Shown: piece by piece, positions 1 through 64,000 of the stretch
Position numbering within the stretch: the stretch's first letter is position 1
How the letters are laid out: every line of letters starts with the position of its first letter
Assembly (NCBI GenBank): GCA_049720475.1
Contig: JBNASH010000033.1
Span: forward strand, 3,784 to 67,783
Direction of reading: 5' to 3'
DNA: 64,000 bases
DNA from: Minisyncoccia bacterium
GTDB taxonomy: Bacteria; Patescibacteriota; Minisyncoccia; UBA6257; JAAZHW01
Translations under genes and position numbers: made by a program
The notes under the pieces: generated by a model
Database searches by the model: none
Told to the model about the DNA's origin: nothing
The model's input: only the letters and a program-made list of their open reading frames with translations

Positions 1-1017
1 TGAGCATATTTAAAATAGAATACAAAGTAGTTGTTTTACCAGAGCCAGTCGGACCAGTTACCAAAATCATTCCGTAAGTTTTTTTAATACTCTCTTCAAT
101 TAATTTGGCAGTATCATCAAGCATTCCTAATTCTCTTAAACTCATTGGTTTGGCGGTGGCACGCAATAAACGCATTTCTACTTTCTCGCCATAAAAAGTT
201 GGCATAATGGACACACGAATATCCATTGCCTCCCCTAACGCTTCATAACGCAAACGACCATCTTGCGGCTTTCGATGTTCATCAATTTTTAAACCAGCTA
301 ATAATTTAATTCTTGCCACTATTGCTGGGTGAACTTCTTTTGGAATTCGCATCATTTCATGTAATACGCCATCAATGCGAAAGCGTACCAAAACCGCATC
401 TTTTAAAACTTCAATATGAATATCTGATGCATTTAAAGAAATGGCGTAGGCCAAAATACCATCAACAATATTAATAATTGGCAATTCTTCCGCCACTTCT
501 TTTTCGCCTACCATCTTCAACCGCGCCGTGGCTTTAATATTTTCTTCAATTAATTGTCTGAAGTCTTCAACAACTTCTTTGCCATAAAGCGAATAAACAT
601 AATTTAAATCTTTGTCAGTGGTAAGAAAAATTTTAATGGGCGCGTTGAGATATTTCTCTAAAAAATTAATTGTTTCCAAATCGCCCGGATCTTCCATCGC
701 CACATAAAAAACACCATTTTTATCCTGATCAAAAACTACCGCCCGCCGCATTCGAGCAATTTCCTCAGGAATTTTCGACAAAAGTGATTTTTTAATCAAG
801 CGGCCGCGCAATTTAATGACGGGCATCCTGAAATAATCCGCATAAAGTTGCAAAACATAATCCTCACTAATAAATCCGCGGGAAATTAAAATATCAATAA
901 TATCTTGGCCAGCTCTTTTACTTTCTTCAATGATTGTCTGAAAAACATCAGCCGGCACCAAACCACTATCCACCAAAAGTTCTTTTATTTTCTCAATTGG
1001 TAAACGCAAGGCCATAA
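1..1017 (-). CDS. pilB: Type IV pilus assembly / type II secretion ATPase (PilB/GspE family). Only the N-terminal part is present; the C-terminus runs off the window edge.
   Basis: Minus-strand translation from the ATG at 1017 gives MALRLPIEKIKELLVDSGLVPADVF..., with an N-terminal GspE_N-like domain. It continues to the Walker A motif GPTGSGKTTTLYS at the window edge. It is absent from the ORF track because it is truncated. Confidence 0.8.
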
Positions 1018-1020
1018 TTT

Positions 1021-1629
1021 TTAAAACCTGATGCTATTAATAAAATTGTTTATCCACTCAATGGGCAAATTGACTTTTTGCAAAAAGAAAACAACAATCG
1101 CCAATGGCAGCCATAAATAATAAAGGGGCAGGCGTTGATTAAACTGAATTTTTTTAAAAGCCAGCTGAACTAAATAAAGAATAATGGCAATGATTAAAAT
1201 TAAGAAAATATAAACGAGCCACATCGGATGCCCTAAAAAGATTATAGCATAAAATAACATCCATGGCTCTTCTTTTTCAAAAAAACGCTCGCCAGCCAAA
1301 CGATTTAAGATATTGGCTAAAAAGAAAAATAACAAGCCCACCAAAATAGGAAAAATCGCAGGCAAAAGAAAACGGTAATCAATATAGTGCAAAAAGAATT
1401 GAGATAATTTCTGATAGGGAGGAAGCAAATAAACAGCAATTTCGGAATTTTTAAATATTAAAAACTGCCCAATTACCTTAATGGTTAATTCAGCAATTTT
1501 CAAAATTAAAATTAAAATGACAGCAGGTTTGATTAACTGCTGGATTTTTTTAAACCCAATAATCAAACCTGCTGTAAGAACGAAATAAACAAAAGGCAGC
1601 TGATTTATAAGTCCATTTAAAAATTGCAT
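1021..1629 (-). CDS. Polytopic membrane protein, possibly a prepilin peptidase (A24-like). It has an IDxxxLLP motif but only one clear Asp.
   Basis: A 202 aa, very hydrophobic protein with several TM segments. The motif HYIDYRFLLP resembles the first catalytic Asp motif of PilD. It sits between pilB and the pilin genes. Confidence 0.35.
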   Translation of the reverse strand: MQFLNGLINQLPFVYFVLTAGLIIGFKKIQQLIKPAVILILILKIAELTIKVIGQFLIFKNSEIAVYLLPPYQKLSQFFLHYIDYRFLLPAIFPILVGLLFFFLANILNRLAGERFFEKEEPWMLFYAIIFLGHPMWLVYIFLILIIAIILYLVQLAFKKIQFNQRLPLYYLWLPLAIVVFFLQKVNLPIEWINNFINSIRF

Positions 1630-1663
1630 AAAAAATTAATATCTGATAGTTAGAATAAAATGC

Positions 1664-2227
1664 TTAGAATAAAGTCAGATCTGAACCAACTTCATAAAGA
1701 TCACTATTATTCCCACCGTCTTTGCTTTCTACATCACCGGAACCACCATTAGAATAATAATTAGATTCCATATTGGCGTCCAGTTCAAAAGTCGTAGAGG
1801 CTGTTTTTGTTCCGTAATAATAAACATAGGAGGTTGTTGCGGATGTAGATGTTGTATTTTTAGGATCAATTGGTAAGGAAGAAAGAGGAGAACCAGAAGA
1901 AATGGAAGTAAAATTGATCGGGATCCATCCGCCGGTAATCGCCTGGGTAGTAGTGCCAGTAACACTTGAGCAAAGTGTACCACTTGCTGGAGCGCCAACT
2001 TGACTAGCGTAACAAGATGGTACTGATGATCCCATACTTGGCGAACTAACATCGGAAACGTACAAGTTAATCGCTGTTCTTAAGGCATCTAAATCAGCAA
2101 TTCTTTTGGTATCGCGGGTTTTCTTTAACATTTCCGCTGGATTTAAAGTAACAACAATCACACTCATTAACACCGCCAAAATAGCAATAACAACCAATAA
2201 TTCAATTAAAGTAAAACCTTTTTTCAT
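1664..2227 (-). CDS. Type IV pilin / pseudopilin with a class III signal peptide.
   Basis: The N-terminus MKKGFTLIELLVVIAILAVLMSVIV is a prepilin peptidase cleavage motif (G-F-T-L-I-E). The Ser/Thr-rich C-terminal region has two Cys residues (disulfide loop). Confidence 0.85.
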   Translation of the reverse strand: MKKGFTLIELLVVIAILAVLMSVIVVTLNPAEMLKKTRDTKRIADLDALRTAINLYVSDVSSPSMGSSVPSCYASQVGAPASGTLCSSVTGTTTQAITGGWIPINFTSISSGSPLSSLPIDPKNTTSTSATTSYVYYYGTKTASTTFELDANMESNYYSNGGSGDVESKDGGNNSDLYEVGSDLTLF

Positions 2228-2349
2228 ATTAATTAATTTTTGTTTTTAAATTAATTATTTCGACTTTTTAATATTTTCGACCTTTTGTTTTTAAATGATT
2301 TACATATTCTTTTTTTTTAAACGACCTTTTTATTATAACAAATTTTAAA

Positions 2350-2931
2350 CTAATTTAAAATACTTAAATCCGAACCAATTTCATAAATTGTAGAGTTATT
2401 TCCACCATCTGTAGTTTCCAAAGAGGCATAGGCACTTGACTCTAAATTAGCATTTAATTCATAAGTTGTTAAGCTGCTTGAGGCGGCAAACACATAATAA
2501 TACCCTGAAGAAGTACTATTGGTTGGATCAATTGGCAATGCTGAAATTGGTGAGCGCAGAGTTAAAACACTAAAATTAATTGGTAGCCATCCTGTCGTAC
2601 CTATCGTCCGATAATTACTTAAAGCAGCACAATAAGCTGTTCGTCCACCATAAGAACCGCAGGTGCCAGCACTAGCTAATGGCACAGAAAGATAAGCATA
2701 GGTGGTGTAGCCGGAAAAATTATAATCCTCAGATAAATACAAATTTAATGCCGTTCTTAACGCCGCTAAATCAGAAAGTCTTCGTGAATCTCGAGATTTT
2801 TTTAACATTTCTGAAGGGTTTAAAGTAATTACAATCACACTCATTAACACCGCCAAAATAGCAATAACTATCAATAATTCAATCAAAGTAAAACCTTTTA
2901 AGGAGCTTTTCTGAATATTTTTCTTTGACAT
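2350..2931 (-). CDS. Type IV pilin / pseudopilin, a paralog of the adjacent pilin.
   Basis: LKGFTLIELLIVIAILAVLMSVIV is a class III signal peptide. There are two Cys residues in the C-terminal region. It is a tandem paralog of 1664..2227. Confidence 0.85.
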   Translation of the reverse strand: MSKKNIQKSSLKGFTLIELLIVIAILAVLMSVIVITLNPSEMLKKSRDSRRLSDLAALRTALNLYLSEDYNFSGYTTYAYLSVPLASAGTCGSYGGRTAYCAALSNYRTIGTTGWLPINFSVLTLRSPISALPIDPTNSTSSGYYYVFAASSSLTTYELNANLESSAYASLETTDGGNNSTIYEIGSDLSILN

Positions 2932-2971
2932 TTTGAAAAATTAGAAGTTTATTTTATTTATACCGGCTTTT

Positions 2972-3361
2972 TTATTTTTTGCTTTTATTTAAAAATTCTT
3001 TAATTTTAAAAATTAAATCATCAATGGAAATTTTGGCTTTAACAAAATATTCAACCGCGCCCAATTGTTTGCCTTTTTGAATATCAGTTGTTTGTCCAAG
3101 ATTGGAAATAATAATTACTGGTTTGTTCCTTAAACTAGGATTTTTGGAAATGTTTTCTAAAACTTCAAAACCACTTTTCTTAGGCAAAATTAAATCTAAT
3201 AAAATTAAATCGGGTTCAATTTCATTTAATTTTTTTATCGCTTCATCACCATCCACAGCGGAAATAACCTCCATTTGTTCCTTTTGGAGACGCAATTTTA
3301 AAAGATTAGACAAAAAAGGATCATCTTCAATAACTAAAATTTTAGCCATTGTTTCTGCCAT
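2972..3361 (-). CDS. Stand-alone response regulator receiver domain (CheY-like).
   Basis: 129 aa with ILVIEDDP, the LLDLILP phospho-acceptor Asp, and a conserved T and K later in the domain. Confidence 0.8.
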   Translation of the reverse strand: MAETMAKILVIEDDPFLSNLLKLRLQKEQMEVISAVDGDEAIKKLNEIEPDLILLDLILPKKSGFEVLENISKNPSLRNKPVIIISNLGQTTDIQKGKQLGAVEYFVKAKISIDDLIFKIKEFLNKSKK

Positions 3362-3363
3362 TA

Positions 3364-3398
3364 ATTATATTATAAATAAAATAAATAATTTTTGACAA
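3364..3398 (-). promoter_or_regulatory. Candidate sigma70-type promoter for the receiver-pilin operon. The transcript is probably leaderless.
   Basis: On the minus strand, TTGTCA is followed by an ~18 nt spacer and TATAAT. The TATAAT ends about 7 nt before the first ATG of the receiver gene. Confidence 0.3.
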
Positions 3399-3428
3399 AT
3401 TAAATTGTGGATATCTTTGAGATAAAAA

Positions 3429-3460
3429 ACAAAAACCGCCATTTATTAATGGCGGTTTTT
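3429..3460. terminator. Rho-independent terminator hairpin with U-runs on both strands. It ends the 16S rRNA transcript on the minus strand.
   Basis: The sequence aaaaccgccatttattaatggcggttttt has a perfect 8-bp GC-containing stem flanked by A and T runs. Confidence 0.55.
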
Positions 3461-3569
3461 GTTAAAAAATAAATCTCTTTTTCATTGTTTCGTGCCGCCC
3501 ATCGCTATTCTAAAAAGAATAGCGAACCGACCTAAGGACCTCATTCTCAGCGAGAATGAGCGTCATCCT

Positions 3570-5095
<1,526 letters not shown>

Positions 5096-5245
5096 AAAAA
5101 ATTTGATCTAACCCCATCCGATTATTATCGAATGGGACTAATACAACTCAAAGGACGACACGAAACAATGAAGAAAAAATTTATTTTTTGTTATTAATGT
5201 GCTAAAAACGAAAATGATAAATTTATTATCATTTTCGATAGATTT

Positions 5246-5273
5246 ATTTTATTCTTAATTTTTCTGATGTCAA
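5246..5273 (-). promoter_or_regulatory. Candidate rRNA promoter, about 150 nt upstream of the mature 16S 5' end.
   Basis: The minus strand reads TTGACA, a 16 nt spacer, then TAAAAT. It lies just downstream of the rpsI stop codon. Confidence 0.4.
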
Positions 5274-5281
5274 GAATAAAA

Positions 5282-5788
5282 TTAACGCTTAGACCATTGA
5301 GGAGCGCGGCGCGCTTTCTTTAATCCGTACTTCTTTCTTTCAACCATTCTTGCATCGCGAGTAAGAAATCCTACTCGACGCAATCGTTTCTTAAAATCTG
5401 GATTGAAAGCAACCATCGCTCTGGCAATTCCCATTCGCACAGCCTCCGCTTGAGCAGATAACCCTCCTCCTCTCACTATAGCCGTTAAACCAAATTTACC
5501 AGGACATTTCATTTTTTCAAACGGGGCTTCAATCATTGCCTGCAATTTTTTAAAGGGAAAATAAACTTTATAATCTTTTCCATTAATCAAAATTTCTTTA
5601 TTCCGGGTATAAAGTCGAACAATAGCAGTGGCTGTTTTTCTTGAGCCAACGCCTTCATAATAAACTTTCCCTTTGCGTCCTCTTTTTTCTTCTTTAGTTT
5701 CTTCCTCTTCAGAAGTTAAAACTTCGGGATTTTTTTCTTCCGATAATTTATTTTCTTTTTCTTCTGTAGTAATTTTTTTCCTAGGCAT
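5282..5788 (-). CDS. rpsI: 30S ribosomal protein S9 with an N-terminal Lys/Glu-rich extension of about 45 aa.
   Basis: The C-terminus is ...GGGLSAQAEAVRMGIARAM...RRAPQWSKR, which is canonical for S9. Confidence 0.9.
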   Translation of the reverse strand: MPRKKITTEEKENKLSEEKNPEVLTSEEEETKEEKRGRKGKVYYEGVGSRKTATAIVRLYTRNKEILINGKDYKVYFPFKKLQAMIEAPFEKMKCPGKFGLTAIVRGGGLSAQAEAVRMGIARAMVAFNPDFKKRLRRVGFLTRDARMVERKKYGLKKARRAPQWSKR

Positions 5789-6125
5789 ACATCTTTAAAT
5801 TTTTAATTCTTTTTGACCGCAAACTATTTTTAGGCAACATTCCTAAAACAGCTCTTTTTAAAACCTCCGTGGGATTCTTCTCAAAAACTTCCCTTAACTT
5901 TTTTTCTTTTAAATGACCCAGATACCCTGTATGATGTCTGTAAACTTTCTGATAAAATTTCTTTCCCGTAAATTTCATTTTTGAAACATTTTCGACGATG
6001 ACTTTAACATTTGCCACTTTGTTAGGCGCATAATCAGGATTATCTTTGCCTTGCAAAAGAACGGCTATTTTTGAAGCCAAACGTCCTAATGGTTGATTGG
6101 TAGCGTCAATTTTATATTCTCTCAT
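5781..6125 (-). CDS. rplM: 50S ribosomal protein L13.
   Basis: It has L13-like sequence, a conserved position upstream of rpsI, and an 8-nt overlap with rpsI. Confidence 0.85.
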   Translation of the reverse strand: MREYKIDATNQPLGRLASKIAVLLQGKDNPDYAPNKVANVKVIVENVSKMKFTGKKFYQKVYRHHTGYLGHLKEKKLREVFEKNPTEVLKRAVLGMLPKNSLRSKRIKNLKMYA

Positions 6126-6126
6126 A

Positions 6127-6483
6127 TTAATCCAAAATAAATTCGATTATTGCCATTGGAGCGCCATCGCGTTTCCGAGCGCGAGGACTTTTAATAATGC
6201 GTGTATAACCGCCACGGCGATTTTTCATTTTTGGAGCAATATTATAAAAAAGTTCTTTCGCGGCTGGCTCTCCAATTCGACTAATTAATAAACGATAAGA
6301 AGCAAGGGTTTGTTTTTTGGCTAAAGTTACTAATTTATCAACTAATCTTTTTAGTTCACGAGCTCGTGCTTCAGTAGTTTCGATTTTTTTAGACAAAACA
6401 AAATTATGAATTAAACTCTTCAAAAAGAGTTTGCGATCACCGCGTGTTCTTCCAAATTTTCTGCCTTTTTTTAAGTGACGCAT
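6127..6483 (-). CDS. rplQ: 50S ribosomal protein L17.
   Basis: MRHLKKGRKFGRTRGDRKLFLKSL... is L17-like. It sits directly downstream of rpoA, as in the alpha operon. Confidence 0.9.
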   Translation of the reverse strand: MRHLKKGRKFGRTRGDRKLFLKSLIHNFVLSKKIETTEARARELKRLVDKLVTLAKKQTLASYRLLISRIGEPAAKELFYNIAPKMKNRRGGYTRIIKSPRARKRDGAPMAIIEFILD

Positions 6484-6492
6484 AAGTTCGAA

Positions 6493-7281
6493 TTATTTTT
6501 TAGTTGCTTTAGTTTTTTTAGTTTTTTTGGTAGTTGCCTTCTCTTTCTCTTTTTCTTTTATTTCTTCTTTCGTCGCTTTTGTTGTTTCCTCAGGCACTTG
6601 AATATCGGCAACGATTTTAAAATGATCGACCAAAATATCAGCGGCTTGTTTTAGAGCCACACGTGGCAAAATGCTTCCATCGGTTTCAATATAAATTCTT
6701 AAACGGTTATAATCGGTTCTTTCTCCAACGCGCATATTTTCAACTTCGTAGTTCACTTTTTTAACGGGAGTAAAAATTGCATCTAAATTAATTGTTCCGA
6801 TTGGCAATTTTTCTTTCTGACGTGTTTCCGCCGGCGAATAACCAACACCTTCTTCAACGGTTAAAACCATTTCCAATTCTGATTTTTTATCTGTTAAAGT
6901 GGCAATATGTGTTTCGGGATTGATAATTTCAACATTTGAATTTTTGGCAATATCTCGAGCTGTTACCTCTCTTTCTCCTTTGGCAGATAAAGTTAAAGTA
7001 TGAGGGCCGGGGCTATAAACTTTTACTCTGATTTTTTTCAAATTAAGAATAATCTGAATAACATCTTCCAAAACACCTTCAATAGTAGAAAACTCATGAT
7101 GAACGCCTTTGATTTTAACGCTAGTAATGGCTGCACCTTTTAAAGAGGATAAAAGAACCCGACGTAAGGCATTCCCCAAAGTTAAACCATAACCAGTGTA
7201 TAAATTTTCAATTTCAAAAACGCCTTCGGTTTCTGTCTCTTTTATAATTTTTGGTTTTGTGGGTAAAATTAACCCTAACAT
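6493..7281 (-). CDS. rpoA: DNA-directed RNA polymerase alpha subunit with only the N-terminal domain. The C-terminal domain is replaced by a short K/E/T-rich tail.
   Basis: The alpha-NTD signature GNALRRVLLSS is present. The protein stops at 262 aa with the tail ...PEETTKATKEEIKEKEKEKATTKKTKKTKATKK. The next gene, rplQ, starts 10 nt later. Confidence 0.85.
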   Translation of the reverse strand: MLGLILPTKPKIIKETETEGVFEIENLYTGYGLTLGNALRRVLLSSLKGAAITSVKIKGVHHEFSTIEGVLEDVIQIILNLKKIRVKVYSPGPHTLTLSAKGEREVTARDIAKNSNVEIINPETHIATLTDKKSELEMVLTVEEGVGYSPAETRQKEKLPIGTINLDAIFTPVKKVNYEVENMRVGERTDYNRLRIYIETDGSILPRVALKQAADILVDHFKIVADIQVPEETTKATKEEIKEKEKEKATTKKTKKTKATKK

Positions 7282-7292
7282 ATTTTTATAAA

Positions 7293-7919
7293 TTAACGTG
7301 AATAAAATTCGACGATTTGTCTAAAATCAAATGGCGGCAATTGTTTTGCCAAGCTTGGCTCGGCAATAATTTTAGCTTCTAGTTTTTCTGGATCAAAACT
7401 TAGATAATCTGGTAGTTGAACTTTTTTAAGTTTTTTATCTAAATTCACAAAAGGAGCCTTGTTCTTACTTTCCGGCCGAATAGAAATTATATCACCCTTT
7501 TTCAATTCATAAGCGGGAACATCGATTTTCTTGCCATTAACCAAAATATGACCGTGACTTACCAGCTGGCGCGCGCCTCGTCGAGAAGAAGAAAAACCCA
7601 AACGATAAATAACATTGTCCAATCGCAATTCTAATTTTTTAAAGAAAATGTCACTGGTTGATTGGGGACTTTTACTTGCTTCTTTAAAGTATTTTTTCAT
7701 TTGAGCTTCATTAACACCGTAAGTAAGCTTAACCTTTCTTACCTCATTCAATTGTTTTCCATATTCAGAAGTGGCTTTTGTGACTTTTTTGCGATGCATA
7801 CCGGGCGCATAAGGCTTTCTAATTAAAGCGCATTTTATAGAATAGCAACGATCCCCTTTCAAAAAAAGTTTTTCCCCAACTCTACGACATTTTCGACATT
7901 TAGCATCTAAAATTGCCAT
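7293..7919 (-). CDS. rpsD: 30S ribosomal protein S4.
   Basis: MAILDAKCRKCRRVGEKLFLKGDRC is the S4 N-terminus. The ORF-track start at 7988 is an upstream extension, and the MAIL start is preferred. Confidence 0.9.
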   Translation of the reverse strand: MAILDAKCRKCRRVGEKLFLKGDRCYSIKCALIRKPYAPGMHRKKVTKATSEYGKQLNEVRKVKLTYGVNEAQMKKYFKEASKSPQSTSDIFFKKLELRLDNVIYRLGFSSSRRGARQLVSHGHILVNGKKIDVPAYELKKGDIISIRPESKNKAPFVNLDKKLKKVQLPDYLSFDPEKLEAKIIAEPSLAKQLPPFDFRQIVEFYSR

Positions 7920-7923
7920 AATT

Positions 7924-8382
7924 TTATACTCTCCGTGGTTTTGGCGGTCGACATCCGCCGTGTGGAACCGGAGTAATATCTTTAACACTAACGACGTTTA
8001 AATTTTGAGCAATAAAACTTCTTAAAGCGGCTTCCCTACCAGCACCTAATCCTTTGATATAAACATGAAACTCTGGAATAATTAATTTCTTGATTTTTTG
8101 AACAATCGATTCGGCAACTTTGGTAGCCGCAAAGGCAGTTGCTTTTTTGGGTCCTTTAAATTGTAAATGTCCAGCCGATGACCAAGCCAAAGTATTTCCC
8201 AAATGATCAGTCACGGTAATAATAATGTTATTATAAGAAGAGGAAATATAAATATTAGCAAATGGATAACTTCCTTTTTTGCCAACTTCTTTTGATTCAA
8301 CTTTTTTAAGCGCTGATTCCAGCGTCTCTTTTTCTTTTAAAACTTCATTTTCATCTTGAACAGCTACTCTTTTCTTCCCCAT
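7924..8382 (-). CDS. rpsK: 30S ribosomal protein S11.
   Basis: ...AWSSAGHLQFKGPKKATAFAA... together with its conserved operon position. Confidence 0.9.
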   Translation of the reverse strand: MGKKRVAVQDENEVLKEKETLESALKKVESKEVGKKGSYPFANIYISSSYNNIIITVTDHLGNTLAWSSAGHLQFKGPKKATAFAATKVAESIVQKIKKLIIPEFHVYIKGLGAGREAALRSFIAQNLNVVSVKDITPVPHGGCRPPKPRRV

Positions 8383-8383
8383 A

Positions 8384-8770
8384 TTATTTAAGTTCTAATT
8401 TTCTGCGACCGCTACCGACTGTCCGACGAACATTACCACGAATGGTTCGCGAATTAGTTTTTGTTCGTTGACCGCGCACCGGTAATTTTCTTAAGTGTCT
8501 TATACCACGATAACAATTAATATCTTTTAATCGGCGGATATTAGATTGAATCTCTCGTCTTAAATCACCTTCAATTTTATAATTCGTTTCAATTATATTT
8601 TGCAAACGATTAATTTCTTCGGTTGTTAAATCTTTGGCTTTTTTGTTTTGATTAATATTAGCCATATTTAAAACTTTTCTAGCCAAAGATTGCCCGATTC
8701 CATAAATATAGGATAGGCTAACAAAAATTGGTTTATTATCAGGGATATTTACATTACAAATACGTACCAT
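8384..8770 (-). CDS. rpsM: 30S ribosomal protein S13.
   Basis: MVRICNVNIPDNKPIFVSLSYIYGIGQSLA... Confidence 0.9.
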   Translation of the reverse strand: MVRICNVNIPDNKPIFVSLSYIYGIGQSLARKVLNMANINQNKKAKDLTTEEINRLQNIIETNYKIEGDLRREIQSNIRRLKDINCYRGIRHLRKLPVRGQRTKTNSRTIRGNVRRTVGSGRRKLELK

Positions 8771-8775
8771 ATTTT

Positions 8776-8892
8776 TTAACCTTGTCTTTGTTTATGTTTT
8801 GGATTTTTTTTACAAATAATAAAAACGCGGCCTTTGCGCCTTACTACTTTACAATCGCGACAAATTTTTTTAACCGACGCTCTTACCTTCAT
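8776..8892 (-). CDS. rpmJ: 50S ribosomal protein L36 (38 aa). It is below the ORF-track size cutoff.
   Basis: The minus strand encodes [38 protein letters not shown], between infA and rpsM. Confidence 0.8.
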
Positions 8893-8901
8893 AAGATTTT
8901 A

Positions 8902-9108
8902 TCATTTGCGATAGACAATACGTCCTCGCTTTTCATCATAAGGGCTTAGTTCAACCACTACCCTATCACCAACCATAATGCGGATAAAATTTAATCTTAA
9001 TTTACCTGATAAATGAGCTAAAACCTCTCTCCCATCATCCAGTTGGACTTTAAAAGTGGTACTGGGTAAGGCTTCGATCACTACGCCCTCAAATTGATTA
9101 TTCTTCAT
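8902..9108 (-). CDS. infA: Translation initiation factor IF-1.
   Basis: [58 protein letters not shown]... Confidence 0.9.
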
Positions 9109-9176
9109 AAAAAATGCTTTTCCAACCCAATGGTTGATTATTGTTCATTATAAAAATGTTTTTGAAATAGTCAACA

Positions 9177-10892
9177 CTAAATCGTTTTTTCATCAATTAA
9201 AACTTTGATTCTGTTGGGATTTAAAGGTGTAAACTTTAGGAATTTTGGCCAGATGTCTATTTCTACTTTATTGATAGTTTTATATTGCTTTAAAAATGAT
9301 TCGAGATTATTAACATTTTTTCCTGCCAAATTATTAATGAATTCAGATAAAGAAATTCTGTCACAGAAAACCAAATTAGCAGTAACAGGAAAAGATAAAA
9401 GTTTTTTATCAAAATCAAATCGAGCAGCGCCATAATTGAATTGATAACTAAATAATTCTTTATCCGATAATTGAGAATTGCTTTTTTGGGCTTCATTAAC
9501 AAACAATTTTTTAATATCTTCTTCATTAAATACCAAACTCTTCATCGTAATTTTAGCAGTAGCCTCAAATTGTTCTGCTTTTTCATCTAGTTTTGGATTG
9601 GTTGAAAAACTGACAATTGTAATTTGTTTCGCATCAGGCAAAACAATATCATTAGAAAGCAATTTACTCTTTAACTCTTCTTCCAAAGAAAGAGAAGCAA
9701 TTTCAATTAATTTACTTTTGGCTTGATTAATATCTGATTGACCAACTACTTTTGTTGTTCCTATATAACCACCGGTCATCGGCGAAAGAGATTCAGCATA
9801 AAATTTAGTATAGCGCGGCGTCCCTTCAAAACCAGGAATAGTAAAGGTTGTTGGGCCAATATTATAAGATTCGCCGGCTTGATCAGCGACAACTTCCGCA
9901 TCAATATAAGACGGAACAATTTTTCCATCCTGAATTTTAGCGCCGGGAATTGTTGTTTTGTTTACTAATCTAAAAAGTTTTCCTTCTTTTGATAAAAATC
10001 TTGTTGTTGCCACCAAAACCTGGGGTTCGGAGCTATAAGCATTATAAATTCTTATTGTACCCCTGGCTTTAGCTTGAATAGTTTTTATTTCGGTGGCAGG
10101 AAAGTTTTGAGTAATTGTACGGGAGAATTCAAAAAATTTTACAGGGATTTTAAAATTAGTTTGATCAATCTCGCTAATTCCAGCTGTTGCTAAAACTGGA
10201 ATTTGCTCGGACCAATTATATTTATTAGAAAAAATTCTTACTTCTGCTTTGGCAATAAAATAAATAAGGAAAAAAATGAGGAGAACAAAAACGAAAACGG
10301 AGGCTGACAAAATTTTGATGCCTTTTGTAATTTTAATTTTTGGCTTGAAAGATTTTTCTCTTTTTATTTCTGCTTCATCCAATTCAACGCCGCTGAAATC
10401 TGCTTCGTCAAAATAATCTGTAAAAAATTTTTTCTCAGTATTAATTTTACTCTCCTCACCTTTACCTTTTTTAACCTCAACTTTTTTGGGTTTTTCTGTT
10501 TCTATTTTTTGAATAATTTCTTTAATCTCTGGCAATTCTTCTTCTGATCTCACATCGATTTTCTTTTCAGTTTTTTTTCTTTTTGGTGGCTTAATATCAC
10601 CTAGAAAATTTTTTGTTTTTGGCTTAGGCCTGCTTATTTCTGCCATTTCAATTAATTTCATTCCTGCTTCTTTGGCCATAGCCACAATCTCCTCAACATC
10701 GCTACTAACAAAAAGTTTTTTATCAGCAGCAGCCGCTTCTCTTTTGATCAATTTGAAATTTAACAAAGAATCGGCGATTTTTGCGTTTTGCGGAATAATT
10801 AAAACAACGGTGTCGTTTTTAGAATTAATAATTTTTTCAACGACCTCAGAAACCGATTCAGTTATATCAACATAAATATTTTCTGCTTTCAT
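9177..10892 (-). CDS. Hypothetical bitopic membrane protein. It has an N-terminal cytoplasmic domain, a K/E-rich linker, one TM segment and a ~370 aa extracytoplasmic domain.
   Basis: 571 aa with a single strong TM segment ILSASVFVFVLLIFFLIYFIA near residue 190. No family was recognised. Confidence 0.5.
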   Translation of the reverse strand: MKAENIYVDITESVSEVVEKIINSKNDTVVLIIPQNAKIADSLLNFKLIKREAAAADKKLFVSSDVEEIVAMAKEAGMKLIEMAEISRPKPKTKNFLGDIKPPKRKKTEKKIDVRSEEELPEIKEIIQKIETEKPKKVEVKKGKGEESKINTEKKFFTDYFDEADFSGVELDEAEIKREKSFKPKIKITKGIKILSASVFVFVLLIFFLIYFIAKAEVRIFSNKYNWSEQIPVLATAGISEIDQTNFKIPVKFFEFSRTITQNFPATEIKTIQAKARGTIRIYNAYSSEPQVLVATTRFLSKEGKLFRLVNKTTIPGAKIQDGKIVPSYIDAEVVADQAGESYNIGPTTFTIPGFEGTPRYTKFYAESLSPMTGGYIGTTKVVGQSDINQAKSKLIEIASLSLEEELKSKLLSNDIVLPDAKQITIVSFSTNPKLDEKAEQFEATAKITMKSLVFNEEDIKKLFVNEAQKSNSQLSDKELFSYQFNYGAARFDFDKKLLSFPVTANLVFCDRISLSEFINNLAGKNVNNLESFLKQYKTINKVEIDIWPKFLKFTPLNPNRIKVLIDEKTI

Positions 10893-12157
10893 TTTTTATA
10901 ATTTTTTAATAAATTTTGATTTAACCATTTAATTCGACGTTTTAAAATTTTGTTCATTTCCTCATATTTAGGCTCTGACACAAAAGGATAAACTAAATTA
11001 GGTATAAGGTTAAAAGAGATATTTGCGGCTCTATTATCCTCTACTTCAATTTCCAAATCAGAAAGAAATCTTTCATTATCATAATAAATTATATTAACCG
11101 GCGTTTTAAAAATACTCACAGGCCAATGGTTTTTTTCAAAACTCTCTATTAAACCAGGAAAGTTTTTCAAAAGACCTATTAAATAAAAACCTTCGATTTT
11201 TTCTTTTGGCGATATTTCTTTAGCCGTTAAGTTCACGCCATCCAATAAAATTTTCAATTCCTTATCAAATAATTTTTTTAACCAATTACTTGCATTCTCG
11301 CTTAAATCACCATTCTCATATTTGTTTTTTATTTCTGTGGCGGTTGTCAAAGAAACAGAAAGGTTTTGAGAAATAGCGAGCAATAAATTCTTTTCTCCCC
11401 AATCAAAATATTTGGCTGTGTTTAAATAATCTGTTATCAATCCGGCGCTCGTAATCGTATAACCAATTTCGACAAGAATATTTTTCTCTATATTATTTAT
11501 TAAAGAAAAAGTTTTATCAAAAATCAAATTTTTTTCTCCGATAAAAAGCAGTTCGCCACCCCATTGCTCTAAAACATTCTTTACTGCTTCCCAAAAAAGG
11601 CAGTGCATGTAAACATTCTCAACACAAAAAGAAAATGTTTTGCCGGTAAAACCAAGAGGATTTAAAACTCTTTTATCATCAATGCGAGGATCGCTTAATT
11701 TTGAATGTGCCAAAACCACATCCCATTCAGAAATTTTCATTTTTTGTCCAACAAAAATACGCTCTTTATCATACAAACGCCAAATCAGATTTAAAATGAC
11801 ATTTTCCAATTCTTCGTGATCAATTGCGGTTAAAGGATTGTCCCTAACAACAGAAAGGCGCGTTTTCGTTGATTTAATAAACGGTTGTTCAAAACTGATA
11901 ATCGCTGGTGTTTTTTTGGAAATTTTTTTAATCTCTTTAGTTAAAATTTTCACCAAATCCTCTTCTCCAAATCCCTCATCATTATCACAAAAATAATTTT
12001 TGATTTTTTTAATTTTTATTTTCTTTTTTTCAAAATCTACCAACGCCAAAGCCGCAGCTATTTCTCTCATTCCTCCAAAAAAGCAAAAAACAGGTTTCCA
12101 ATTTTTATGAAATATTTTGAACATCGTAAATTTTCCTCTCTTTATAATTATAATCAA
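10889..12157 (-). CDS. Hypothetical protein, possibly a divergent actin-like ATPase (FtsA/PilM-like).
   Basis: VEIGYTITSAGLI resembles the phosphate-2 motif (hhDhGGGTT) of the actin/Hsp70 fold. LIGLLKNFPGLIESF resembles the adenosine motif. It overlaps the downstream gene by 4 nt. Confidence 0.3.
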   Translation of the reverse strand: MIIIIKRGKFTMFKIFHKNWKPVFCFFGGMREIAAALALVDFEKKKIKIKKIKNYFCDNDEGFGEEDLVKILTKEIKKISKKTPAIISFEQPFIKSTKTRLSVVRDNPLTAIDHEELENVILNLIWRLYDKERIFVGQKMKISEWDVVLAHSKLSDPRIDDKRVLNPLGFTGKTFSFCVENVYMHCLFWEAVKNVLEQWGGELLFIGEKNLIFDKTFSLINNIEKNILVEIGYTITSAGLITDYLNTAKYFDWGEKNLLLAISQNLSVSLTTATEIKNKYENGDLSENASNWLKKLFDKELKILLDGVNLTAKEISPKEKIEGFYLIGLLKNFPGLIESFEKNHWPVSIFKTPVNIIYYDNERFLSDLEIEVEDNRAANISFNLIPNLVYPFVSEPKYEEMNKILKRRIKWLNQNLLKNYKK

Positions 12158-12165
12158 TAAAGCCG

Positions 12166-13929
12166 CTATTCCAAAATCGCTTTAATCCGTCTGACGCCGC
12201 TTGAAACCGCTTCTTCTTTAATTATTTTAAAATGTCCTAGAATACCTGTATTTTGCACGTGGGGTCCACCACAAATTTCTTTTGAATAAGCTTTTGCTGG
12301 ATCACCAATAAAATAAACTTTGACTCGTTCGCCATATTTATCTTCAAAAAGTCCAACAGCACCAATTTCTTTCGCTCTACTTAAACTCATTTCTTCCATA
12401 TAAACCGGCAGGTTCTCTTGTATTTTCTGATTAACTATTTCTTCAACTTTCTTTAATTGCTCTGGGGTAGGCTTTCCCGAATAAGAATAATCAAAACGCA
12501 ACCGCTCTTCATTGATATGACTACCTCTTTGTTTAACTTCCTCACCTAAAACTTCTCTTAAAGCTTTATGCAATAAATGAGTGGCTGTGTGATACTTGAT
12601 AGCTTTTTCAGAATGTTCCGCTAATCCTCCTTTAAACATCCCAGCCGATGCCGTACGTGATAATTCTTGATGTTTTTTAAATTCCTGATTAAAACCATCC
12701 TCGTCAATTTTTACCCCTTTTTCCTTGGCTATCTCTTTAATTAATTCCAAAGGAAAACCATAACTTTGATACAAACCAAAAGCATCCGCGCCACTAATCT
12801 CATTTTTGTTTTGAATAATTTTTTCTAATATATTAAGACCTCTTTCCAGTGTTTTGGTAAATTTTTCTTCTTCGCGAACTAATTGTTCTTCGATAAAATC
12901 CTTATTTTCCTTGATCTCTGAGTAAAAATCGCCATAAATTTCTAAAACAGGGGCAAGTAGTTGAAAAGAAAAAGTTTTTTGAACGCCTAACAATCGCCCA
13001 AACCGAACCGCTCGACGAATTAACCTTCTTAAAATATATCCCCTTTCCACATTCGATGGTTCTAACTTTTCAGCCAGCAAAAAAATAGCTGCTTTTAAAT
13101 GATCGGCAATAATTCTAAATTCTCTTGCATATTCACTATATTTTTTGCCAGTAATTTCCTCGATTTTTTTAATCAATGGTTCAAAAAGCTCGGTTTCAAA
13201 AACTGTTGGCAAACCATTAATGGCAGCAAGCGTTCTTTCTAACCCCATTCCCGTATCAACATTTTTTTGTTTCAAAACTTCATAAGTACCATCGGCTTTG
13301 CGATTATAAGTCATAAAAACATTATTCCAAATTTCTACCCAGTTAGGATTTTTTGGGTCAAAATTTTTTGGCGCTGGCTCATTAGAAATCCAATAAAAAA
13401 TTTCTGAATCAGGACCACAGGGTCCGGTTTCACCAATCGGCCCCCACCAATTATCTTTTTTGCCCAAAAAAGCAATCCGCTCCGCCGGAATACCTGAGCG
13501 GCGCCAGATTTGATAAGATTCCTCATCTTTCGGCGCATCTTCATCGCCACCAAAACAAGTCACCGCCAACCGATTTTTATCTAATGCCAGCCATTGGGGC
13601 GAAGTTAAAAATTCCAGACTCCAACTAAGCGATTCTTCTTTAAAATAATCACCCAAAGACCAATTGCCTAACATTTCAAAAAAAGTTAAATGTGAAGCAT
13701 CGCCCACTTCTTCAATATCATCAGTTCTCAAACATTTTTGAACATCACACAATCGCTTGCCCGCTGGATGCTTTTCACCAAGCAAAAAAGGAATTAAAGG
13801 ATGCATCCCGGCCGTCGTAAAAAGAACACTTGGATCGTTTTCTGGAATTAAAGGAGCCGAGGGTAATCTTTTGTGTCCTCTTTCTTCAAAAAATTTTAAA
13901 AATTTTTCTCGCAATTCATTTCCTCTCAT
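12166..13929 (-). CDS. alaS: Alanyl-tRNA synthetase, compact form. It has the catalytic, tRNA-recognition and editing-core domains but no C-Ala domain.
   Basis: FTTAGM, THLTFFEMLGNWSLGDYFK and GPCGPDSEIFYW identify the catalytic core. HTATHLLH ... CGGPHV are the editing-domain zinc motifs. The protein is ~590 aa, against ~870 aa in E. coli. The ORF-track start at 13947 is 6 codons upstream. Confidence 0.85.
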   Translation of the reverse strand: MRGNELREKFLKFFEERGHKRLPSAPLIPENDPSVLFTTAGMHPLIPFLLGEKHPAGKRLCDVQKCLRTDDIEEVGDASHLTFFEMLGNWSLGDYFKEESLSWSLEFLTSPQWLALDKNRLAVTCFGGDEDAPKDEESYQIWRRSGIPAERIAFLGKKDNWWGPIGETGPCGPDSEIFYWISNEPAPKNFDPKNPNWVEIWNNVFMTYNRKADGTYEVLKQKNVDTGMGLERTLAAINGLPTVFETELFEPLIKKIEEITGKKYSEYAREFRIIADHLKAAIFLLAEKLEPSNVERGYILRRLIRRAVRFGRLLGVQKTFSFQLLAPVLEIYGDFYSEIKENKDFIEEQLVREEEKFTKTLERGLNILEKIIQNKNEISGADAFGLYQSYGFPLELIKEIAKEKGVKIDEDGFNQEFKKHQELSRTASAGMFKGGLAEHSEKAIKYHTATHLLHKALREVLGEEVKQRGSHINEERLRFDYSYSGKPTPEQLKKVEEIVNQKIQENLPVYMEEMSLSRAKEIGAVGLFEDKYGERVKVYFIGDPAKAYSKEICGGPHVQNTGILGHFKIIKEEAVSSGVRRIKAILE

Positions 13930-13957
13930 AATTTTTATTCTAATCATTTTTTTAAAA

Positions 13958-13990
13958 AAGAAAAATCCGCCCTACTGGCGGATTGACTTT
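13958..13990 (-). terminator. Rho-independent terminator for the two-gene operon at 13972..14611.
   Basis: On the minus strand, ATCCGCCAGTAGGGCGGAT is followed by TTTTCTTTTTT. Confidence 0.5.
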
Positions 13991-14376
13991 CTTAGAATTT
14001 CTACTCTTAAAAAGAAATTTCCTTCTTTTCTTTCAGCGATTTCTTCAATTTTTTCTTTTCCGACCGCCTTTTCTAACTCACCTACTTTAACCTCCACAAT
14101 TTGCAAAAATTTCTTTAAGGGCAACAGTTTGAAAACATTTACAGCTTCAACTTTCAATAATACTGGTTTAACTAATCTAACAATTCTGTTTTCTCTTTCT
14201 AAAATTATTTCTCTTCTTCCTCTCTTCTCCATTAATTTAATTAAACTTCTTTCGATTTTCTCTTCTTCTTTTTCTATGTGAGCCTTTTTTCTCCGCAGCT
14301 CCACTAGCTGCCTCCCTAATTTTTCCAACCGATGGTTTCTATTTTTTCTCATTTTGCCTCCTTTCAATCTTTTCAA
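13972..14376 (-). CDS. Hypothetical basic, coiled-coil-rich protein.
   Basis: 134 aa, K/R/E-rich, with no TM segment. It overlaps the upstream ORF. Confidence 0.45.
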   Translation of the reverse strand: MKRLKGGKMRKNRNHRLEKLGRQLVELRRKKAHIEKEEEKIERSLIKLMEKRGRREIILERENRIVRLVKPVLLKVEAVNVFKLLPLKKFLQIVEVKVGELEKAVGKEKIEEIAERKEGNFFLRVEILRKSIRQ

Positions 14377-14611
14377 TAAAATCTCTTAAAACAAAAAATC
14401 GGCGTTTTTTTAGTTCATCCTGCCTCTGCTTCAAATTAGCAATTTTTTCATTGATTTCGTATAAATCCTGCATCCATCGCAACCGACTCAACTCTGCCCC
14501 CCAAAATTCCTGTTTGCTCAATAAACTTCTTTGTAGTTCCAATCTTTGCACCTCAGTTTCCAAAAAAGCAATCTCTCTACTGAGTAACAAAATAATTTCT
14601 CTTTCACTCAT
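14339..14611 (-). CDS. Hypothetical small coiled-coil protein.
   Basis: A 90 aa ORF preceded by a canonical SD (AAGGAGGT, 9-nt spacer) and a near-consensus promoter. Confidence 0.45.
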   Translation of the reverse strand: MSEREIILLLSREIAFLETEVQRLELQRSLLSKQEFWGAELSRLRWMQDLYEINEKIANLKQRQDELKKRRFFVLRDFIEKIERRQNEKK

Positions 14612-14656
14612 TTTATAAAACCTCCTTTATTAAATTTTTAATTTTTGCTAACTTTA

Positions 14657-14684
14657 ATATTACAATTTTTTATTTATTTGTCAA
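14657..14684 (-). promoter_or_regulatory. Near-consensus sigma70 promoter (TTGACA, 16 nt, TAATAT) for the small two-gene operon.
   Basis: The minus-strand sequence is cgTTGACAaataaataaaaaattgTAATATtaaag. Confidence 0.45.
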
Positions 14685-14715
14685 CGATTACTTCCTATCT
14701 TGCTTTTAATAATTT

Positions 14716-16023
14716 TTACCAATTGAAAATCAATTTAATGGTTCTCATTATAATTGCCAAATCAAACCAAAAAGATTGATTGCGAATATAATACAAATCA
14801 TATTCAAATTTTTTTAATTCATCTTCCAAACAAGCGGCATAACGATAATTTAATTGCGCCCAACCAGCCAAACCAGGCTTGATTAAATTTCTCAAATAAT
14901 AAATTGGCTTTTCTTTCACGCATAAATCAAAAAGTTCTTTTTCAATCGGCCGCGGCCCAACAAAAGACATTTCTCCTTTCAAAATATTAACTAACTGCGG
15001 TAATTCATCTAAATGCGTCTTTCTCAAAAATTTTCCCACCCTCGTAATTCTTTCATCATTCTCTTTTGACCATCGCGATGAATTAGAAACATTTTGATAC
15101 ATTGAACGAAACTTATAAATTTTAAACAACTTGCCATTTTGGCCAACACGCCAAGAAGAATAAAAAATTGGCCCCGCAGAATCAATTTTTATTGCCAAAA
15201 TAATCAAAGGCCAAAACGGCAAACTCACAACTAAAAAAATCAACGCCAAAATAAAATCGCAAACATCTTTAATAAAAAGATTAATTTTTTGATGATAGAG
15301 ATTAAAGTAATCCAAAAACCAATTTTCATCAACAAAATTTAATGGCACGCACTTAAAAATCAACGAATAAAAATCAGCCGTATCATAAATCTCAACTTTT
15401 TTAAACATCATCTTTAAAAGCACGTCCTTTAATTCTTTCTGAGAAGATAAATTATCAACCACAATCACTTTAATGCCATCTTTTTCAAACATTCTTTCCA
15501 CATCTTCCTTTTTTATGCCATCAATTTTTTCAATATGTGTTATAAGTTTATAACCCAATTGAGGTGATTCTTCTAAGTGTTTTTTGATTTCCTTTATTTC
15601 TTCGCTTTCGCCGATTAATAAAGTTTTATAAACCAGATGTCGAGAGAAAACCGAATAAAAAACTAGCCGCCAAACCAAAACAAAAACAGAAGAAAAAACA
15701 ATAATCAAGATTAAATTGGTTTTTGGCGTAATGATGGGGTAAAGATAAAAAATGATAATGGCTAAAACAACATTAATGATCTGTAATTTTGTTAAAGAAG
15801 ATATTATTTTTTTTCTTTCCCTAAAATTTATTAACTCATAAAAATGTCCTATGTAAAAAATAAAAATCCAAACTAAAAAAATTATGGAAAAAAGCTTCAA
15901 GTGAATAATTAAATAATCAGCGCTTAAATTTCTAATAATCGCCATTAAATAAAGTGAAAAATAAAAACAGATGATGTCGCCTATCACCAAAATAATTTTT
16001 CTAATTTTTTCCGCGAAAGACAT
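14716..16023 (-). CDS. Polyprenyl-phosphate sugar phosphotransferase (WbaP/WecA-like bacterial sugar transferase).
   Basis: N-terminal TM segments are followed by the C-terminal motifs DELPQLVNILKGEMSFVGPRP of the bacterial sugar transferase family. Confidence 0.8.
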   Translation of the reverse strand: MSFAEKIRKIILVIGDIICFYFSLYLMAIIRNLSADYLIIHLKLFSIIFLVWIFIFYIGHFYELINFRERKKIISSLTKLQIINVVLAIIIFYLYPIITPKTNLILIIVFSSVFVLVWRLVFYSVFSRHLVYKTLLIGESEEIKEIKKHLEESPQLGYKLITHIEKIDGIKKEDVERMFEKDGIKVIVVDNLSSQKELKDVLLKMMFKKVEIYDTADFYSLIFKCVPLNFVDENWFLDYFNLYHQKINLFIKDVCDFILALIFLVVSLPFWPLIILAIKIDSAGPIFYSSWRVGQNGKLFKIYKFRSMYQNVSNSSRWSKENDERITRVGKFLRKTHLDELPQLVNILKGEMSFVGPRPIEKELFDLCVKEKPIYYLRNLIKPGLAGWAQLNYRYAACLEDELKKFEYDLYYIRNQSFWFDLAIIMRTIKLIFNW

Positions 16024-16034
16024 ATTCGTCTTTA

Positions 16035-16940
16035 TTATCGCCTATTTTTTCTCTTTTGCAAAAACAAATACCAATCGTAAAGCAACGGACTAGCAATAAA
16101 AATAGACGAATAAGTGCCAAAGAAAGTGCCAATTAAAAGAACGAGGGTAAAATAAAAAAGATTGCTGAGACCAAAAATTAAAAGCGCTATAAGAACCAAG
16201 ATTAAAGTTGCAGAGGTTAAAATGGAACGGCGCATTGTTTCATTTATACTTTCGTTAATGACTTGCCCAAAATCTAAACCAGGATGAGTTCTTAATTTTT
16301 CACGAATCCGATCAAAAACAACAATGGTATCATGAACCGAAAAACCCAAAACAACAAGCAAAGCAACAATAAAATTCGAATCTATTTCCACTCCCTTTAA
16401 AAAACCTAAAAGAGCAAATAATCCAGCCGGAATACTAATATCATGAATTAAAGCTAAAATAGCAGTCACCCCATATCGCCATGAAGCCATTGGCCTTGAA
16501 ACCTGACGAAAAGCCCAAGCAAGATAAAGAATGATCAAGATGATGACTAAAATAATAGCGGTGATTGATTTATTTCTTAATTCCTTTCCAATGGTTGGAC
16601 CAAAAGAATCAAATCTCATTTCTTCAATTTTGGGATAGTGCTGTTTGATTTGAGAAAGAATTAATTGATGATTTTCTTCAGAAACATCATTTGAACGAAT
16701 TGTTAGTCCGTCATTTCCATTTGGAGAAATAGAAACAAATTGATAACCATATTGCTTATAAATATCTTCGATTACTTTATATTCTATTTGGGTGTTGTTC
16801 AATTTTAATTCTAAAAGTGAACCGCCCACAAAATCCATACCGGGCTTTAAACCAAAAACAATCAAAAATACCCAAGACGCTAATACTAAAATAGCAGATA
16901 TTCCATAAGCAATTTTTCTTTTTTGAACAAAATTAATCAT
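16035..16940 (-). CDS. secF: Protein translocase subunit SecF.
   Basis: ...GMDFVGGSLLELK... with multiple TM segments, directly downstream of secD. Confidence 0.9.
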   Translation of the reverse strand: MINFVQKRKIAYGISAILVLASWVFLIVFGLKPGMDFVGGSLLELKLNNTQIEYKVIEDIYKQYGYQFVSISPNGNDGLTIRSNDVSEENHQLILSQIKQHYPKIEEMRFDSFGPTIGKELRNKSITAIILVIILIILYLAWAFRQVSRPMASWRYGVTAILALIHDISIPAGLFALLGFLKGVEIDSNFIVALLVVLGFSVHDTIVVFDRIREKLRTHPGLDFGQVINESINETMRRSILTSATLILVLIALLIFGLSNLFYFTLVLLIGTFFGTYSSIFIASPLLYDWYLFLQKRKNRR

Positions 16941-16945
16941 AATTT

Positions 16946-18241
16946 TTATTTAATAAAAACTCTCAAAAAAGACCGCGTTAAAACCACAGCTGAAAACATA
17001 CTCACCAAAACACCTATCAACAAAGTTAAAGCAAATCCTTTAATCATTGAACTGGTAAAATTATAAAGCACTAAACAAGTAATAATAGAAGATATATTGG
17101 AATCACGAATTGAAGGCCAAGCGCGACGAAAACCTTCTATTAAAGCGCGCTTTTTCTCCAAACCGCGTTTTATTTCTTCTTTATATCTTTCAAAAATTAA
17201 AATATTAGCATCAACCGCCATTCCAACCGACAAAATAAAACCAGCAATGCCGGATAATGTTAAAGTAACGGGTATTATTTTAAAGATAGAGAGATTAATA
17301 ATTGTATAGATAATTAAAGCCAAAGAGGCAACAAAACCAAGAAAGCCATACATTAAAATCATAAAAGCAATCACAACCAGCAAACCAATCAAGCCGGCTT
17401 TAATGCTAAGTTTTAAAAAGAATTCTCCTTGGAGAGCGCCCACTGATTGTTGAGAAATGAGTTTAATCGGTACTGGCAAAGCGCCAGCGTTTAAATTTTC
17501 AACCAGTTTTTTCGCCTCCTCAGCCGTGAATTTACCGGTAATCTGAGCCTGACCAGAACTAATTTCTTCCTGAACTACCGGCAAAGAAATTGGTTGACCA
17601 TCTAAATAAATCGCTAAAATTTTTCCTACATTCTTTTTGGTTAATTCGGCAAAAATTTTTGCGCCTTCATCATTAAATTCTAAACTCACCATTGGTTCAT
17701 AAGTGCGTGGATTGAAATCTAAACGAGCTGCCTTTAAATATTTACCCGTCAATAAAGGTTGCGATGGCACAAAATAAGGATCAACAAAAGCGTAATCAGG
17801 ATTTTTATTTTTTTGTTCCTCTAAAATTTTTTCTGTTTCTTCCTTTGGCCGCTCTTCGCGAAATTCTAAGTAGGGCGTTTCTCCGATCATTTGAATAGCC
17901 GAGGCAATATCTTTAACGCCGGCTAACTCAACATTTAAACGATAATCATTACCCACTTTGACCACTTCCACTCGCGGTTCACTCACTCCAAATAAATTAA
18001 CCCTTCGCTCAATAACATCGCGCAAACCATTCATTGCCGAATCACGATCTTTCGCTTCAACCTGCGATAAATCAGCCTCATAAATTAAACGCGTGCCCCC
18101 GCTTAAATCCAAACCTAAACGATACGGTTTTTTAAACCAATTGGGTAAAAAATTAAATTGGCCATAAGCAAATAGGCCACCAATAATTGCTAAAATTAAA
18201 ATGATAATAACAAAAATTAAATTCTTCGAATGTTCATTCAT
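16946..18241 (-). CDS. secD: Protein translocase subunit SecD.
   Basis: ...LGLDLSGGTRLIYEADL... with 6 C-terminal TM segments. Confidence 0.9.
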   Translation of the reverse strand: MNEHSKNLIFVIIILILAIIGGLFAYGQFNFLPNWFKKPYRLGLDLSGGTRLIYEADLSQVEAKDRDSAMNGLRDVIERRVNLFGVSEPRVEVVKVGNDYRLNVELAGVKDIASAIQMIGETPYLEFREERPKEETEKILEEQKNKNPDYAFVDPYFVPSQPLLTGKYLKAARLDFNPRTYEPMVSLEFNDEGAKIFAELTKKNVGKILAIYLDGQPISLPVVQEEISSGQAQITGKFTAEEAKKLVENLNAGALPVPIKLISQQSVGALQGEFFLKLSIKAGLIGLLVVIAFMILMYGFLGFVASLALIIYTIINLSIFKIIPVTLTLSGIAGFILSVGMAVDANILIFERYKEEIKRGLEKKRALIEGFRRAWPSIRDSNISSIITCLVLYNFTSSMIKGFALTLLIGVLVSMFSAVVLTRSFLRVFIK

Positions 18242-18302
18242 GGCAAATTAGTTTTATTCTAATCTAAAATAAATTATTTTCAAGCAATTTTTGTTTTTAT
18301 TG

Positions 18303-18375
18303 TCCCCCCGGCAGGACTCGAACCTGCAACTTTCTGCTTAAAAGGCAGCTACTCTACCAATTGAGTTACGGGGGG
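18303..18375 (-). tRNA. tRNA-Lys (anticodon UUU).
   Basis: The minus-strand sequence CCCCCCGTAACTCAATTGGTAGAGTAGCTGCCTTTTAAGCAGAAAGTTGCAGGTTCGAGTCCTGCCGGGGGGA folds as a cloverleaf. The anticodon loop is CTTTTAA. Confidence 0.8.
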
Positions 18376-18410
18376 ATAAAAAGAACTTATTTAAAAATAA
18401 TAACTTTTTT

Positions 18411-18767
18411 TTAGAAAATTTCAAGAATTTTTGGTAGGAAAACAAGAAAACCGACAATTAAGGCAGTTAAAGAAGCAACTAGCACAGCGGCCGCCACTAA
18501 ATCTTTTGCTACTTTCACAATCGGATTAATTTCCGGCCGCAAATAATCAAAACTTCTTTCCCAAGCAGTATTAATAATTTCCAAAGTCAAAACCAAACCC
18601 ATACTTAAAACAATCATCACCCATTCCAACAAAGAAATTTTAAACAAAATTCCAAGAATACAAACCAAAATAACAATAAAAAGCATCACACGGAAAGAAT
18701 GTCCCTTTATCGCCTCCTTCAAACCATCAAATGCAAAAGAAAAACTTTTTATCAATTTTTGAAACAT
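18411..18767 (-). CDS. dgkA: Diacylglycerol kinase / undecaprenol kinase family (DgkA-like).
   Basis: A 118 aa protein with 3 TM segments. The pattern ...LEWVMIVLSMGLVLTLEIINTAWE... is typical of prokaryotic DAGK. Confidence 0.6.
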   Translation of the reverse strand: MFQKLIKSFSFAFDGLKEAIKGHSFRVMLFIVILVCILGILFKISLLEWVMIVLSMGLVLTLEIINTAWERSFDYLRPEINPIVKVAKDLVAAAVLVASLTALIVGFLVFLPKILEIF

Positions 18768-18773
18768 AATTTT

Positions 18774-20174
18774 TTATCGCCAAGTTGGCAACCACAATCG
18801 CTGGAGATATTGTTGATCCGTTAAAGAAAGACCATAACTCAATGGCGCAAAATACAAAAAGGATTGAATAATAACAATAAAAATAACAATTAAAATCAAA
18901 GGTTTGATGCGCAAGAAAAACCATAATAAGAAGCCACTAATCAAAGTCATAAAAATAAAAGATGGAAAATAATGATAAATAAAAGCCGGCCGGGTAATAA
19001 AAACATAAGGCAAGAGGTTTAAAAGATAACCAAAGGTTAAGATGAGCAGCGGTTGGAAATAAATTGTTTTATCTTTAAATCGCAATTCATAAAGTAAAGC
19101 AAAAATAGCAAAAATAGCACATAAAAAACCCAACCACCAAATTAAAGGATTACCAATCAAATAAATTCTCTCATTCGTTTGATCACTAATATTTTTGTGC
19201 CATTCAAAAATAGGGCGATACATTATTGGCCAGCTATACCATTTCGAACTATAAGGATGACTTTGTTTAATGCTGGCATTAGCAGCAAACATTTTTACAT
19301 TTAATTCAATAATGCGTTTGATTAAATTTGGCGGTTCATATTTACCATAATATTGATTGCCCAACAAAGCGCTTTGCGATTGTGGGGATAGAAAAGCATC
19401 ATGATTTGGTCCGCCAGTATACGGCAAACTTAATAAATGGATAGCAAAAACCCCAAAATAAACCAAAACAAAAATAACAAACATTATTATTGATTCTTTA
19501 ATAAATAGTTGGAATTTTTTATGAGAAATTCTGTCCAACAACAAAATCAAAGCGCCGACAGCAACAAAAACCAAAGCCGTCCACTTGACCAAAACGCTAG
19601 CTGTTAAAAATAAACTGGCCAAGAATAATTCTGGAAAAGAATTAGCATCTAATTTTTTATAATCCCTCAAACGCAAAACAAAATAAATACCTAAAGCGCC
19701 AAACGCCAAAAGAAAAATATCGGTAAAAATATAGCGCGATTGAACTAAAATGGCGTTGTCAAAAATAATAAATAATGATGCCAAAAAGCCTGGCCATTTA
19801 TTGTAAAATAATCTTTTGCCAATTCCATAAACAGCCAAAACCAAAATTAAACTAAAAAACATTTCTACCGCTCTAAACAATTTATAAAAATCGCCTTTAT
19901 ATTTATTACCAATTTGGGAGAAATCAGTATTGTTTGTTTCATCAAAACCAAAAATTTTTCCAGTTGCTGCCAAAATCATTTTTGCCAGCGGCGGATGAAT
20001 ATCAAAATAAAATTCACCTTTGAAATAATTGGTTGACCAACGAGCAAAATAAACTTCATCAAAAACAACTTCATCCGGATGACCAAAATAAGGAATTCTA
20101 GTTGCAGCCGTTAAAATAATGAGGATTGTAATCAAAACCCATTCTTTTTGAAAAAATTTAAGCATTTTTTTCAT
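18774..20174 (-). CDS. GT39/GT83-type (PMT/ArnT-like) lipid-carrier-dependent glycosyltransferase.
   Basis: A DE motif in the first loop (HPDEVVFDEVYF) with ~11 TM segments, as in protein O-mannosyltransferase-like enzymes. Confidence 0.55.
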   Translation of the reverse strand: MKKMLKFFQKEWVLITILIILTAATRIPYFGHPDEVVFDEVYFARWSTNYFKGEFYFDIHPPLAKMILAATGKIFGFDETNNTDFSQIGNKYKGDFYKLFRAVEMFFSLILVLAVYGIGKRLFYNKWPGFLASLFIIFDNAILVQSRYIFTDIFLLAFGALGIYFVLRLRDYKKLDANSFPELFLASLFLTASVLVKWTALVFVAVGALILLLDRISHKKFQLFIKESIIMFVIFVLVYFGVFAIHLLSLPYTGGPNHDAFLSPQSQSALLGNQYYGKYEPPNLIKRIIELNVKMFAANASIKQSHPYSSKWYSWPIMYRPIFEWHKNISDQTNERIYLIGNPLIWWLGFLCAIFAIFALLYELRFKDKTIYFQPLLILTFGYLLNLLPYVFITRPAFIYHYFPSFIFMTLISGFLLWFFLRIKPLILIVIFIVIIQSFLYFAPLSYGLSLTDQQYLQRLWLPTWR

Positions 20175-20995
20175 AATTGAAATAAATTAAAACAATTTTC
20201 TGTAGTTATTTCAGCAATTTTATTTAAAGACATTTTTTTGATTTTGGCAACTTTTTCGGCAATAAATTCCACAAAAATCGGCTCATTTCTTTTTCCTCGA
20301 TAAGGAACCGGTGCGACATAAGGACAGTCTGTTTCTACTAATAATTTATCCAAGGGCAAAGAGGCGATAATATTATCATAACTTTCCGTAAAAGTAATCA
20401 CGCCTGGAAAAGAAATATAAAATCCGTGTTGAATAAATTCTTTAGCCAGTTTTAAATCGCCGGAAAAAAAATGAACCACTCCACTCCGAACACTTTTTTC
20501 ATTAAATCCATAATTTTTTAAAATTTCTAAAGCATCAAAGTAAGCATCTAAATTTTTGCTGGCGCGAAGATGCAAAACTAAAGGTTTTTGAATTTCTTTG
20601 GCAAATTCTATTTGTTTTTTAAATTCTTCCTTTTGCTTTTCTCTGGCTTCTTTTGATGAGTTATGAAAATAATCCAAACCACATTCGCCCACTCCTACTA
20701 TTTTCTTGCTTTGCGCCAATTGAAAAAATTTCTCTTTCATAAAAAATTCAACCTCGCTTTCTCCCTCATTTGGATCTCGAGATTCAAAAAGATGAATAGG
20801 ATGAAGTCCTATTACCGCATATAAAAAATCATATTCTTCTGCTAATTCCAATGCTTTTTGGGATAATAAAAAATTAGAACCAATATTAATGGCCCAAATA
20901 TTTTTCTGCTTCATCCGCTCAATGACTTCTTTTCTATCATTATCATAAGCGGCAAATTGCAAATGGGCGTGAGAATCAATTAGAAATGGTTTCAT
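20171..20995 (-). CDS. tatD: TatD-family metal-dependent DNase/hydrolase.
   Basis: DSHAHL ... GLHP ... GECGLDY ... HLR ... ETDCPY motifs. It lies downstream of metG, a common operon arrangement. Confidence 0.85.
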   Translation of the reverse strand: MKPFLIDSHAHLQFAAYDNDRKEVIERMKQKNIWAINIGSNFLLSQKALELAEEYDFLYAVIGLHPIHLFESRDPNEGESEVEFFMKEKFFQLAQSKKIVGVGECGLDYFHNSSKEAREKQKEEFKKQIEFAKEIQKPLVLHLRASKNLDAYFDALEILKNYGFNEKSVRSGVVHFFSGDLKLAKEFIQHGFYISFPGVITFTESYDNIIASLPLDKLLVETDCPYVAPVPYRGKRNEPIFVEFIAEKVAKIKKMSLNKIAEITTENCFNLFQL

Positions 20996-20996
20996 A

Positions 20997-22475
20997 TTAA
21001 TTTAATCGCGGGAAAAGAGGCGGAATTCTTTTGACCGTAAATTCTTTGCCTAAAAAATTAATTTCGTTTTTAATCCCCAACGAATCCTTTATCTTTAAAG
21101 CGGTGTTGGGAAGATAAGGAGAAATTAAATCAGCTAAATTAGCGAGAATCAGCCACAAACTGCTCAAAATCTCATTCTTCTTTTGAACATCTTCAATCGC
21201 CCAAACTTGTGTTTGATTTATAAAAACATCAGCTTTGCTAATCAATTGCAAGAAAGCCTCGGCCGCTTGATTAAATCGGAAATCATTCATTGCTTCATCA
21301 TATTTTTGCCACGTCTCATCAATTTCATTTTTTAATAAATTGCTATTGATTTTAATTCTTCCTCCTTGTTTTTCGATTAATGCCACTACGCGATTTAATA
21401 AATTCCCCAAACCATTAGCCAATTCTTTTTCATAGCGCTCTTTAATGTTGGTTATTGTCAAATTGCCATCCTGCGCCAATGAAAATTCTTTTAGCAAATA
21501 ATAACGAATGGTTTCCACGCCAAATTGATTAGCCAATTCCACTGGATCAATAATATTGCCAATTGATTTAGACATTTTTTGACCTTCTACGGTAATAAAT
21601 CCATGAATAATAATTTTAGTTGGCAAACGCACACCAGCTGATAAAAGCATCGCCGGCCAATAAATGCAGTGGAATTTTGTAATGTCTTTACCAATAAAAT
21701 GCCAGATTTGGGTGGAAGGATCGTCCCACCAAGCGCGATACAAAGGAGAATTAATAGCATAACCCAAAGCTGTTATATAATTGCAAAGCGCATCAAACCA
21801 AACATAAATAATTTGACTATCGTCGTTCGGCACAGAAATACCCCAATTATGCGCTCGTTCTTTAGAACGTGAGATACTAAAATCTTTTAATCCGCCTTTA
21901 ATAAAATTCTCCACTTCCACCTTTCGATTTTCCGGCACAATTTGAATTTGATTAGTTTGATAAATCTCCTCTAATTTTTTCTCGTAATTAGAGAGTTTAA
22001 AAAAATAATTTCTTTCTGAAACCACCTGCGGCGGAGTTTTATGATTTGGGCATAATCCATCTATCAAATCCGTATCTTTTAAAAAATCTTCACAACCAAC
22101 ACAATATAATCCTTGATAATCACTCTGATAAATATCTTTTTGGGCGGCTTGCCAAAATTTTTTTACACCATCAATATGGCGCTTTTCGGTTGTGCGGATA
22201 AAATCAGAAATGCTAATATCATAAAGTTTTAAAATATCTTTAAATAACTGCGCCTTCTCATTAACCAAATCTATCGGCGAAATTCCTATCTTTTCCGCCG
22301 CTAAAGCATTCTTTAAACTATTTTCATCAACGCCGGTTAAAAAATAAACGTCATTGCCTTTGAGGCGTTGATAACGCGCCACGCAATCAGCTTGAATAAA
22401 TTCTAAAACATGACCAATATGCGGATCGGCATTAACATAAGGAATGGCAGTTGTAATATAAATTTTTTTGAGCAT
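20997..22475 (-). CDS. metG: Methionyl-tRNA synthetase.
   Basis: PYVNADPHIGH (HIGH motif), a CxxC...CxxH zinc knuckle, and KMSKS. Confidence 0.8.
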   Translation of the reverse strand: MLKKIYITTAIPYVNADPHIGHVLEFIQADCVARYQRLKGNDVYFLTGVDENSLKNALAAEKIGISPIDLVNEKAQLFKDILKLYDISISDFIRTTEKRHIDGVKKFWQAAQKDIYQSDYQGLYCVGCEDFLKDTDLIDGLCPNHKTPPQVVSERNYFFKLSNYEKKLEEIYQTNQIQIVPENRKVEVENFIKGGLKDFSISRSKERAHNWGISVPNDDSQIIYVWFDALCNYITALGYAINSPLYRAWWDDPSTQIWHFIGKDITKFHCIYWPAMLLSAGVRLPTKIIIHGFITVEGQKMSKSIGNIIDPVELANQFGVETIRYYLLKEFSLAQDGNLTITNIKERYEKELANGLGNLLNRVVALIEKQGGRIKINSNLLKNEIDETWQKYDEAMNDFRFNQAAEAFLQLISKADVFINQTQVWAIEDVQKKNEILSSLWLILANLADLISPYLPNTALKIKDSLGIKNEINFLGKEFTVKRIPPLFPRLN

Positions 22476-22517
22476 AATAAAATAATAATTGTCGATTTTT
22501 AAATTTCAAATTTAAAA

Positions 22518-23036
22518 ATGATTCTAAGTGTTCACTTTATCACCGGCGCGGCAATCACCAAACTAATTCCAAACAAATTGATTGCTTATCCTCTAGCATT
22601 TTTCAGTCATTTTTTGCTTGATGCTTTGCCGCATACTGATTATTCACTTAAAGGTCTTTCTGCTGGCTGGAAAAAACAAACTTTTTACGAAGCTATCTCA
22701 AGTTTAATTTTAGACTTATTATTTGGTATTGCTTTTATTATAATCTGGGCGATGGCTTTTGACAATTTTAATATCACAATGGCTTTAACAGGTGGCTTTT
22801 TGGGGGTTTTACCAGATTTTCTTAATCTTATCGCATATGGTCTGCACAATAAAAATTTTCTATTGTTTATTAAAGGTCATCCCCTAACCGAACTTGAAGA
22901 ATTTAAAACCAAGACCCAAAATCCTTATTATCGCTTTCATCATTTTATACACAACAAAAAAGAGCCGAGTAATTTTTTAGGCATTATAACGCAATTGATT
23001 GTTTTTTTAGTGAGTTTAATTGTTTTGGTAAAATAA
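22518..23036 (+). CDS. Membrane protein, possibly a membrane-bound metal-dependent hydrolase (YdjM/DUF457-like).
   Basis: 172 aa with 4 TM segments and the pattern HFLLDALPHTDY. Confidence 0.3.
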   Translation: MILSVHFITGAAITKLIPNKLIAYPLAFFSHFLLDALPHTDYSLKGLSAGWKKQTFYEAISSLILDLLFGIAFIIIWAMAFDNFNITMALTGGFLGVLPDFLNLIAYGLHNKNFLLFIKGHPLTELEEFKTKTQNPYYRFHHFIHNKKEPSNFLGIITQLIVFLVSLIVLVK

Positions 23037-23037
23037 A

Positions 23038-23066
23038 AATGGCGAACCGGAGGCTCGCCATTTTTC
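23038..23066. terminator. Bidirectional terminator hairpin between convergent genes.
   Basis: aaaaTGGCGAaccggaggcTCGCCAttttt. Confidence 0.5.
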
Positions 23067-23070
23067 TATT

Positions 23071-24117
23071 TTACGGCAAAGGGGGTGCTTCTGGCTCTCC
23101 TTTTTTATTAATCTCTTTAATTGTTTCTTCAATAACAATAATAGTTGGCAAAGCAATTAAAACGCCCACCACGCCACCTAATTTAGCACCAATCAATAAA
23201 CCCAAAATAACAATTACTGGATTAAACCCAATGGTTTTCTTCATCGTCAAAGGAATTACCAAATCATTTTCTAATCGCTGAATTAAAATAAAAGCAAGTG
23301 CTGTCCATAAGGCCAACGGCACTGATTGCGTTAAAGCAACTAAAGTTGCTACAATGCCAGCCAAAATTGGACCAACCACTGGAACTAATTCACAAAACGC
23401 ACCAAATAACGCCAAAACAAAAGCGTATCTTACACCCAACAAAAGCAAAGCCGCTAAATCCAAAACACCAATGAAAGTACTTAACAAAAGCTGAACCCGC
23501 AACCATTTCCCCAATCGCAATTTCGAACGATACCAAATTTTTAATACTGTTGTTTCAATGCTTGCCGGCAAAACAAATTTTATAAAATCCGCCACACCAT
23601 CTTTTTTAAGCAAAAGATAAAAGGAAATTAAAAAGACGGTTACAACCGAAACAATGCCGCCACCCAAATTAAACAAAATAGCAAAAAACCTGCCGGCATC
23701 CTGAAACAAAGAACCTTGATAAGTTGATAAGAAATCCAAAATTTTCTCACCTAATTGAGAAGTGGTGGCTGACCCAAAAAACTTTTCTGAAAATCCTGGC
23801 AATAAATTACCAATGTTTAAAATTTGCTCATAAACAATCGGAAAAGAAAAATACAAAATGGCAGCCAAAAGAAGCAAGATGCCTAAATAAATAATAATTG
23901 CGCCCAAAAAACGCGGCCAGCGCTTTTTTTCAAACCAATCAACCAAAGGCGTTAAAGCCGCCGCTACAATAATCGCCACAAAAAGCATCACAAAAACTGA
24001 CCTTAAAACATAAATTAAGGCCAAAATAATCACAAGCAAAAACAACCTCCAAAAACTCATCCACGATATTTCCAATGTTTGCCTCTCTTTAGCCATCAGT
24101 TTTATTATAAAAATCAA
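23071..24117 (-). CDS. AI-2E family transporter (PerM/YhhT, UPF0118).
   Basis: 348 aa with 8 TM segments and an AI-2E-like conserved C-terminal region. Confidence 0.65.
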   Translation of the reverse strand: MIFIIKLMAKERQTLEISWMSFWRLFLLVIILALIYVLRSVFVMLFVAIIVAAALTPLVDWFEKKRWPRFLGAIIIYLGILLLLAAILYFSFPIVYEQILNIGNLLPGFSEKFFGSATTSQLGEKILDFLSTYQGSLFQDAGRFFAILFNLGGGIVSVVTVFLISFYLLLKKDGVADFIKFVLPASIETTVLKIWYRSKLRLGKWLRVQLLLSTFIGVLDLAALLLLGVRYAFVLALFGAFCELVPVVGPILAGIVATLVALTQSVPLALWTALAFILIQRLENDLVIPLTMKKTIGFNPVIVILGLLIGAKLGGVVGVLIALPTIIVIEETIKEINKKGEPEAPPLP

Positions 24118-24188
24118 AAATAATTTAGCAAATAGAAACTCTGGGAAACTCAGTTTTTATTCTTTAAATCCTGGGTTATAATAAAAAT

Positions 24189-25274
24189 ATGAAAATTTTA
24201 CTTGTTATTACACACGGAAAAATTGGCGGAGCTACTAATATGGTCTATTGGCTGGCGAAAGGAATAAAAGACGCTGGAGAAAATGTTGTGGTGAGTTTTG
24301 GTGAAGGAGAATATCTTAGACAAAAACTCGAAAAAGAAAATATTCCCTACTACAATTTCAAATGGCTCAAGAGAACGCACAATCCTTTTGCTAATCTCTG
24401 TTTTATTGCGGAAATTAAAAAATTCCTGGACAAAAACCATTTTGACATCATTCATTTGAATTCCACCAATGCTTTATTTGGTGCAATTGGTGCCAAACTT
24501 TCTCAATCAAAACCAAAAACCATTTTTACTTTTCACGGTCTTTCAATTTTAGATCCTAATTATAAAAAACTTTTCCTTTTGAAAATATTTTATTGGTTAT
24601 TATTCAAATTTTTGCTAATTTTTGTTGATATTCCAGTTTTTGTTTGTCAAAAAAATTTAGAAATTGCGCAAAAAATCGGCCTAATAAAAAAGGGAGTGGT
24701 AATTTACAATGGGATAGAAAAACCTGAATTTTTAGACAGAGAACGAGTTAGAAAATTTTTTGAAGAAAAATTAAAAATGTCTTTGAAAGATATTTTTGTT
24801 ATCGGCTCAATTGGCAGATTAGACTATTCAAAAAATTATGAGTTTTTAATTGGGATTTTTCCAGAAATTCTAAAAATTAAAGAAAAGGCCATTTTAATTA
24901 TTATCGGCGAAGGACCAGAAAGAAAAAAATATGAAAATTTAATTGCAAATTTGAATTTGAAAAATAAAATTTTTCTTATCGGAGAAATTCCAAACGCTTC
25001 ACAATATATAAAAGGTTTTGATTTGTTTGTTTTGCCATCGCGTTATGAAGGATTATCAGTTACTCTAATCGAAGCTGTATTTGCTCAAATACCAATTTTA
25101 GCTTCAGATGTAGGTGGAAATAAAGAAATTGTCGGGGAAGAACATACTTTCAACCTCAATAACAAACAAGATTTTTTAGAAAAAATTAAAAAAATTAAAA
25201 ATTCAGAAGAAAGAGGAAGTGTTTTCAAAATTGAAGAAATGATCAAGAAATATTTATCTTTTTATTTATCCTAA
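24189..25274 (+). CDS. Glycosyltransferase family 1 (GT4-type).
   Basis: The EX7E region EGLSVTLIEAVFAQIPILASDVGG. Confidence 0.75.
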   Translation: MKILLVITHGKIGGATNMVYWLAKGIKDAGENVVVSFGEGEYLRQKLEKENIPYYNFKWLKRTHNPFANLCFIAEIKKFLDKNHFDIIHLNSTNALFGAIGAKLSQSKPKTIFTFHGLSILDPNYKKLFLLKIFYWLLFKFLLIFVDIPVFVCQKNLEIAQKIGLIKKGVVIYNGIEKPEFLDRERVRKFFEEKLKMSLKDIFVIGSIGRLDYSKNYEFLIGIFPEILKIKEKAILIIIGEGPERKKYENLIANLNLKNKIFLIGEIPNASQYIKGFDLFVLPSRYEGLSVTLIEAVFAQIPILASDVGGNKEIVGEEHTFNLNNKQDFLEKIKKIKNSEERGSVFKIEEMIKKYLSFYLS

Positions 25275-26465
25275 TAATTTCTTCCATTGATCAATAATCT
25301 TCTCTGCTGAAAAATCAACTGCTCTTTCTTTTGCTTTTTTTGAATATTCTTTTCTTAGACTCTCATTCTTTAAAAATTCCTTTAAGGTTTCAACCCAAAT
25401 TTTTTCCTTTTCTGTTAGAGGATCTTCTGCGTTTTGAAATTTATTCTCGAAAGCTGGCATTAAAATTCCGTATTCTCCAAATTCTGGTTTTTGAATCTTT
25501 TTTAACAAATTAGTATTCGGGGCCAAAATTTCCCTCGGACCAGATTGGCAATCAGAACTAATTATCGGAACCCCACACGCCAAAGATTCTAATAAAACCA
25601 TGGGAAAGCCCTCCCACAAAGAAGGTAAAACAAAAAGAGCTGATTTTGCTATAAATTTAAAAGGATTTTTTTGGAATCCCAAAAAGTAAACATCAAAATC
25701 CGAACTTAAATCATCCTTATCCCACATAAAAGTCTTTAAACCAAGTTCTGTGGAAATTTTAAATAAATAATTTCTTAATTCACCATCTCCCAATATAACA
25801 AGTTTTAACATTGGAAAATCGTCTTTTAATGCTTTATAAATTCTAAGCAAAAACCACTGCCCCTTTTGTCTAGTTAAACGCCCAATATTTATAAGGACAG
25901 GATTGCAAAAAATATCCTCATATTCTTTTAATTCTTCCTGCATTTTTTCTTGTATATCTTTAAAATCAATTGGATTATAAATAACTTTAATTTTTTGTGG
26001 TTGAATTTTATAGAATTTTTCAAGTTCACTTTTTATACCCTCAGAAACCGAAATTATTATATCCGCTTTAGGATAAAGAATTCTTGTTAATAAATTATAT
26101 GGATGCAACTTTGACCTTCCTACAGATTGGGACATATGTACAGAAATAATGGTTTTATGTTTACTTAACAAAGAAGCTAAAATATTAACATAATTTGCTC
26201 GCTCTAACATCGAAACTATTATAGAATCACTCCGAATTTTTTTAGCTAATCTCCAAGCATAAATTGGAATAAAAAGACTCTTCAAAATAGGACTGAATTT
26301 AATGTGATGATCTGATAAGAATTCTATTTGTTGGTTATTTAATTGGTACTTTACATCTTTTTCTAATAGGAAAATTTTAGAAAAATTCAAAAAATTGTAG
26401 AGATTTATAGCTACTCTTTCAGCGCCTCCAAAGGCTAATGAATTAATAAGAATGTATCTATTCAT
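25266..26465 (-). CDS. Glycosyltransferase family 1 (GT4-type).
   Basis: EGFPMVLLESLACGVPIISSD. Confidence 0.75.
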   Translation of the reverse strand: MNRYILINSLAFGGAERVAINLYNFLNFSKIFLLEKDVKYQLNNQQIEFLSDHHIKFSPILKSLFIPIYAWRLAKKIRSDSIIVSMLERANYVNILASLLSKHKTIISVHMSQSVGRSKLHPYNLLTRILYPKADIIISVSEGIKSELEKFYKIQPQKIKVIYNPIDFKDIQEKMQEELKEYEDIFCNPVLINIGRLTRQKGQWFLLRIYKALKDDFPMLKLVILGDGELRNYLFKISTELGLKTFMWDKDDLSSDFDVYFLGFQKNPFKFIAKSALFVLPSLWEGFPMVLLESLACGVPIISSDCQSGPREILAPNTNLLKKIQKPEFGEYGILMPAFENKFQNAEDPLTEKEKIWVETLKEFLKNESLRKEYSKKAKERAVDFSAEKIIDQWKKLLG

Positions 26466-27400
26466 TTTATATACAAATAATAAATAATTTCTATAATGTG
26501 TCTGGCTTTATAAGGAGAAATAAGATAGATAAGCCATTTAAAATAGTTATGAAGTTTGGGGCTAAATTTTATGATTATATTTTCTAAATATTGAGATAGA
26601 TAATCTAAAAATTTTGCAAAAAAATTAATTTTTCCATTTAAAACTTTTTTTAGATCAACTTCGCTCACTTCTTTATTTTTTCTTAAATTGTCTGCTATTA
26701 AAAAAGTCAATTTTAGCTGCATTGGTCGTTGGACAGATATTCTACCTCTTCGATACTCTACTCTATATTTAAGAAGAGGTTCATTAATGAAGCCTATTTG
26801 GCACCCATTTAAAACCGCTCGTGCTAATAATTCGTAATCCTCAACTGTTTGAAATTGAGGACGATAATAATTCAATTTTGTAATAAAAGATTTTCTAAAA
26901 AACCAAGTAGGGTGCGGGATTGGACTTATACCGGCGCAAAGTTTTTTTATGATTGTTTCTTTTGTTAAGCTTTTCGATTCGTTCAAAATCTGATTTTGGG
27001 GATTTATAAAAATTACCTTGCTACCAACCAAATCAATTTGTGGATTTTGTTTCATGTAATTTAATTGTGTTTCGAATCTATGCAATAAAGCAATATCATC
27101 AGCGTCCATACGGGCTATAAATTCTCCTTCGGCTAAGGAAATTGCTTTATTTAATGATTGTGGCAATCCCAAATTTTTCTCATTAATAATCAATCTTGCT
27201 CTGTCATCGTTGTTTAAACAATTTTTTACGGCATTATAAACTCTCAAAAATTCCGCATCATCTTTTCCTGTATCTATAACAATTAATAATTCAAATTTTT
27301 TAAAAGTTTGATTGAGTACGCTCTTTATAGATTCCTGAACATATTCATCCTTCTCTTTAAATACGGGTAAAATTACTGAAAGAGTAATTTTGTGAAACAT
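26462..27400 (-). CDS. Glycosyltransferase family 2.
   Basis: LSVILPVFKE ... ARMDADD (DxD) ... QTVEDYEL. Confidence 0.75.
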   Translation of the reverse strand: MFHKITLSVILPVFKEKDEYVQESIKSVLNQTFKKFELLIVIDTGKDDAEFLRVYNAVKNCLNNDDRARLIINEKNLGLPQSLNKAISLAEGEFIARMDADDIALLHRFETQLNYMKQNPQIDLVGSKVIFINPQNQILNESKSLTKETIIKKLCAGISPIPHPTWFFRKSFITKLNYYRPQFQTVEDYELLARAVLNGCQIGFINEPLLKYRVEYRRGRISVQRPMQLKLTFLIADNLRKNKEVSEVDLKKVLNGKINFFAKFLDYLSQYLENIIIKFSPKLHNYFKWLIYLISPYKARHIIEIIYYLYIK

Positions 27401-27434
27401 GCCTCTATCATAAAAAATAACGACGCTATAAAAA

Positions 27435-28460
27435 TTAAGCTTTAAAAATTCTTCTTAATTTAAACTTTATTCTACTTTTGTAAATTTTTTTTAAATCCTT
27501 CCACGATAAATCCCTTTTTATCCCATCAATTAGATCACATGTATAAAAACATGGCTGACATTTTTTTGATATAATTATATTTTTAATTTCTTCCACTTTA
27601 TTTGAATTTTGTTGAAATAAATTTATTAAACTTAAGTCATAATCCTTTAAATTGCCCAGACACAAATCTGCAACTAATCCATCACAAGGATAAACATTTC
27701 CATCGCTATCTATAACTATTTTTTTTATTAATCCATAACATGGAAAAATTGTTTGACCATTATTAATATTGCGAATTAAATAATATTGGGGGAGGTATTC
27801 TGGATAAATATGTGAGAGTTTTTGAAGGATCGTCTCCAACTCTCGCAAGTCTTTTGAAGAAAATTTTGTAAAACCTTGATTGCCATCTAAATCCCCATAT
27901 CTAGAATCCATACGCCCAATTCCCATAATAATATCTACCCCCCGACTTCTCCAATAATGAAAAAATGGTATTGTTTCCTGAATATTAAAAGGGAAGGCTG
28001 TATAACTTAAAGAAAATGTGATATTATTCTTTTTTAAAAAATAAATTAGATTTTCTATTTTTTGATAATTTCCCACTATATTGCGAGAAAAATCATGAAT
28101 TTGCTGAAATCCATTGCAAGACAAGGAAATATCAAAAGGAATTTTCTTTTTTTTCAATAAAAGTACGTCTCTTTTTATCTTATCTATTAAAATTCCATTT
28201 GTGGCAAAAGATATTCTTGCTCCTGAGGTGCGATGAATAATTTCTGCAATTTCAACAAAATTTTCTTTTAAAGAAACTTCACCTCCTGTTAAATAAACTA
28301 TTTTAGCTTTTACATTGGAATAGATTTTTTTTAGGCTTTCTATCTTTAGAATTTCATCATTGCTCTTTTTTATCTCACCTCGCCAGATAGAACATGTGAT
28401 ACATTTCGAATTGCATCGCCATGTTAAATATTGAATTATAGTGTCAAATTGTAATGACAT
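27435..28460 (-). CDS. Radical SAM enzyme with a C-terminal SPASM/twitch domain.
   Basis: CNSKCITCS is the CX3CX2C cluster and GGEVSL is the SAM-binding motif. The C-terminal Cys cluster CYGLIKK...PCDGL...CLGNL...CQPCFYTCD is SPASM-like. Confidence 0.75.
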   Translation of the reverse strand: MSLQFDTIIQYLTWRCNSKCITCSIWRGEIKKSNDEILKIESLKKIYSNVKAKIVYLTGGEVSLKENFVEIAEIIHRTSGARISFATNGILIDKIKRDVLLLKKKKIPFDISLSCNGFQQIHDFSRNIVGNYQKIENLIYFLKKNNITFSLSYTAFPFNIQETIPFFHYWRSRGVDIIMGIGRMDSRYGDLDGNQGFTKFSSKDLRELETILQKLSHIYPEYLPQYYLIRNINNGQTIFPCYGLIKKIVIDSDGNVYPCDGLVADLCLGNLKDYDLSLINLFQQNSNKVEEIKNIIISKKCQPCFYTCDLIDGIKRDLSWKDLKKIYKSRIKFKLRRIFKA

Positions 28461-29102
28461 TTATTTTTGTTTTTTTCGACACTTAAAATAAAAAGTTTTC
28501 ATATAGCTTAAATTTCTAACACATTTAAAGTTTTCGATGATAAAATAACGTCCTAATATTTTTGAAATTTGTACAAAAGTAAAATGATGTGGATGAGGCT
28601 TATCTTCCCAAATGCCAAATATCTCTAAAATTTTTTCAATAATTAAAAAGGGTTTGGAATAAGTATTGATTAAAAAATTTAACTCCCCGTCATTTTTTAA
28701 TATTCGATGCATTTCTCTTAAACCAAGCTCTGGATCTTCGATATGATCTAAAACGTTGATACAAAAAACTATATCAACATAATCGTCTTCTAAAGGAATA
28801 GCCTCCGCGGTAGCATTAATAAATTTAGTATTAGAATCTAAAGTATATTTTTTACTATATAAATTTATAAGAGGGTCTAATCCTATTTTTTCTTTGGCAT
28901 CCGTAATATAATGTACAACCCCCCTTGGTCCACATCCAACATCAATAATAGTTTTGTTTTTGGTATTAATACCACTGAGCAAATATTTCTTCCATCTTTC
29001 TTCTTCAACTTCATTCAATGCTAAGGAATTCCAAAAATTTAACTCTGCATCTTGAGCCTCCTTCCATCTATTTTTTTTATCTTTTTTTTGTATTATTACC
29101 AT
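28461..29102 (-). CDS. Class I SAM-dependent methyltransferase.
   Basis: IIDVGCGPRG (motif I) ... DIVFCINVLDHIEDP (motif II/III region). Confidence 0.75.
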   Translation of the reverse strand: MVIIQKKDKKNRWKEAQDAELNFWNSLALNEVEEERWKKYLLSGINTKNKTIIDVGCGPRGVVHYITDAKEKIGLDPLINLYSKKYTLDSNTKFINATAEAIPLEDDYVDIVFCINVLDHIEDPELGLREMHRILKNDGELNFLINTYSKPFLIIEKILEIFGIWEDKPHPHHFTFVQISKILGRYFIIENFKCVRNLSYMKTFYFKCRKKQK

Positions 29103-29128
29103 ATTTTCATAAAACTTTTTAAATGCTG

Positions 29129-30409
29129 CTAAATTTTTAGATCTTTTTGTTGAGTGGCTTCTAACTTAATAATCTTATCTCTAAACCAAGTCAATAATCC
29201 AAAATTTGCCGCTTGGGATAAAATACTAGTGAAAGCGGCGGCGAACATGCCGAATTTTGGAATAAGCAAGAAATTAAGAACTAAGTTAATTATAGCACAA
29301 AAAGCCGTAAGATAAAAATTAAGCCATTGCTTGTTATAAGCAATATAAAGATAGCTTAAATAAACGGCTGGGAAGGTAAAAACAATAATCCAGCTTAAAA
29401 ATTGTGCCAAGGAAACTGATGGTTCATACTGTTTGCCAACAAAGAAGGGAAGAATTGGCGCAAAAATAAAGATTAATAAAGCAATTAAAAACCCTAAAGC
29501 TAAAAAGCCAATAAGCGCTTTTTGGGTAATTTTTTTGATTTTTTCTTTATCATTGATATTGGCGGAAAGATATGGGAAAAGAGCAATCATTATTAAACTC
29601 GGCAAAAGATTGATTAATAATATTCCTTTAGTAATAAGGGAATAATAACCAACTTCAGTTACTCCGCGCATTTTACCCAGCATAATTTGATCAGTCGAAA
29701 ATAAAATAAAATTTAAGAGACCAAACAAAGCAACTGGCAAACCATTAATAAATAATTGTTTGAAAAGATTTTTATCAAGTTGCGGCAAAAAATAATTTTT
29801 AAAAGGTTTTATCATCAAGCCAGCCGTAATAAAACTCAAAAGCACACCAATTAAATAACCCACGCTTAAAGAAATAATATTTTTATAAATTAAAATTAGA
29901 AAAATGCTAAATGCCATCACCGAAAAACTTTCAACCAAAATTACTATAAATTCCTTCTCCATTTTTTGAATGGCGCGCAAAAAAGAAACAAACAAATCTT
30001 TAATATTCGCCACAAAAAGATAAATTGAAATCACCAAAAAATTAAGACGGAATTCGGGATTTTGAAAAACAAAAAGTCCCAAGATTGCCGCAATTAAACA
30101 TAAAGAAGTGGTCAAAATTCTAAACAAAAACGCGGCGCGCGTATATTTTTCCCTTTCGACTGCTTGCTGATAATCGCGAATGATTAAAGTATTAATGCCC
30201 CAATCAGCAAACAAGAAGAAAAGCGTGCCAATTGATAAAATATAATTGAAGGTTCCAAAGCCTGTTGGTCCTAAAACGCGCGCTGAAACCAAAACTAAAA
30301 TCAACTTGAAAAGACGGCTCAAAATCTGACTAAACAAAAGCCAAAAACTATTTTTGAAAAAAGTTTGCTTGGGCGAAATGTTATTAAAAAGTAAATTTTC
30401 TAAATCCAT
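29129..30409 (-). CDS. Wzx-like oligosaccharide flippase (MOP superfamily).
   Basis: 426 aa with ~12 TM segments and a polysaccharide biosynthesis protein pattern, inside a glycosyltransferase cluster. Confidence 0.7.
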   Translation of the reverse strand: MDLENLLFNNISPKQTFFKNSFWLLFSQILSRLFKLILVLVSARVLGPTGFGTFNYILSIGTLFFLFADWGINTLIIRDYQQAVEREKYTRAAFLFRILTTSLCLIAAILGLFVFQNPEFRLNFLVISIYLFVANIKDLFVSFLRAIQKMEKEFIVILVESFSVMAFSIFLILIYKNIISLSVGYLIGVLLSFITAGLMIKPFKNYFLPQLDKNLFKQLFINGLPVALFGLLNFILFSTDQIMLGKMRGVTEVGYYSLITKGILLINLLPSLIMIALFPYLSANINDKEKIKKITQKALIGFLALGFLIALLIFIFAPILPFFVGKQYEPSVSLAQFLSWIIVFTFPAVYLSYLYIAYNKQWLNFYLTAFCAIINLVLNFLLIPKFGMFAAAFTSILSQAANFGLLTWFRDKIIKLEATQQKDLKI

Positions 30410-30412
30410 AAA

Positions 30413-30991
30413 TTAGGAGTTTTTCGCCTTTTCCACTCGTTCTACGTATTCACCTGTTTCAGTATTTACTCTAATAATATCTCCTTCGTTGATAAATAAT
30501 GGCACGGCAATTTTAGCACCAGTTTCAATTGTCACTGTTTTCGTGCCTCCTTGTGCTGTATCGCCTTTTATTCCCGGTGGCGCTTCTATAACTTTAAAAT
30601 CCATTTTAATTGGCAATTCGATATTGATAATTTTTCCGTTAAATTTAAAAGCGTCGATTGGAACTCCAGCTTTCAAAAAATTTTTATTATCCCCCAAAAC
30701 CGTTTCGTCTAATTGAAATCTTTTTGATCGATCGCCGGCTTCGCAAAACCAATATTCGCCGCGATGCTGATACAAAAACTCAACACTCAAGCGCTCGAGA
30801 TCGGCTTCTTCAAATTCTTCGGAATGCTGAATGTTTCGATCAATAACTTTGCCGTTAATTAAATTTTTGAGCCGCGTTTGAAGAACCGGTTTTCTCTGTT
30901 GCATCTTTAAAAAATTAGCGCTTAAAACTTCGTACGGCTCATCATCAATAATAATAATTGTTTTTGGTTTTAAATCATTGATTCCCAACAT
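30413..30991 (-). CDS. efp: Elongation factor P.
   Basis: 192 aa with three OB/KOW-like domains and conserved EF-P blocks (KPGKG-like loop ... GDTAQGGTK). Confidence 0.9.
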   Translation of the reverse strand: MLGINDLKPKTIIIIDDEPYEVLSANFLKMQQRKPVLQTRLKNLINGKVIDRNIQHSEEFEEADLERLSVEFLYQHRGEYWFCEAGDRSKRFQLDETVLGDNKNFLKAGVPIDAFKFNGKIINIELPIKMDFKVIEAPPGIKGDTAQGGTKTVTIETGAKIAVPLFINEGDIIRVNTETGEYVERVEKAKNS

Positions 30992-31054
30992 ATTATCAAT
31001 AATCTTAAAAAATATTCGCTAACTGTCAATAAAAATTTTCCTCTTGAGAAAATT

Positions 31055-31300
31055 TCAGAGGGAAATATCAAAAATTTTTTGCCTGCTTTTCCCTCCTTTT
31101 AATAAATTAATTCGGGAAGGCGCAATATCAAAAAATTCTGCCAATAATTTAACAGCTGCTTCATTGGCTTTATTTTCTTTGGCCGGCGCTGTTACCAAAA
31201 TTTCAAATTGATTATCGCCAATTTTTTTAATTTTGTTTACTGAAGCATTAGGTTTTACTTTCACAAAAAAATGCATATTTTTAAAACGCCTATTTAACAA
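31055..31300 (-). CDS. DUF167/YggU-family small protein.
   Basis: VKVKPNAS...FEILVTAPAKENKANEAAVKLLAEFFDIAPSRINLLKGGKSRQK is typical of UPF0235. Confidence 0.55.
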   Translation of the reverse strand: MLNRRFKNMHFFVKVKPNASVNKIKKIGDNQFEILVTAPAKENKANEAAVKLLAEFFDIAPSRINLLKGGKSRQKIFDISL

Positions 31301-31324
31301 AATGGTAACAAAGCTAAATTTTGA

Positions 31325-32992
31325 TTATTGACTCTCTTTATTTTCTTCTTTGTTTTCTTCTTTCTGGCTTAATTTAGCAAGTGATTCCCTTAAAGCCCTT
31401 TTTAATTCATCTACATTAGCTTGGGTTTTGGGTTTCTCTGTTGGTTGTTTGCTAATCAATTTTTTGCCGCTACTTTCAAAAATGTTTTTAACAATTTTTG
31501 TTTCTAAACGCAAAGGTTTTGTCGGCGGAATAATTTCGCCTTTCTCTACTCCGCTTAAACACGTTTTACAAAAAACCGGCCTTTTTCCATCTGGTTGAAA
31601 CGGCACTTCTGTTTCTGCTCCACACACCCAACAAAAATCAATATATGTTTTTTTCTTCTCTTTCTTCTCTTTTTTCTCTTCCTCATTATTTTCCTCGTTT
31701 CCCTCAAGCCATTCAGCGCTAATCTGTTTTTCTACTTCGCTGCGCGGCTGACAATAAATTTTTCTGGTGTTTTCTATAATTTGATTCTTAAAATTAACCT
31801 CGGGCTTTAATCGAGGTGGCAGAGTGACGGCTGAAAATGCTTTAGAAGTTATTCCATCAATCATTAATTTAAGATAAATATTGTATTTGGGCAGATTAAC
31901 TAAATCGGTTGCTGTAAATTCTGGCGCAAATTCTTTTTCCAGCCATTCTGCATCCTCTGCTCCTACTCGAAAAACAACAAAAGTGCCAACATTACCAAAA
32001 ATAGCTGCCTTTACGGATTCGGGCAACTGCCCAATGTATTGATGAGAAATAATTAGGGATAAATGGTATTTGCGCGCTTCGGATAAAATATTGGAAAAGG
32101 ATTCGGTAGCAAAAGTTTGAAACTCATCAACATATAAAAAGAAATCGGGCCGCTCTTCTGGTGGAACATCGGCTCGGCTCATCGCTGCTTGTTGAATACG
32201 CGTTATCATCATCGCTCCCAACAACGCCGAATTAACTTCTCCAATTCGTCCTTTGGACAAATTCACAATTAAAATTTTTCCCTCATCCATTATTTTTCTG
32301 ATATTAAAAGAAGATTTTGGTTGCCCAACAATATTTCTTACCAAAGGATTTGTCAGAAACTGCCCTACTTTATTTTGAATCGGCGCAATTGCTTCTACTT
32401 GAAATTTTTCATGATAACGGGCAAATTCATTAACCCAAAAATTTTTTACCACCGGATCCTTTAGGTTTGATACAATGTAATCGCGATATTTTTTATCTGT
32501 CAGCAATCGCATTATGCCCAACAGCGTTGAATTAGGATATTCAAGAAGCGCCATTAAACAATTGTTTAAAATATATTCCATTCGGGCGCTCCACACATCC
32601 GGCCAAATTTTCTTGAAAATTTCCAAAATACCACTGGCCACTAAATGTCTTTGCTCATCGTTGACTGATTCTAATGGATTAAAAGCAATGGGATAATTTG
32701 TATCGTGTGGACAAAAATAAATCACATCGTCAACGCGCTTTTCAGGAATATGCTCAAGCAATTGCTCGGCTGATTCGCCATGAGGATCAATAAAAGCCAA
32801 ACCAAATCCCGATTCAATATCAGAAATAGCCATATTGGTTAACATAACAGTTTTGCCCATGCCGGTTTTACCAATTGCATACATATGCTTTCGGCGGTCA
32901 TCTAATTTGATGCCAAATTTCACTTTCTGATTTCGAAAATTGGTCTCGGCAAAAAAATTGATGTTTTCTTCGCTGTATTTTGCTTTCTTCAT
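31325..32992 (-). CDS. P-loop NTPase of the TraG/VirD4/TrwB-HerA clade (type IV coupling-protein-like) with a C-terminal CxxC...CxxC zinc ribbon.
   Basis: Walker A AIGKTGMGKT, a Walker B-like FFLYVDEFQ, and the ribbon CWVCGAE...FCKTC near the C-terminus. Confidence 0.5.
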   Translation of the reverse strand: MKKAKYSEENINFFAETNFRNQKVKFGIKLDDRRKHMYAIGKTGMGKTVMLTNMAISDIESGFGLAFIDPHGESAEQLLEHIPEKRVDDVIYFCPHDTNYPIAFNPLESVNDEQRHLVASGILEIFKKIWPDVWSARMEYILNNCLMALLEYPNSTLLGIMRLLTDKKYRDYIVSNLKDPVVKNFWVNEFARYHEKFQVEAIAPIQNKVGQFLTNPLVRNIVGQPKSSFNIRKIMDEGKILIVNLSKGRIGEVNSALLGAMMITRIQQAAMSRADVPPEERPDFFLYVDEFQTFATESFSNILSEARKYHLSLIISHQYIGQLPESVKAAIFGNVGTFVVFRVGAEDAEWLEKEFAPEFTATDLVNLPKYNIYLKLMIDGITSKAFSAVTLPPRLKPEVNFKNQIIENTRKIYCQPRSEVEKQISAEWLEGNEENNEEEKKEKKEKKKTYIDFCWVCGAETEVPFQPDGKRPVFCKTCLSGVEKGEIIPPTKPLRLETKIVKNIFESSGKKLISKQPTEKPKTQANVDELKRALRESLAKLSQKEENKEENKESQ

Positions 32993-33095
32993 AATTCTTT
33001 TTTATTGTAATTTAAAATAATGAAAAACTCAAATACAAGCTTTAATCTTGTTTAATCCGATTTTTTATAGTAAAATCCATTATTGTATGACAGAA

Positions 33096-35294
33096 ATGGA
33101 TAAAGTTTATAATCATTTAGCCATCGAGAAAAAAATTTATCAAAGCTGGGAAAAATCCGGCTATTTTAATCCAGATAAATTACCGACCAAAAGCAAAAAA
33201 TTTTTCTCTATTATTATGCCGCCGCCCAATGCTAACGGCGCGCTTCATTTAGGGCATGCTTTAACCGTAACGCTGGAAGATATAATGATTCGCTATAAAA
33301 GAATGCGGGGTTTTAAAACTTTGTGGCTGCCAGGGGCTGATCATGCTGGCTTTGAAACTCAAGTCGTTTTTGAGAAAAAACTGGAAAAGGAAGGAACAAG
33401 CCGTTTTGAAATTTTGAAAGAGGAAGGCGGCCGCGAGAAACTTTATCAAATGATTTGGGATTTTACTCAGACTAATAAAATTCAGATGGAAAACCAATTG
33501 CGACAATTGGGCGCTTCCTGTGATTGGTCAAGAGAAAAATTCACTCTCGATCCTTCGATTATTAAAGTAGTTTATGAAACTTTTAAAAAACTCTACGATG
33601 ATGGGCTGATTTATAAAGCCAATCGCATTATTAATTGGTGTCCCAAACATCAAACAGCGCTTTCTGATTTGGAAATTTTGTGGGAGGAAAGAAAGGATAA
33701 ATTGTATTATGTAAGATATTTTTTGGAAGAAGATCCTTCTCAATTTTTAACTGTTGCAACCACTCGACCAGAAACTATTCCGGCTGATATGGCGATTGCT
33801 GTTCATCCGAATGATAAAAGATACAAGAATTGGGTGGGCAAAAAATTGACTAATCCTTTGATTAAAAATCGCGGAAAATACGGCGATAGTATTGAAATTA
33901 TTGCCGATGAATTAGTGGATAAAGACTTTGGCACGGGCGCTTTAAAAATTACGCCCGCCCACGATCCAATTGATTTTGAAATTGGAACAAAGCATAATTT
34001 GCCTCTTGATTACCAAATCATTGATTGGGATGGCAAAATGAATGATTTAGCTGGTGAATTGAAAGGCTTAAAACCCGAGCCGGCCAGAGAATTATCAATT
34101 AAAATTTTAAGCGAGAGCGGCGCTTTGGAAAAAATCGAAGATTATTCCCACAAAGTGCCTCTTTGTTATAAATGTAAATCGGTTATTGAGCCATTGCCGC
34201 GTAAACAATGGTTTTTAAAAATGACGACGCCGCCAAAAAACAGCAAAAAATCTTTGCGCGATTTAGCGGTGGAAGCAGTAAAAAAAGGAAAGATTAAATT
34301 TGTTACTAAACGCTTTGAAAAAATTTTTTATCATTGGATGAAAAATATTAAAGATTGGAATATTTCCCGACAAATTGTTTGGGGCATTCCTATTCCTGTT
34401 TGGTACTGCAATGATTGCGGAAAAGAAATTGTCCATATTGAAAAAAAGCCGCTGCGTCAATGTCCGAAATGTCACAGCAAAAATTTAACTAAAGAAACTG
34501 ATGTTTTTGATACTTGGTTCTCGTCTGGTCAATGGCCATTTGCTACTTTGGGCTATCCTAATAATTCTGATTACAAAAAATTCTATCCAACCGATGTTAT
34601 GGAAACAGGCTGGGATATTTTATTCTTCTGGGTAGCAAGAATGATTATGTTTGGATTATACAGAACCAAAAAACCACCTTTCAAATATGTCTATCTTCAT
34701 GGTTTAATCCGCGATAAAGAACGCCAGAAGATGTCGAAATCCAAAGGAAATGTTATTGATCCTTTAGGCGTGATTGACTTATATGGCGTTGATGCTTTGA
34801 GAATGGCTTTTGTTGTGGGAACCGCGCCCGGCAATGATCCTATTATTTCCGAAGACAAAATTCGAGCTTATCGCAACTTTTCTAATAAAATCTGGAATGC
34901 TTCTCGTTTTGTTTTAATGAACCTCTCGAATTTTGATAGCAAACCAGTTAAGTTAAACAATAAGGACAAAAGAATTTTAAAACAGTTGGAAAAATTAATA
35001 TCGGATGTTACTAAAGAAATGGAAAATTTCCAATTCCATCGTGCTTCCGAAAAATTATATCACTATTTCTGGCATGTTTTCGCGGATAAAATTATCGAAG
35101 AAAATAAACCGCGACTTCAAAATCCCCAAGAACGTCGAATGGCCCAATATCTTCTTTTAACTATTCTAACAACGCTTTTGAAATTGCTTCATCCATTTAT
35201 GCCTTTTGTTACTGAAGCGATTTACCAATTGCTGCCAAACAAAAATAAAAAGTTTATAATGATTGAGGATTGGCCCCAAAAAATCAAACTTTAA
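33096..35294 (+). CDS. valS: Valyl-tRNA synthetase, compact form lacking the C-terminal coiled coil.
   Basis: PPPNANGALHLGHA (HIGH) ... KMSKSKGN. The start MDKVYNHL aligns with ValRS N-termini. The ORF-track start at 33048 is an extension. Confidence 0.9.
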   Translation: MDKVYNHLAIEKKIYQSWEKSGYFNPDKLPTKSKKFFSIIMPPPNANGALHLGHALTVTLEDIMIRYKRMRGFKTLWLPGADHAGFETQVVFEKKLEKEGTSRFEILKEEGGREKLYQMIWDFTQTNKIQMENQLRQLGASCDWSREKFTLDPSIIKVVYETFKKLYDDGLIYKANRIINWCPKHQTALSDLEILWEERKDKLYYVRYFLEEDPSQFLTVATTRPETIPADMAIAVHPNDKRYKNWVGKKLTNPLIKNRGKYGDSIEIIADELVDKDFGTGALKITPAHDPIDFEIGTKHNLPLDYQIIDWDGKMNDLAGELKGLKPEPARELSIKILSESGALEKIEDYSHKVPLCYKCKSVIEPLPRKQWFLKMTTPPKNSKKSLRDLAVEAVKKGKIKFVTKRFEKIFYHWMKNIKDWNISRQIVWGIPIPVWYCNDCGKEIVHIEKKPLRQCPKCHSKNLTKETDVFDTWFSSGQWPFATLGYPNNSDYKKFYPTDVMETGWDILFFWVARMIMFGLYRTKKPPFKYVYLHGLIRDKERQKMSKSKGNVIDPLGVIDLYGVDALRMAFVVGTAPGNDPIISEDKIRAYRNFSNKIWNASRFVLMNLSNFDSKPVKLNNKDKRILKQLEKLISDVTKEMENFQFHRASEKLYHYFWHVFADKIIEENKPRLQNPQERRMAQYLLLTILTTLLKLLHPFMPFVTEAIYQLLPNKNKKFIMIEDWPQKIKL

Positions 35295-35295
35295 T

Positions 35296-36060
35296 ATGCC
35301 CACTATCCTGCAAATCTTATTTCTAGTTAGTTTAGCAATTTTACCTAGTTTAATTTGGTTAGGATATTATTTGAGACGCGATGATCGGCCTGAACCGCGT
35401 TCTCGTTTAATGATTTCTTTTGCCATTGGCGTTTTAATTACTCTTTTAGCGGCCTTTTTGGAAGGTGCTTTAGCTAAAATTTCTCCCAAAAACAATATCC
35501 TTCTCTCAACGGTAATCTTCTTTTTTGCTTTCCCTTTTATTGAAGAATTGAGTAAATTTATCACGACCCTAATTAGCAATATTAAAAATCGTTACTTCGG
35601 AGATGAATATACTGACCCGATGATTTATAGTATTACCGCTGCTTTGGGGTTTGCCGCTGCTGAAAATTTAAAAGTGTGTCTTTCTATCCTTCAAGAAAAC
35701 TCAATTGTATTAAAAATGCCTCTTTTAGCCAATTTAACTATTCCGTCTCTCGTGTTAAACACTTTAGTAATTACTATTTTCATTCGCTTTCTTTCAGCTG
35801 TTTTTCTCCACGCTAATGCCTCCTCAGTTTATGGATATTTTTGGGGGATTAGTTTAATTCTAAAAAAGGATAGAAAAACGAAATTTTTGCTTATTGCTTT
35901 TGGAATTATTATGGCTACACTTTTGCATTCTTTTTATAATTATCTTATAATGAAAACAAGTGAAAATTTATACTTTGCTTTAATGGTTATTGGGTTTTTA
36001 TTTATTACTAATTACATAATGGGTCGCGGTTTTAAACAATTAAAATCTTATCAACAATAA
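35296..36060 (+). CDS. PrsW-family intramembrane metalloprotease.
   Basis: FIEELSKFI (EExxK), AAENL and HSFYN motifs across ~7 TM segments. The likely start is MPTILQ, immediately after valS. Confidence 0.55.
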   Translation: MPTILQILFLVSLAILPSLIWLGYYLRRDDRPEPRSRLMISFAIGVLITLLAAFLEGALAKISPKNNILLSTVIFFFAFPFIEELSKFITTLISNIKNRYFGDEYTDPMIYSITAALGFAAAENLKVCLSILQENSIVLKMPLLANLTIPSLVLNTLVITIFIRFLSAVFLHANASSVYGYFWGISLILKKDRKTKFLLIAFGIIMATLLHSFYNYLIMKTSENLYFALMVIGFLFITNYIMGRGFKQLKSYQQ

Positions 36061-36065
36061 ACAAT

Positions 36066-36497
36066 ATGGCTTTTAGATTTTTTAAATCAAAAGAGGAAAA
36101 CGAAGAAAAAAAGATTGACATCAAAAATCATTTAGAAACTGAAGAAAACGATGATGTTTTGGAAGGAGAAGGACAATTAATGGTCGATGTTTATCAGACG
36201 CCCTCGGAAATCGTTATTAAATCAGCCGTAGCGGGAGTTAAACCAGAAGATATCGATATTTCTATTGTGAATGATATGATAACTATTAAAGGAAAGAGAG
36301 AGTTGGACGAAGTTGTTAAAAGCGATGATTATTTTTATCAGGAATGTTATTGGGGTTCATTTAGCCGTTCAATCATTTTGCCAATCGAAATTGATGCCGA
36401 TCGGGTAAATGCAACACTGAAAAACGGAATTCTAACTATTCGCCTGCCAAAAATTGATAAAAACAAGGTGAAAAAAGTAAAAATTAAATCCGAATAA
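36066..36497 (+). CDS. Hsp20/alpha-crystallin small heat-shock protein.
   Basis: An alpha-crystallin domain with the C-terminal GILTIRLPK. Confidence 0.85.
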   Translation: MAFRFFKSKEENEEKKIDIKNHLETEENDDVLEGEGQLMVDVYQTPSEIVIKSAVAGVKPEDIDISIVNDMITIKGKRELDEVVKSDDYFYQECYWGSFSRSIILPIEIDADRVNATLKNGILTIRLPKIDKNKVKKVKIKSE

Positions 36498-36499
36498 AA

Positions 36500-36527
36500 A
36501 ATCTCCCCGAAAGGGGAGATTTTAAAT
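36500..36527. terminator. Bidirectional terminator.
   Basis: aaaaTCTCCCCgaaaGGGGAGAtttt. Confidence 0.6.
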
Positions 36528-37049
36528 TTATTGAAAAAACTTTATTTTTATCGCCAATTTTTCCACAAACCAAGCCGACAAAACTCCCAAAATTATCCCT
36601 CCTAAAATATCTGAAGGATAGTGAACACCACTATAAATTCGCGCAATTCCCATCAAAACACCCAAAACAATAAAAGCTAACCCGATTTTTTTGTTGGCCA
36701 GCGCCACAAAGTAAATTAAAGGAAAAATAAAGGTCATGTGGCCTGAAGGAAAAGAACCGCTAATATCGTGAGAAATTAAATTATTTACTTGGTGAGTTAA
36801 AAATGGTCGGGGACGGTAATAAAAAAATCGGATTATTTCTGTAATAATGCCACGACTTAAAATAATGGCTGAAATCACCTTTAAAATTTTTTTCCAATTT
36901 TTTTGATAAGCAAAAAATAGATAAATCAATCCAAAAACAGCCATCAAATAAATCAAATCTTCGGCAAGAAAAACCATTAATTTATCAAACCAAGGACATT
37001 GCCCGACCAAATTATTAATTTTTTGAAAAATTAAATAATCAAGATTCAT
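36528..37049 (-). CDS. PAP2-family phosphatase (undecaprenyl-diphosphatase-like).
   Basis: KxxxxxxRP ... PSGH ... SRxxxxxHxxxD is present as RPRP ... PSGH ... ARIYSGVHYPSD. Confidence 0.7.
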   Translation of the reverse strand: MNLDYLIFQKINNLVGQCPWFDKLMVFLAEDLIYLMAVFGLIYLFFAYQKNWKKILKVISAIILSRGIITEIIRFFYYRPRPFLTHQVNNLISHDISGSFPSGHMTFIFPLIYFVALANKKIGLAFIVLGVLMGIARIYSGVHYPSDILGGIILGVLSAWFVEKLAIKIKFFQ

Positions 37050-38407
37050 AATTCAATTTGATAATGCGTCTTAACAAAATCGACCATTTTTAAAATATCT
37101 GATTTAACATCATCGGATTTTAAAGCAATAAAAACGATTGGGCGTTTTTCGCCATTAAATTGAAGTTCAAAAACCGCCAGCATTGTTTCTTTACTAACAT
37201 CGGTTTTGCCAACTTTTCCACCAACAAAATCATTATTATCCGCAAAAAAATTTAGATTTTTCAATTCATAGATTGGCTGGCCATAATAAGTGTTATCAAA
37301 AATTCCTTTGGTCATTTTGAAAATAAAACTGCGATTAAAATAAAGATAACGCGCCAATTGATAGAGATCAATGGGCGTTGAAACGTTTTCGCTTTCAATA
37401 CCATTGGCATCAACAAAATTCGTATTTATCATCCCGATGCTTTTAGCAATATCATTCATCCACTCAATTAATTTATCTGTCCCTAAATAGTTAGCCAAAG
37501 TAACTCCGGCTTCATTAGAAGATTCAACTAAAAGCAAAGCCAGCAAATCAAAAACAGAAATTTTTTGACCCGCCTTTAGTCTCGGAATGGAAGTAAAAAT
37601 TAATGCCTCTTTTGGTACGGTAATATTGTATTCTAAAAAAGTGTGATCCAACACTGCCAGCGCCGTCACCAATTTGGTAATTGAAGCAATGGGGAATTTT
37701 TGGTTTTTATTTTTTTCCAAAAAAACAAAGTTATTTTTTAAATCCACCGCTAAATACGCTTCGGCTGATAATTCAGGAATTGAGTAACGGTAACTCGAAT
37801 TTTCGGTTAATAAATCTTTTTTAAATACTAAAACTGGCATATCAATTTCGGCCAAATCATAAATTTTTTTTGCATCCTCATCAAATAAACGAATGCAACC
37901 ACCAGAATAAGAACTGTCTACTTTGCGGCCATTAGGATAATAAGGCCAGCCATGAATTAAAAAATTTCCTTCAAAAGCCAAGGCATAATTCATATAAACA
38001 TTGGCGAATCTAGAATAGGCCTTATTAAATTTAGCTTCGATTTTATATAATCCGACGGGCGTTTCAAACCAAGAACCCTCGCGACCCTTAGCAATAATCG
38101 GCACTGCTTCTACTATTTCTCCATTTTTATAAACGGTTATTTTCATTTCATCTAAATCCGCTAGAATAAAATCCATTTTTTGATTTATCATCTTGTTTAA
38201 AACATTATGGAAAAAATTAACATCACCCAATTCGGGCCAAATACCATATTGGAATTTAATTTCTTTATTATTGCCACCATCAAGTTGAATATTGTATTCT
38301 TTAACTTCTTTTTTTGGATAAAAATAAAATAAGGCAACAAGACTTAAAGCAACTATTAAAAAGCCGAAAATTAACCAAAAAGAAATTTTTTTTGATTGTC
38401 CGCTCAT
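37046..38407 (-). CDS. Fusion protein with an N-terminal L,D-transpeptidase (YkuD) domain and a C-terminal serine-type D-Ala-D-Ala carboxypeptidase (PBP5-like) domain.
   Basis: LIHGWPYYPNG...SGGCIRL is the catalytic block of an L,D-transpeptidase. Downstream, PIASITKLVTALAVLD is the SxxK motif. There is an N-terminal TM anchor. Confidence 0.65.
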   Translation of the reverse strand: MSGQSKKISFWLIFGFLIVALSLVALFYFYPKKEVKEYNIQLDGGNNKEIKFQYGIWPELGDVNFFHNVLNKMINQKMDFILADLDEMKITVYKNGEIVEAVPIIAKGREGSWFETPVGLYKIEAKFNKAYSRFANVYMNYALAFEGNFLIHGWPYYPNGRKVDSSYSGGCIRLFDEDAKKIYDLAEIDMPVLVFKKDLLTENSSYRYSIPELSAEAYLAVDLKNNFVFLEKNKNQKFPIASITKLVTALAVLDHTFLEYNITVPKEALIFTSIPRLKAGQKISVFDLLALLLVESSNEAGVTLANYLGTDKLIEWMNDIAKSIGMINTNFVDANGIESENVSTPIDLYQLARYLYFNRSFIFKMTKGIFDNTYYGQPIYELKNLNFFADNNDFVGGKVGKTDVSKETMLAVFELQFNGEKRPIVFIALKSDDVKSDILKMVDFVKTHYQIEL

Positions 38408-39033
38408 AAAATTATTACTTTCCGGCCATTAATTTTAATTCGGCCCTCAGCAAAAACTTTAATTCCCTCGCATAAAATTTCTTCTTCTTTTTGATGAATT
38501 TTTTCTTCTAAACTTTCTATGGTTTCATCATCTTTAATATCCACCGCGCGTTGAAAAATAATTGGACCTGTATCAACGCCCTCATCAACAAAATGTAAAG
38601 TACAACCTGTAATTTTTGCACCATAATCGAGAGCTTGCTTTGGTGCATCAAGCCCTGGAAAAGCCGGGCATAAAGAAGGATGAATATTGATTACAGCATT
38701 TGGAAAATTTTTTAGGAAGGTTGGAGAAAGTATCAAATCCCAACCAGCCAAAACAACTAAATTAATTTTTCTTTCTTTTAAAATATTCGCCAATTCTTTA
38801 TCAAAAGATTCTCTATTTTTACCTTGATTCTTCCAATCGCTCAAACGAAAATAAAAAGCTTCGATACCTTGCTGTCTGGCCCATTCAACACCTGGTGACT
38901 CTTTTTTGTGGGAAATAACAACAGCTAATTCAACTAGAGGATGATTTTGGCAACATTCATAAATAGCCTTTAAACGGCCGCCTCTTCCTATTAAAGCCGC
39001 AACGCGACATCGATTGGTTGAAGAAAAAATCAT
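38404..39033 (-). CDS. PurN-like formyltransferase (GART family).
   Basis: NLVVLAGWDLIL ... NIHPSLCPAF ... HFVDEGVDTGPII is the formyl_trans_N SLLP/HxSLLP-like pattern. Confidence 0.6.
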   Translation of the reverse strand: MIFSSTNRCRVAALIGRGGRLKAIYECCQNHPLVELAVVISHKKESPGVEWARQQGIEAFYFRLSDWKNQGKNRESFDKELANILKERKINLVVLAGWDLILSPTFLKNFPNAVINIHPSLCPAFPGLDAPKQALDYGAKITGCTLHFVDEGVDTGPIIFQRAVDIKDDETIESLEEKIHQKEEEILCEGIKVFAEGRIKINGRKVIIL

Positions 39034-39042
39034 AATTTCGAG

Positions 39043-39594
39043 TTATTTTTGATTTTCTAATTCTTTGCTTTGTTCTGCCTGCTTTTTTAAATAATCTCCC
39101 ACCAATTTAGCTTCAGTTTTTCTAAAAGCAGTTTCCGCTCCTGCTTCCATCATTTCTTCATTTTTAGCTTCCGAACTGCTAAAACCAATTATTTTTATTC
39201 CATTCGCTAATTTTTTTATTTGATTAACAACAAGAGGGCCGCTATTCAATTCTTCATCATCTAAATCCAAATAACCGTCAACTAAAATTGTACCTGGCAA
39301 TTTTTCTTTATTTTCTATTCTTCTTTTTAACTCCTCAATAGCATCTTTAGCCTTATCAAAATGATTAAATTGATAATCAGATCCTTTACTTTCAAATTCC
39401 CACAATCTTAAACAAGCATCAACAATATTTTTATCATCATCAATAATCCAAATTTCTTTCTGGTTTAAATCCAGCAATTCTCTTTTTTCTATTTTTTCAT
39501 TAATGTTTTGGGGTGGTTGATCGCTTTTGGAAGATGATTGGTCTGTTTTTTTAAATTTGTCTATTTTATCAATAAAGCCAAACATATTATTCAT
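39043..39594 (-). CDS. Atypical receiver (CheY-like) domain protein with an N-terminal extension.
   Basis: IWIIDDD ... ILVDGYL ... IKIIGFSSS fit the acidic pocket, phospho-acceptor Asp and conserved Ser positions. Confidence 0.4.
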   Translation of the reverse strand: MNNMFGFIDKIDKFKKTDQSSSKSDQPPQNINEKIEKRELLDLNQKEIWIIDDDKNIVDACLRLWEFESKGSDYQFNHFDKAKDAIEELKRRIENKEKLPGTILVDGYLDLDDEELNSGPLVVNQIKKLANGIKIIGFSSSEAKNEEMMEAGAETAFRKTEAKLVGDYLKKQAEQSKELENQK

Positions 39595-39639
39595 TATATC
39601 TTATAATCTAAAAATCTGCAATTGAGCGGTGTGTATTTG

Positions 39640-39770
39640 AAAAAATCCGAACTGATTTTGTGACTGATTGGCTCGGCGGGCGGAATTCCCTCCGAATATC
39701 CCTCTTCCGCCTACCTCGCACTGAAGCGGAAGCGAAAAGGACGATCTCAAATTTTTATTTAGCAGCAAAT
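39640..39770 (-). ncRNA. GC-rich structured intergenic element with mutually exclusive stems. It is a candidate cis-regulatory leader or small RNA.
   Basis: GGCGGAA pairs with TTCCGCC. The overlapping CTTCCGC can instead pair with a downstream GCGGAAG. GC content is locally elevated relative to flanking DNA. Confidence 0.2.
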
Positions 39771-40123
39771 TCTTTGGTTATTCTTTTAAATATTTCTTCC
39801 AAGAATGTTTAAAATCTGCTTCTAAATCTATGTTTTGTTTTGGAATTTGAATAACTACTACAAACAAAATTATCGTCAAACTTAAATAATAAATATTTAA
39901 GTTTTCTGACCAAAATTTCCCAATCGCCCAAAAAGAAACCCATATAAACACACTCCAAATAACCGGCGCGATTAAAAATGTAGAAATCGGGATCTGATTT
40001 TTTAGTTTTCATTCGCGCTTTAATTTTTTCGCTCTGGACAAAGCTAAAAAAAGAAGGTAAATAATTTGGCTAAAAGCAAACATCCTAAAAAATAAACCAA
40101 ATATGAAAATTGCAATTCCCATA

Positions 40124-40834
40124 TTAGTAGTTTAAATTATTTTTAATAATAACCTCATTTGGCAATTCGGTTTGACCTGCCATAGAGCGACAATCTACTG
40201 CTGAATGGCCTTTTAATAAATCAGTGATTGAATTATCTAATTTTTCTTTCTTATCCTTGTTTCGTAATTTGTGCACTACATATTCGTATAAAATCCCGAC
40301 CGTAAGCGGAAGCAAAATAATATCGGGTCCGGCAGACATATGAAAGATATGACCCAAGCCATTGCCACCGGAACGCTCAAAAACTAAAAAACTATATTTT
40401 GCCAACGAATAACGCGGTTCTTCATCTTCTGAAAAAGTTAGGGGTGGCATTGGCAAAAATCTATTATAGATTTTGAATAATCCAAGCGTTGCATCTTTTT
40501 CCATTTGATCTAAGGTTTGAAAAATGATCTCATACAACTTTGGTGTAATCTCATTAGATTTTGATTTTTCGATTTCGTTTAAAAGAAATTTCCTAACAAC
40601 CTCTATCTGTCTATCATCACAGATGAAAAAGTATCGGGCTAAAAATAAGATATAACCGGCGATCAATAAGTCATCAGGTAAAAATTGCTCTTTGTATTTT
40701 GTTTCAATTTTTACAAACGAGGGGCCATAATTAAAATGCCACTCTAAAACATTGTCCTTTCGTTGAGTAAATAAATTTGTCAACCACCTAATTGGGGCGA
40801 AAATAATTGAAAATATAAAACGGAATATTGCCAT
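40124..40834 (-). CDS. Hypothetical protein.
   Basis: 236 aa, last gene of a tightly packed three-gene operon. No family was recognised. Confidence 0.45.
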   Translation of the reverse strand: MAIFRFIFSIIFAPIRWLTNLFTQRKDNVLEWHFNYGPSFVKIETKYKEQFLPDDLLIAGYILFLARYFFICDDRQIEVVRKFLLNEIEKSKSNEITPKLYEIIFQTLDQMEKDATLGLFKIYNRFLPMPPLTFSEDEEPRYSLAKYSFLVFERSGGNGLGHIFHMSAGPDIILLPLTVGILYEYVVHKLRNKDKKEKLDNSITDLLKGHSAVDCRSMAGQTELPNEVIIKNNLNY

Positions 40835-40835
40835 A

Positions 40836-41198
40836 TTATTCTTTGTTCGTTGTTAATCTATTACCACTGAAAGCACCAAAAACGACAGGAATATATAACA
40901 GCGTCATGAAATAAGCAAAATTTGCGGCTCTTTGTTCGGTGGTTGGCTCAAAACCATCATCAGCATATTGTTCGCAACCGCCATATACTGGATCAGATTG
41001 TTCTATGCAAGAGGGATTTCCCAAAGTGAAACTCGCGAATAAAGCAATCCCAGCACACCACAAAAGTCCTTTCCATAAAACTTTTTTAAGTTTTCCGTTT
41101 TTTGAGTTGTCGCGTGCTGTCTTCCAAGCAAACAACGCAACACCTGCGATTAACAGGTAGCCAAGTGCTCTAAAAATTTCATGAAAAATCAATTCCAT
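40836..41198 (-). CDS. Small membrane protein (3 TM).
   Basis: 120 aa and hydrophobic. It is 2 nt from each neighbouring gene. Confidence 0.45.
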   Translation of the reverse strand: MELIFHEIFRALGYLLIAGVALFAWKTARDNSKNGKLKKVLWKGLLWCAGIALFASFTLGNPSCIEQSDPVYGGCEQYADDGFEPTTEQRAANFAYFMTLLYIPVVFGAFSGNRLTTNKE

Positions 41199-41199
41199 A

Positions 41200-41397
41200 T
41201 TATTTCAATAAATCCTCAACCGAAACGCCTAATGCTTTGGCAATTTTGGCCATAACTTGGACGCTCGGTTTTTTAACAAAATCGCCCTCTATTTTGGTAA
41301 GGGTAGTGTGTTTTACGCCAGACTTTTTCACCAAATCGTCCTGCGTTAAATCAAGTTTGTTGCGGTATTTTTTGATATTTTCACCTATTGTTGCCAT
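41200..41397 (-). CDS. XRE-family helix-turn-helix transcriptional regulator.
   Basis: LTQDDLVKKSGVKHTTLTKIE is a Cro/C1-type HTH. The protein is 65 aa. Confidence 0.75.
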   Translation of the reverse strand: MATIGENIKKYRNKLDLTQDDLVKKSGVKHTTLTKIEGDFVKKPSVQVMAKIAKALGVSVEDLLK

Positions 41398-41544
41398 AGT
41401 TTCAAAACTTTGATATCATTAAACCATAAAAGGTGATTTCAAATATATAATATTAAAAAATTTCAATTCAGTAAAGAAAGCCCGCTTCTGGCGTCCTCGC
41501 TTTGCGGGACAAAGACAAAAAATTCAATTTTACGTTTAAAATCG

Positions 41545-41590
41545 GCTGGCGAGCCCTTGCAGAGGGCGAGCCAGCAACCTTTTTTTTGAT
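41545..41590. terminator. Hairpin with flanking T/A runs downstream of tRNA-Ser.
   Basis: GGCTGGCGAGCCCttgcagaGGGCGAGCCAGC followed by aaccTTTTTTTT. Confidence 0.35.
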
Positions 41591-41682
41591 TGGCGGTGGG
41601 GGCGAGACTCGAACTCGCATGTCCGCTCATCACGGACCCCGCTTTTCGAGAGCGGTGCCTTACCAATTCGGCGCACCCCACC
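41591..41682 (-). tRNA. tRNA-Ser (anticodon CGA), type II with a long variable arm and an encoded CCA.
   Basis: GGTGGGGTGCGCCGAATTGGTAAGGCACCGCTCTCGAAAAGCGGGGTCCGTGATGAGCGGACATGCGAGTTCGAGTCTCGCCCCCACCGCCA. Confidence 0.85.
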
Positions 41683-41699
41683 AATTTTTAAATTTCTTT

Positions 41700-43139
41700 T
41701 TATTCTAATTCGAAGGTTTGGCCGCAATCCGGTATCTCAGTAACAACACCAAAATTATCTTTTACTTTTTGAGCCAATTCTTTGGATGCTTCCTCTTCGC
41801 CATGTACAACAAATAATTTTTTAAGTCGGAATCTTAATTCTTTTATCCAATCCAAAAGCATTCTTTGATCAGCATGGGCTGAATACCCCGTAATTTGCAT
41901 TACCTTACAATTAACATTAATCAATTCATTATGAATTTCAACTTGTTTTGCTCCTTCTAAAATTTTCCTTCCTAAGGAATTTTTTGCCTGGTAAGAAACA
42001 ATTAATAAAATGCTGTGGGGGTCAGAAAGATATCTTTTTTCATGATGCAAAATTCGGCCGCCTTCCGACGATCCAGAACCAGCCAAAATCACTTTGGGTG
42101 GCGGCACAGCATTAATTGCTTTTGATTCTTCTGTTGTTAAAGTAAAAGTTAGACCCGGAAACTCAAATAATCCGCGGCCATTGCCCACAAATTTAAAAGC
42201 CTCAATTTTGATATATTCGAGATATTTTTGATAAACAGCAGTTAATTTCCCGGCTAAAGGACTATCCATAAAAATCGGTACCAAAGGAACGCGATGGTGA
42301 ACAACTAACTCATTTAACTCCACTAAAATTTCTTGTGTTCTTTCTAACGCTAAAACAGGAATCATCAACACTCCTCTATTTCGTATCACTTCTTCAATAG
42401 CATCTTCTAATAAATCTTTTCTAATCTCAGCATCTTCGTGAATTTTATTGCCATAAGTTGATTCGACTATGCAGTAATCTGCTTCCTCGCTAATAACATC
42501 AGTATCAGGCAATAAAATATTAAATGAATTTCCTAAATCTCCAGAAAATAAAATTTTTACTTCCTTTTCGGGTTTTTTTATTTTTAATAAAACAATTGCT
42601 GACCCCAAAATATGACCGGCATTATAAAAAATAAAAGAAATGCGTGGCGAAATTTTAACCTCTTGATAGTATTTTTGAGGACTAAACAGTTTTAAAGTTT
42701 CTTGCATATCATTCTCGTCATACAACAAAGGCAATCCTTGTTTTTCTGCTGCTTCTTTCATTAAATTAAAAGCATCTTCCCACAAAATAGAACAACAATC
42801 TATTGTTGGCGGCGTAGCATAAATTTTTCCTCGAAAACCATTTTTATACAACAAAGGAGCTAAACCGCTATGATCAATATGGGCATGAGTTAAGATAACG
42901 GCCTTTAATTCTTTTGGGTCAAAAGGTAATGGTTCATAATTTCTTTCGTTTCTTATATCGCGATAAATTCCGCAGTCAATTAAAACTTTTTCATTTTTAT
43001 ATTCAACTAAAAAGCGGCTTCCTTCTACTTCTTTCGCAGCGCCATAAAAAGAAATTTTAATTTTGTTATTGGTTTTTTTGCGATTAATTTGGCTATTTTT
43101 AGAATTTTTCTTTGGTTGTTTATTAATCTTCTTTGGCAC
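41700..43139 (-). CDS. Metallo-beta-lactamase / beta-CASP family nuclease (RNase J-like or Artemis/SNM1-like) with a Lys-rich N-terminal tail.
   Basis: HAHIDHSG motif 2, with a beta-CASP arrangement after the MBL core. Confidence 0.65.
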   Translation of the reverse strand: MPKKINKQPKKNSKNSQINRKKTNNKIKISFYGAAKEVEGSRFLVEYKNEKVLIDCGIYRDIRNERNYEPLPFDPKELKAVILTHAHIDHSGLAPLLYKNGFRGKIYATPPTIDCCSILWEDAFNLMKEAAEKQGLPLLYDENDMQETLKLFSPQKYYQEVKISPRISFIFYNAGHILGSAIVLLKIKKPEKEVKILFSGDLGNSFNILLPDTDVISEEADYCIVESTYGNKIHEDAEIRKDLLEDAIEEVIRNRGVLMIPVLALERTQEILVELNELVVHHRVPLVPIFMDSPLAGKLTAVYQKYLEYIKIEAFKFVGNGRGLFEFPGLTFTLTTEESKAINAVPPPKVILAGSGSSEGGRILHHEKRYLSDPHSILLIVSYQAKNSLGRKILEGAKQVEIHNELINVNCKVMQITGYSAHADQRMLLDWIKELRFRLKKLFVVHGEEEASKELAQKVKDNFGVVTEIPDCGQTFELE

Positions 43140-43620
43140 TTTTTTGACGATTTGTTATTAATTCGACAGCTTGAAGAAAAATTTTACGAGTATTAGCAAA
43201 AGTTATAGTTTTTGATGCTTCGTTTGTTGTCATCCATTTTGCTTCCGTGTGTTCGGGCGATAATCGAATGTCGCTTTCTTTAGTCTCGCCTAATAAAAAA
43301 ATGACTTTTTTATAAATCCACTCTTTCTTGCCCGTGTATTTTTGATTATTAAACCAGTAGGTAATTGATTTTTGAAAATTCGGATAAATTTGAAAATTTT
43401 TGATGCCCGTTTCTTCAAAAACTTCCCTTCTTATAGTTTCCTCTATTTTTTCATTTTTTTCAATATGTCCTTTCACAAAATCCCAGTGGCCAGCCGGATA
43501 ATGAAGGAGGAGCCAAAAAATTTTTTCGTTTTCTTTTCGAAAAAGAAAAATGCCAACAGAAATTTCAAATTTTACTTTTTTCTTTTTGCGGTTTTGAGTA
43601 ATTTTAACATTTCTGGCCAT
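43123..43620 (-). CDS. NUDIX hydrolase.
   Basis: The Nudix box GHWDFVKGHIEKNEKIEETIRREVFEETGI. Confidence 0.8.
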   Translation of the reverse strand: MARNVKITQNRKKKKVKFEISVGIFLFRKENEKIFWLLLHYPAGHWDFVKGHIEKNEKIEETIRREVFEETGIKNFQIYPNFQKSITYWFNNQKYTGKKEWIYKKVIFLLGETKESDIRLSPEHTEAKWMTTNEASKTITFANTRKIFLQAVELITNRQKSAKED

Positions 43621-45326
43621 GGTCTTGTATTAATAACATCTTCTTTTGTTGCCCAACCGCGCCGCGCTTGAGCAATACCAAATTTTAAATAATTCAGATG
43701 AGTAATCGAGTGGGCATCAGAATCAATAGAAAGTTTAACTCCAGCTTCAATAGCTTTTTTTATATGCTCATCTTTCAAATCCAATCTATCGGGAGAAGCA
43801 TTAATTTCCAAACACGTCCCGCTTTTCTTCGCTTCTTCAATAATTCTTTCAATATCAATTTCATAAGCCGGCCGTCTTAAAAGCACTCGACCAGTGGGAT
43901 GGAAAATTATATCAACATAGGGATTGCGGATGGCTTTGATTATTCTTTCAGTCATTTCTTTTTTATTCATATGAAAATGGGAATGAATGGCCGCTGCCAC
44001 TAAATCAAGTTTTTTCAAAACTGATTCATCAATATCCAAAGAGCCATCTTCTAAAATATTAACCTCAGCGCTTTTCAAAACTTTAAATTTGATCCCTTCT
44101 TTTTCTAATTTTTGATTAATACCATCAATCTCTTTCATTTGTTTCATCAATTTCTTTTCATCATTGCCACCGGTCATGGCTAAACTTTTAGTATGATCAG
44201 TAATAGCAATATACTCTAAACCAATTTTCATTGCCGCCTCAATATATTCTTCAATGGAATTGCTTCCATCAGTCCAGGTTGTTTGAATTTGGAGATCGCC
44301 TTTTAAATCATTGTAAGAAATTAATTTCGGCAATTGATGTTTTAAAGACAGCTCAATCTCTCCCCAGTCCTCTCGCATTTCTGGCTCAATATAATCCATT
44401 CCCAATTTGTGATAAATTTCTTCTTCATTTTTACCAGCAATTCTAATTTCTTTTCCTTTTTTTATTTCAAACAATCCGTACTCATTTAGTTTATAACCTT
44501 TTTTCATGGCAATTTCGCGTAAATGAATGCCGTGGGATTTAGAACCAGTAAAATAATTCAGGGCGGCACCAAAAGATTCTTCCGGCACAACCCGCAAATC
44601 AACATCCAAACCATTATTTAAGCGAATGGCTGACTTTGTTTCACCATGTGCCACCACCTCAAAAACATCATCAAGATTAACAAAATAATCCATCACCGGC
44701 TTCGGATTATCAGAAATAATTAAAATATCCAAATCGCCGATTGTTTCTTTCATTCGTCTGACTGAACCAGCAGCAATAATTTTTTTCACTTGTTTTAATT
44801 TGGCTAATTTTTCAATAATAGCTTCGATCTGCGGATAAATAAAACCCAAAATAAAACGATTGCCACCTTGTTTTAAAAATTCAATACTTTTTAAAATTTT
44901 TGCTTCGCTTTTTTCACCAAAACCTTCAATTTTTCTAATTTTTCCATCTCGCGCGGCCTTCTCTAAATCATTTATTGTTTTAATTTTTAATTTTTCATAA
45001 AGTTTTTTTAATGATTTAGGACCAACCCCTTCAACGCGCGTCAAATTATCCAAATCCAAAGGATATTTTTTGCGAAATTGTTCATAATATTTTAATTTGC
45101 CGGTTTTCAACAATTCTTCGATTTTTTCTGCAATTGAAACGCCAACACCAGGAATTTCCTCAATTCCCTTAATCCCTTTCTTTTTATAAATCTCTTTTAA
45201 TGGCGTATCTAAAGCCTCAATTGCCGAAGCAGCTTTTTCATAAGCGCGCGGTTTAAATGGTTCGCCTTCCATTTCCAAATAAAAAGAGAGATGGGATAAA
45301 ATTTTAGCAATCTCCCAATTTTGCAT
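43572..45326 (-). CDS. polX: DNA polymerase X family enzyme with a C-terminal PHP phosphoesterase domain.
   Basis: HhH motifs (EIPGVGVSIAEKI, VEGVGPKS), the nucleotidyltransferase motif GSVRRMKETIGDLDILI, and PHP His/Asp residues (ITDHT ... HSHFH ... DSDAH). Confidence 0.8.
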   Translation of the reverse strand: MQNWEIAKILSHLSFYLEMEGEPFKPRAYEKAASAIEALDTPLKEIYKKKGIKGIEEIPGVGVSIAEKIEELLKTGKLKYYEQFRKKYPLDLDNLTRVEGVGPKSLKKLYEKLKIKTINDLEKAARDGKIRKIEGFGEKSEAKILKSIEFLKQGGNRFILGFIYPQIEAIIEKLAKLKQVKKIIAAGSVRRMKETIGDLDILIISDNPKPVMDYFVNLDDVFEVVAHGETKSAIRLNNGLDVDLRVVPEESFGAALNYFTGSKSHGIHLREIAMKKGYKLNEYGLFEIKKGKEIRIAGKNEEEIYHKLGMDYIEPEMREDWGEIELSLKHQLPKLISYNDLKGDLQIQTTWTDGSNSIEEYIEAAMKIGLEYIAITDHTKSLAMTGGNDEKKLMKQMKEIDGINQKLEKEGIKFKVLKSAEVNILEDGSLDIDESVLKKLDLVAAAIHSHFHMNKKEMTERIIKAIRNPYVDIIFHPTGRVLLRRPAYEIDIERIIEEAKKSGTCLEINASPDRLDLKDEHIKKAIEAGVKLSIDSDAHSITHLNYLKFGIAQARRGWATKEDVINTRPWPEMLKLLKTAKRKK

Positions 45327-45353
45327 AATTTATTTTATTATAATCCTTTTGTT

Positions 45354-46388
45354 TTAAATAATAAACATGGCGTCACCAAAGCTGAAAAAACGATAATTAT
45401 TTTTGATAGCTTCCTTATAGGCCTTAAAAATCAAATCCTTTCCAGCAAAAGCAGAAACAAGCATTAATAAAGTTGATTTCGGTAAATGAAAATTGGTGAT
45501 TAAAGCATCAATAAATTTAAATTGATAACCGGGATAAATAAAAAGATCTACAAATTTCTGGCCGGCTTTTAAGTGATTCTTTTCGGCAAAACTTTCTAAA
45601 GTACGAGTAGTAGTTGTGCCAACAGCAATAATTCTTTGTCCTTTATCTTTGGCCTGATTTAAAAATTGGGCTGTTTTTTTATCTATCTCTGCCCATTCAG
45701 CCTCCATTTTATGTTTTTCGATTTCTTCCACTCTCACCGGTTGAAAAGTTCCCAATCCCACATGCAATGTCACATATTTAAAAATAACACCCTTCTTTTT
45801 TAATCTTTTAATCAAACGCGGAGTAAAATGAAAACCAGCCGTTGGCGCCGCCACTGATCCCAAACGTTTCGCATAACTCGTTTGATATTCCTTTAAATTT
45901 GAAAGGCGTTTAATATAAGGTGGGGTTGGTGCTTGTCCGACTTGATAAATTAATCGTTTTAATTTTTCACCTTGATAATTAAATTCAATAATTCTTTCAT
46001 AATTCAAAACTTCCTTCACTTCAGCCTTTAAACCATTTTTAAAAATAATCTCTTGCCCTCTATTTAATCCCGGCTTGCCAATCGCAATCCATTTTTTGCT
46101 CCATTGATAATTTTTTAAATTTTTGACCTGCGGACGAATTAACAAAATTTCAATTTTGCCTTTTGTGTCTGGTTTTTGCCCAATTAATCGCGCTGGCAGA
46201 ACTTTGGTGTTATTTAAAACCAAAACATCACCTCTTTTTAAAAACTTCTCTATTTCATAAAAATAATGATGGGAAATTTCACCAGTTTGGCGGTTGACAA
46301 TCATTAATTTCGAATGGTCACGAGGAGAAACTGGTTTTTGAGCAATATATTCTTTTGGTAAAAAATAATCAAATTCAGAAAGTTTCAT
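45354..46388 (-). CDS. queA: S-adenosylmethionine:tRNA ribosyltransferase-isomerase.
   Basis: MKLSEFDYFLPKEYIAQKPVSPRDHSKLM... with strong QueA-like blocks throughout. Confidence 0.9.
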   Translation of the reverse strand: MKLSEFDYFLPKEYIAQKPVSPRDHSKLMIVNRQTGEISHHYFYEIEKFLKRGDVLVLNNTKVLPARLIGQKPDTKGKIEILLIRPQVKNLKNYQWSKKWIAIGKPGLNRGQEIIFKNGLKAEVKEVLNYERIIEFNYQGEKLKRLIYQVGQAPTPPYIKRLSNLKEYQTSYAKRLGSVAAPTAGFHFTPRLIKRLKKKGVIFKYVTLHVGLGTFQPVRVEEIEKHKMEAEWAEIDKKTAQFLNQAKDKGQRIIAVGTTTTRTLESFAEKNHLKAGQKFVDLFIYPGYQFKFIDALITNFHLPKSTLLMLVSAFAGKDLIFKAYKEAIKNNYRFFSFGDAMFII

Positions 46389-46390
46389 AA

Positions 46391-47068
46391 TTAATAATGA
46401 TAATCCCTGATTTTAAACGGTGAAAAATTAGTTTGAAAATCAAAAGTATCAATTTTTTCTTTTTTCTTCAAAAAATTAGCTACCCAATAAGTAATCGGTG
46501 TAAACAAAACTTCAATTAAAACTTTGAAAATATAATTGGAGATTATAATGGCAAAAAGAAGAGAAGAGGGAATTTTCCCTAAAAAAGCAATTAGACAAAA
46601 AATTAAGGAATCTAAAAATTCAGCTACTAAAGTTGAACCAATAGTGCGCATCCATAAAAATCGGCCCTTAGTAAAAATTTTCATTTTGGCCAATATAAAA
46701 GAATTAACAAATTCGCCCACCCAATAAGCAATAATACTTGCCAAAACAATTCTCGGCACCCAGCCTAAAATGGCTTCATAAGCCTTTTGATTGTTCCATC
46801 CTTCGGCTGGCGGCAATTTCGAAACAATTATAAAAACAAAAGCCATCAAAATATTAGCTAAAAACCCTAACCAAATCACCCGACGCATTCTTTTATAGCC
46901 ATAAACTTCAGTAAAAACATCACCTAAAATATAAGCCAAAGGAAATAAAATAGTGCCTCCATCAAAAGTCAAAGGACCGAATTTTAAAATTTTGGCTGAA
47001 ACAACATTGGAAACCAAAAGAACAACAATAAATAATGCCAAAAGAAAATCAAAATATTTAAAAAACAT
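46391..47068 (-). CDS. yhhQ: Queuosine-precursor transporter (YhhQ/VUT family, DUF165).
   Basis: 225 aa with 6 TM segments and the YhhQ-like pattern ...LFPLAYILGDVFTEVYGYK... It is adjacent to queA. Confidence 0.65.
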   Translation of the reverse strand: MFFKYFDFLLALFIVVLLVSNVVSAKILKFGPLTFDGGTILFPLAYILGDVFTEVYGYKRMRRVIWLGFLANILMAFVFIIVSKLPPAEGWNNQKAYEAILGWVPRIVLASIIAYWVGEFVNSFILAKMKIFTKGRFLWMRTIGSTLVAEFLDSLIFCLIAFLGKIPSSLLFAIIISNYIFKVLIEVLFTPITYWVANFLKKKEKIDTFDFQTNFSPFKIRDYHY

Positions 47069-47069
47069 A

Positions 47070-48572
47070 TTATTGGAAAATTAATTTGTCTCCAACAGCA
47101 ATTTCTACATCAGAATCAATTAATATTCCGCATTCTTTGCCTTCTAAGACTTCTTTACTATCAATTTTGTTGCATTGTAAATTTAGAATTTTGCCGCGGC
47201 CAACAATTTCTTCTCCTCGCATTATTTTCACTTGCGCGCCCTTAACAATGCGGCCGTTAATAACTTTTCCACCAATTACTTGCTCGCTGCGTTTTTTGCT
47301 GAATAAAGCCAAAATTTCAACTTCTCCTTTAATCGGCGGCTCTTGCGGTTTAAACATCGTCTCTATTTCCTCTTTTAAGAATTTTTCCATTTCATAAATA
47401 ATATCAAAAGTATAAACGCGAATATTTTTAGCTTGAATAATTGTTTGCAAATCTTTTGGAATTTTAATACGGAAACCCAAAATTACTGCTGGCGCTGTTT
47501 CTGCCAAAGAAACATCCGAAACAAAAACATCACCAATTGATTCACTGATAATTTTAAGCGCTGTTCCTTCTGGTAAAGTTAAATTATTTAAAATTTTCTT
47601 CATTGCCTCAAGCGAACCAACAACATCGGCTTTTAAAATAAGATTGAGAGTATTCTCTTCGGTGGTTTTCTTTTGGATCTCAATTTGTTTTGTCTCTCTA
47701 ATTTTTTTCAATTCTTCTTCTGTTTTTTCGCCAACAAAAAATTCTTCGCCCACCTGAGGCATATCCTTAAAACCAACAATTAAAACGGGTGAGGAAAAAG
47801 TGGCTTCTTTAATTTGCTTGCCATTGCAATCCTCTAACAAACGCACTTTTCCTAAACTTGTTTCCGTATAAATTGGGTCGCCGATTTTTAAAACGCCATT
47901 CTTAATAACGGCACTCACTAAAATTCCGCGTTTATTATCAAATTTAGTTTCTAAAATGACACCATTTGCCGGCCCATCTTTTTCAGCCGTCAAATTTTCC
48001 ATATCAGCCACCAAAAGAATTAATTCCAATAATTCTTCAATATTTTTGCCTTCTTTGGCAGAGATATTAACGATCGGCACATTACCACCCCATCCCTCAA
48101 CAAAAACTCCCAATTCCGCTAATTGAGTCTTTACTCTGTCTGGATTGGCCTCGGCTCGATCAATTTTATTCAAGGCAACAATAAAGGGAATTTTAGCTTG
48201 TTGAATATGATTTAATGCCTCAATTGTTTGCGGCTTAACGCCTTCATCAGCCGCAATAATTAAAATTGCTACATCACCTACTTGCGCCCCTCGCGCTCTA
48301 ATAGCAGAAAAGGCTTCGTGTCCTGGTGTATCAATAAAAGTAATTTTTCGGCCATTGTATTCTGGATTTTTGCTCTGAACAGTAATTTCATAAGCGCCGA
48401 TATGCTGGGTAATTCCGCCTGCTTCTTTAGCTGCCACATTGCTTTTGCGAATGGTATCCAAAAGAGTGGTTTTCCCATGATCAATATGGCCCATTACTAC
48501 AACAATCGGTGGTCTGGAAACTTGATTATTTAATTGTTGCCCTTTTTTATCTGCCATAATTTTTATTTCCAA
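47070..48572 (-). CDS. infB: Translation initiation factor IF-2, short form lacking N-terminal domains.
   Basis: [15 protein letters not shown] ... DTPGHEAF ... NKID G-domain motifs followed by IF-2 C-terminal domains. Confidence 0.9.
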
Positions 48573-48633
48573 ACTATTTTTTGTGTTTTTATCTTATCAC
48601 AAAAAATTCTTTTCGTCCACTTTAAAAAACAAA

Positions 48634-48657
48634 AAGGGACTCAAATGAGTCCCTTTA
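48634..48657 (-). terminator. Rho-independent terminator for the lipoprotein gene.
   Basis: On the minus strand, AAAGGGACTCATTTGAGTCCCTTT is followed by TTGTTTTTT. Confidence 0.55.
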
Positions 48658-48663
48658 TAAAAA

Positions 48664-49077
48664 TTACCTTCTTTCCACATACAATCGCCCATCCGACCCT
48701 TGTCGGATGGTGAAAGTATAAGAATATCTGGAATACGAGGAATAAACCCAGAGGGCATCGCTATAAGCGAAGCCCTTTTTATCAATAATCTGAAGTGCTA
48801 CTTGAACGCCATAATAAGATCCATTCCATAATCCTCCAACCCATTTTCCGTAGGATTCCACCACCCCTTTCTCTTCCCCATCAATTAAAACATAAAAATA
48901 ATAAGGAGTGGCGTTGATTACAGTAATACGAGTCGTCTGGATGGGAAGATTGGTATCAACCGCCATCGTTATCCCCAGCGGGGTACAGCTGGAAAACAAC
49001 AGCAGAGCCGCCAACAACCCTAGCAATATCAAAACAATAAAAAATCTCCTTGCGAATTCTTCAATTAATTCTTTCAT
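48664..49077 (-). CDS. Hypothetical lipoprotein.
   Basis: The signal peptide MKELIEEFARRFFIVLILLGLLAALLLFSSC has a lipobox. A canonical SD (AAGGAGG) lies 6 nt upstream of this start. The ORF-track start at 49143 is an extension. Confidence 0.5.
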   Translation of the reverse strand: MKELIEEFARRFFIVLILLGLLAALLLFSSCTPLGITMAVDTNLPIQTTRITVINATPYYFYVLIDGEEKGVVESYGKWVGGLWNGSYYGVQVALQIIDKKGFAYSDALWVYSSYSRYSYTFTIRQGSDGRLYVERR

Positions 49078-49103
49078 TTTTTTCCTCCTTTTAAATTTTA
49101 AAA

Positions 49104-49628
49104 TTAAAATAAAATTTCGTTTTTCCAAAAATGTCTCTGCCAACCATGGGTTGGGGGGACATTAATACCCATTCGTCTGGCCAGTTTAACAACTTCATAA
49201 TCTAAGGAAAGTAATTTTACTTTGCCTTCGCCGCCATTTTTGAGGGCAATGGCTGTCGCCACCACCCGAATATCTGCTATAGAAATGGACTTTAAATTCA
49301 TTTTTTGTGCCTCTAAAATCAAGCTGGGTACAATCCTTTTTCGATAGGATCCAGCAACCTTCCATTCGCCGGATCTAATTTTCTTTTCAATCTGTGGCCA
49401 TCGCCTTAACGCTAAAGCGATGGTTTTTTTCCACTTTTTAACCTCTCCCTTTTGCGGCTTAGTTTTTAGCCGCTTTAATTTTTCAAGATCGGCGGCATTT
49501 CGAAGTTCTTCCACTACTGCCCGCGGAACTACTATCTGAATCTCATCTTCTTTTCCCAACATTTCCACAAAAGCAAAACTTCTCAACAACATATTACTAT
49601 CAACAATCAAAAACAACCTTTCTTCCAT
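49104..49628 (-). CDS. PIN-domain nuclease (VapC-like).
   Basis: Acidic PIN residues fall in LIVDSN, EELRN, IADIRVVATA and LLSLDYEVV. It is preceded by AAGGAGG and a perfect consensus promoter. Confidence 0.65.
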   Translation of the reverse strand: MEERLFLIVDSNMLLRSFAFVEMLGKEDEIQIVVPRAVVEELRNAADLEKLKRLKTKPQKGEVKKWKKTIALALRRWPQIEKKIRSGEWKVAGSYRKRIVPSLILEAQKMNLKSISIADIRVVATAIALKNGGEGKVKLLSLDYEVVKLARRMGINVPPTHGWQRHFWKNEILF

Positions 49629-49679
49629 TTCTTCCTCCTTTTATTTAATTTTTAAAGATCTCTTTTCTTTGCCGCCTAA

Positions 49680-49707
49680 ATTATAATAGATTTTAATCTT
49701 TTGTCAA
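49680..49707 (-). promoter_or_regulatory. Perfect consensus sigma70 promoter (TTGACA, 16 nt, TATAAT) upstream of the PIN gene.
   Basis: The minus-strand sequence is TTGACAaaagattaaaatctatTATAAT, and it overlaps the rluA stop codon. Confidence 0.45.
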
Positions 49708-50414
49708 ATGTTTGGACTGCCGCCTGTTTTTCTTAAAACAAACTCTAAATCTTGAGGTAAATCACTTTCTAAATGCAAAACTGTGCCATTGGGCGCTTTA
49801 AATTCCAAAAAATAAGCATGTAAAAATAAACGCGGGGATAAATCGTTTTTCTTCCGACCATAAATTTTATCTCCCACAATCGGATGCCCAATACTTGATA
49901 AATGAACTCTAATTTGATGGGTTCGACCGGTTTTAGGGAAAACTTTTAATAAAGAATATTTTTCGCCTTCAAACTCCCAACTATCGACCACTTCATATTC
50001 AGTAATGGCCTCTTTTAATTCCTTCATCTTCTTAGCAGCCGTCGAACGCTTAATTGAAGAGGAAACAATGCCAATGGGTTTATCAATTATTCCTTTTTTG
50101 TTTTTAAACTCGCCATAAACTAAAGCTAAATATCCTTTTTTAATTTGATGTTCTTGAAAAAGTTTTTTGAAATATTCGAAAGCTTTTTGATTTTTAGCAA
50201 CCAAAAGCAAACCGGAAGTTTCTCTGTCCAAACGATGAACAATGCCCGGCCGCGTTCTGTCCTCGCCTACATCTTTTATTTTAGGATAACGATTGAGTAA
50301 CCAATCAACCAGCGTTTTTTCATCTTTTTTTGCTGAATGCACCAAAAGGCCATTGGGTTTATTCACCACTAAAAAATCTTCATTTTCAAAAATAATTTTA
50401 ATTTTTTCCAGCAT
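49704..50414 (-). CDS. RluA-family pseudouridine synthase without an S4 domain.
   Basis: The HRLDRETSGLLLVAKN catalytic motif. Confidence 0.85.
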   Translation of the reverse strand: MLEKIKIIFENEDFLVVNKPNGLLVHSAKKDEKTLVDWLLNRYPKIKDVGEDRTRPGIVHRLDRETSGLLLVAKNQKAFEYFKKLFQEHQIKKGYLALVYGEFKNKKGIIDKPIGIVSSSIKRSTAAKKMKELKEAITEYEVVDSWEFEGEKYSLLKVFPKTGRTHQIRVHLSSIGHPIVGDKIYGRKKNDLSPRLFLHAYFLEFKAPNGTVLHLESDLPQDLEFVLRKTGGSPNI

Positions 50415-50452
50415 TGATAATATCCTAACATCTATTGATTTTTTTGCAAATA

Positions 50453-50480
50453 AAAAGCGCCTTCTAAGAGGCGCCTTTGT
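50453..50480. terminator. Bidirectional terminator hairpin.
   Basis: aaaaaGCGCCTtctaagAGGCGCctttgttttttt. Confidence 0.5.
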
Positions 50481-50489
50481 TTTTTTAAA

Positions 50490-51038
50490 TTACAACCCAC
50501 CAAACCACTTAACAAAAAGATAGCCATTACCAAGAACAAGCAAATTATAAGCAAGATGAGAAAAAATTACACTTAGAGCTGCTGGGGCAAATTTTTGCCG
50601 ATACCCGCCATTTTTTAAAAAGAGATAAGACCAGATTAATCCTAAAACGCCTTGAATAAAAATATTAAACGACGTTGAATGTTCAAGAGCAAATCCCCAC
50701 GATAAAAAAATAATCGCAATAATCAACAATAAATTTCCCAATCTTTTATCTTTTAATTTACTAAACAATGACACGAGTAAAGATAATGGCAAAATTCGCC
50801 AAATAACTTCTTCGCCAACTGAAAAAATAATTATTGTTTTTAAATTAATAGCGGAATTTTTTAAAAACCACATCCAGAATTTCGCAAAATAAACCTGTGG
50901 GAAAAAGAAATTATCAGAAATAAACGAAAAAAAATAACAGAAAAACAGCGTATAAATAAATCCAACAAGAGTAACAATCATTACCAAAACAGCTTTTTCT
51001 ATATTATTTAATTCGGTCAGTTGATTTTTTCCAAACAT
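50490..51038 (-). CDS. CPBP-family (CAAX/Abi) intramembrane metalloprotease.
   Basis: EEVIWR (motif 1), FALEH (motif 2) and HLAYN (motif 3). A GGAGGT SD lies 5 nt upstream. Confidence 0.7.
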   Translation of the reverse strand: MFGKNQLTELNNIEKAVLVMIVTLVGFIYTLFFCYFFSFISDNFFFPQVYFAKFWMWFLKNSAINLKTIIIFSVGEEVIWRILPLSLLVSLFSKLKDKRLGNLLLIIAIIFLSWGFALEHSTSFNIFIQGVLGLIWSYLFLKNGGYRQKFAPAALSVIFSHLAYNLLVLGNGYLFVKWFGGL

Positions 51039-51121
51039 TTTGACCTCCTTTAAATTTTTAAATTGCTAATTTTATTATAAAGTGTTTAAAAAAATAAAAA
51101 AACCCACTAGCAGGTTTTAAG

Positions 51122-51193
51122 TGCGCCCTGGAGGGATCGAACCTCCGACCTTTTCGATGTCAACGAAACGCTCTACCACTGAGCTAAGGGCGC
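51122..51193 (-). tRNA. tRNA-Val (anticodon GAC).
   Basis: GCGCCCTTAGCTCAGTGGTAGAGCGTTTCGTTGACATCGAAAAGGTCGGAGGTTCGATCCCTCCAGGGCGCA. Confidence 0.85.
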
Positions 51194-51255
51194 AATCTGA
51201 AATTTAAAGATCTTCTTTATATTAGAATAACAAAAGAAAAAATTTAGTCAATCAA

Positions 51256-51330
51256 TGGTGGACCGGATGGGAGTTGAACCCACGACCTTCCCGATGCGAA
51301 CGGGACGCTCTGCCACTGAGCTACCGGCCC
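51256..51330 (-). tRNA. tRNA-Ala (anticodon CGC), with an encoded CCA.
   Basis: GGGCCGGTAGCTCAGTGGCAGAGCGTCCCGTTCGCATCGGGAAGGTCGTGGGTTCAACTCCCATCCGGTCCACCA, including the G3:U70 alanine identity pair. Confidence 0.85.
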
Positions 51331-51461
51331 AGAAATTATTTTAACTAACCTTATTAATCTTAATAATTTTTCTTGTTTTTTCAATTCCTGATTTATTTGA
51401 CAAAAAATAAAAAAGTTCTAAGATTAAATTGGTTTTTTAAAAATTTTTTAGGAGGTAAAAA

Positions 51462-52463
51462 ATGAATAAAAAAAGAAATGAAAAAGTTTTTCCCCTATTG
51501 GAACCCATTCATACTATTCAACCAGATACTCTGACTGGAATCGTTTTTGGAGATGACCCTGAGATAGATGCCAGCGATTTTCCTTTAGTTTTCATCGATG
51601 CTGATGCCACTATTATGCCTATTACGCTTTTTAAGGGGTATGGAGAAATTGGTAGTGATGCTTTTGTTTCCAATTGTTTTTTATCCAAAGCAACCATAAA
51701 AGATGGAGTTAAAATTATTGATAGTAGAATTTTTACGGCGGTAATTGAAGAGGGATCAGTGGTAATCGACTCCACCATCGAAGGTTCAAAGTTTGGACCG
51801 GGCTGTTATGTTAACGGGTCTATAATTATGGAAAGCGTTTTCGGCAAAGAAGTGGTTGTTTGCGGAAATTCGCATATTAATTGCTCAAGGATTTATGATG
51901 AGGTTGTATTGGGACCACAAGTTGTTGTAGACAATGCTAAAATTGAAAATTTTTCTTATTTAGAAACCGGAGTAAAAATTATAGGACACAAGGGAAAAGA
52001 GCAAGCAATAGTAATTATTAAATCAAAGGTTTATATTGGGGCTGGTGCTTGGATTATTGGGCCGGCACTGATTGATCATAATTGTTACATTGATAACAAT
52101 GTTATACTTGATCCAGGAAAAAATTCTATTGGTATTTTTATTCCGCCATTTTCTTGGGTTCGAAAAAGCAATAATGCAGAAGGATATGAAATTTTAGAAA
52201 AGAGGGCATGCTATTTACTCGATGGGTTGTGGTATGTATCAAAAGCAGAACCGATAAAAATCAAAGAGTTGGTGGATGTAAAAAGAAAAATAAGATTATT
52301 AGAAGAAGAAGTTGCGAAAAAAAGAATAGATATCAAGGAAATATTGCAAGAACCAAATCATTTAACTCAAAATCAACCACCAGTTAGTACTCTCCTTGAA
52401 AAAAATGGATTGGAAAAATTTAGAAATTTCCTTCAATCAATCATAGAAACCCTGGTCAATTGA
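51462..52463 (+). CDS. Left-handed beta-helix (hexapeptide-repeat) protein with a C-terminal coiled coil. Function unknown.
   Basis: Many imperfect [LIV]-G-x4 hexapeptide turns. A perfect SD (AGGAGGT) lies 8 nt upstream. Confidence 0.5.
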   Translation: MNKKRNEKVFPLLEPIHTIQPDTLTGIVFGDDPEIDASDFPLVFIDADATIMPITLFKGYGEIGSDAFVSNCFLSKATIKDGVKIIDSRIFTAVIEEGSVVIDSTIEGSKFGPGCYVNGSIIMESVFGKEVVVCGNSHINCSRIYDEVVLGPQVVVDNAKIENFSYLETGVKIIGHKGKEQAIVIIKSKVYIGAGAWIIGPALIDHNCYIDNNVILDPGKNSIGIFIPPFSWVRKSNNAEGYEILEKRACYLLDGLWYVSKAEPIKIKELVDVKRKIRLLEEEVAKKRIDIKEILQEPNHLTQNQPPVSTLLEKNGLEKFRNFLQSIIETLVN

Positions 52464-52480
52464 CCAGGGTTTTGACTTAT
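52446..52480 (+). terminator. Terminator hairpin overlapping the stop codon of the beta-helix gene.
   Basis: aaACCCTGGTCaattGACCAGGGTtttgac. Confidence 0.5.
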
Positions 52481-52508
52481 TAATGGAAAATTTATAAAAT
52501 TAAAAAGT

Positions 52509-53771
52509 ATGAAAACAAATATTTTTGATGAATTAGAATGGCGCGGTCTGATTAATCAGACAACCGATGCCAATCAATTAAAAAAACGGCTAGAAAAACC
52601 GATTGTGTTATATTGTGGTTTTGATGCCACTGCTGATAGTTTGCACGTTGGCCATCTTCTGCCTTTAATAACTTTAAAACGCTTTGCTCAATTTAATCAT
52701 ACGGCTATTGCTGTTTTAGGTACTGGCACGAGTTTAATTGGCGATCCCAGCGGAAAAAAATCAGAAAGAAAATTACAAGCAGAAGAATTAATTGATGAAT
52801 GGGCAAAAAAATTAGAAAAACAATTCTTATGGTTATTAAATGAAGAGATAGAAAACAAAAAAGCGCTTGTTTTAAAAAATAAAGATTGGTTGAAAAAATT
52901 AACTATGCTTGAATTTATCCGGGATATTGGCAAGCATTTTGGCATTGGTTATATGCTGGCAAAAGAATCAATCAAAAACCGATTAGAAGTAGGTATATCT
53001 TTTACCGAATTTAGCTACATGCTTTTACAGGCCTATGATTATCTCTGGCTTTTTAGAAATTATAACTGTGAACTTCAAATTGGTGGCAGCGATCAATGGG
53101 GCAACATCACAGCAGGCATTGATTTAATTAAAAAATTGGAAAATAAAGAAGTTTTTGGTTTAACTTTGCCCTTGCTTCTTAAAGCAGATGGAACAAAATT
53201 TGGTAAAACCGAAGGAGGGGCAATCTGGCTCGATGCGCAAAAAACTTCTCCTTATCAATTCTACCAATTTCTTATTAATACTGATGATCGTGATGTGATT
53301 AATCTTTTAAAACTTTTGACATTCTTAGCCAAAGAAGAAATCGCCGAATTAGAAAATGAGGTAAAAAATCGTCCGGAACAAAGAAAAGCGCAAAAACGTT
53401 TGGCCGAAGAATTAACAAAAATGATTCATGGTGAAAAAGCTTTAGAACGCGCTCAAAAAATATCTGAAGCTTTGTTTTACAATAATTTAAAAAATCTTTC
53501 GGCTGAAGAATTAAAAGAAGGATTAAACGATGTTCCTTCTGCAATAATTAAAAGCAAAAAAGAATTAAATATTGTTGATTTTCTAATAGAAACGGGAGTT
53601 TGCCCATCCAAAAGACAAGCACGTGAAGATATAAACAATAAGGCCATTTCTTTAAATGGCGAGATTGTGAAGGATATTAATTTAATTCTTACACCCCGAA
53701 AAGCTTTGGTTGAAAATATCTTTGTTGTTCGCCGCGGCAAGAAAAATTATTATCTAATTTATTGGCAATAA
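52509..53771 (+). CDS. tyrS: Tyrosyl-tRNA synthetase with a C-terminal S4 domain.
   Basis: YCGFDATADSLHVGHL (HIGH) ... KFGKT (KMSKS equivalent). Confidence 0.9.
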   Translation: MKTNIFDELEWRGLINQTTDANQLKKRLEKPIVLYCGFDATADSLHVGHLLPLITLKRFAQFNHTAIAVLGTGTSLIGDPSGKKSERKLQAEELIDEWAKKLEKQFLWLLNEEIENKKALVLKNKDWLKKLTMLEFIRDIGKHFGIGYMLAKESIKNRLEVGISFTEFSYMLLQAYDYLWLFRNYNCELQIGGSDQWGNITAGIDLIKKLENKEVFGLTLPLLLKADGTKFGKTEGGAIWLDAQKTSPYQFYQFLINTDDRDVINLLKLLTFLAKEEIAELENEVKNRPEQRKAQKRLAEELTKMIHGEKALERAQKISEALFYNNLKNLSAEELKEGLNDVPSAIIKSKKELNIVDFLIETGVCPSKRQAREDINNKAISLNGEIVKDINLILTPRKALVENIFVVRRGKKNYYLIYWQ

Positions 53772-53816
53772 TTTAAAATTGACATTCTCTTTTTATCAAT
53801 TAATATCAATTCTGAT

Positions 53817-54296
53817 ATGACAGGGCTCATATTTAATTCGTCGGATAACAAGAAATTCAGCCTCAAAAAATTAATTGGGGAAATTTTTAGTTTCATCCAA
53901 GAAAATCCCACTGCCACTTACAAATTAGTTATTGGCACGGATTCTTTGAATGCAGCCGACCATTCAGATTTTGTCACAGCCATTATTATTTGGCGAGTTG
54001 GTAATGGCGGTCGTTATTTCTGGCGACGGATTAAAGATAAAAATTTTAAGAGTTTAAGGGAGCGTATCTATAAAGAAGTCTATCTTTCTTTGGAAATCGG
54101 CCAACAATTGTTAAAGCTTTTGGAAAAAAATAAATTTTATAATTTTGATTTAGAAATTCATGTTGATGTGGGTCAAAATGGCGAAACGCGCAATTTAATC
54201 AATGAAGTTACCGGCTTAGTAAGAGGCTGCGGTTTCTTGGTTAAAACCAAACCCGAAAGCTTTGCCGCTTCAAGCGTCGCTGATCATTGTATTTAA
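53817..54296 (+). CDS. Hypothetical protein, possibly of the RNase H-like fold (YkuK/DUF458-like).
   Basis: LVIGTDS ... HVDVGQNGE ... SVADHC resembles the acidic-residue spacing of RNase H-like nucleases. Confidence 0.3.
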   Translation: MTGLIFNSSDNKKFSLKKLIGEIFSFIQENPTATYKLVIGTDSLNAADHSDFVTAIIIWRVGNGGRYFWRRIKDKNFKSLRERIYKEVYLSLEIGQQLLKLLEKNKFYNFDLEIHVDVGQNGETRNLINEVTGLVRGCGFLVKTKPESFAASSVADHCI

Positions 54297-54297
54297 A

Positions 54298-54915
54298 ATG
54301 CTTGATAAAATAGTTCTTGATTTAGAAACAAAAAATTCTTTTGCTGATGTTGGAGGAAAACAAAATCTTCACAAACTCCAAATTTCTCTCATTGGCGTTT
54401 ATTCTTATAAACGAGACGAATATCTGGCTTTTACGGAAAAAGAATTTCATCTTTTTGAAAAGTTACTTCATGAATCAGGTGTTATTGTTGGTTTTTCAAT
54501 TTATAATTTTGATTTGCCGCTAATTGAAAAACATTTTAATTATAAATTCGACGATCATATTGTTTTGGACATTTTGAAAGAAATCGAAGAAAAACGCGGG
54601 CATAAAATCAGCTTAGACGAATTGGCTCTTGCAAATATAGGACAAGGAAAAAATGGTAATGGTTTGGAGGCAATTCAATTATACAAAGAAGGCAAAATCG
54701 AAGAGCTTAAAAAATATTGCTTAAATGATGTTAAAATAACTAAAGAGTTATACGAGCTTATTTTAAAAAAAGATCATTTAATTATTCCCTCCAAATTTCA
54801 TGCGCCCGTCAAAGTGCCTTTTAATTGGTTATCATTGCATCGGGAATTAGAGAAAAAATTAGAAGAATTGGAAAAAAAGCGTTTTGCAACACCCTCTCAA
54901 AATTCTTTATTCTAA
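54298..54915 (+). CDS. DEDDy-type 3'-5' exonuclease domain protein (DnaQ-like superfamily).
   Basis: Exo I IVLDLET, Exo II FSIYNFDLPLI and Exo III YCLNDVKITKELY. The start MLDKIV is 2 nt after the upstream stop. Confidence 0.5.
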   Translation: MLDKIVLDLETKNSFADVGGKQNLHKLQISLIGVYSYKRDEYLAFTEKEFHLFEKLLHESGVIVGFSIYNFDLPLIEKHFNYKFDDHIVLDILKEIEEKRGHKISLDELALANIGQGKNGNGLEAIQLYKEGKIEELKKYCLNDVKITKELYELILKKDHLIIPSKFHAPVKVPFNWLSLHRELEKKLEELEKKRFATPSQNSLF

Positions 54916-54916
54916 A

Positions 54917-54947
54917 ACCAACCGCCGAAAGGCGGTTGGTTTTTTAG
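54917..54947 (+). terminator. Rho-independent terminator.
   Basis: aaAACCAACCGCCgaaaGGCGGTTGGTTttttagt. Confidence 0.6.
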
Positions 54948-55020
54948 TGGACCTGAGGGGACTCGAACCCCTGACCTCCTCGATGCCATCGAGGCGCTCT
55001 ACCAACTAAGCTACAGGCCC
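54948..55020 (-). tRNA. tRNA-Ala (anticodon GGC).
   Basis: GGGCCTGTAGCTTAGTTGGTAGAGCGCCTCGATGGCATCGAGGAGGTCAGGGGTTCGAGTCCCCTCAGGTCCA, including the G3:U70 pair. Confidence 0.85.
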
Positions 55021-55071
55021 TTAAATTTTTAACGTTTTTTATTTTACTTCTTTTTCAAAATTTTTCAACTT

Positions 55072-56388
55072 TTAAAGTGAAGACGCGATATAACGCTTGG
55101 GCAATAATTTTTCATCCATTGGAAGCGTAAAATAGAAAGTGGAACCGCGATTCTCAATTGATTCAGCCCAAATTTTTCCTCCGTGCGCTTCAACAATATT
55201 CTTAGTGATGTAAAGACCAAGTCCTGTTCCTTCGGTTTCATATTTTAATACATTGGTAGCACGGAAAAATTTATTAAATAATTTGGGAATTTCATCTTTA
55301 GGAATGCCGATACCAGTGTCTGTAACGGAAACCTCAACATAAGGCGGCTTTTTTTCGATTTTGATAATAATTTGCCCATTTTCAACATTGTAACGCAAAG
55401 CGTTTTCAATAAGATTTTGAATAACGATTTTTATTCGCATTGGATCAAATTTGAAAGGATCCAAACCATCAGCTGGCGGCTGAAAATAAATTTTAATTCC
55501 ATGTCTTTCAGCTAAAGAAACATACCCTTCTATGACTTTATGGATTAGAGCAATTAAATCACTTTGCACAAATTCATAACCAAATTTACCTGCTTCAATA
55601 TTAGCCGTATCAAGCAAATCATTAGCCAATTTCAAAACTTTATCCGTTGCTTCCAATGTTCTCTTTAATAAATCCCTCTGGGTTTCAGTCAAATTTTTAT
55701 TATCTTCACCCAGCAAAGTCTCCAAACTCCAGCGAATACCCGATAAAGGCGTTCGCATCTGATGGGCTGCTACCGTCAAAAATTCTGATTTGGTCTTTAA
55801 AATTTCCTCTTCTCTTGTCCTGTCCTTAATAACTTTAAAAAATCCCAAAATTTTTCCTTTTTGATCCAAAACTCGAATAGTGGTTACAACTAATTCTATA
55901 AATGGATCAGTAATTGAAATTTCCATTATATTGGGGAAAACAGCTGGATCGCTTTTCCAAGTCATCGTTGGTGCTAAACTGGGAAAAAGAACCTGGGCCA
56001 ACAATTTGGTTTTTGAATTTTTAGCCCACTCAGGAGTAACAATCTGACCTACAATGTCAATCGCTTTTAAACCAAAAAGTTCTTCAGCAGCGCTATTAAA
56101 AACAGTGATTCTAAAATCGCTGTCATAAGCAATAATTGCTTCGGTAAAATTAGCAATTATTGTTTTAATTTGATTGCGTTCGGCCAAAAGCTCGTAGTGT
56201 CTAATTGTATTGCGTAAAGTTAAAAAGAAGCTGATTAGCAAAAAAACTATTATGACTACAAGACCAATTGTTTCCCAAATCCCTTCGCCAAAATACAAAA
56301 TAATGCCTAGTAAAAATAGCATCACAACCAACATCATCCAAAACAAAATCATTTCTGGTAATGACAAATAGGCTAAAATTTTCTTCAT
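55072..56388 (-). CDS. Sensor histidine kinase (2 TM, PAS, HisKA, HATPase_c).
   Basis: The H-box HQMRTPLSGI, the N-box IENALRYN, and G-boxes DTGIGIP / GTGLGLYI. Confidence 0.85.
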   Translation of the reverse strand: MKKILAYLSLPEMILFWMMLVVMLFLLGIILYFGEGIWETIGLVVIIVFLLISFFLTLRNTIRHYELLAERNQIKTIIANFTEAIIAYDSDFRITVFNSAAEELFGLKAIDIVGQIVTPEWAKNSKTKLLAQVLFPSLAPTMTWKSDPAVFPNIMEISITDPFIELVVTTIRVLDQKGKILGFFKVIKDRTREEEILKTKSEFLTVAAHQMRTPLSGIRWSLETLLGEDNKNLTETQRDLLKRTLEATDKVLKLANDLLDTANIEAGKFGYEFVQSDLIALIHKVIEGYVSLAERHGIKIYFQPPADGLDPFKFDPMRIKIVIQNLIENALRYNVENGQIIIKIEKKPPYVEVSVTDTGIGIPKDEIPKLFNKFFRATNVLKYETEGTGLGLYITKNIVEAHGGKIWAESIENRGSTFYFTLPMDEKLLPKRYIASSL

Positions 56389-56419
56389 CTTTTTAATTAT
56401 ATAAAAAACTTAAAAAAAT

Positions 56420-56452
56420 AAAAACCCCCAAAGGCTTAGGGGGTTTATTTTG
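56420..56452 (-). terminator. Rho-independent terminator for the glutaredoxin-like gene.
   Basis: On the minus strand, AAACCCCCTAAGCCTTTGGGGGTTT is followed by TTATTTTTTT. Confidence 0.55.
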
Positions 56453-56454
56453 AT

Positions 56455-56712
56455 TTATTTTAGAAGTCCTTTTTCCTTTAAAATTCTTTCTAATTCTGCC
56501 CTATTAAAGCCAACAATGATTTCTCCATCAATATCAATAACTGGCACACCCATTTGACCACTTTTTTCAATCATTTCTTGCGCTGCTGCTTCATCTTGAG
56601 AAACATCAACATCTTCAAACTCAACATTCATCGCTTTTAAAAATTCTTTGGCTAAATGACAATAAGGGCAGGTTGGGGTTGAATAAATTTTAATTTGCAT
56701 ATTATCGCGCAT
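56455..56712 (-). CDS. Glutaredoxin-like protein (CPYC active site).
   Basis: IKIYSTPTCPYCHLAKEFL in 85 aa. Confidence 0.8.
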   Translation of the reverse strand: MRDNMQIKIYSTPTCPYCHLAKEFLKAMNVEFEDVDVSQDEAAAQEMIEKSGQMGVPVIDIDGEIIVGFNRAELERILKEKGLLK

Positions 56713-57478
56713 AAGTATCTAAAATCGACTTCACAACAGTGTAGGGCTGGGCTCCGATTAGTAATGTTGCATTGCCCAGATCAGCCGAAGGACTAGAACC
56801 CTCAAAAGCTGCCTTAATTTTTTGAACATCAATATCTAAAGGCAAGTTTTTGGTAGGTGTAATAATCAATGAGGGTGTTCCAATAATTCCCAATTTAAAA
56901 GCTAGATCAAGAGATTGTTGAACTCGCGCTGCATATTTATTTGAATTCAAACAATCAGAAAAATTCGCAGGGTCTAGTTTTAATTCCTTGGCATAATTTA
57001 TTAACGAATCAATTTTTAAACCATCCGCACTTTCAGCTGAAGCAAATATTTTGTCATGCATTTCCCAAAATTTATTTTGGTCTTTGGCGCACCAAACTGC
57101 TTCTGAAGCCTTTTGAGCAAACTCGTGGAAGGGCAATGGCGTATCAACAAAGACAATTTTGGCTAATCCTGTATCAACATAATCTTTAACTAAATCAAGA
57201 TGACTTAATAAATAAAAACGGCGGCAATAAGGACACTGATAATCCGCAAATTCAAAAATAGTTATTGGCGCATTCTCTTTACCTAAAACAACATCATCGG
57301 AAGCAATATTTAACTTTAAAATATTGCCCGACGATTGTTGTTCTGTTTCTTGCGTTTTTTGGGAAACATTTAATCCCTTACTATAAATAAAAGCGCCACC
57401 AATAATCAAAGCTGCCAAAACAATAGAAATTGGCAATAAATAATCTTTTTTCTTAGGAGTTTGATTTTGTGTTTCCAT
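56702..57478 (-). CDS. DsbA-like thiol:disulfide oxidoreductase with an N-terminal TM anchor.
   Basis: FADYQCPYCRRF active site in a thioredoxin fold. Confidence 0.75.
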   Translation of the reverse strand: METQNQTPKKKDYLLPISIVLAALIIGGAFIYSKGLNVSQKTQETEQQSSGNILKLNIASDDVVLGKENAPITIFEFADYQCPYCRRFYLLSHLDLVKDYVDTGLAKIVFVDTPLPFHEFAQKASEAVWCAKDQNKFWEMHDKIFASAESADGLKIDSLINYAKELKLDPANFSDCLNSNKYAARVQQSLDLAFKLGIIGTPSLIITPTKNLPLDIDVQKIKAAFEGSSPSADLGNATLLIGAQPYTVVKSILDTYAR

Positions 57479-57537
57479 AATTGTAAATTTTATTTTGACC
57501 TTTCTAAAATCTTAAACAACTTTTAATTTTATGCAAG

Positions 57538-60051
57538 TTAGAAAAGTTTATCCCATTGTTCGTTTTCAACTAAATTAATAAATTCCTGAACATCAGTTGC
57601 ATAACGCGAATCAATTTTTAAAACTTGTTTCGCATATTCGATAGCCTTTTCTTTATTATGTAACTGAGCGTAAGCAGCAGCTAATTTAATAATTATTTGG
57701 AGGCGATTTTTTTGATATTGATTAGCTTTTTCTAAATAGGCAATAACTTTATTGATATGTTCTGGATCTTTAGGTGGATTGCTAATTTCTACAAAAATAG
57801 CCAAATCAATTAACCCTTTGACTTTATTTAACAGAAGGCCTTTTTGGAAAGCCGACAATTTTTTATCTTGAAGCATTGCTTCTGTTTTTTCAATTTCTTG
57901 ATCCACTAAATTAATTAACTTTCCTTGTTGCTGAAAATAAGAAACTTGCGGCATAACATTCATAATGAAATCAGAGGTATTTTCCAAAGAAAACTCATAG
58001 CCATTATCAAAAGCAGTGTTCATATATTTGAAAATTTCCTCCTCGCTTTTTTGATCTTGAATAGCCAAAACTGCCTTCAACCACCAAGCGGGTGCATATT
58101 TAGGAGTTTTCTCTAGCATTTCTGATAATTCCTGTTGTGTTTTTTCTTTTGTTGGCTGACTCAAAACATATTGCAAAATCAAATCGCTTCTTTTCGGATA
58201 ATTTTTCTTCAAAAAACCAAAATATTCATCCATTTCATTTAGGTATAACTGTCTTTCTGTTTCTGATAAATTAGGAAGTTTTGGCATTTGCGAGGCAATA
58301 TAGCTCAAATAAACATAAAAATCTACCATTGGCTCTCTTTTATAACCCGATAGTAATTGATCTTTAATCTTTTCATAATCTTTAATTACTTGATTCGTGT
58401 CAATTTTAATCTGACCAGAGTTGGCATAGGATAAATAAGAAAAGAAGTAATCGGCCCAAGGCTTTTTTATTTCGGTATTAATGAAAGTGTTCAAATTGAC
58501 CGCCTTCTCAAAAATTACAAATCTCCCTTCTAAATCCTGGGGGTTAACCCGATTTGCTTCAAAAACTAATTGGGCGGCCTTATAAGGTTTGTAATCAACA
58601 TGATAAAAGATAAAGGCGGCCACCAATAAAAACGCTCCTATTACTAATACATCCAAAACATCGAGCGAGTTTTTGGAAATAAATTTTTTTGACTCATTTT
58701 TATCATCAATGATATTTTTTCGAATTTTTATATTAGTAGTTGATAAATTGATAAATGCTAAAAAGAAATAGAAAAAGATTGAGTTAGCTGGCGTATCAAA
58801 AACAAAAAAGTTATGAACATTATAGGCTATAAACAAAGAAAAAATGATGATCCAACTAATTTTATCTTTTAATGTTTCGGATGATTTAACTTTTTTATAA
58901 ATCAAATACCCGACCACAAACAACAAAAATAAATAAGCTAGAAAACCAACTATTCCATTCATCACTAAGACATCAAAAAATTTATTATGCGCTCTATCAA
59001 AACGTTCATGACTTAAGGCATAATCATTGGCATCATAATGACTATCAAAAACAGCATAATACATATCTTGGCCATAACCAAAAATAGGTCTTTCTTTCCA
59101 CCAATTAAAACTGCGCTGCCAATTTAAAATACGGGCGCGCGTCGAAGCATCGGACAAAGAAATACTGGCCAAACGACCGATAAAAGGAATTTTTTCGCTA
59201 ATAACACTTTTTTGAATTTTGGGTTGAAAAACAAAAAACAAAACACCCAAAATAATAATCGCGACGGCAACAATAGCACTAATTTTTTTGTATTTTTTAT
59301 CAGGAATAGTAAAAATACTCAAAATTAACCCAACAAACAATCCCAAACCCAAACCTAAAATAGAACCGCGCGTCTGAGCCCACCAAAAAACGAAAAACGA
59401 AACAATGCCCATTATTAATACTAAATTTTTTTGCTGTTTAAACTCAGATTGCTGAATAAAATTAAGATAATACCAAACGATTAAAAACAAATGCACGAGC
59501 AAAAAGCCGGCAAAGAATGTTGGATTGCCAAAAACACCACCGGGCCGGGACAAATTTTCACCTCCCACTACCGGCACAATTTTTAAAATTTCCAAAATAG
59601 GAAAAATAGCGCCAAAAAAACTAATACAAATCGAAGTAAAAATTAATTTGCGGATCGCTTCTTTATCTTCAAAAAAAATCGAAGAAATGGCTAAAAAGAA
59701 AACATAAAAATGAAGCAAAGAAATAAAACCCTCCATTCGCTCAGCATTACCCCAAAAACTACGATAAGGAACAAGGCTAAAAATACAACTAATTAAAATG
59801 GCTAGATAAAAAATTGAGATGGCAATCGTTAAGAGATTAAAATGCGGCTTATATTTTTGAAAATTAATCACCATTAAAATTACCCAGACAAACAAAAGCA
59901 AAAGGACAAAAAACTGAAAAGGAAACATTTTGCCTAAAATAAATGGCCTTAAAATATTAGGCAAAAACATTAATGCGGAAAATAAAGCCGCGCCCACCAA
60001 GAAAAAAGCAACTTTTTTTAAATTTTTCTCCAGAGAAATTAATTGGTTCAT
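57538..60051 (-). CDS. Large membrane protein with an O-antigen ligase-like (Wzy_C) domain and C-terminal TPR repeats.
   Basis: About 12 TM segments, with a Wzy_C-like loop (WWAQTRGSILGLGLGLF). The C-terminal ~350 aa are TPR-like helical repeats. Confidence 0.55.
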   Translation of the reverse strand: MNQLISLEKNLKKVAFFLVGAALFSALMFLPNILRPFILGKMFPFQFFVLLLLFVWVILMVINFQKYKPHFNLLTIAISIFYLAILISCIFSLVPYRSFWGNAERMEGFISLLHFYVFFLAISSIFFEDKEAIRKLIFTSICISFFGAIFPILEILKIVPVVGGENLSRPGGVFGNPTFFAGFLLVHLFLIVWYYLNFIQQSEFKQQKNLVLIMGIVSFFVFWWAQTRGSILGLGLGLFVGLILSIFTIPDKKYKKISAIVAVAIIILGVLFFVFQPKIQKSVISEKIPFIGRLASISLSDASTRARILNWQRSFNWWKERPIFGYGQDMYYAVFDSHYDANDYALSHERFDRAHNKFFDVLVMNGIVGFLAYLFLLFVVGYLIYKKVKSSETLKDKISWIIIFSLFIAYNVHNFFVFDTPANSIFFYFFLAFINLSTTNIKIRKNIIDDKNESKKFISKNSLDVLDVLVIGAFLLVAAFIFYHVDYKPYKAAQLVFEANRVNPQDLEGRFVIFEKAVNLNTFINTEIKKPWADYFFSYLSYANSGQIKIDTNQVIKDYEKIKDQLLSGYKREPMVDFYVYLSYIASQMPKLPNLSETERQLYLNEMDEYFGFLKKNYPKRSDLILQYVLSQPTKEKTQQELSEMLEKTPKYAPAWWLKAVLAIQDQKSEEEIFKYMNTAFDNGYEFSLENTSDFIMNVMPQVSYFQQQGKLINLVDQEIEKTEAMLQDKKLSAFQKGLLLNKVKGLIDLAIFVEISNPPKDPEHINKVIAYLEKANQYQKNRLQIIIKLAAAYAQLHNKEKAIEYAKQVLKIDSRYATDVQEFINLVENEQWDKLF

Positions 60052-60132
60052 TGTTTAAAAAATTTTAAATTAATCTTAATTCGCGACATTAATCTATATT
60101 ATAGACAATAATTTATTTATGACAAACAAAAA

Positions 60133-60156
60133 AGCCCATAAAAGGGCTTTTTGCTT
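60133..60156. terminator. Terminator hairpin.
   Basis: aaaAAGCCCataaaaGGGCTTtttgc. Confidence 0.5.
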
Positions 60157-60171
60157 TAAATCTCAGCAATT

Positions 60172-60990
60172 TTACAATCCCATCTTCTGTTTCAATTCAT
60201 CAATAATTATCAAAACATCTACGCAACGATTATTGCTTAATAATTCATCAGCTTGTTTTAACTGATTTATAACTTCTTCTTTTTCCTCCATACTGAAATC
60301 TATGTAATCAATTTTGTCTTTAATATAATTTAAATCGTCTTCCAAATAAACAGGGCAATGATTAATTTTTTCTTCTGCTTCTGATTTTAAGGCAAAAACT
60401 TTATTTTCTACTTCCTGCAGTTGATTTTGAATTTTAACTATTTCGCTTGCCGATTCGTTTTTATTTGCAATTTGTTTCAAACTCTCTTTTGCTTTGTTGG
60501 TTTCTTTTTGTAATTGTTCGGATAAAATAGCCACTTGTTGAGGATTGGAAATTTGTTTTATTTGATTGGTCAATTCCTCTAAATTCTGAGCAACGGTTTC
60601 AAAAGCCAGCTGATTGTAATAATCACCTACTTTTTTATTTAAATCATTAACGACTGCTTGCGTCAGCATCATTTTCAAATCCAACTTGTATTCAGCCGGC
60701 GCTAAAGCAATTAAGCTTTTATTTATTAAGAGTTTAAAGCTGTAAAGAGGGCTATCAATGGAAGCGGTTTGAGCTAAATTAACGATACCGCCGAACAAAA
60801 GCAAGAAAGCACAAAAAACGGCTGCTAATTTATATTTCCAACCAAAAACAAAAATAGGCGCTTGAGCGCTTTTTATTTCAGTTTTCTCAATTTGGGCCAT
60901 TAAAATTCTTTTGCTTGAATCCAACCATTCTTGATCAGGCCTTATCATCTTTAATTGTTTGATTCTGGCAATAATTTCGGCTTTTTTCAT
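60172..60990 (-). CDS. Hypothetical bitopic coiled-coil protein.
   Basis: 272 aa with one TM segment (AAVFCAFLLLFGGIV) and a long coiled coil. Confidence 0.4.
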   Translation of the reverse strand: MKKAEIIARIKQLKMIRPDQEWLDSSKRILMAQIEKTEIKSAQAPIFVFGWKYKLAAVFCAFLLLFGGIVNLAQTASIDSPLYSFKLLINKSLIALAPAEYKLDLKMMLTQAVVNDLNKKVGDYYNQLAFETVAQNLEELTNQIKQISNPQQVAILSEQLQKETNKAKESLKQIANKNESASEIVKIQNQLQEVENKVFALKSEAEEKINHCPVYLEDDLNYIKDKIDYIDFSMEEKEEVINQLKQADELLSNNRCVDVLIIIDELKQKMGL

Positions 60991-61036
60991 ATTGTCCCTC
61001 TATAATATATAACGAAAAACTTGCCAAAATATTACC

Positions 61037-62746
61037 TTAATAACCAAACCATTGACGATTGGCAATAGCCCGCGTTAAAGGACCAAAATAACCGGTGGCT
61101 GGCAGACCATTTTTCTGCTGGAATTTTTGAATGGCTGCCTTGGTTAGATCCAAAAAATTACCAGTGATTAATCTTTCGCTATAAAGATCGGGTTCTTTTT
61201 CAGAAAGCATCTTTTGCAAACACTTTACTTCATTATCATTTCTTAAACCATAATACAAGTCTCTTTGGAAAAATGAGCAAGAAAGATTTGTTTGATTCAT
61301 TGCGTTCAATTGAGCAATAAGCGTTGATAGCTGGGCTTTTAATTGAGCAATCCGTTGAGTGAGCTGCTCTATTAAAGCAGAATTATTGGAAGCGCTGCTA
61401 GAAATTTGAGCATCATACTTGAATAAAACGCCGCCGGAAGAGCTATCGGTAATTATTGGTAAAAGATAAAGAGTATTGGTATCAACGCCGAAATCATTAA
61501 TCGAGATTGTCCCTTTTTTATTCTCACTACTAACCGTTTCAATCTTTTTGTTGTTACTTTTATCAGTGGTGATATAAACTAAAATAAATTGGGTGTCTTG
61601 AGGAAATTCATAATAAATTTTTAAATCACCTCGGCCGCCACTAATTTTAATCCAGTTGCCAGCATATAAATTTAAATAAGTGCTAGCAGTTAAAGAAACC
61701 ACGCCATATTCCGGCAAATAGGTAGTATAGGGATAAATATGAAAGTTTTTTAAATTAGCATTATCAAAACAATAAAGTTTGCCCAACGAACAATCATTAA
61801 AAAGGAGGGTAATCAACCAATTTTTGAAAATAGTATTAAAATCTTCCGAATAACCATTTTTTGCTAAAGCATAATTGATGGAAGCAATACCAGTTAAATT
61901 AGAACGCAAAGAGTCAACTAAAATTTTAATGCCATACTTCTCAACAATGTATTCTGCTAAAAGATGGACCGCGGCATAATCGCTGTTTGTACCTCTAAAT
62001 TCTAACAAAGAAAAGCTTGGGTTTTGACGTAAATCATTAAGATGTTTTTCTAAAAAACTGCCGCTTAAATTAGTGTTATAACCCAAAAAGGTGGAGAGAT
62101 AATCAGAACGCGCTTCGGCTAACCAGCGCTCATCGTCAGAATTAACAAAAATCCCCTTTTGATTAAACGAAATAAGATGCAATACTTCATGAGAAAGATA
62201 ATAGCCAAGTTGATTAATCGACGCGTCCCAAAAAATACTCGTGCTTAAATAAACCATCTCATGCTGATTGGAAAAATTGCCAGAGGCGGCTGGCAAAGAA
62301 TCAACAAAGCGAGCATAACCAACATAATTTTCTTTCAAAGGATGAATTAAAACATAAATGTGGTAATCATTGTCATAGCCGGGAAGCGCTTCAGAGCCAA
62401 AAGTAGCAACAATTCGTGGATAATCGTACTGCTCAAAATAAGTAGCTAAGGTAGCAAATTTGGCGCTGATGGTGTTTTGATTATTGAAAGAAAGGCTTTG
62501 CCACCAATTAGTATCAACGAAAAAATTAAGTTTATTGGTTTGATAAACAAGGGTGGCATTAAGTTGATTGCGCGAATAATAATCATAATCGCTTTCAACA
62601 TAAAAAACGCTCTGAGAATTAATTGATTGCGCAAAAACAGCTGGCGAGAGAAAAACAAAAAGTGCCGCGATAATAAAGATAATTTTCCAATTAAATATCT
62701 TTTTTGGCATTTTTTTGATTATAAAATAAAAAAGATGAGGTTTCAA
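61037..62746 (-). CDS. Secreted zinc-metallopeptidase-like protein (HExxH) with a C-terminal peptidoglycan-binding domain.
   Basis: Signal peptide IIFIIAALFVFLSPAVFAQS, the HEVLHLISF motif, and a PG_binding_1-like C-terminal domain (...LQKML...GNFLDLTKAAIQKFQQKNGLPATGYFGPLT...). The start may be at the internal MPKKIF. Confidence 0.5.
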   Translation of the reverse strand: MKPHLFYFIIKKMPKKIFNWKIIFIIAALFVFLSPAVFAQSINSQSVFYVESDYDYYSRNQLNATLVYQTNKLNFFVDTNWWQSLSFNNQNTISAKFATLATYFEQYDYPRIVATFGSEALPGYDNDYHIYVLIHPLKENYVGYARFVDSLPAASGNFSNQHEMVYLSTSIFWDASINQLGYYLSHEVLHLISFNQKGIFVNSDDERWLAEARSDYLSTFLGYNTNLSGSFLEKHLNDLRQNPSFSLLEFRGTNSDYAAVHLLAEYIVEKYGIKILVDSLRSNLTGIASINYALAKNGYSEDFNTIFKNWLITLLFNDCSLGKLYCFDNANLKNFHIYPYTTYLPEYGVVSLTASTYLNLYAGNWIKISGGRGDLKIYYEFPQDTQFILVYITTDKSNNKKIETVSSENKKGTISINDFGVDTNTLYLLPIITDSSSGGVLFKYDAQISSSASNNSALIEQLTQRIAQLKAQLSTLIAQLNAMNQTNLSCSFFQRDLYYGLRNDNEVKCLQKMLSEKEPDLYSERLITGNFLDLTKAAIQKFQQKNGLPATGYFGPLTRAIANRQWFGY

Positions 62747-62785
62747 TAATGAAAGGAAAATGAAAGGAAAAAGAAAAGCGGCTGC

Positions 62786-62816
62786 GTTGTCCCAACGCAG
62801 CCGCTTGTTTTTAATT
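62786..62816 (-). terminator. Terminator hairpin for the high-GC ORF.
   Basis: AAGCGGCTGCGttgggacaaCGCAGCCGCTT, flanked by T-rich sequence on the minus strand. Confidence 0.45.
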
Positions 62817-63605
62817 TTCTTCTTGGAAGTCCCTCAGGGACAGGCCCCGAGGGTTTTTTTCTACCTCATCCGCTGCCCGAAGGGGCAATTCCTTGCCCCT
62901 TCTCGCCTCAACCACCCTTCTTTTTTCTTTTATTTTTTTATTTTTAGAAGGGGAAGGGGAGGCAGGGGAGGCAGGCTCCGGTGGTTGTGGCCGAATTAGT
63001 TGCGGTGGACGGGTTGGGATTGGGACTTTTTTAAGCCCCGCTTCCCATTTGGGGTTGGGAAGTCTCCGATCGGACTCAAAGAGTTCGACCGAGACTTTCA
63101 GGATTTCCTCGTCAACCTGACCGACGAGGAAATCCCGCAGGGATTCCTTATCCCGCACATAGTGCGGGATATCAATCATTACTCTCTCTCTTTCTAAGAG
63201 AGAGTAATGATTTCCCTGACGGGCTACCCCTAGGTAGTCCGCCACCAGTTTCCGGCCATGGAACCGTACAACGGTCCCATTCCGGAAAAGAAGTAACCAC
63301 TTCCCCACTTTATTGTTAAAGTGGGGAGTGATAAGTTTGTTCTCCCCAACCACTACAGCCCAGCCCTTGGGACCGGGCACAGAAAGGGAAATCTGAAACC
63401 ACTGGGGCTGCCCCAGTTGGGGCAAAAACACCCAAGGTTTCACAATTCCCCGCTCTACCACCACGCACGGCACTTTCAGCCGTGCTTTTAAAGGATCAAA
63501 GTGGACGCCCTGAAGGGCGCCACTTTTAATCCTCTCCAGAATGTCCTGCGGTTTGGGAATGCGTTCCCAAACCGCCCAGATTTTCAAAAAATTACTCCTG
63601 ATCAT
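62811..63605 (-). CDS. Hypothetical protein encoded in an anomalously high-GC (~50%) segment, with a Pro-rich linker and a basic tail.
   Basis: An uninterrupted 264-codon ORF in ~50% GC DNA. A GGAGGT SD lies 6 nt upstream of the ATG, and TTGACT, 16 nt, TATTCT is further upstream. No family was recognised. Confidence 0.45.
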   Translation of the reverse strand: MIRSNFLKIWAVWERIPKPQDILERIKSGALQGVHFDPLKARLKVPCVVVERGIVKPWVFLPQLGQPQWFQISLSVPGPKGWAVVVGENKLITPHFNNKVGKWLLLFRNGTVVRFHGRKLVADYLGVARQGNHYSLLERERVMIDIPHYVRDKESLRDFLVGQVDEEILKVSVELFESDRRLPNPKWEAGLKKVPIPTRPPQLIRPQPPEPASPASPSPSKNKKIKEKRRVVEARRGKELPLRAADEVEKNPRGLSLRDFQEEN

Positions 63606-63719
63606 TTAAAACCTCCTATTAAATTTTTAACAAGGTGTGGCCCGGGCCGATAGCCCTAAGGTTCACCTTGTTGCTGTTTTAAGAATATCATAAAAATACA
63701 AAAAGTCAATAGGGTTGAA

Positions 63720-63752
63720 GAATAAAAGCGGGCTTAAAAGCCCGCTTTTTTT
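63720..63752. terminator. Bidirectional terminator hairpin.
   Basis: aataAAAGCGGGCttaaaaGCCCGCTTTttttc. Confidence 0.5.
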
Positions 63753-63931
63753 CTTTCGCCCTTTTCCTTCTTCCTGTCCTCTAGGACAGAAAGAAGGACC
63801 ATTAAAAAGACTGAGAACAGCATCAGTCCCCCAGTCAACCCCGTCCATCCAACCTTTTCCTGTCCCCACGGCCGAAAGGCGTAGAGAACCAGATTCTCAA
63901 TTAATAACAAAAACAATAAAAAATATTTCAT
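63734..63931 (-). CDS. Possible small membrane protein (2 TM).
   Basis: MKYFLLFLLLIENLVLYAF...LMLFSVFLMVLLSVLED followed by a basic tail. It ends at a terminator hairpin. Confidence 0.3.
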   Translation of the reverse strand: MKYFLLFLLLIENLVLYAFRPWGQEKVGWTGLTGGLMLFSVFLMVLLSVLEDRKKEKGERKKAGF

Positions 63932-64000
63932 CAAAAAACCTCCTTTCTTTTTTTTAAAAAGCTTCTTATATTCCAGCATAAAAATTTAAAAAAGTCAATA

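Follow-up and report, generated by a model that had tools for sequence, protein, structure and literature searches.

The locus and its encoded protein

The analysed stretch of DNA (64,000 nucleotides, hereafter the window) has a GC content of 34%, and only two stretches within it exceed 50%, the 16S rRNA and the gene for a 264-aa protein. The initial annotation had singled out this ORF as high in GC, and its composition (~51%) bears this out. The gene, its putative expression signals and the gene upstream of it are as follows:

62811-63605, minus strand: ORF of 264 aa encoding a conserved protein (GC 51%, GC3 55%; ORF list, homologs, codon-position pattern, AlphaFold)
63682-63709, minus strand: promoter-like site, TTGACT, 16 nt, TG-n-TATTCT (extended -10; promoter scan)
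63629-63672, minus strand: conserved 5' UTR stem-loop near the 5' end (alignment of orthologs)
63612-63616, minus strand: Shine-Dalgarno sequence GGAGG, 6 nt 5' of the ATG (read from the sequence)
62776-62806, minus strand: intrinsic terminator with a 14-bp stem and a U tract behind it, reading as a terminator on both strands (terminator scan)
63734-63931, minus strand: upstream gene for a 65-aa two-helix membrane protein, weakly holin-like (Pfam Phage_holin_2, E = 4.7e-4, below the family cut-off)

The motif TTGACTTTT..TTTT.TG.TAT was present upstream of the gene in 17 of the 23 loci fetched, and it also aligned across orthologs. In the 5' UTR stem-loop, an outer stem (AACAAGGUG/CACCUUGUU) surrounds an inner hairpin, GGGC-UAUCG-GCCC (63641-63661), which also forms in RNA folding. 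The two stems read CAAGGUG..GGGC..GCCC..CACCUUG in ortholog clades A and B and GUGAAGUG..GCUC..GAGC..CACUUCAC in clade C. Since these sequences differ yet pair, both stems have been kept by compensatory changes, and unpaired nucleotides of the element are conserved besides. The initiation region (-22 to +24) is AU-rich and comparatively open; in clades A and B it is the most open part of the transcript, with an unpaired probability of 0.42-0.55 versus 0.22-0.26 for the body of the coding sequence. For this reason an RNA thermometer of the ROSE or fourU type was rejected.

The same terminator lies 3' of the gene in loci L002, L004 and L007, and the transcript is best read as monocistronic, with a predicted span of ~63675 to 62776 on the minus strand. 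Further terminator-like sites lie beside the small upstream gene, at 63724-63749 (plus strand) and 63831-63813 (minus strand). The minus-strand scan gave no terminator-like site within the 264-aa ORF; the single match inside it, a weak one of 6 pairs at 62842-62856, lay on the opposite (plus) strand. Because no stem with a U tract occurs on the gene strand within the ORF, the coding hairpins described below were rejected as intrinsic terminators or attenuators.

Comparison of orthologs indicates that the ORF is truly coding and its protein conserved. Substitutions were most frequent at codon position 3, then 1, then 2, indels between orthologs were in frame, the ORF and its Shine-Dalgarno sequence were conserved in 19 sequences, and remote protein homologs were found at 21-33% identity. 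An AlphaFold model built from a 23-sequence alignment reached a pLDDT of 81.5 overall and above 90 for residues 1-175 (a run with 11 sequences gave a poor model, pLDDT 49). After the predicted fold come a linker rich in Pro and Gln, a basic stretch and, at the C-terminus, a conserved peptide; the protein carries a disordered tail rich in Lys and Arg. Sequence searches of the protein against Pfam, PHROGs, NCBIfam and the PDB gave no family match, and the predicted fold matched no known structure, capsid-like folds included. No relative of the gene was found on the viral contigs searched, and the GTDB species genomes returned one weak match (L015), which is low in complexity and probably spurious. 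At the RNA level, Rfam gave only the 16S rRNA and tRNAs for the whole window at gathering score, only sub-threshold terminator-like matches for window positions 60000-64000 at E <= 1, and nothing for loci L001, L002 and L004.

If the locus encoded a non-coding structured RNA with a fortuitous ORF, or were a recent GC-rich transfer with chance palindromes, then stop codons would be few because the sequence is GC-rich, and the protein would belong to no known family, as is the case. Both versions are effectively refuted. The first conflicts with the 19-sequence conservation of ORF, Shine-Dalgarno sequence and in-frame indels, with the codon-position pattern, with the remote homologs and with the confident model. 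Recent transfer is excluded by synteny that is conserved across clades only 54-59% identical in nucleotides.

A chain of hairpins in the coding sequence

Two strong inverted repeats had been noted inside the ORF, and both are real. The first has 16-nt arms at 63174-63189 and 63197-63212, which are 100% complementary and 7 nt apart; RNA folding gave 17 bp and a 5-nt loop. As claimed, it codes on the minus strand for ...NHYSLLERERVMI.... The second, TCCCCACTTTA ttgt TAAAGTGGGGA at 63302-63327, has an 11-bp perfect stem. Its imperfect extension was also recovered, as 16 bp with one bulge at 63296-63332 in RNA folding, while the start originally given (~63293) was slightly off. What had been understated was the extent of pairing. 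In RNA folding, about 15 hairpins, back to back, span nearly all of gene nt 26-546 and recur at the 3' end. The individual elements are:

63544-63580, minus strand: hairpin, gene nt 26-62, 12-bp perfect core GCGGUUUGGGAA/UUCCCAAACCGC, dG -21.7
63490-63535, minus strand: hairpin, gene nt 71-116, bulged stem of 20 bp, dG -27.7 (helix 3, 92.5% paired)
63465-63485, minus strand: hairpin, gene nt 121-141, GCACGGC ugaaagu GCCGUGC, kept in clades A, B and C
63386-63450, minus strand: long imperfect stem around a hairpin at 63409-63424 (helices 6 and 7)
63353-63382, minus strand: hairpin, gene nt 224-253, 12 bp, dG -16.3 (helix 8)
63296-63332, minus strand: hairpin, gene nt 274-310, the second palindrome, 16 bp in all with an 11-bp core (helix 9)
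63249-63288, minus strand: hairpin, gene nt 318-357, 17 bp, dG -24.3 (helix 10, 99.3% paired)
63214-63248, minus strand: hairpin, gene nt 358-392, 13 bp, dG -15.1 (helix 11)
63174-63212, minus strand: hairpin, gene nt 394-432, the first palindrome, 16-17 bp perfect, dG -23.2 (helix 12)
63149-63171, minus strand: hairpin, gene nt 435-457, perfect 10-bp stem UAUCCCGCAC uau GUGCGGGAUA
63099-63137, minus strand: hairpin, gene nt 469-507, 17 bp overall with a perfect core of 13 bp, dG -25.6 (helix 14)
63060-63097, minus strand: hairpin, gene nt 509-546, 16 bp, dG -18.0 (helix 15)
62879-62902, minus strand: hairpin, gene nt 704-727, perfect 10-bp stem GAAGGGGCAA ggaa UUGCCCCUUC
62831-62853, minus strand: hairpin, gene nt 753-775, CCCUCGGGG ccugu CCCUGAGGG, with a sense-strand G·U pair

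That perfect palindromes of this kind are unexpected in coding DNA, as the initial annotation held, was confirmed with 1000 synonymous-codon shuffles, which keep both the protein and the codon usage. The gene contains 7 perfect hairpins of at least 8 bp versus a mean of 0.28 and a maximum of 3 in the shuffles, a result that excludes chance as the source of the palindromes. Perfect hairpins of at least 10 bp number 22 in the 64-kb window, 6 of them within the 795 nt of the gene; most of the others look like terminators. The minimum free energy of the gene was -405 kcal/mol versus -279 +/- 9 kcal/mol for codon shuffles (z = -14), and the whole transcript had z = -16.8 against dinucleotide shuffles. 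Among the 57 ORFs of the window the gene is an outlier at z = -14.5; the next value is -4.4, and most genes lie between -2 and +2. The structure of the gene thus far exceeds the demands of protein sequence and codon usage.

The average unpaired probability was lower in the gene (0.295) than in its own shuffles (0.37-0.40), in neighbouring genes (0.43-0.48) or in the 16S rRNA of the same organism (0.35), so that the mRNA is predicted to fold as tightly as rRNA. Stems were predicted to remain more than 50% paired up to 85 C; the 16S rRNA has a GC content of 54%, which does not indicate a strong thermophile. A full-text literature search returned no description of the gene or of the phenomenon, and folding of rRNA-like tightness has not been described for the mRNA of a bacterial chromosomal gene. 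We also observed that the two arms are in-frame reverse-complement codons of each other in 68 of 127 hairpins. This preference is moderate, and a codon-phase rule was rejected as the defining feature of the hairpins.

The palindromes had initially been offered three readings: a recombination or nicking site, a protein-binding operator, or an embedded structured RNA element. Only the last agrees with the data, and in understated form, since the whole mRNA is structured rather than one element. With up to 3 mismatches allowed, neither palindrome recurs in the 64-kb window, so the suggested repeat family or attachment site was not found. REP/BIME elements, MITEs, integron attC sites and attachment sites were rejected on the same grounds, the palindromes moreover lying inside an ORF among about 15 hairpins that all differ. 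A recombination, nicking or attachment site also lacks support in that no recombinase lies nearby and sequences vary while pairing persists. An operator fares no better, because the roughly 15 distinct palindromes have no sequence in common and it is complementarity, not half-sites, that is conserved.

Conservation of pairing among orthologs

We found 18 orthologs, all in Patescibacteria/Minisyncoccia, in conserved synteny and with the GC excess and the excess folding retained. All 19 distinct gene sequences (window plus orthologs) have 44-60% GC versus 33-49% in their flanks, and all 19 fold in excess of codon controls, with z of -10 to -22 in clades A and B and -3 to -6 in clades C and D. 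Hairpins occupy homologous positions, and the compensatory changes in them are partly synonymous and partly coupled amino-acid changes.

Pairing was then counted against slid partners, with consensus structures that came from the same alignments as were tested. In clades A and B together, 92.7% of cells were paired versus 36-48% with slid partners, and 39 pairs had changed on both sides versus 9-13. In clade C alone, the corresponding values were 94.9% versus 39-52% and 20 pairs versus 3-9. In neither set did any of 500 shuffles reach the observed value. The initial annotation had proposed looking in homologs for synonymous divergence that destroys the palindromes, and in the nearer clades the opposite was seen, pairing being kept. 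The first palindrome (helix 12) was 96.9% paired across 8 sequences, both partners having changed in 5 of its 16 pairs, and the second (helix 9) was 90.4% paired, with 5 of 17 so changed. In clade C, the most distant, the first is a weaker hairpin rich in G·U and the second is essentially lost.

Individual hairpins illustrate how pairing was maintained. The stem at 63465-63485 forms the series GCACGGC/GCCGUGC, GCACGGG/CCCGUGC and GCAAGGG/CCCUUGC, whose last step combines Arg CGG>AGG with Pro CCG>CCU and is synonymous on both sides. Changes in the first palindrome include a coupled His>Arg (CAU>CGC) and Met>Ala (AUG>GCG). At 63249-63288, clade B has a perfect stem of 9-10 bp (10 bp in L002 and L010, AUGGAACCGU/ACGGUUCCAU), and at 63149-63171 it has UGUCCCGCAC/GUGCGGGACA, with a different 11-bp hairpin at the same place in L009. 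The counterpart of 63099-63137 in L001 is an 18-bp perfect stem of partly different sequence. At the 3' end, clade B carries CGGAGAGGAA..UUCCUCUCCG at the position of 62879-62902 and CCCGCGGGG..CCCUGCGGG as the counterpart of 62831-62853. The clade C form of the latter (helix 27) is UCCAGUU-GCCC, a GAAA, GCAA or GGAA loop and GGGCAACUGGA, with 11 pairs; one position (G or C) is unpaired in 7 of 9 sequences, and only L009 and L018 have a continuous 12 bp.

At depth, four-fold sites are better conserved in the gene than in its neighbour (0.69 versus 0.39, window compared with L002), and GC3 of the gene is 0.55-0.66 versus 0.30. GC, and GC3 with it, is lifted by the structure to the rRNA level. 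Two marks of a structured mRNA, folding beyond codon controls and compensatory maintenance of base pairs, were found, and selection on RNA structure in the gene is well supported. From clade to clade, single hairpins move, grow longer or give way to others, and it is therefore how much local pairing there is, not any one fixed architecture, that selection appears to target. In clade C the protein is retained although the structure is much weaker; the protein as such thus does not require it.

Both the tolerance of G·U and the consensus energy point to the sense RNA as the molecule that is paired. The consensus energy was -245 for sense versus -178 for antisense; in clade C the values were -139 and -132 kcal/mol, just a moderate sense preference. 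At mostly Watson-Crick pairs, 105 non-Watson-Crick cells were G·U versus 47 A·C, a count that derives from the sense structure and is biased towards G·U; a simple mismatch count gave 13 versus 4, too few events to weigh. The operator or other protein-binding DNA palindrome was rejected on this tolerance of G·U above A·C together with the 39 pairs changed on both sides in clades A and B. The palindromes are best read as the stems of sense-strand RNA hairpins.

The palindromes could instead act as DNA, as cruciforms or single-stranded hairpins for recombination, nicking or replication, or be by-products of template switching that perfects quasi-palindromes. Switching would yield perfect complementarity, and many stems do show it (16/16, 13/13 and 12/12, with 18/18 in L001). 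Divergence between the window and its near-identical strain L001 is also clustered in particular hairpins. We consider such an origin very improbable, since G·U is tolerated on the sense strand far above A·C, the palindromes are not repeats in the window, neither recombinase nor relaxase lies nearby, and the feature matches transcription units exactly, from 5' UTR to terminator. Raised GC and GC3 need selection, which a copying mechanism does not explain. Template switching may help to keep stems perfect, but it leaves the existence of the stems unexplained.

As a separate observation, the window and L001 are 98-100% identical downstream of ~62700 and 78-98% identical upstream. A mutational hot spot was rejected for this pattern, which resembles a recombination boundary with local clusters of change.

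Possible functions of the structured transcript

Our preferred reading, to which we give a probability of roughly 0.45, is that the gene produces a naturally evolved mRNA, heavily base-paired yet translatable, that would be built for persistence. About 15 stable local hairpins, each of roughly 35-50 nt, would follow one another through the coding sequence almost without a break, with the stem-loop near the 5' terminus and the 14-bp terminator capping the transcript ends. Such a chain would remove the single-stranded stretches that are substrates of endonucleases and of spontaneous hydrolysis, and the open AU-rich start region with its perfect GGAGG would let ribosomes load and unwind the hairpins one by one. 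Double-stranded regions shield mRNA against cleavage, whether in-line or enzymatic (PMC7457604), and stability as well as output can rise when a coding sequence is highly structured (PMC8940940). Against persistence, perfect stems as long as 16-18 bp might be RNase III substrates and could delay ribosomes. Other genes of the window, presumably including well-expressed ones, have no such folding, so that stability alone fails to explain why this gene was chosen.

The transcript would be a natural counterpart of the 'superfolder' mRNAs (Wayment-Steele et al., PMC7457604; Leppek et al., PMC8940940), which are human designs for therapeutic mRNA. In both, synonymous choice maximises pairing, unpaired probability is low (0.295 here) and the 5' start region is open. 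Protection from hydrolysis and nucleases is the stated purpose of the designs, whereas a stability role for the present gene is our proposal; the gene is moreover natural and bacterial, and its amino acids covary too (His/Met to Arg/Ala). If the mRNA owes a long life to its structure, nature reached the solution now engineered for vaccines, and the gene would offer a natural model for how ribosomes handle such templates.

Stabilisation by a 5' stem-loop together with a strong Shine-Dalgarno sequence is familiar from the ompA mRNA and the cryIIIA STAB-SD. The hbs mRNA is a further case (PMC5737220). The present transcript likewise has a stem-loop a few nt from its 5' end, a perfect Shine-Dalgarno sequence and a strong 3' terminator; those elements sit in untranslated regions, whereas here the same logic appears to run through the whole coding sequence. 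In 2003, Katz and Burge reportedly described that local structure is weakly selected for, genome-wide, in the coding regions of bacteria. That mRNA secondary structure within bacterial coding sequence is under selection was also seen as a slight statistical shift (PMC3763529). In contrast to these weak effects, the present gene has z = -14 and explicit covariation. What is usually a faint statistical signal dominates this gene, adding ~17 points of GC to reach the rRNA level, imposing coupled amino-acid replacements and persisting across ~55% nucleotide identity.

Alternatively, the hairpins could throttle expression, slowing or gating elongation through temperature-dependent melting or helicase dependence, which would time or limit protein production in a cell-wall or lysis-like gene cluster. 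The neighbours fit such a role, being the holin-like small membrane protein, a lytic transglycosylase and PG_binding_1 proteins. The small holin-like gene also has a conserved coding hairpin of 15-16 bp (63765-63798) and moderately excess folding, with z about -4 in three orthologs. The high predicted thermal stability of the stems would make any melting gradual. Hairpins are, as a general matter, unwound by translating ribosomes, however, and access to the ribosome-binding site and the start codon is comparatively free, which sets the gene apart from known RNA thermometers. With a strong promoter and a perfect Shine-Dalgarno sequence suggesting high output, we regard a throttle as improbable.

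The hairpin chain could also be functional in itself, besides coding, as a dual-function RNA or ribonucleoprotein: a double-stranded platform or scaffold bound by the encoded protein or another partner, an RNA that is packaged or localised, or a precursor of small RNAs. This is unlikely, though the structural density at or above that of rRNA, a GC island like those of structural RNAs, the unmatched fold with its linker, basic stretch and C-terminal peptide, and the 5' UTR element that combines conserved unpaired nucleotides with covarying stems all speak for it, as does the equally hairpin-packed orphan ORF of L004 with the same type of promoter. The hairpins offer no common loop or stem motif to a specific binder, however, they turn over between clades so that no single architecture is kept, and the multi-helix junctions and long-range pairs that mark large functional RNAs are absent. 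The lack of Rfam matches, of the gene on viral contigs and of a capsid-like fold also weighs against it. If the RNA is functional itself, it would be a bifunctional RNA of a new type, from a poorly understood group, the Candidate Phyla Radiation.

Known structured RNAs bear on this possibility. Genomes of ssRNA phages such as MS2 and Qbeta, and of RNA viruses generally, are coding RNAs dense with conserved, covarying hairpins. They resemble the present gene in that hairpins inside reading frames are kept by covariation, but the latter is a chromosomal DNA gene in conserved synteny, with no replicase or coat homology and absent from viral contigs. Type I toxin mRNAs such as hok are compact and stable, with conserved pairings that reach into the coding sequence. 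The adjacent gene for a 65-aa membrane protein recalls hok-type toxins or holins, whereas the 264-aa protein is soluble, its mRNA has no 5'-3' fold-back, and the antisense (plus-strand) promoter-like matches are just two weak ones (9/12).

Screens based on GC content find large structured ncRNAs as GC-rich islands in AT-rich genomes (PMC6429828). The gene shares with OLE, GOLLD, ROOL and HEARO the GC island in an AT-rich genome, covariation and very low folding energy, but those RNAs are intergenic, non-coding and multi-junction, whereas it is an ORF with a simple chain of local hairpins and no Rfam match. A composition-based screen would flag it; structured-RNA screens limited to intergenic DNA would never detect such cases.

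Lastly, we entertain as a doubtful extension that the 264-aa gene would be the founding member of a class of 'coding structured RNAs', neighbouring but separately transcribed Patescibacteria genes whose transcripts would themselves be functional RNA objects. The set would comprise the 264-aa gene, the holin-like gene, the L004 orphan ORF and, more weakly, a PG_binding_1 gene. In one variant, a self-encoding ribonucleoprotein, the new-fold protein with its basic tail would coat or package its own hairpin-chain mRNA; in the other, dormant mRNAs would be stored for a particular life stage of these episymbionts.

The L004 orphan ORF is unrelated in sequence to the 264-aa gene. The two share the promoter motif TATTGACTTTTT..TATGATAT, of which the holin-like gene has the first part, TATTGACTTTTT also occurring upstream of it at 63989-64000.

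Palindromes within a chain of coding hairpins

Both palindromes described in the initial annotation are present and lie, as it had placed them, inside the GC-rich ORF, here called the main gene.

Features of the locus
63174-63212: palindrome 1, arms 63174-63189 and 63197-63212, 16 nt each, 100% complementary, 7-nt spacer
63302-63327: palindrome 2, TCCCCACTTTA-ttgt-TAAAGTGGGGA, 11-bp perfect stem
62811-63605, minus strand: main gene, 264 aa
63709-63682, minus strand: promoter-like site, TTGACT-16-TGnTATTCT
63629-63672, minus strand: 5' UTR element, outer stem and inner hairpin, in ortholog clades A-C
6 nt 5' of the main-gene ATG: Shine-Dalgarno site, GGAGG
62806-62776, minus strand: terminator, 14-bp stem
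63734-63931, minus strand: upstream small membrane-protein gene, 65 aa, two membrane helices
3569-5099, minus strand: complete bacterial 16S rRNA gene, 54% GC

Local folding lengthens palindrome 2 to 16 bp across one bulge and places about 15 hairpins of -10 to -28 kcal/mol in the main-gene transcript. Those at nt 26-546 of the gene are nearly contiguous, with mostly 0-8 unpaired nt between neighbours, and two further hairpins near the 3' end are followed by the terminator.

As a null model, synonymous codons were shuffled so that the protein and codon usage stayed unchanged. The main gene holds 7 perfect hairpins with stems of 8 bp or longer versus 0.28 per shuffled gene (maximum 3 in 1000), and its minimum free energy is -405 kcal/mol versus -279 ± 9 kcal/mol for the shuffles, a folding-energy excess of z = -14. 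Dinucleotide shuffles of the whole transcript gave z = -16.8. Of the window's 57 ORFs that reach 120 aa and do not overlap one another, the main gene scored -14.5, the runner-up -4.4 and the majority between -2 and +2. The window has 22 perfect hairpins with stems of 10 bp or longer; six fall within the main gene's 795 nt, and the others are mostly terminator-like. The mean unpaired probability of the main gene was 0.295, compared with 0.37-0.40 for its shuffles, 0.43-0.48 for neighbouring genes and 0.35 for the organism's 16S rRNA, taken over its first 795 nt. Its GC content is about 51% versus 34% for the window, in which only the main gene and the 16S rRNA gene exceed 50%; no second rRNA gene was detected across the window. 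The runner-up ORF (48664-49143, 159 aa, GC 0.39) is accompanied by two perfect 10-bp hairpins just downstream (48576-48607 and 48633-48656).

Conservation of protein and pairing among orthologs

Besides the window's copy, 18 more distinct ortholog DNA sequences were sorted into four clades.

Ortholog clades (L numbers are fetched loci)
Clade A: window, L016, L001
Clade B: L002, L004, L005, L007, L010, L014
Clade C: L009, L011, L013, L017-L022
Clade D: L023

Nucleotide identity is 54-59% among clades A, B and C, and 47-50% between clade D and the others. Wherever flanks were recovered, gene order was invariant (small membrane-protein gene, main gene, PG_binding_1 of 557 aa, 273-aa gene, Wzy_C). 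In every ortholog the main gene has 44-60% GC versus 33-49% in the flanks, GC3 is 0.44-0.66 versus 0.24-0.32 in the adjacent gene, and folding exceeds that of codon shuffles (z of -10 to -22 in clades A/B, -3 to -6 in C/D). Persistence of the GC and folding anomaly throughout the orthologs rules out chance, an artefact of assembly and a recent horizontal transfer.

Homologous proteins are few: 11 were found among 5.8 billion searched (identity 47-100%), the named sources being Patescibacteria/Minisyncoccia, and a profile run against 1.8 billion cluster representatives matched only 15 at E <= 0.001. Ortholog substitutions are most frequent at codon position 3, then 1, then 2, and indels keep the frame. 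AlphaFold on a 23-sequence alignment gave a pLDDT of 81.5 overall and above 90 at residues 1-175. The protein comprises a beta-rich domain that bears three helices, followed by a linker rich in Pro and Gln, a segment rich in Lys and Arg, and a C-terminal peptide that is conserved. The main gene is very probably a real protein gene, predicted to be transcribed independently, and we regard a spurious ORF, or palindromes arising by chance, as extremely improbable. The tail (residues ~196-264; 62811-63020, minus strand) combines the linker, which varies in length, and the Lys/Arg-rich segment with a short conserved end peptide, NPRG[LM]SLRDFxEE, still discernible in remote homologs as G[AM]S[LA]xD[VF]; in its arrangement this tail recalls the hub-binding tails of proteins such as FtsZ or SSB. 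The linker's ASPASP is encoded by a tandem 10-nt repeat (plus strand, 62956-62975, GGGGAGGCAG twice), which is single-copy in L001 as judged by the shorter linker in the alignment.

As listed for each ortholog, perfect hairpins occupy homologous positions but differ in sequence. At gene nt 121-141 clade A has the arms GCACGGC/GCCGUGC, part of clade B has GCACGGG/CCCGUGC, and clade C has GCAAGGG/CCCUUGC; the step to clade C (Arg CGG>AGG, Pro CCG>CCU) is synonymous on both arms. The hairpin at nt 435-457 changes from UAUCCCGCAC/GUGCGGGAUA to UGUCCCGCAC/GUGCGGGACA, and L009 carries an unrelated 11-bp hairpin at this site. The gene's 3' hairpin reads CCCUCGGGG/CCCUGAGGG in clade A, CCCGCGGGG/CCCUGCGGG in clade B and has 11 pairs of other sequence in clade C (loop GAAA/GCAA/GGAA). 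With consensus structures drawn from the same alignments, a bias in favour of the counts, 92.7% of cells were paired in clades A and B (RNAalifold, 8 sequences, 199 pairs, 17 helices) versus 36-48% with slid partners, with 39 pairs altered on both sides versus 9-13, and clade C by itself gave 94.9% versus 39-52%, with 20 versus 3-9 doubly changed; 0 of 500 shuffles matched the values in either case. The margins are large despite this bias, and the synonymous double changes are independent of structure choice.

The initial annotation had proposed synonymous divergence among homologs as a check on the palindromes themselves. Within clades A and B both withstood it: palindrome 1 (helix 12) is 96.9% paired with 5 of 16 pairs doubly changed, including amino-acid replacements in which His>Arg (CAU>CGC) is coupled to Met>Ala (AUG>GCG), and palindrome 2 (helix 9) is 90.4% paired with 5 of 17 doubly changed. 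In clade C palindrome 1 persists as a weaker G·U-rich stem and palindrome 2 is nearly lost. The hairpin that comes first in clade A (nt 31-58) is absent from clade B, which has one ~25 nt further on instead. Because hairpins shift in this way between clades, the conserved property is dense local pairing with no fixed architecture. Conservation at four-fold degenerate sites between the window and L002 is 0.69 in the main gene versus 0.39 in the neighbouring gene.

Functional structure within coding RNA is already known from RNA viruses and hok-type mRNAs. Weak genome-wide trends toward structure in coding RNA have also been described (PMC3763529). The main gene had no Rfam or protein-family match, and full-text searches of the literature turned up no description of it or of the phenomenon. 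A chromosomal bacterial gene predicted to fold more tightly than its own cell's rRNA appears to be new, as does covariation extending into protein sequence.

Identity between the window and L001 is 98-100% over 60800-62700 and 78-98% over 62700-64000, lowest at 63001-63200 and 63501-63600. This pattern resembles a recombination boundary (~62700) located at the main gene's 3' end, with changes clustered in particular hairpins.

Probable action in sense RNA and possible function

If the palindromes functioned in DNA, then their signal would be strand-symmetric, and the data are asymmetric. The consensus folding energy of clades A and B was -245 kcal/mol for sense versus -178 kcal/mol for antisense, and the sense advantage in single sequences was 30-47 kcal/mol versus only ~11 in their shuffles. 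Deviating cells at mostly Watson-Crick pairs comprised 105 G·U versus 47 A·C in a test biased by the strand folded; a strand-neutral mismatch count gave 13 versus 4. The structured zone matches the transcription unit in extent. In clade C the energies lie closer (-139 sense versus -132 antisense). This asymmetry favours action in sense RNA, with strong support in clades A/B and weak support in C, and makes a DNA-level process a very unlikely source of the palindromes. We consider it highly probable that the hairpins are at once real, selected, active in sense RNA and coexistent with a real protein.

As to function, we infer, at a probability of roughly 0.4-0.45, that the transcript is a persistence-optimised yet translatable mRNA. 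Its 5' end would be capped by the UTR stem-loop and its 3' end closed by a strong hairpin, while the ribosome-loading site with its perfect Shine-Dalgarno sequence would be left open in an otherwise fully paired body. This explanation draws on the capped ends and open loading site, and on the resistance of double-stranded RNA to hydrolysis and single-strand-specific nucleases (PMC7457604, PMC8940940). It draws also on the hairpins being local, interchangeable and without a common motif; a transcript that is functional in its own right, or that forms a ribonucleoprotein with the protein it encodes, seems unlikely. In clades A/B the AU-rich initiation region (-22 to +24) has roughly double the unpaired probability of the CDS body (0.42-0.55 versus 0.22-0.26). 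Hairpins serving as a throttle on translation or timing within a lysis-like cluster, where the upstream 65-aa protein matches Pfam Phage_holin_2 at E = 4.7e-4, under the family cut-off, are somewhat less likely again.

In the alignment, the promoter and the 5' UTR element, which starts a few nt past the likely transcription start, are kept in clades A-C. The element pairs CAAGGUG...CACCUUG (outer) and GGGC-UAUCG-GCCC (inner) in A/B, and GUGAAGUG...CACUUCAC and GCUC-UAUCG-GAGC in C, so that both stems are compensated between clades. Its unpaired nt GAACCUUAG ... UAUCG ... GGGCCACAC are invariant in these clades. Because such sequence conservation exceeds the need of a plain 5' cap hairpin, the element may be a binding site.

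Other structured genes at the locus

Excess coding structure extends beyond the main gene. The 65-aa gene contains a conserved coding hairpin (63765-63798, 15-16 bp) with arms compensated between clades (UCCUUCUUUCUGUCC versus UCUCCUUUCUGUCC), a folding z of about -4 in three orthologs and, nearby at 63989-64000, the same promoter motif as the main gene (TATTGACTTTTT). Apart from these two genes and the L004 and 620-aa genes described next, genes of the locus lie mostly at z -3.5 to +2, with no sustained excess.

In L004 (GCA_026415775.1, JAOAGL010000001.1) the small membrane-protein gene and the main gene are separated by an additional monocistronic cassette (4148-4890), which has a promoter of the same TTGACT...TATAAT type together with a GGAGG sequence. 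The orphan ORF within it (197 aa, 54% GC, z = -15 versus codon shuffles) matched only itself among 5.8 billion proteins; together with the region just 5' of it, the ORF holds ten perfect hairpins with stems of 9 bp or longer. Upstream, past the window's end at 64000, a 620-aa PG_binding_1 gene (L002:1345-3207, L004:465-2327) has moderately raised GC (0.40-0.45) and z = -10.7 versus codon shuffles; the downstream PG_binding_1 paralog (window 61037-62746) has z = 0 and no folding excess. The leader of the 620-aa gene (L002:1050-1345), which had no Rfam match, is strongly structured, with several predicted hairpins and a z of -12 over 300 nt; it may represent a cis-regulatory RNA that has not yet been described.
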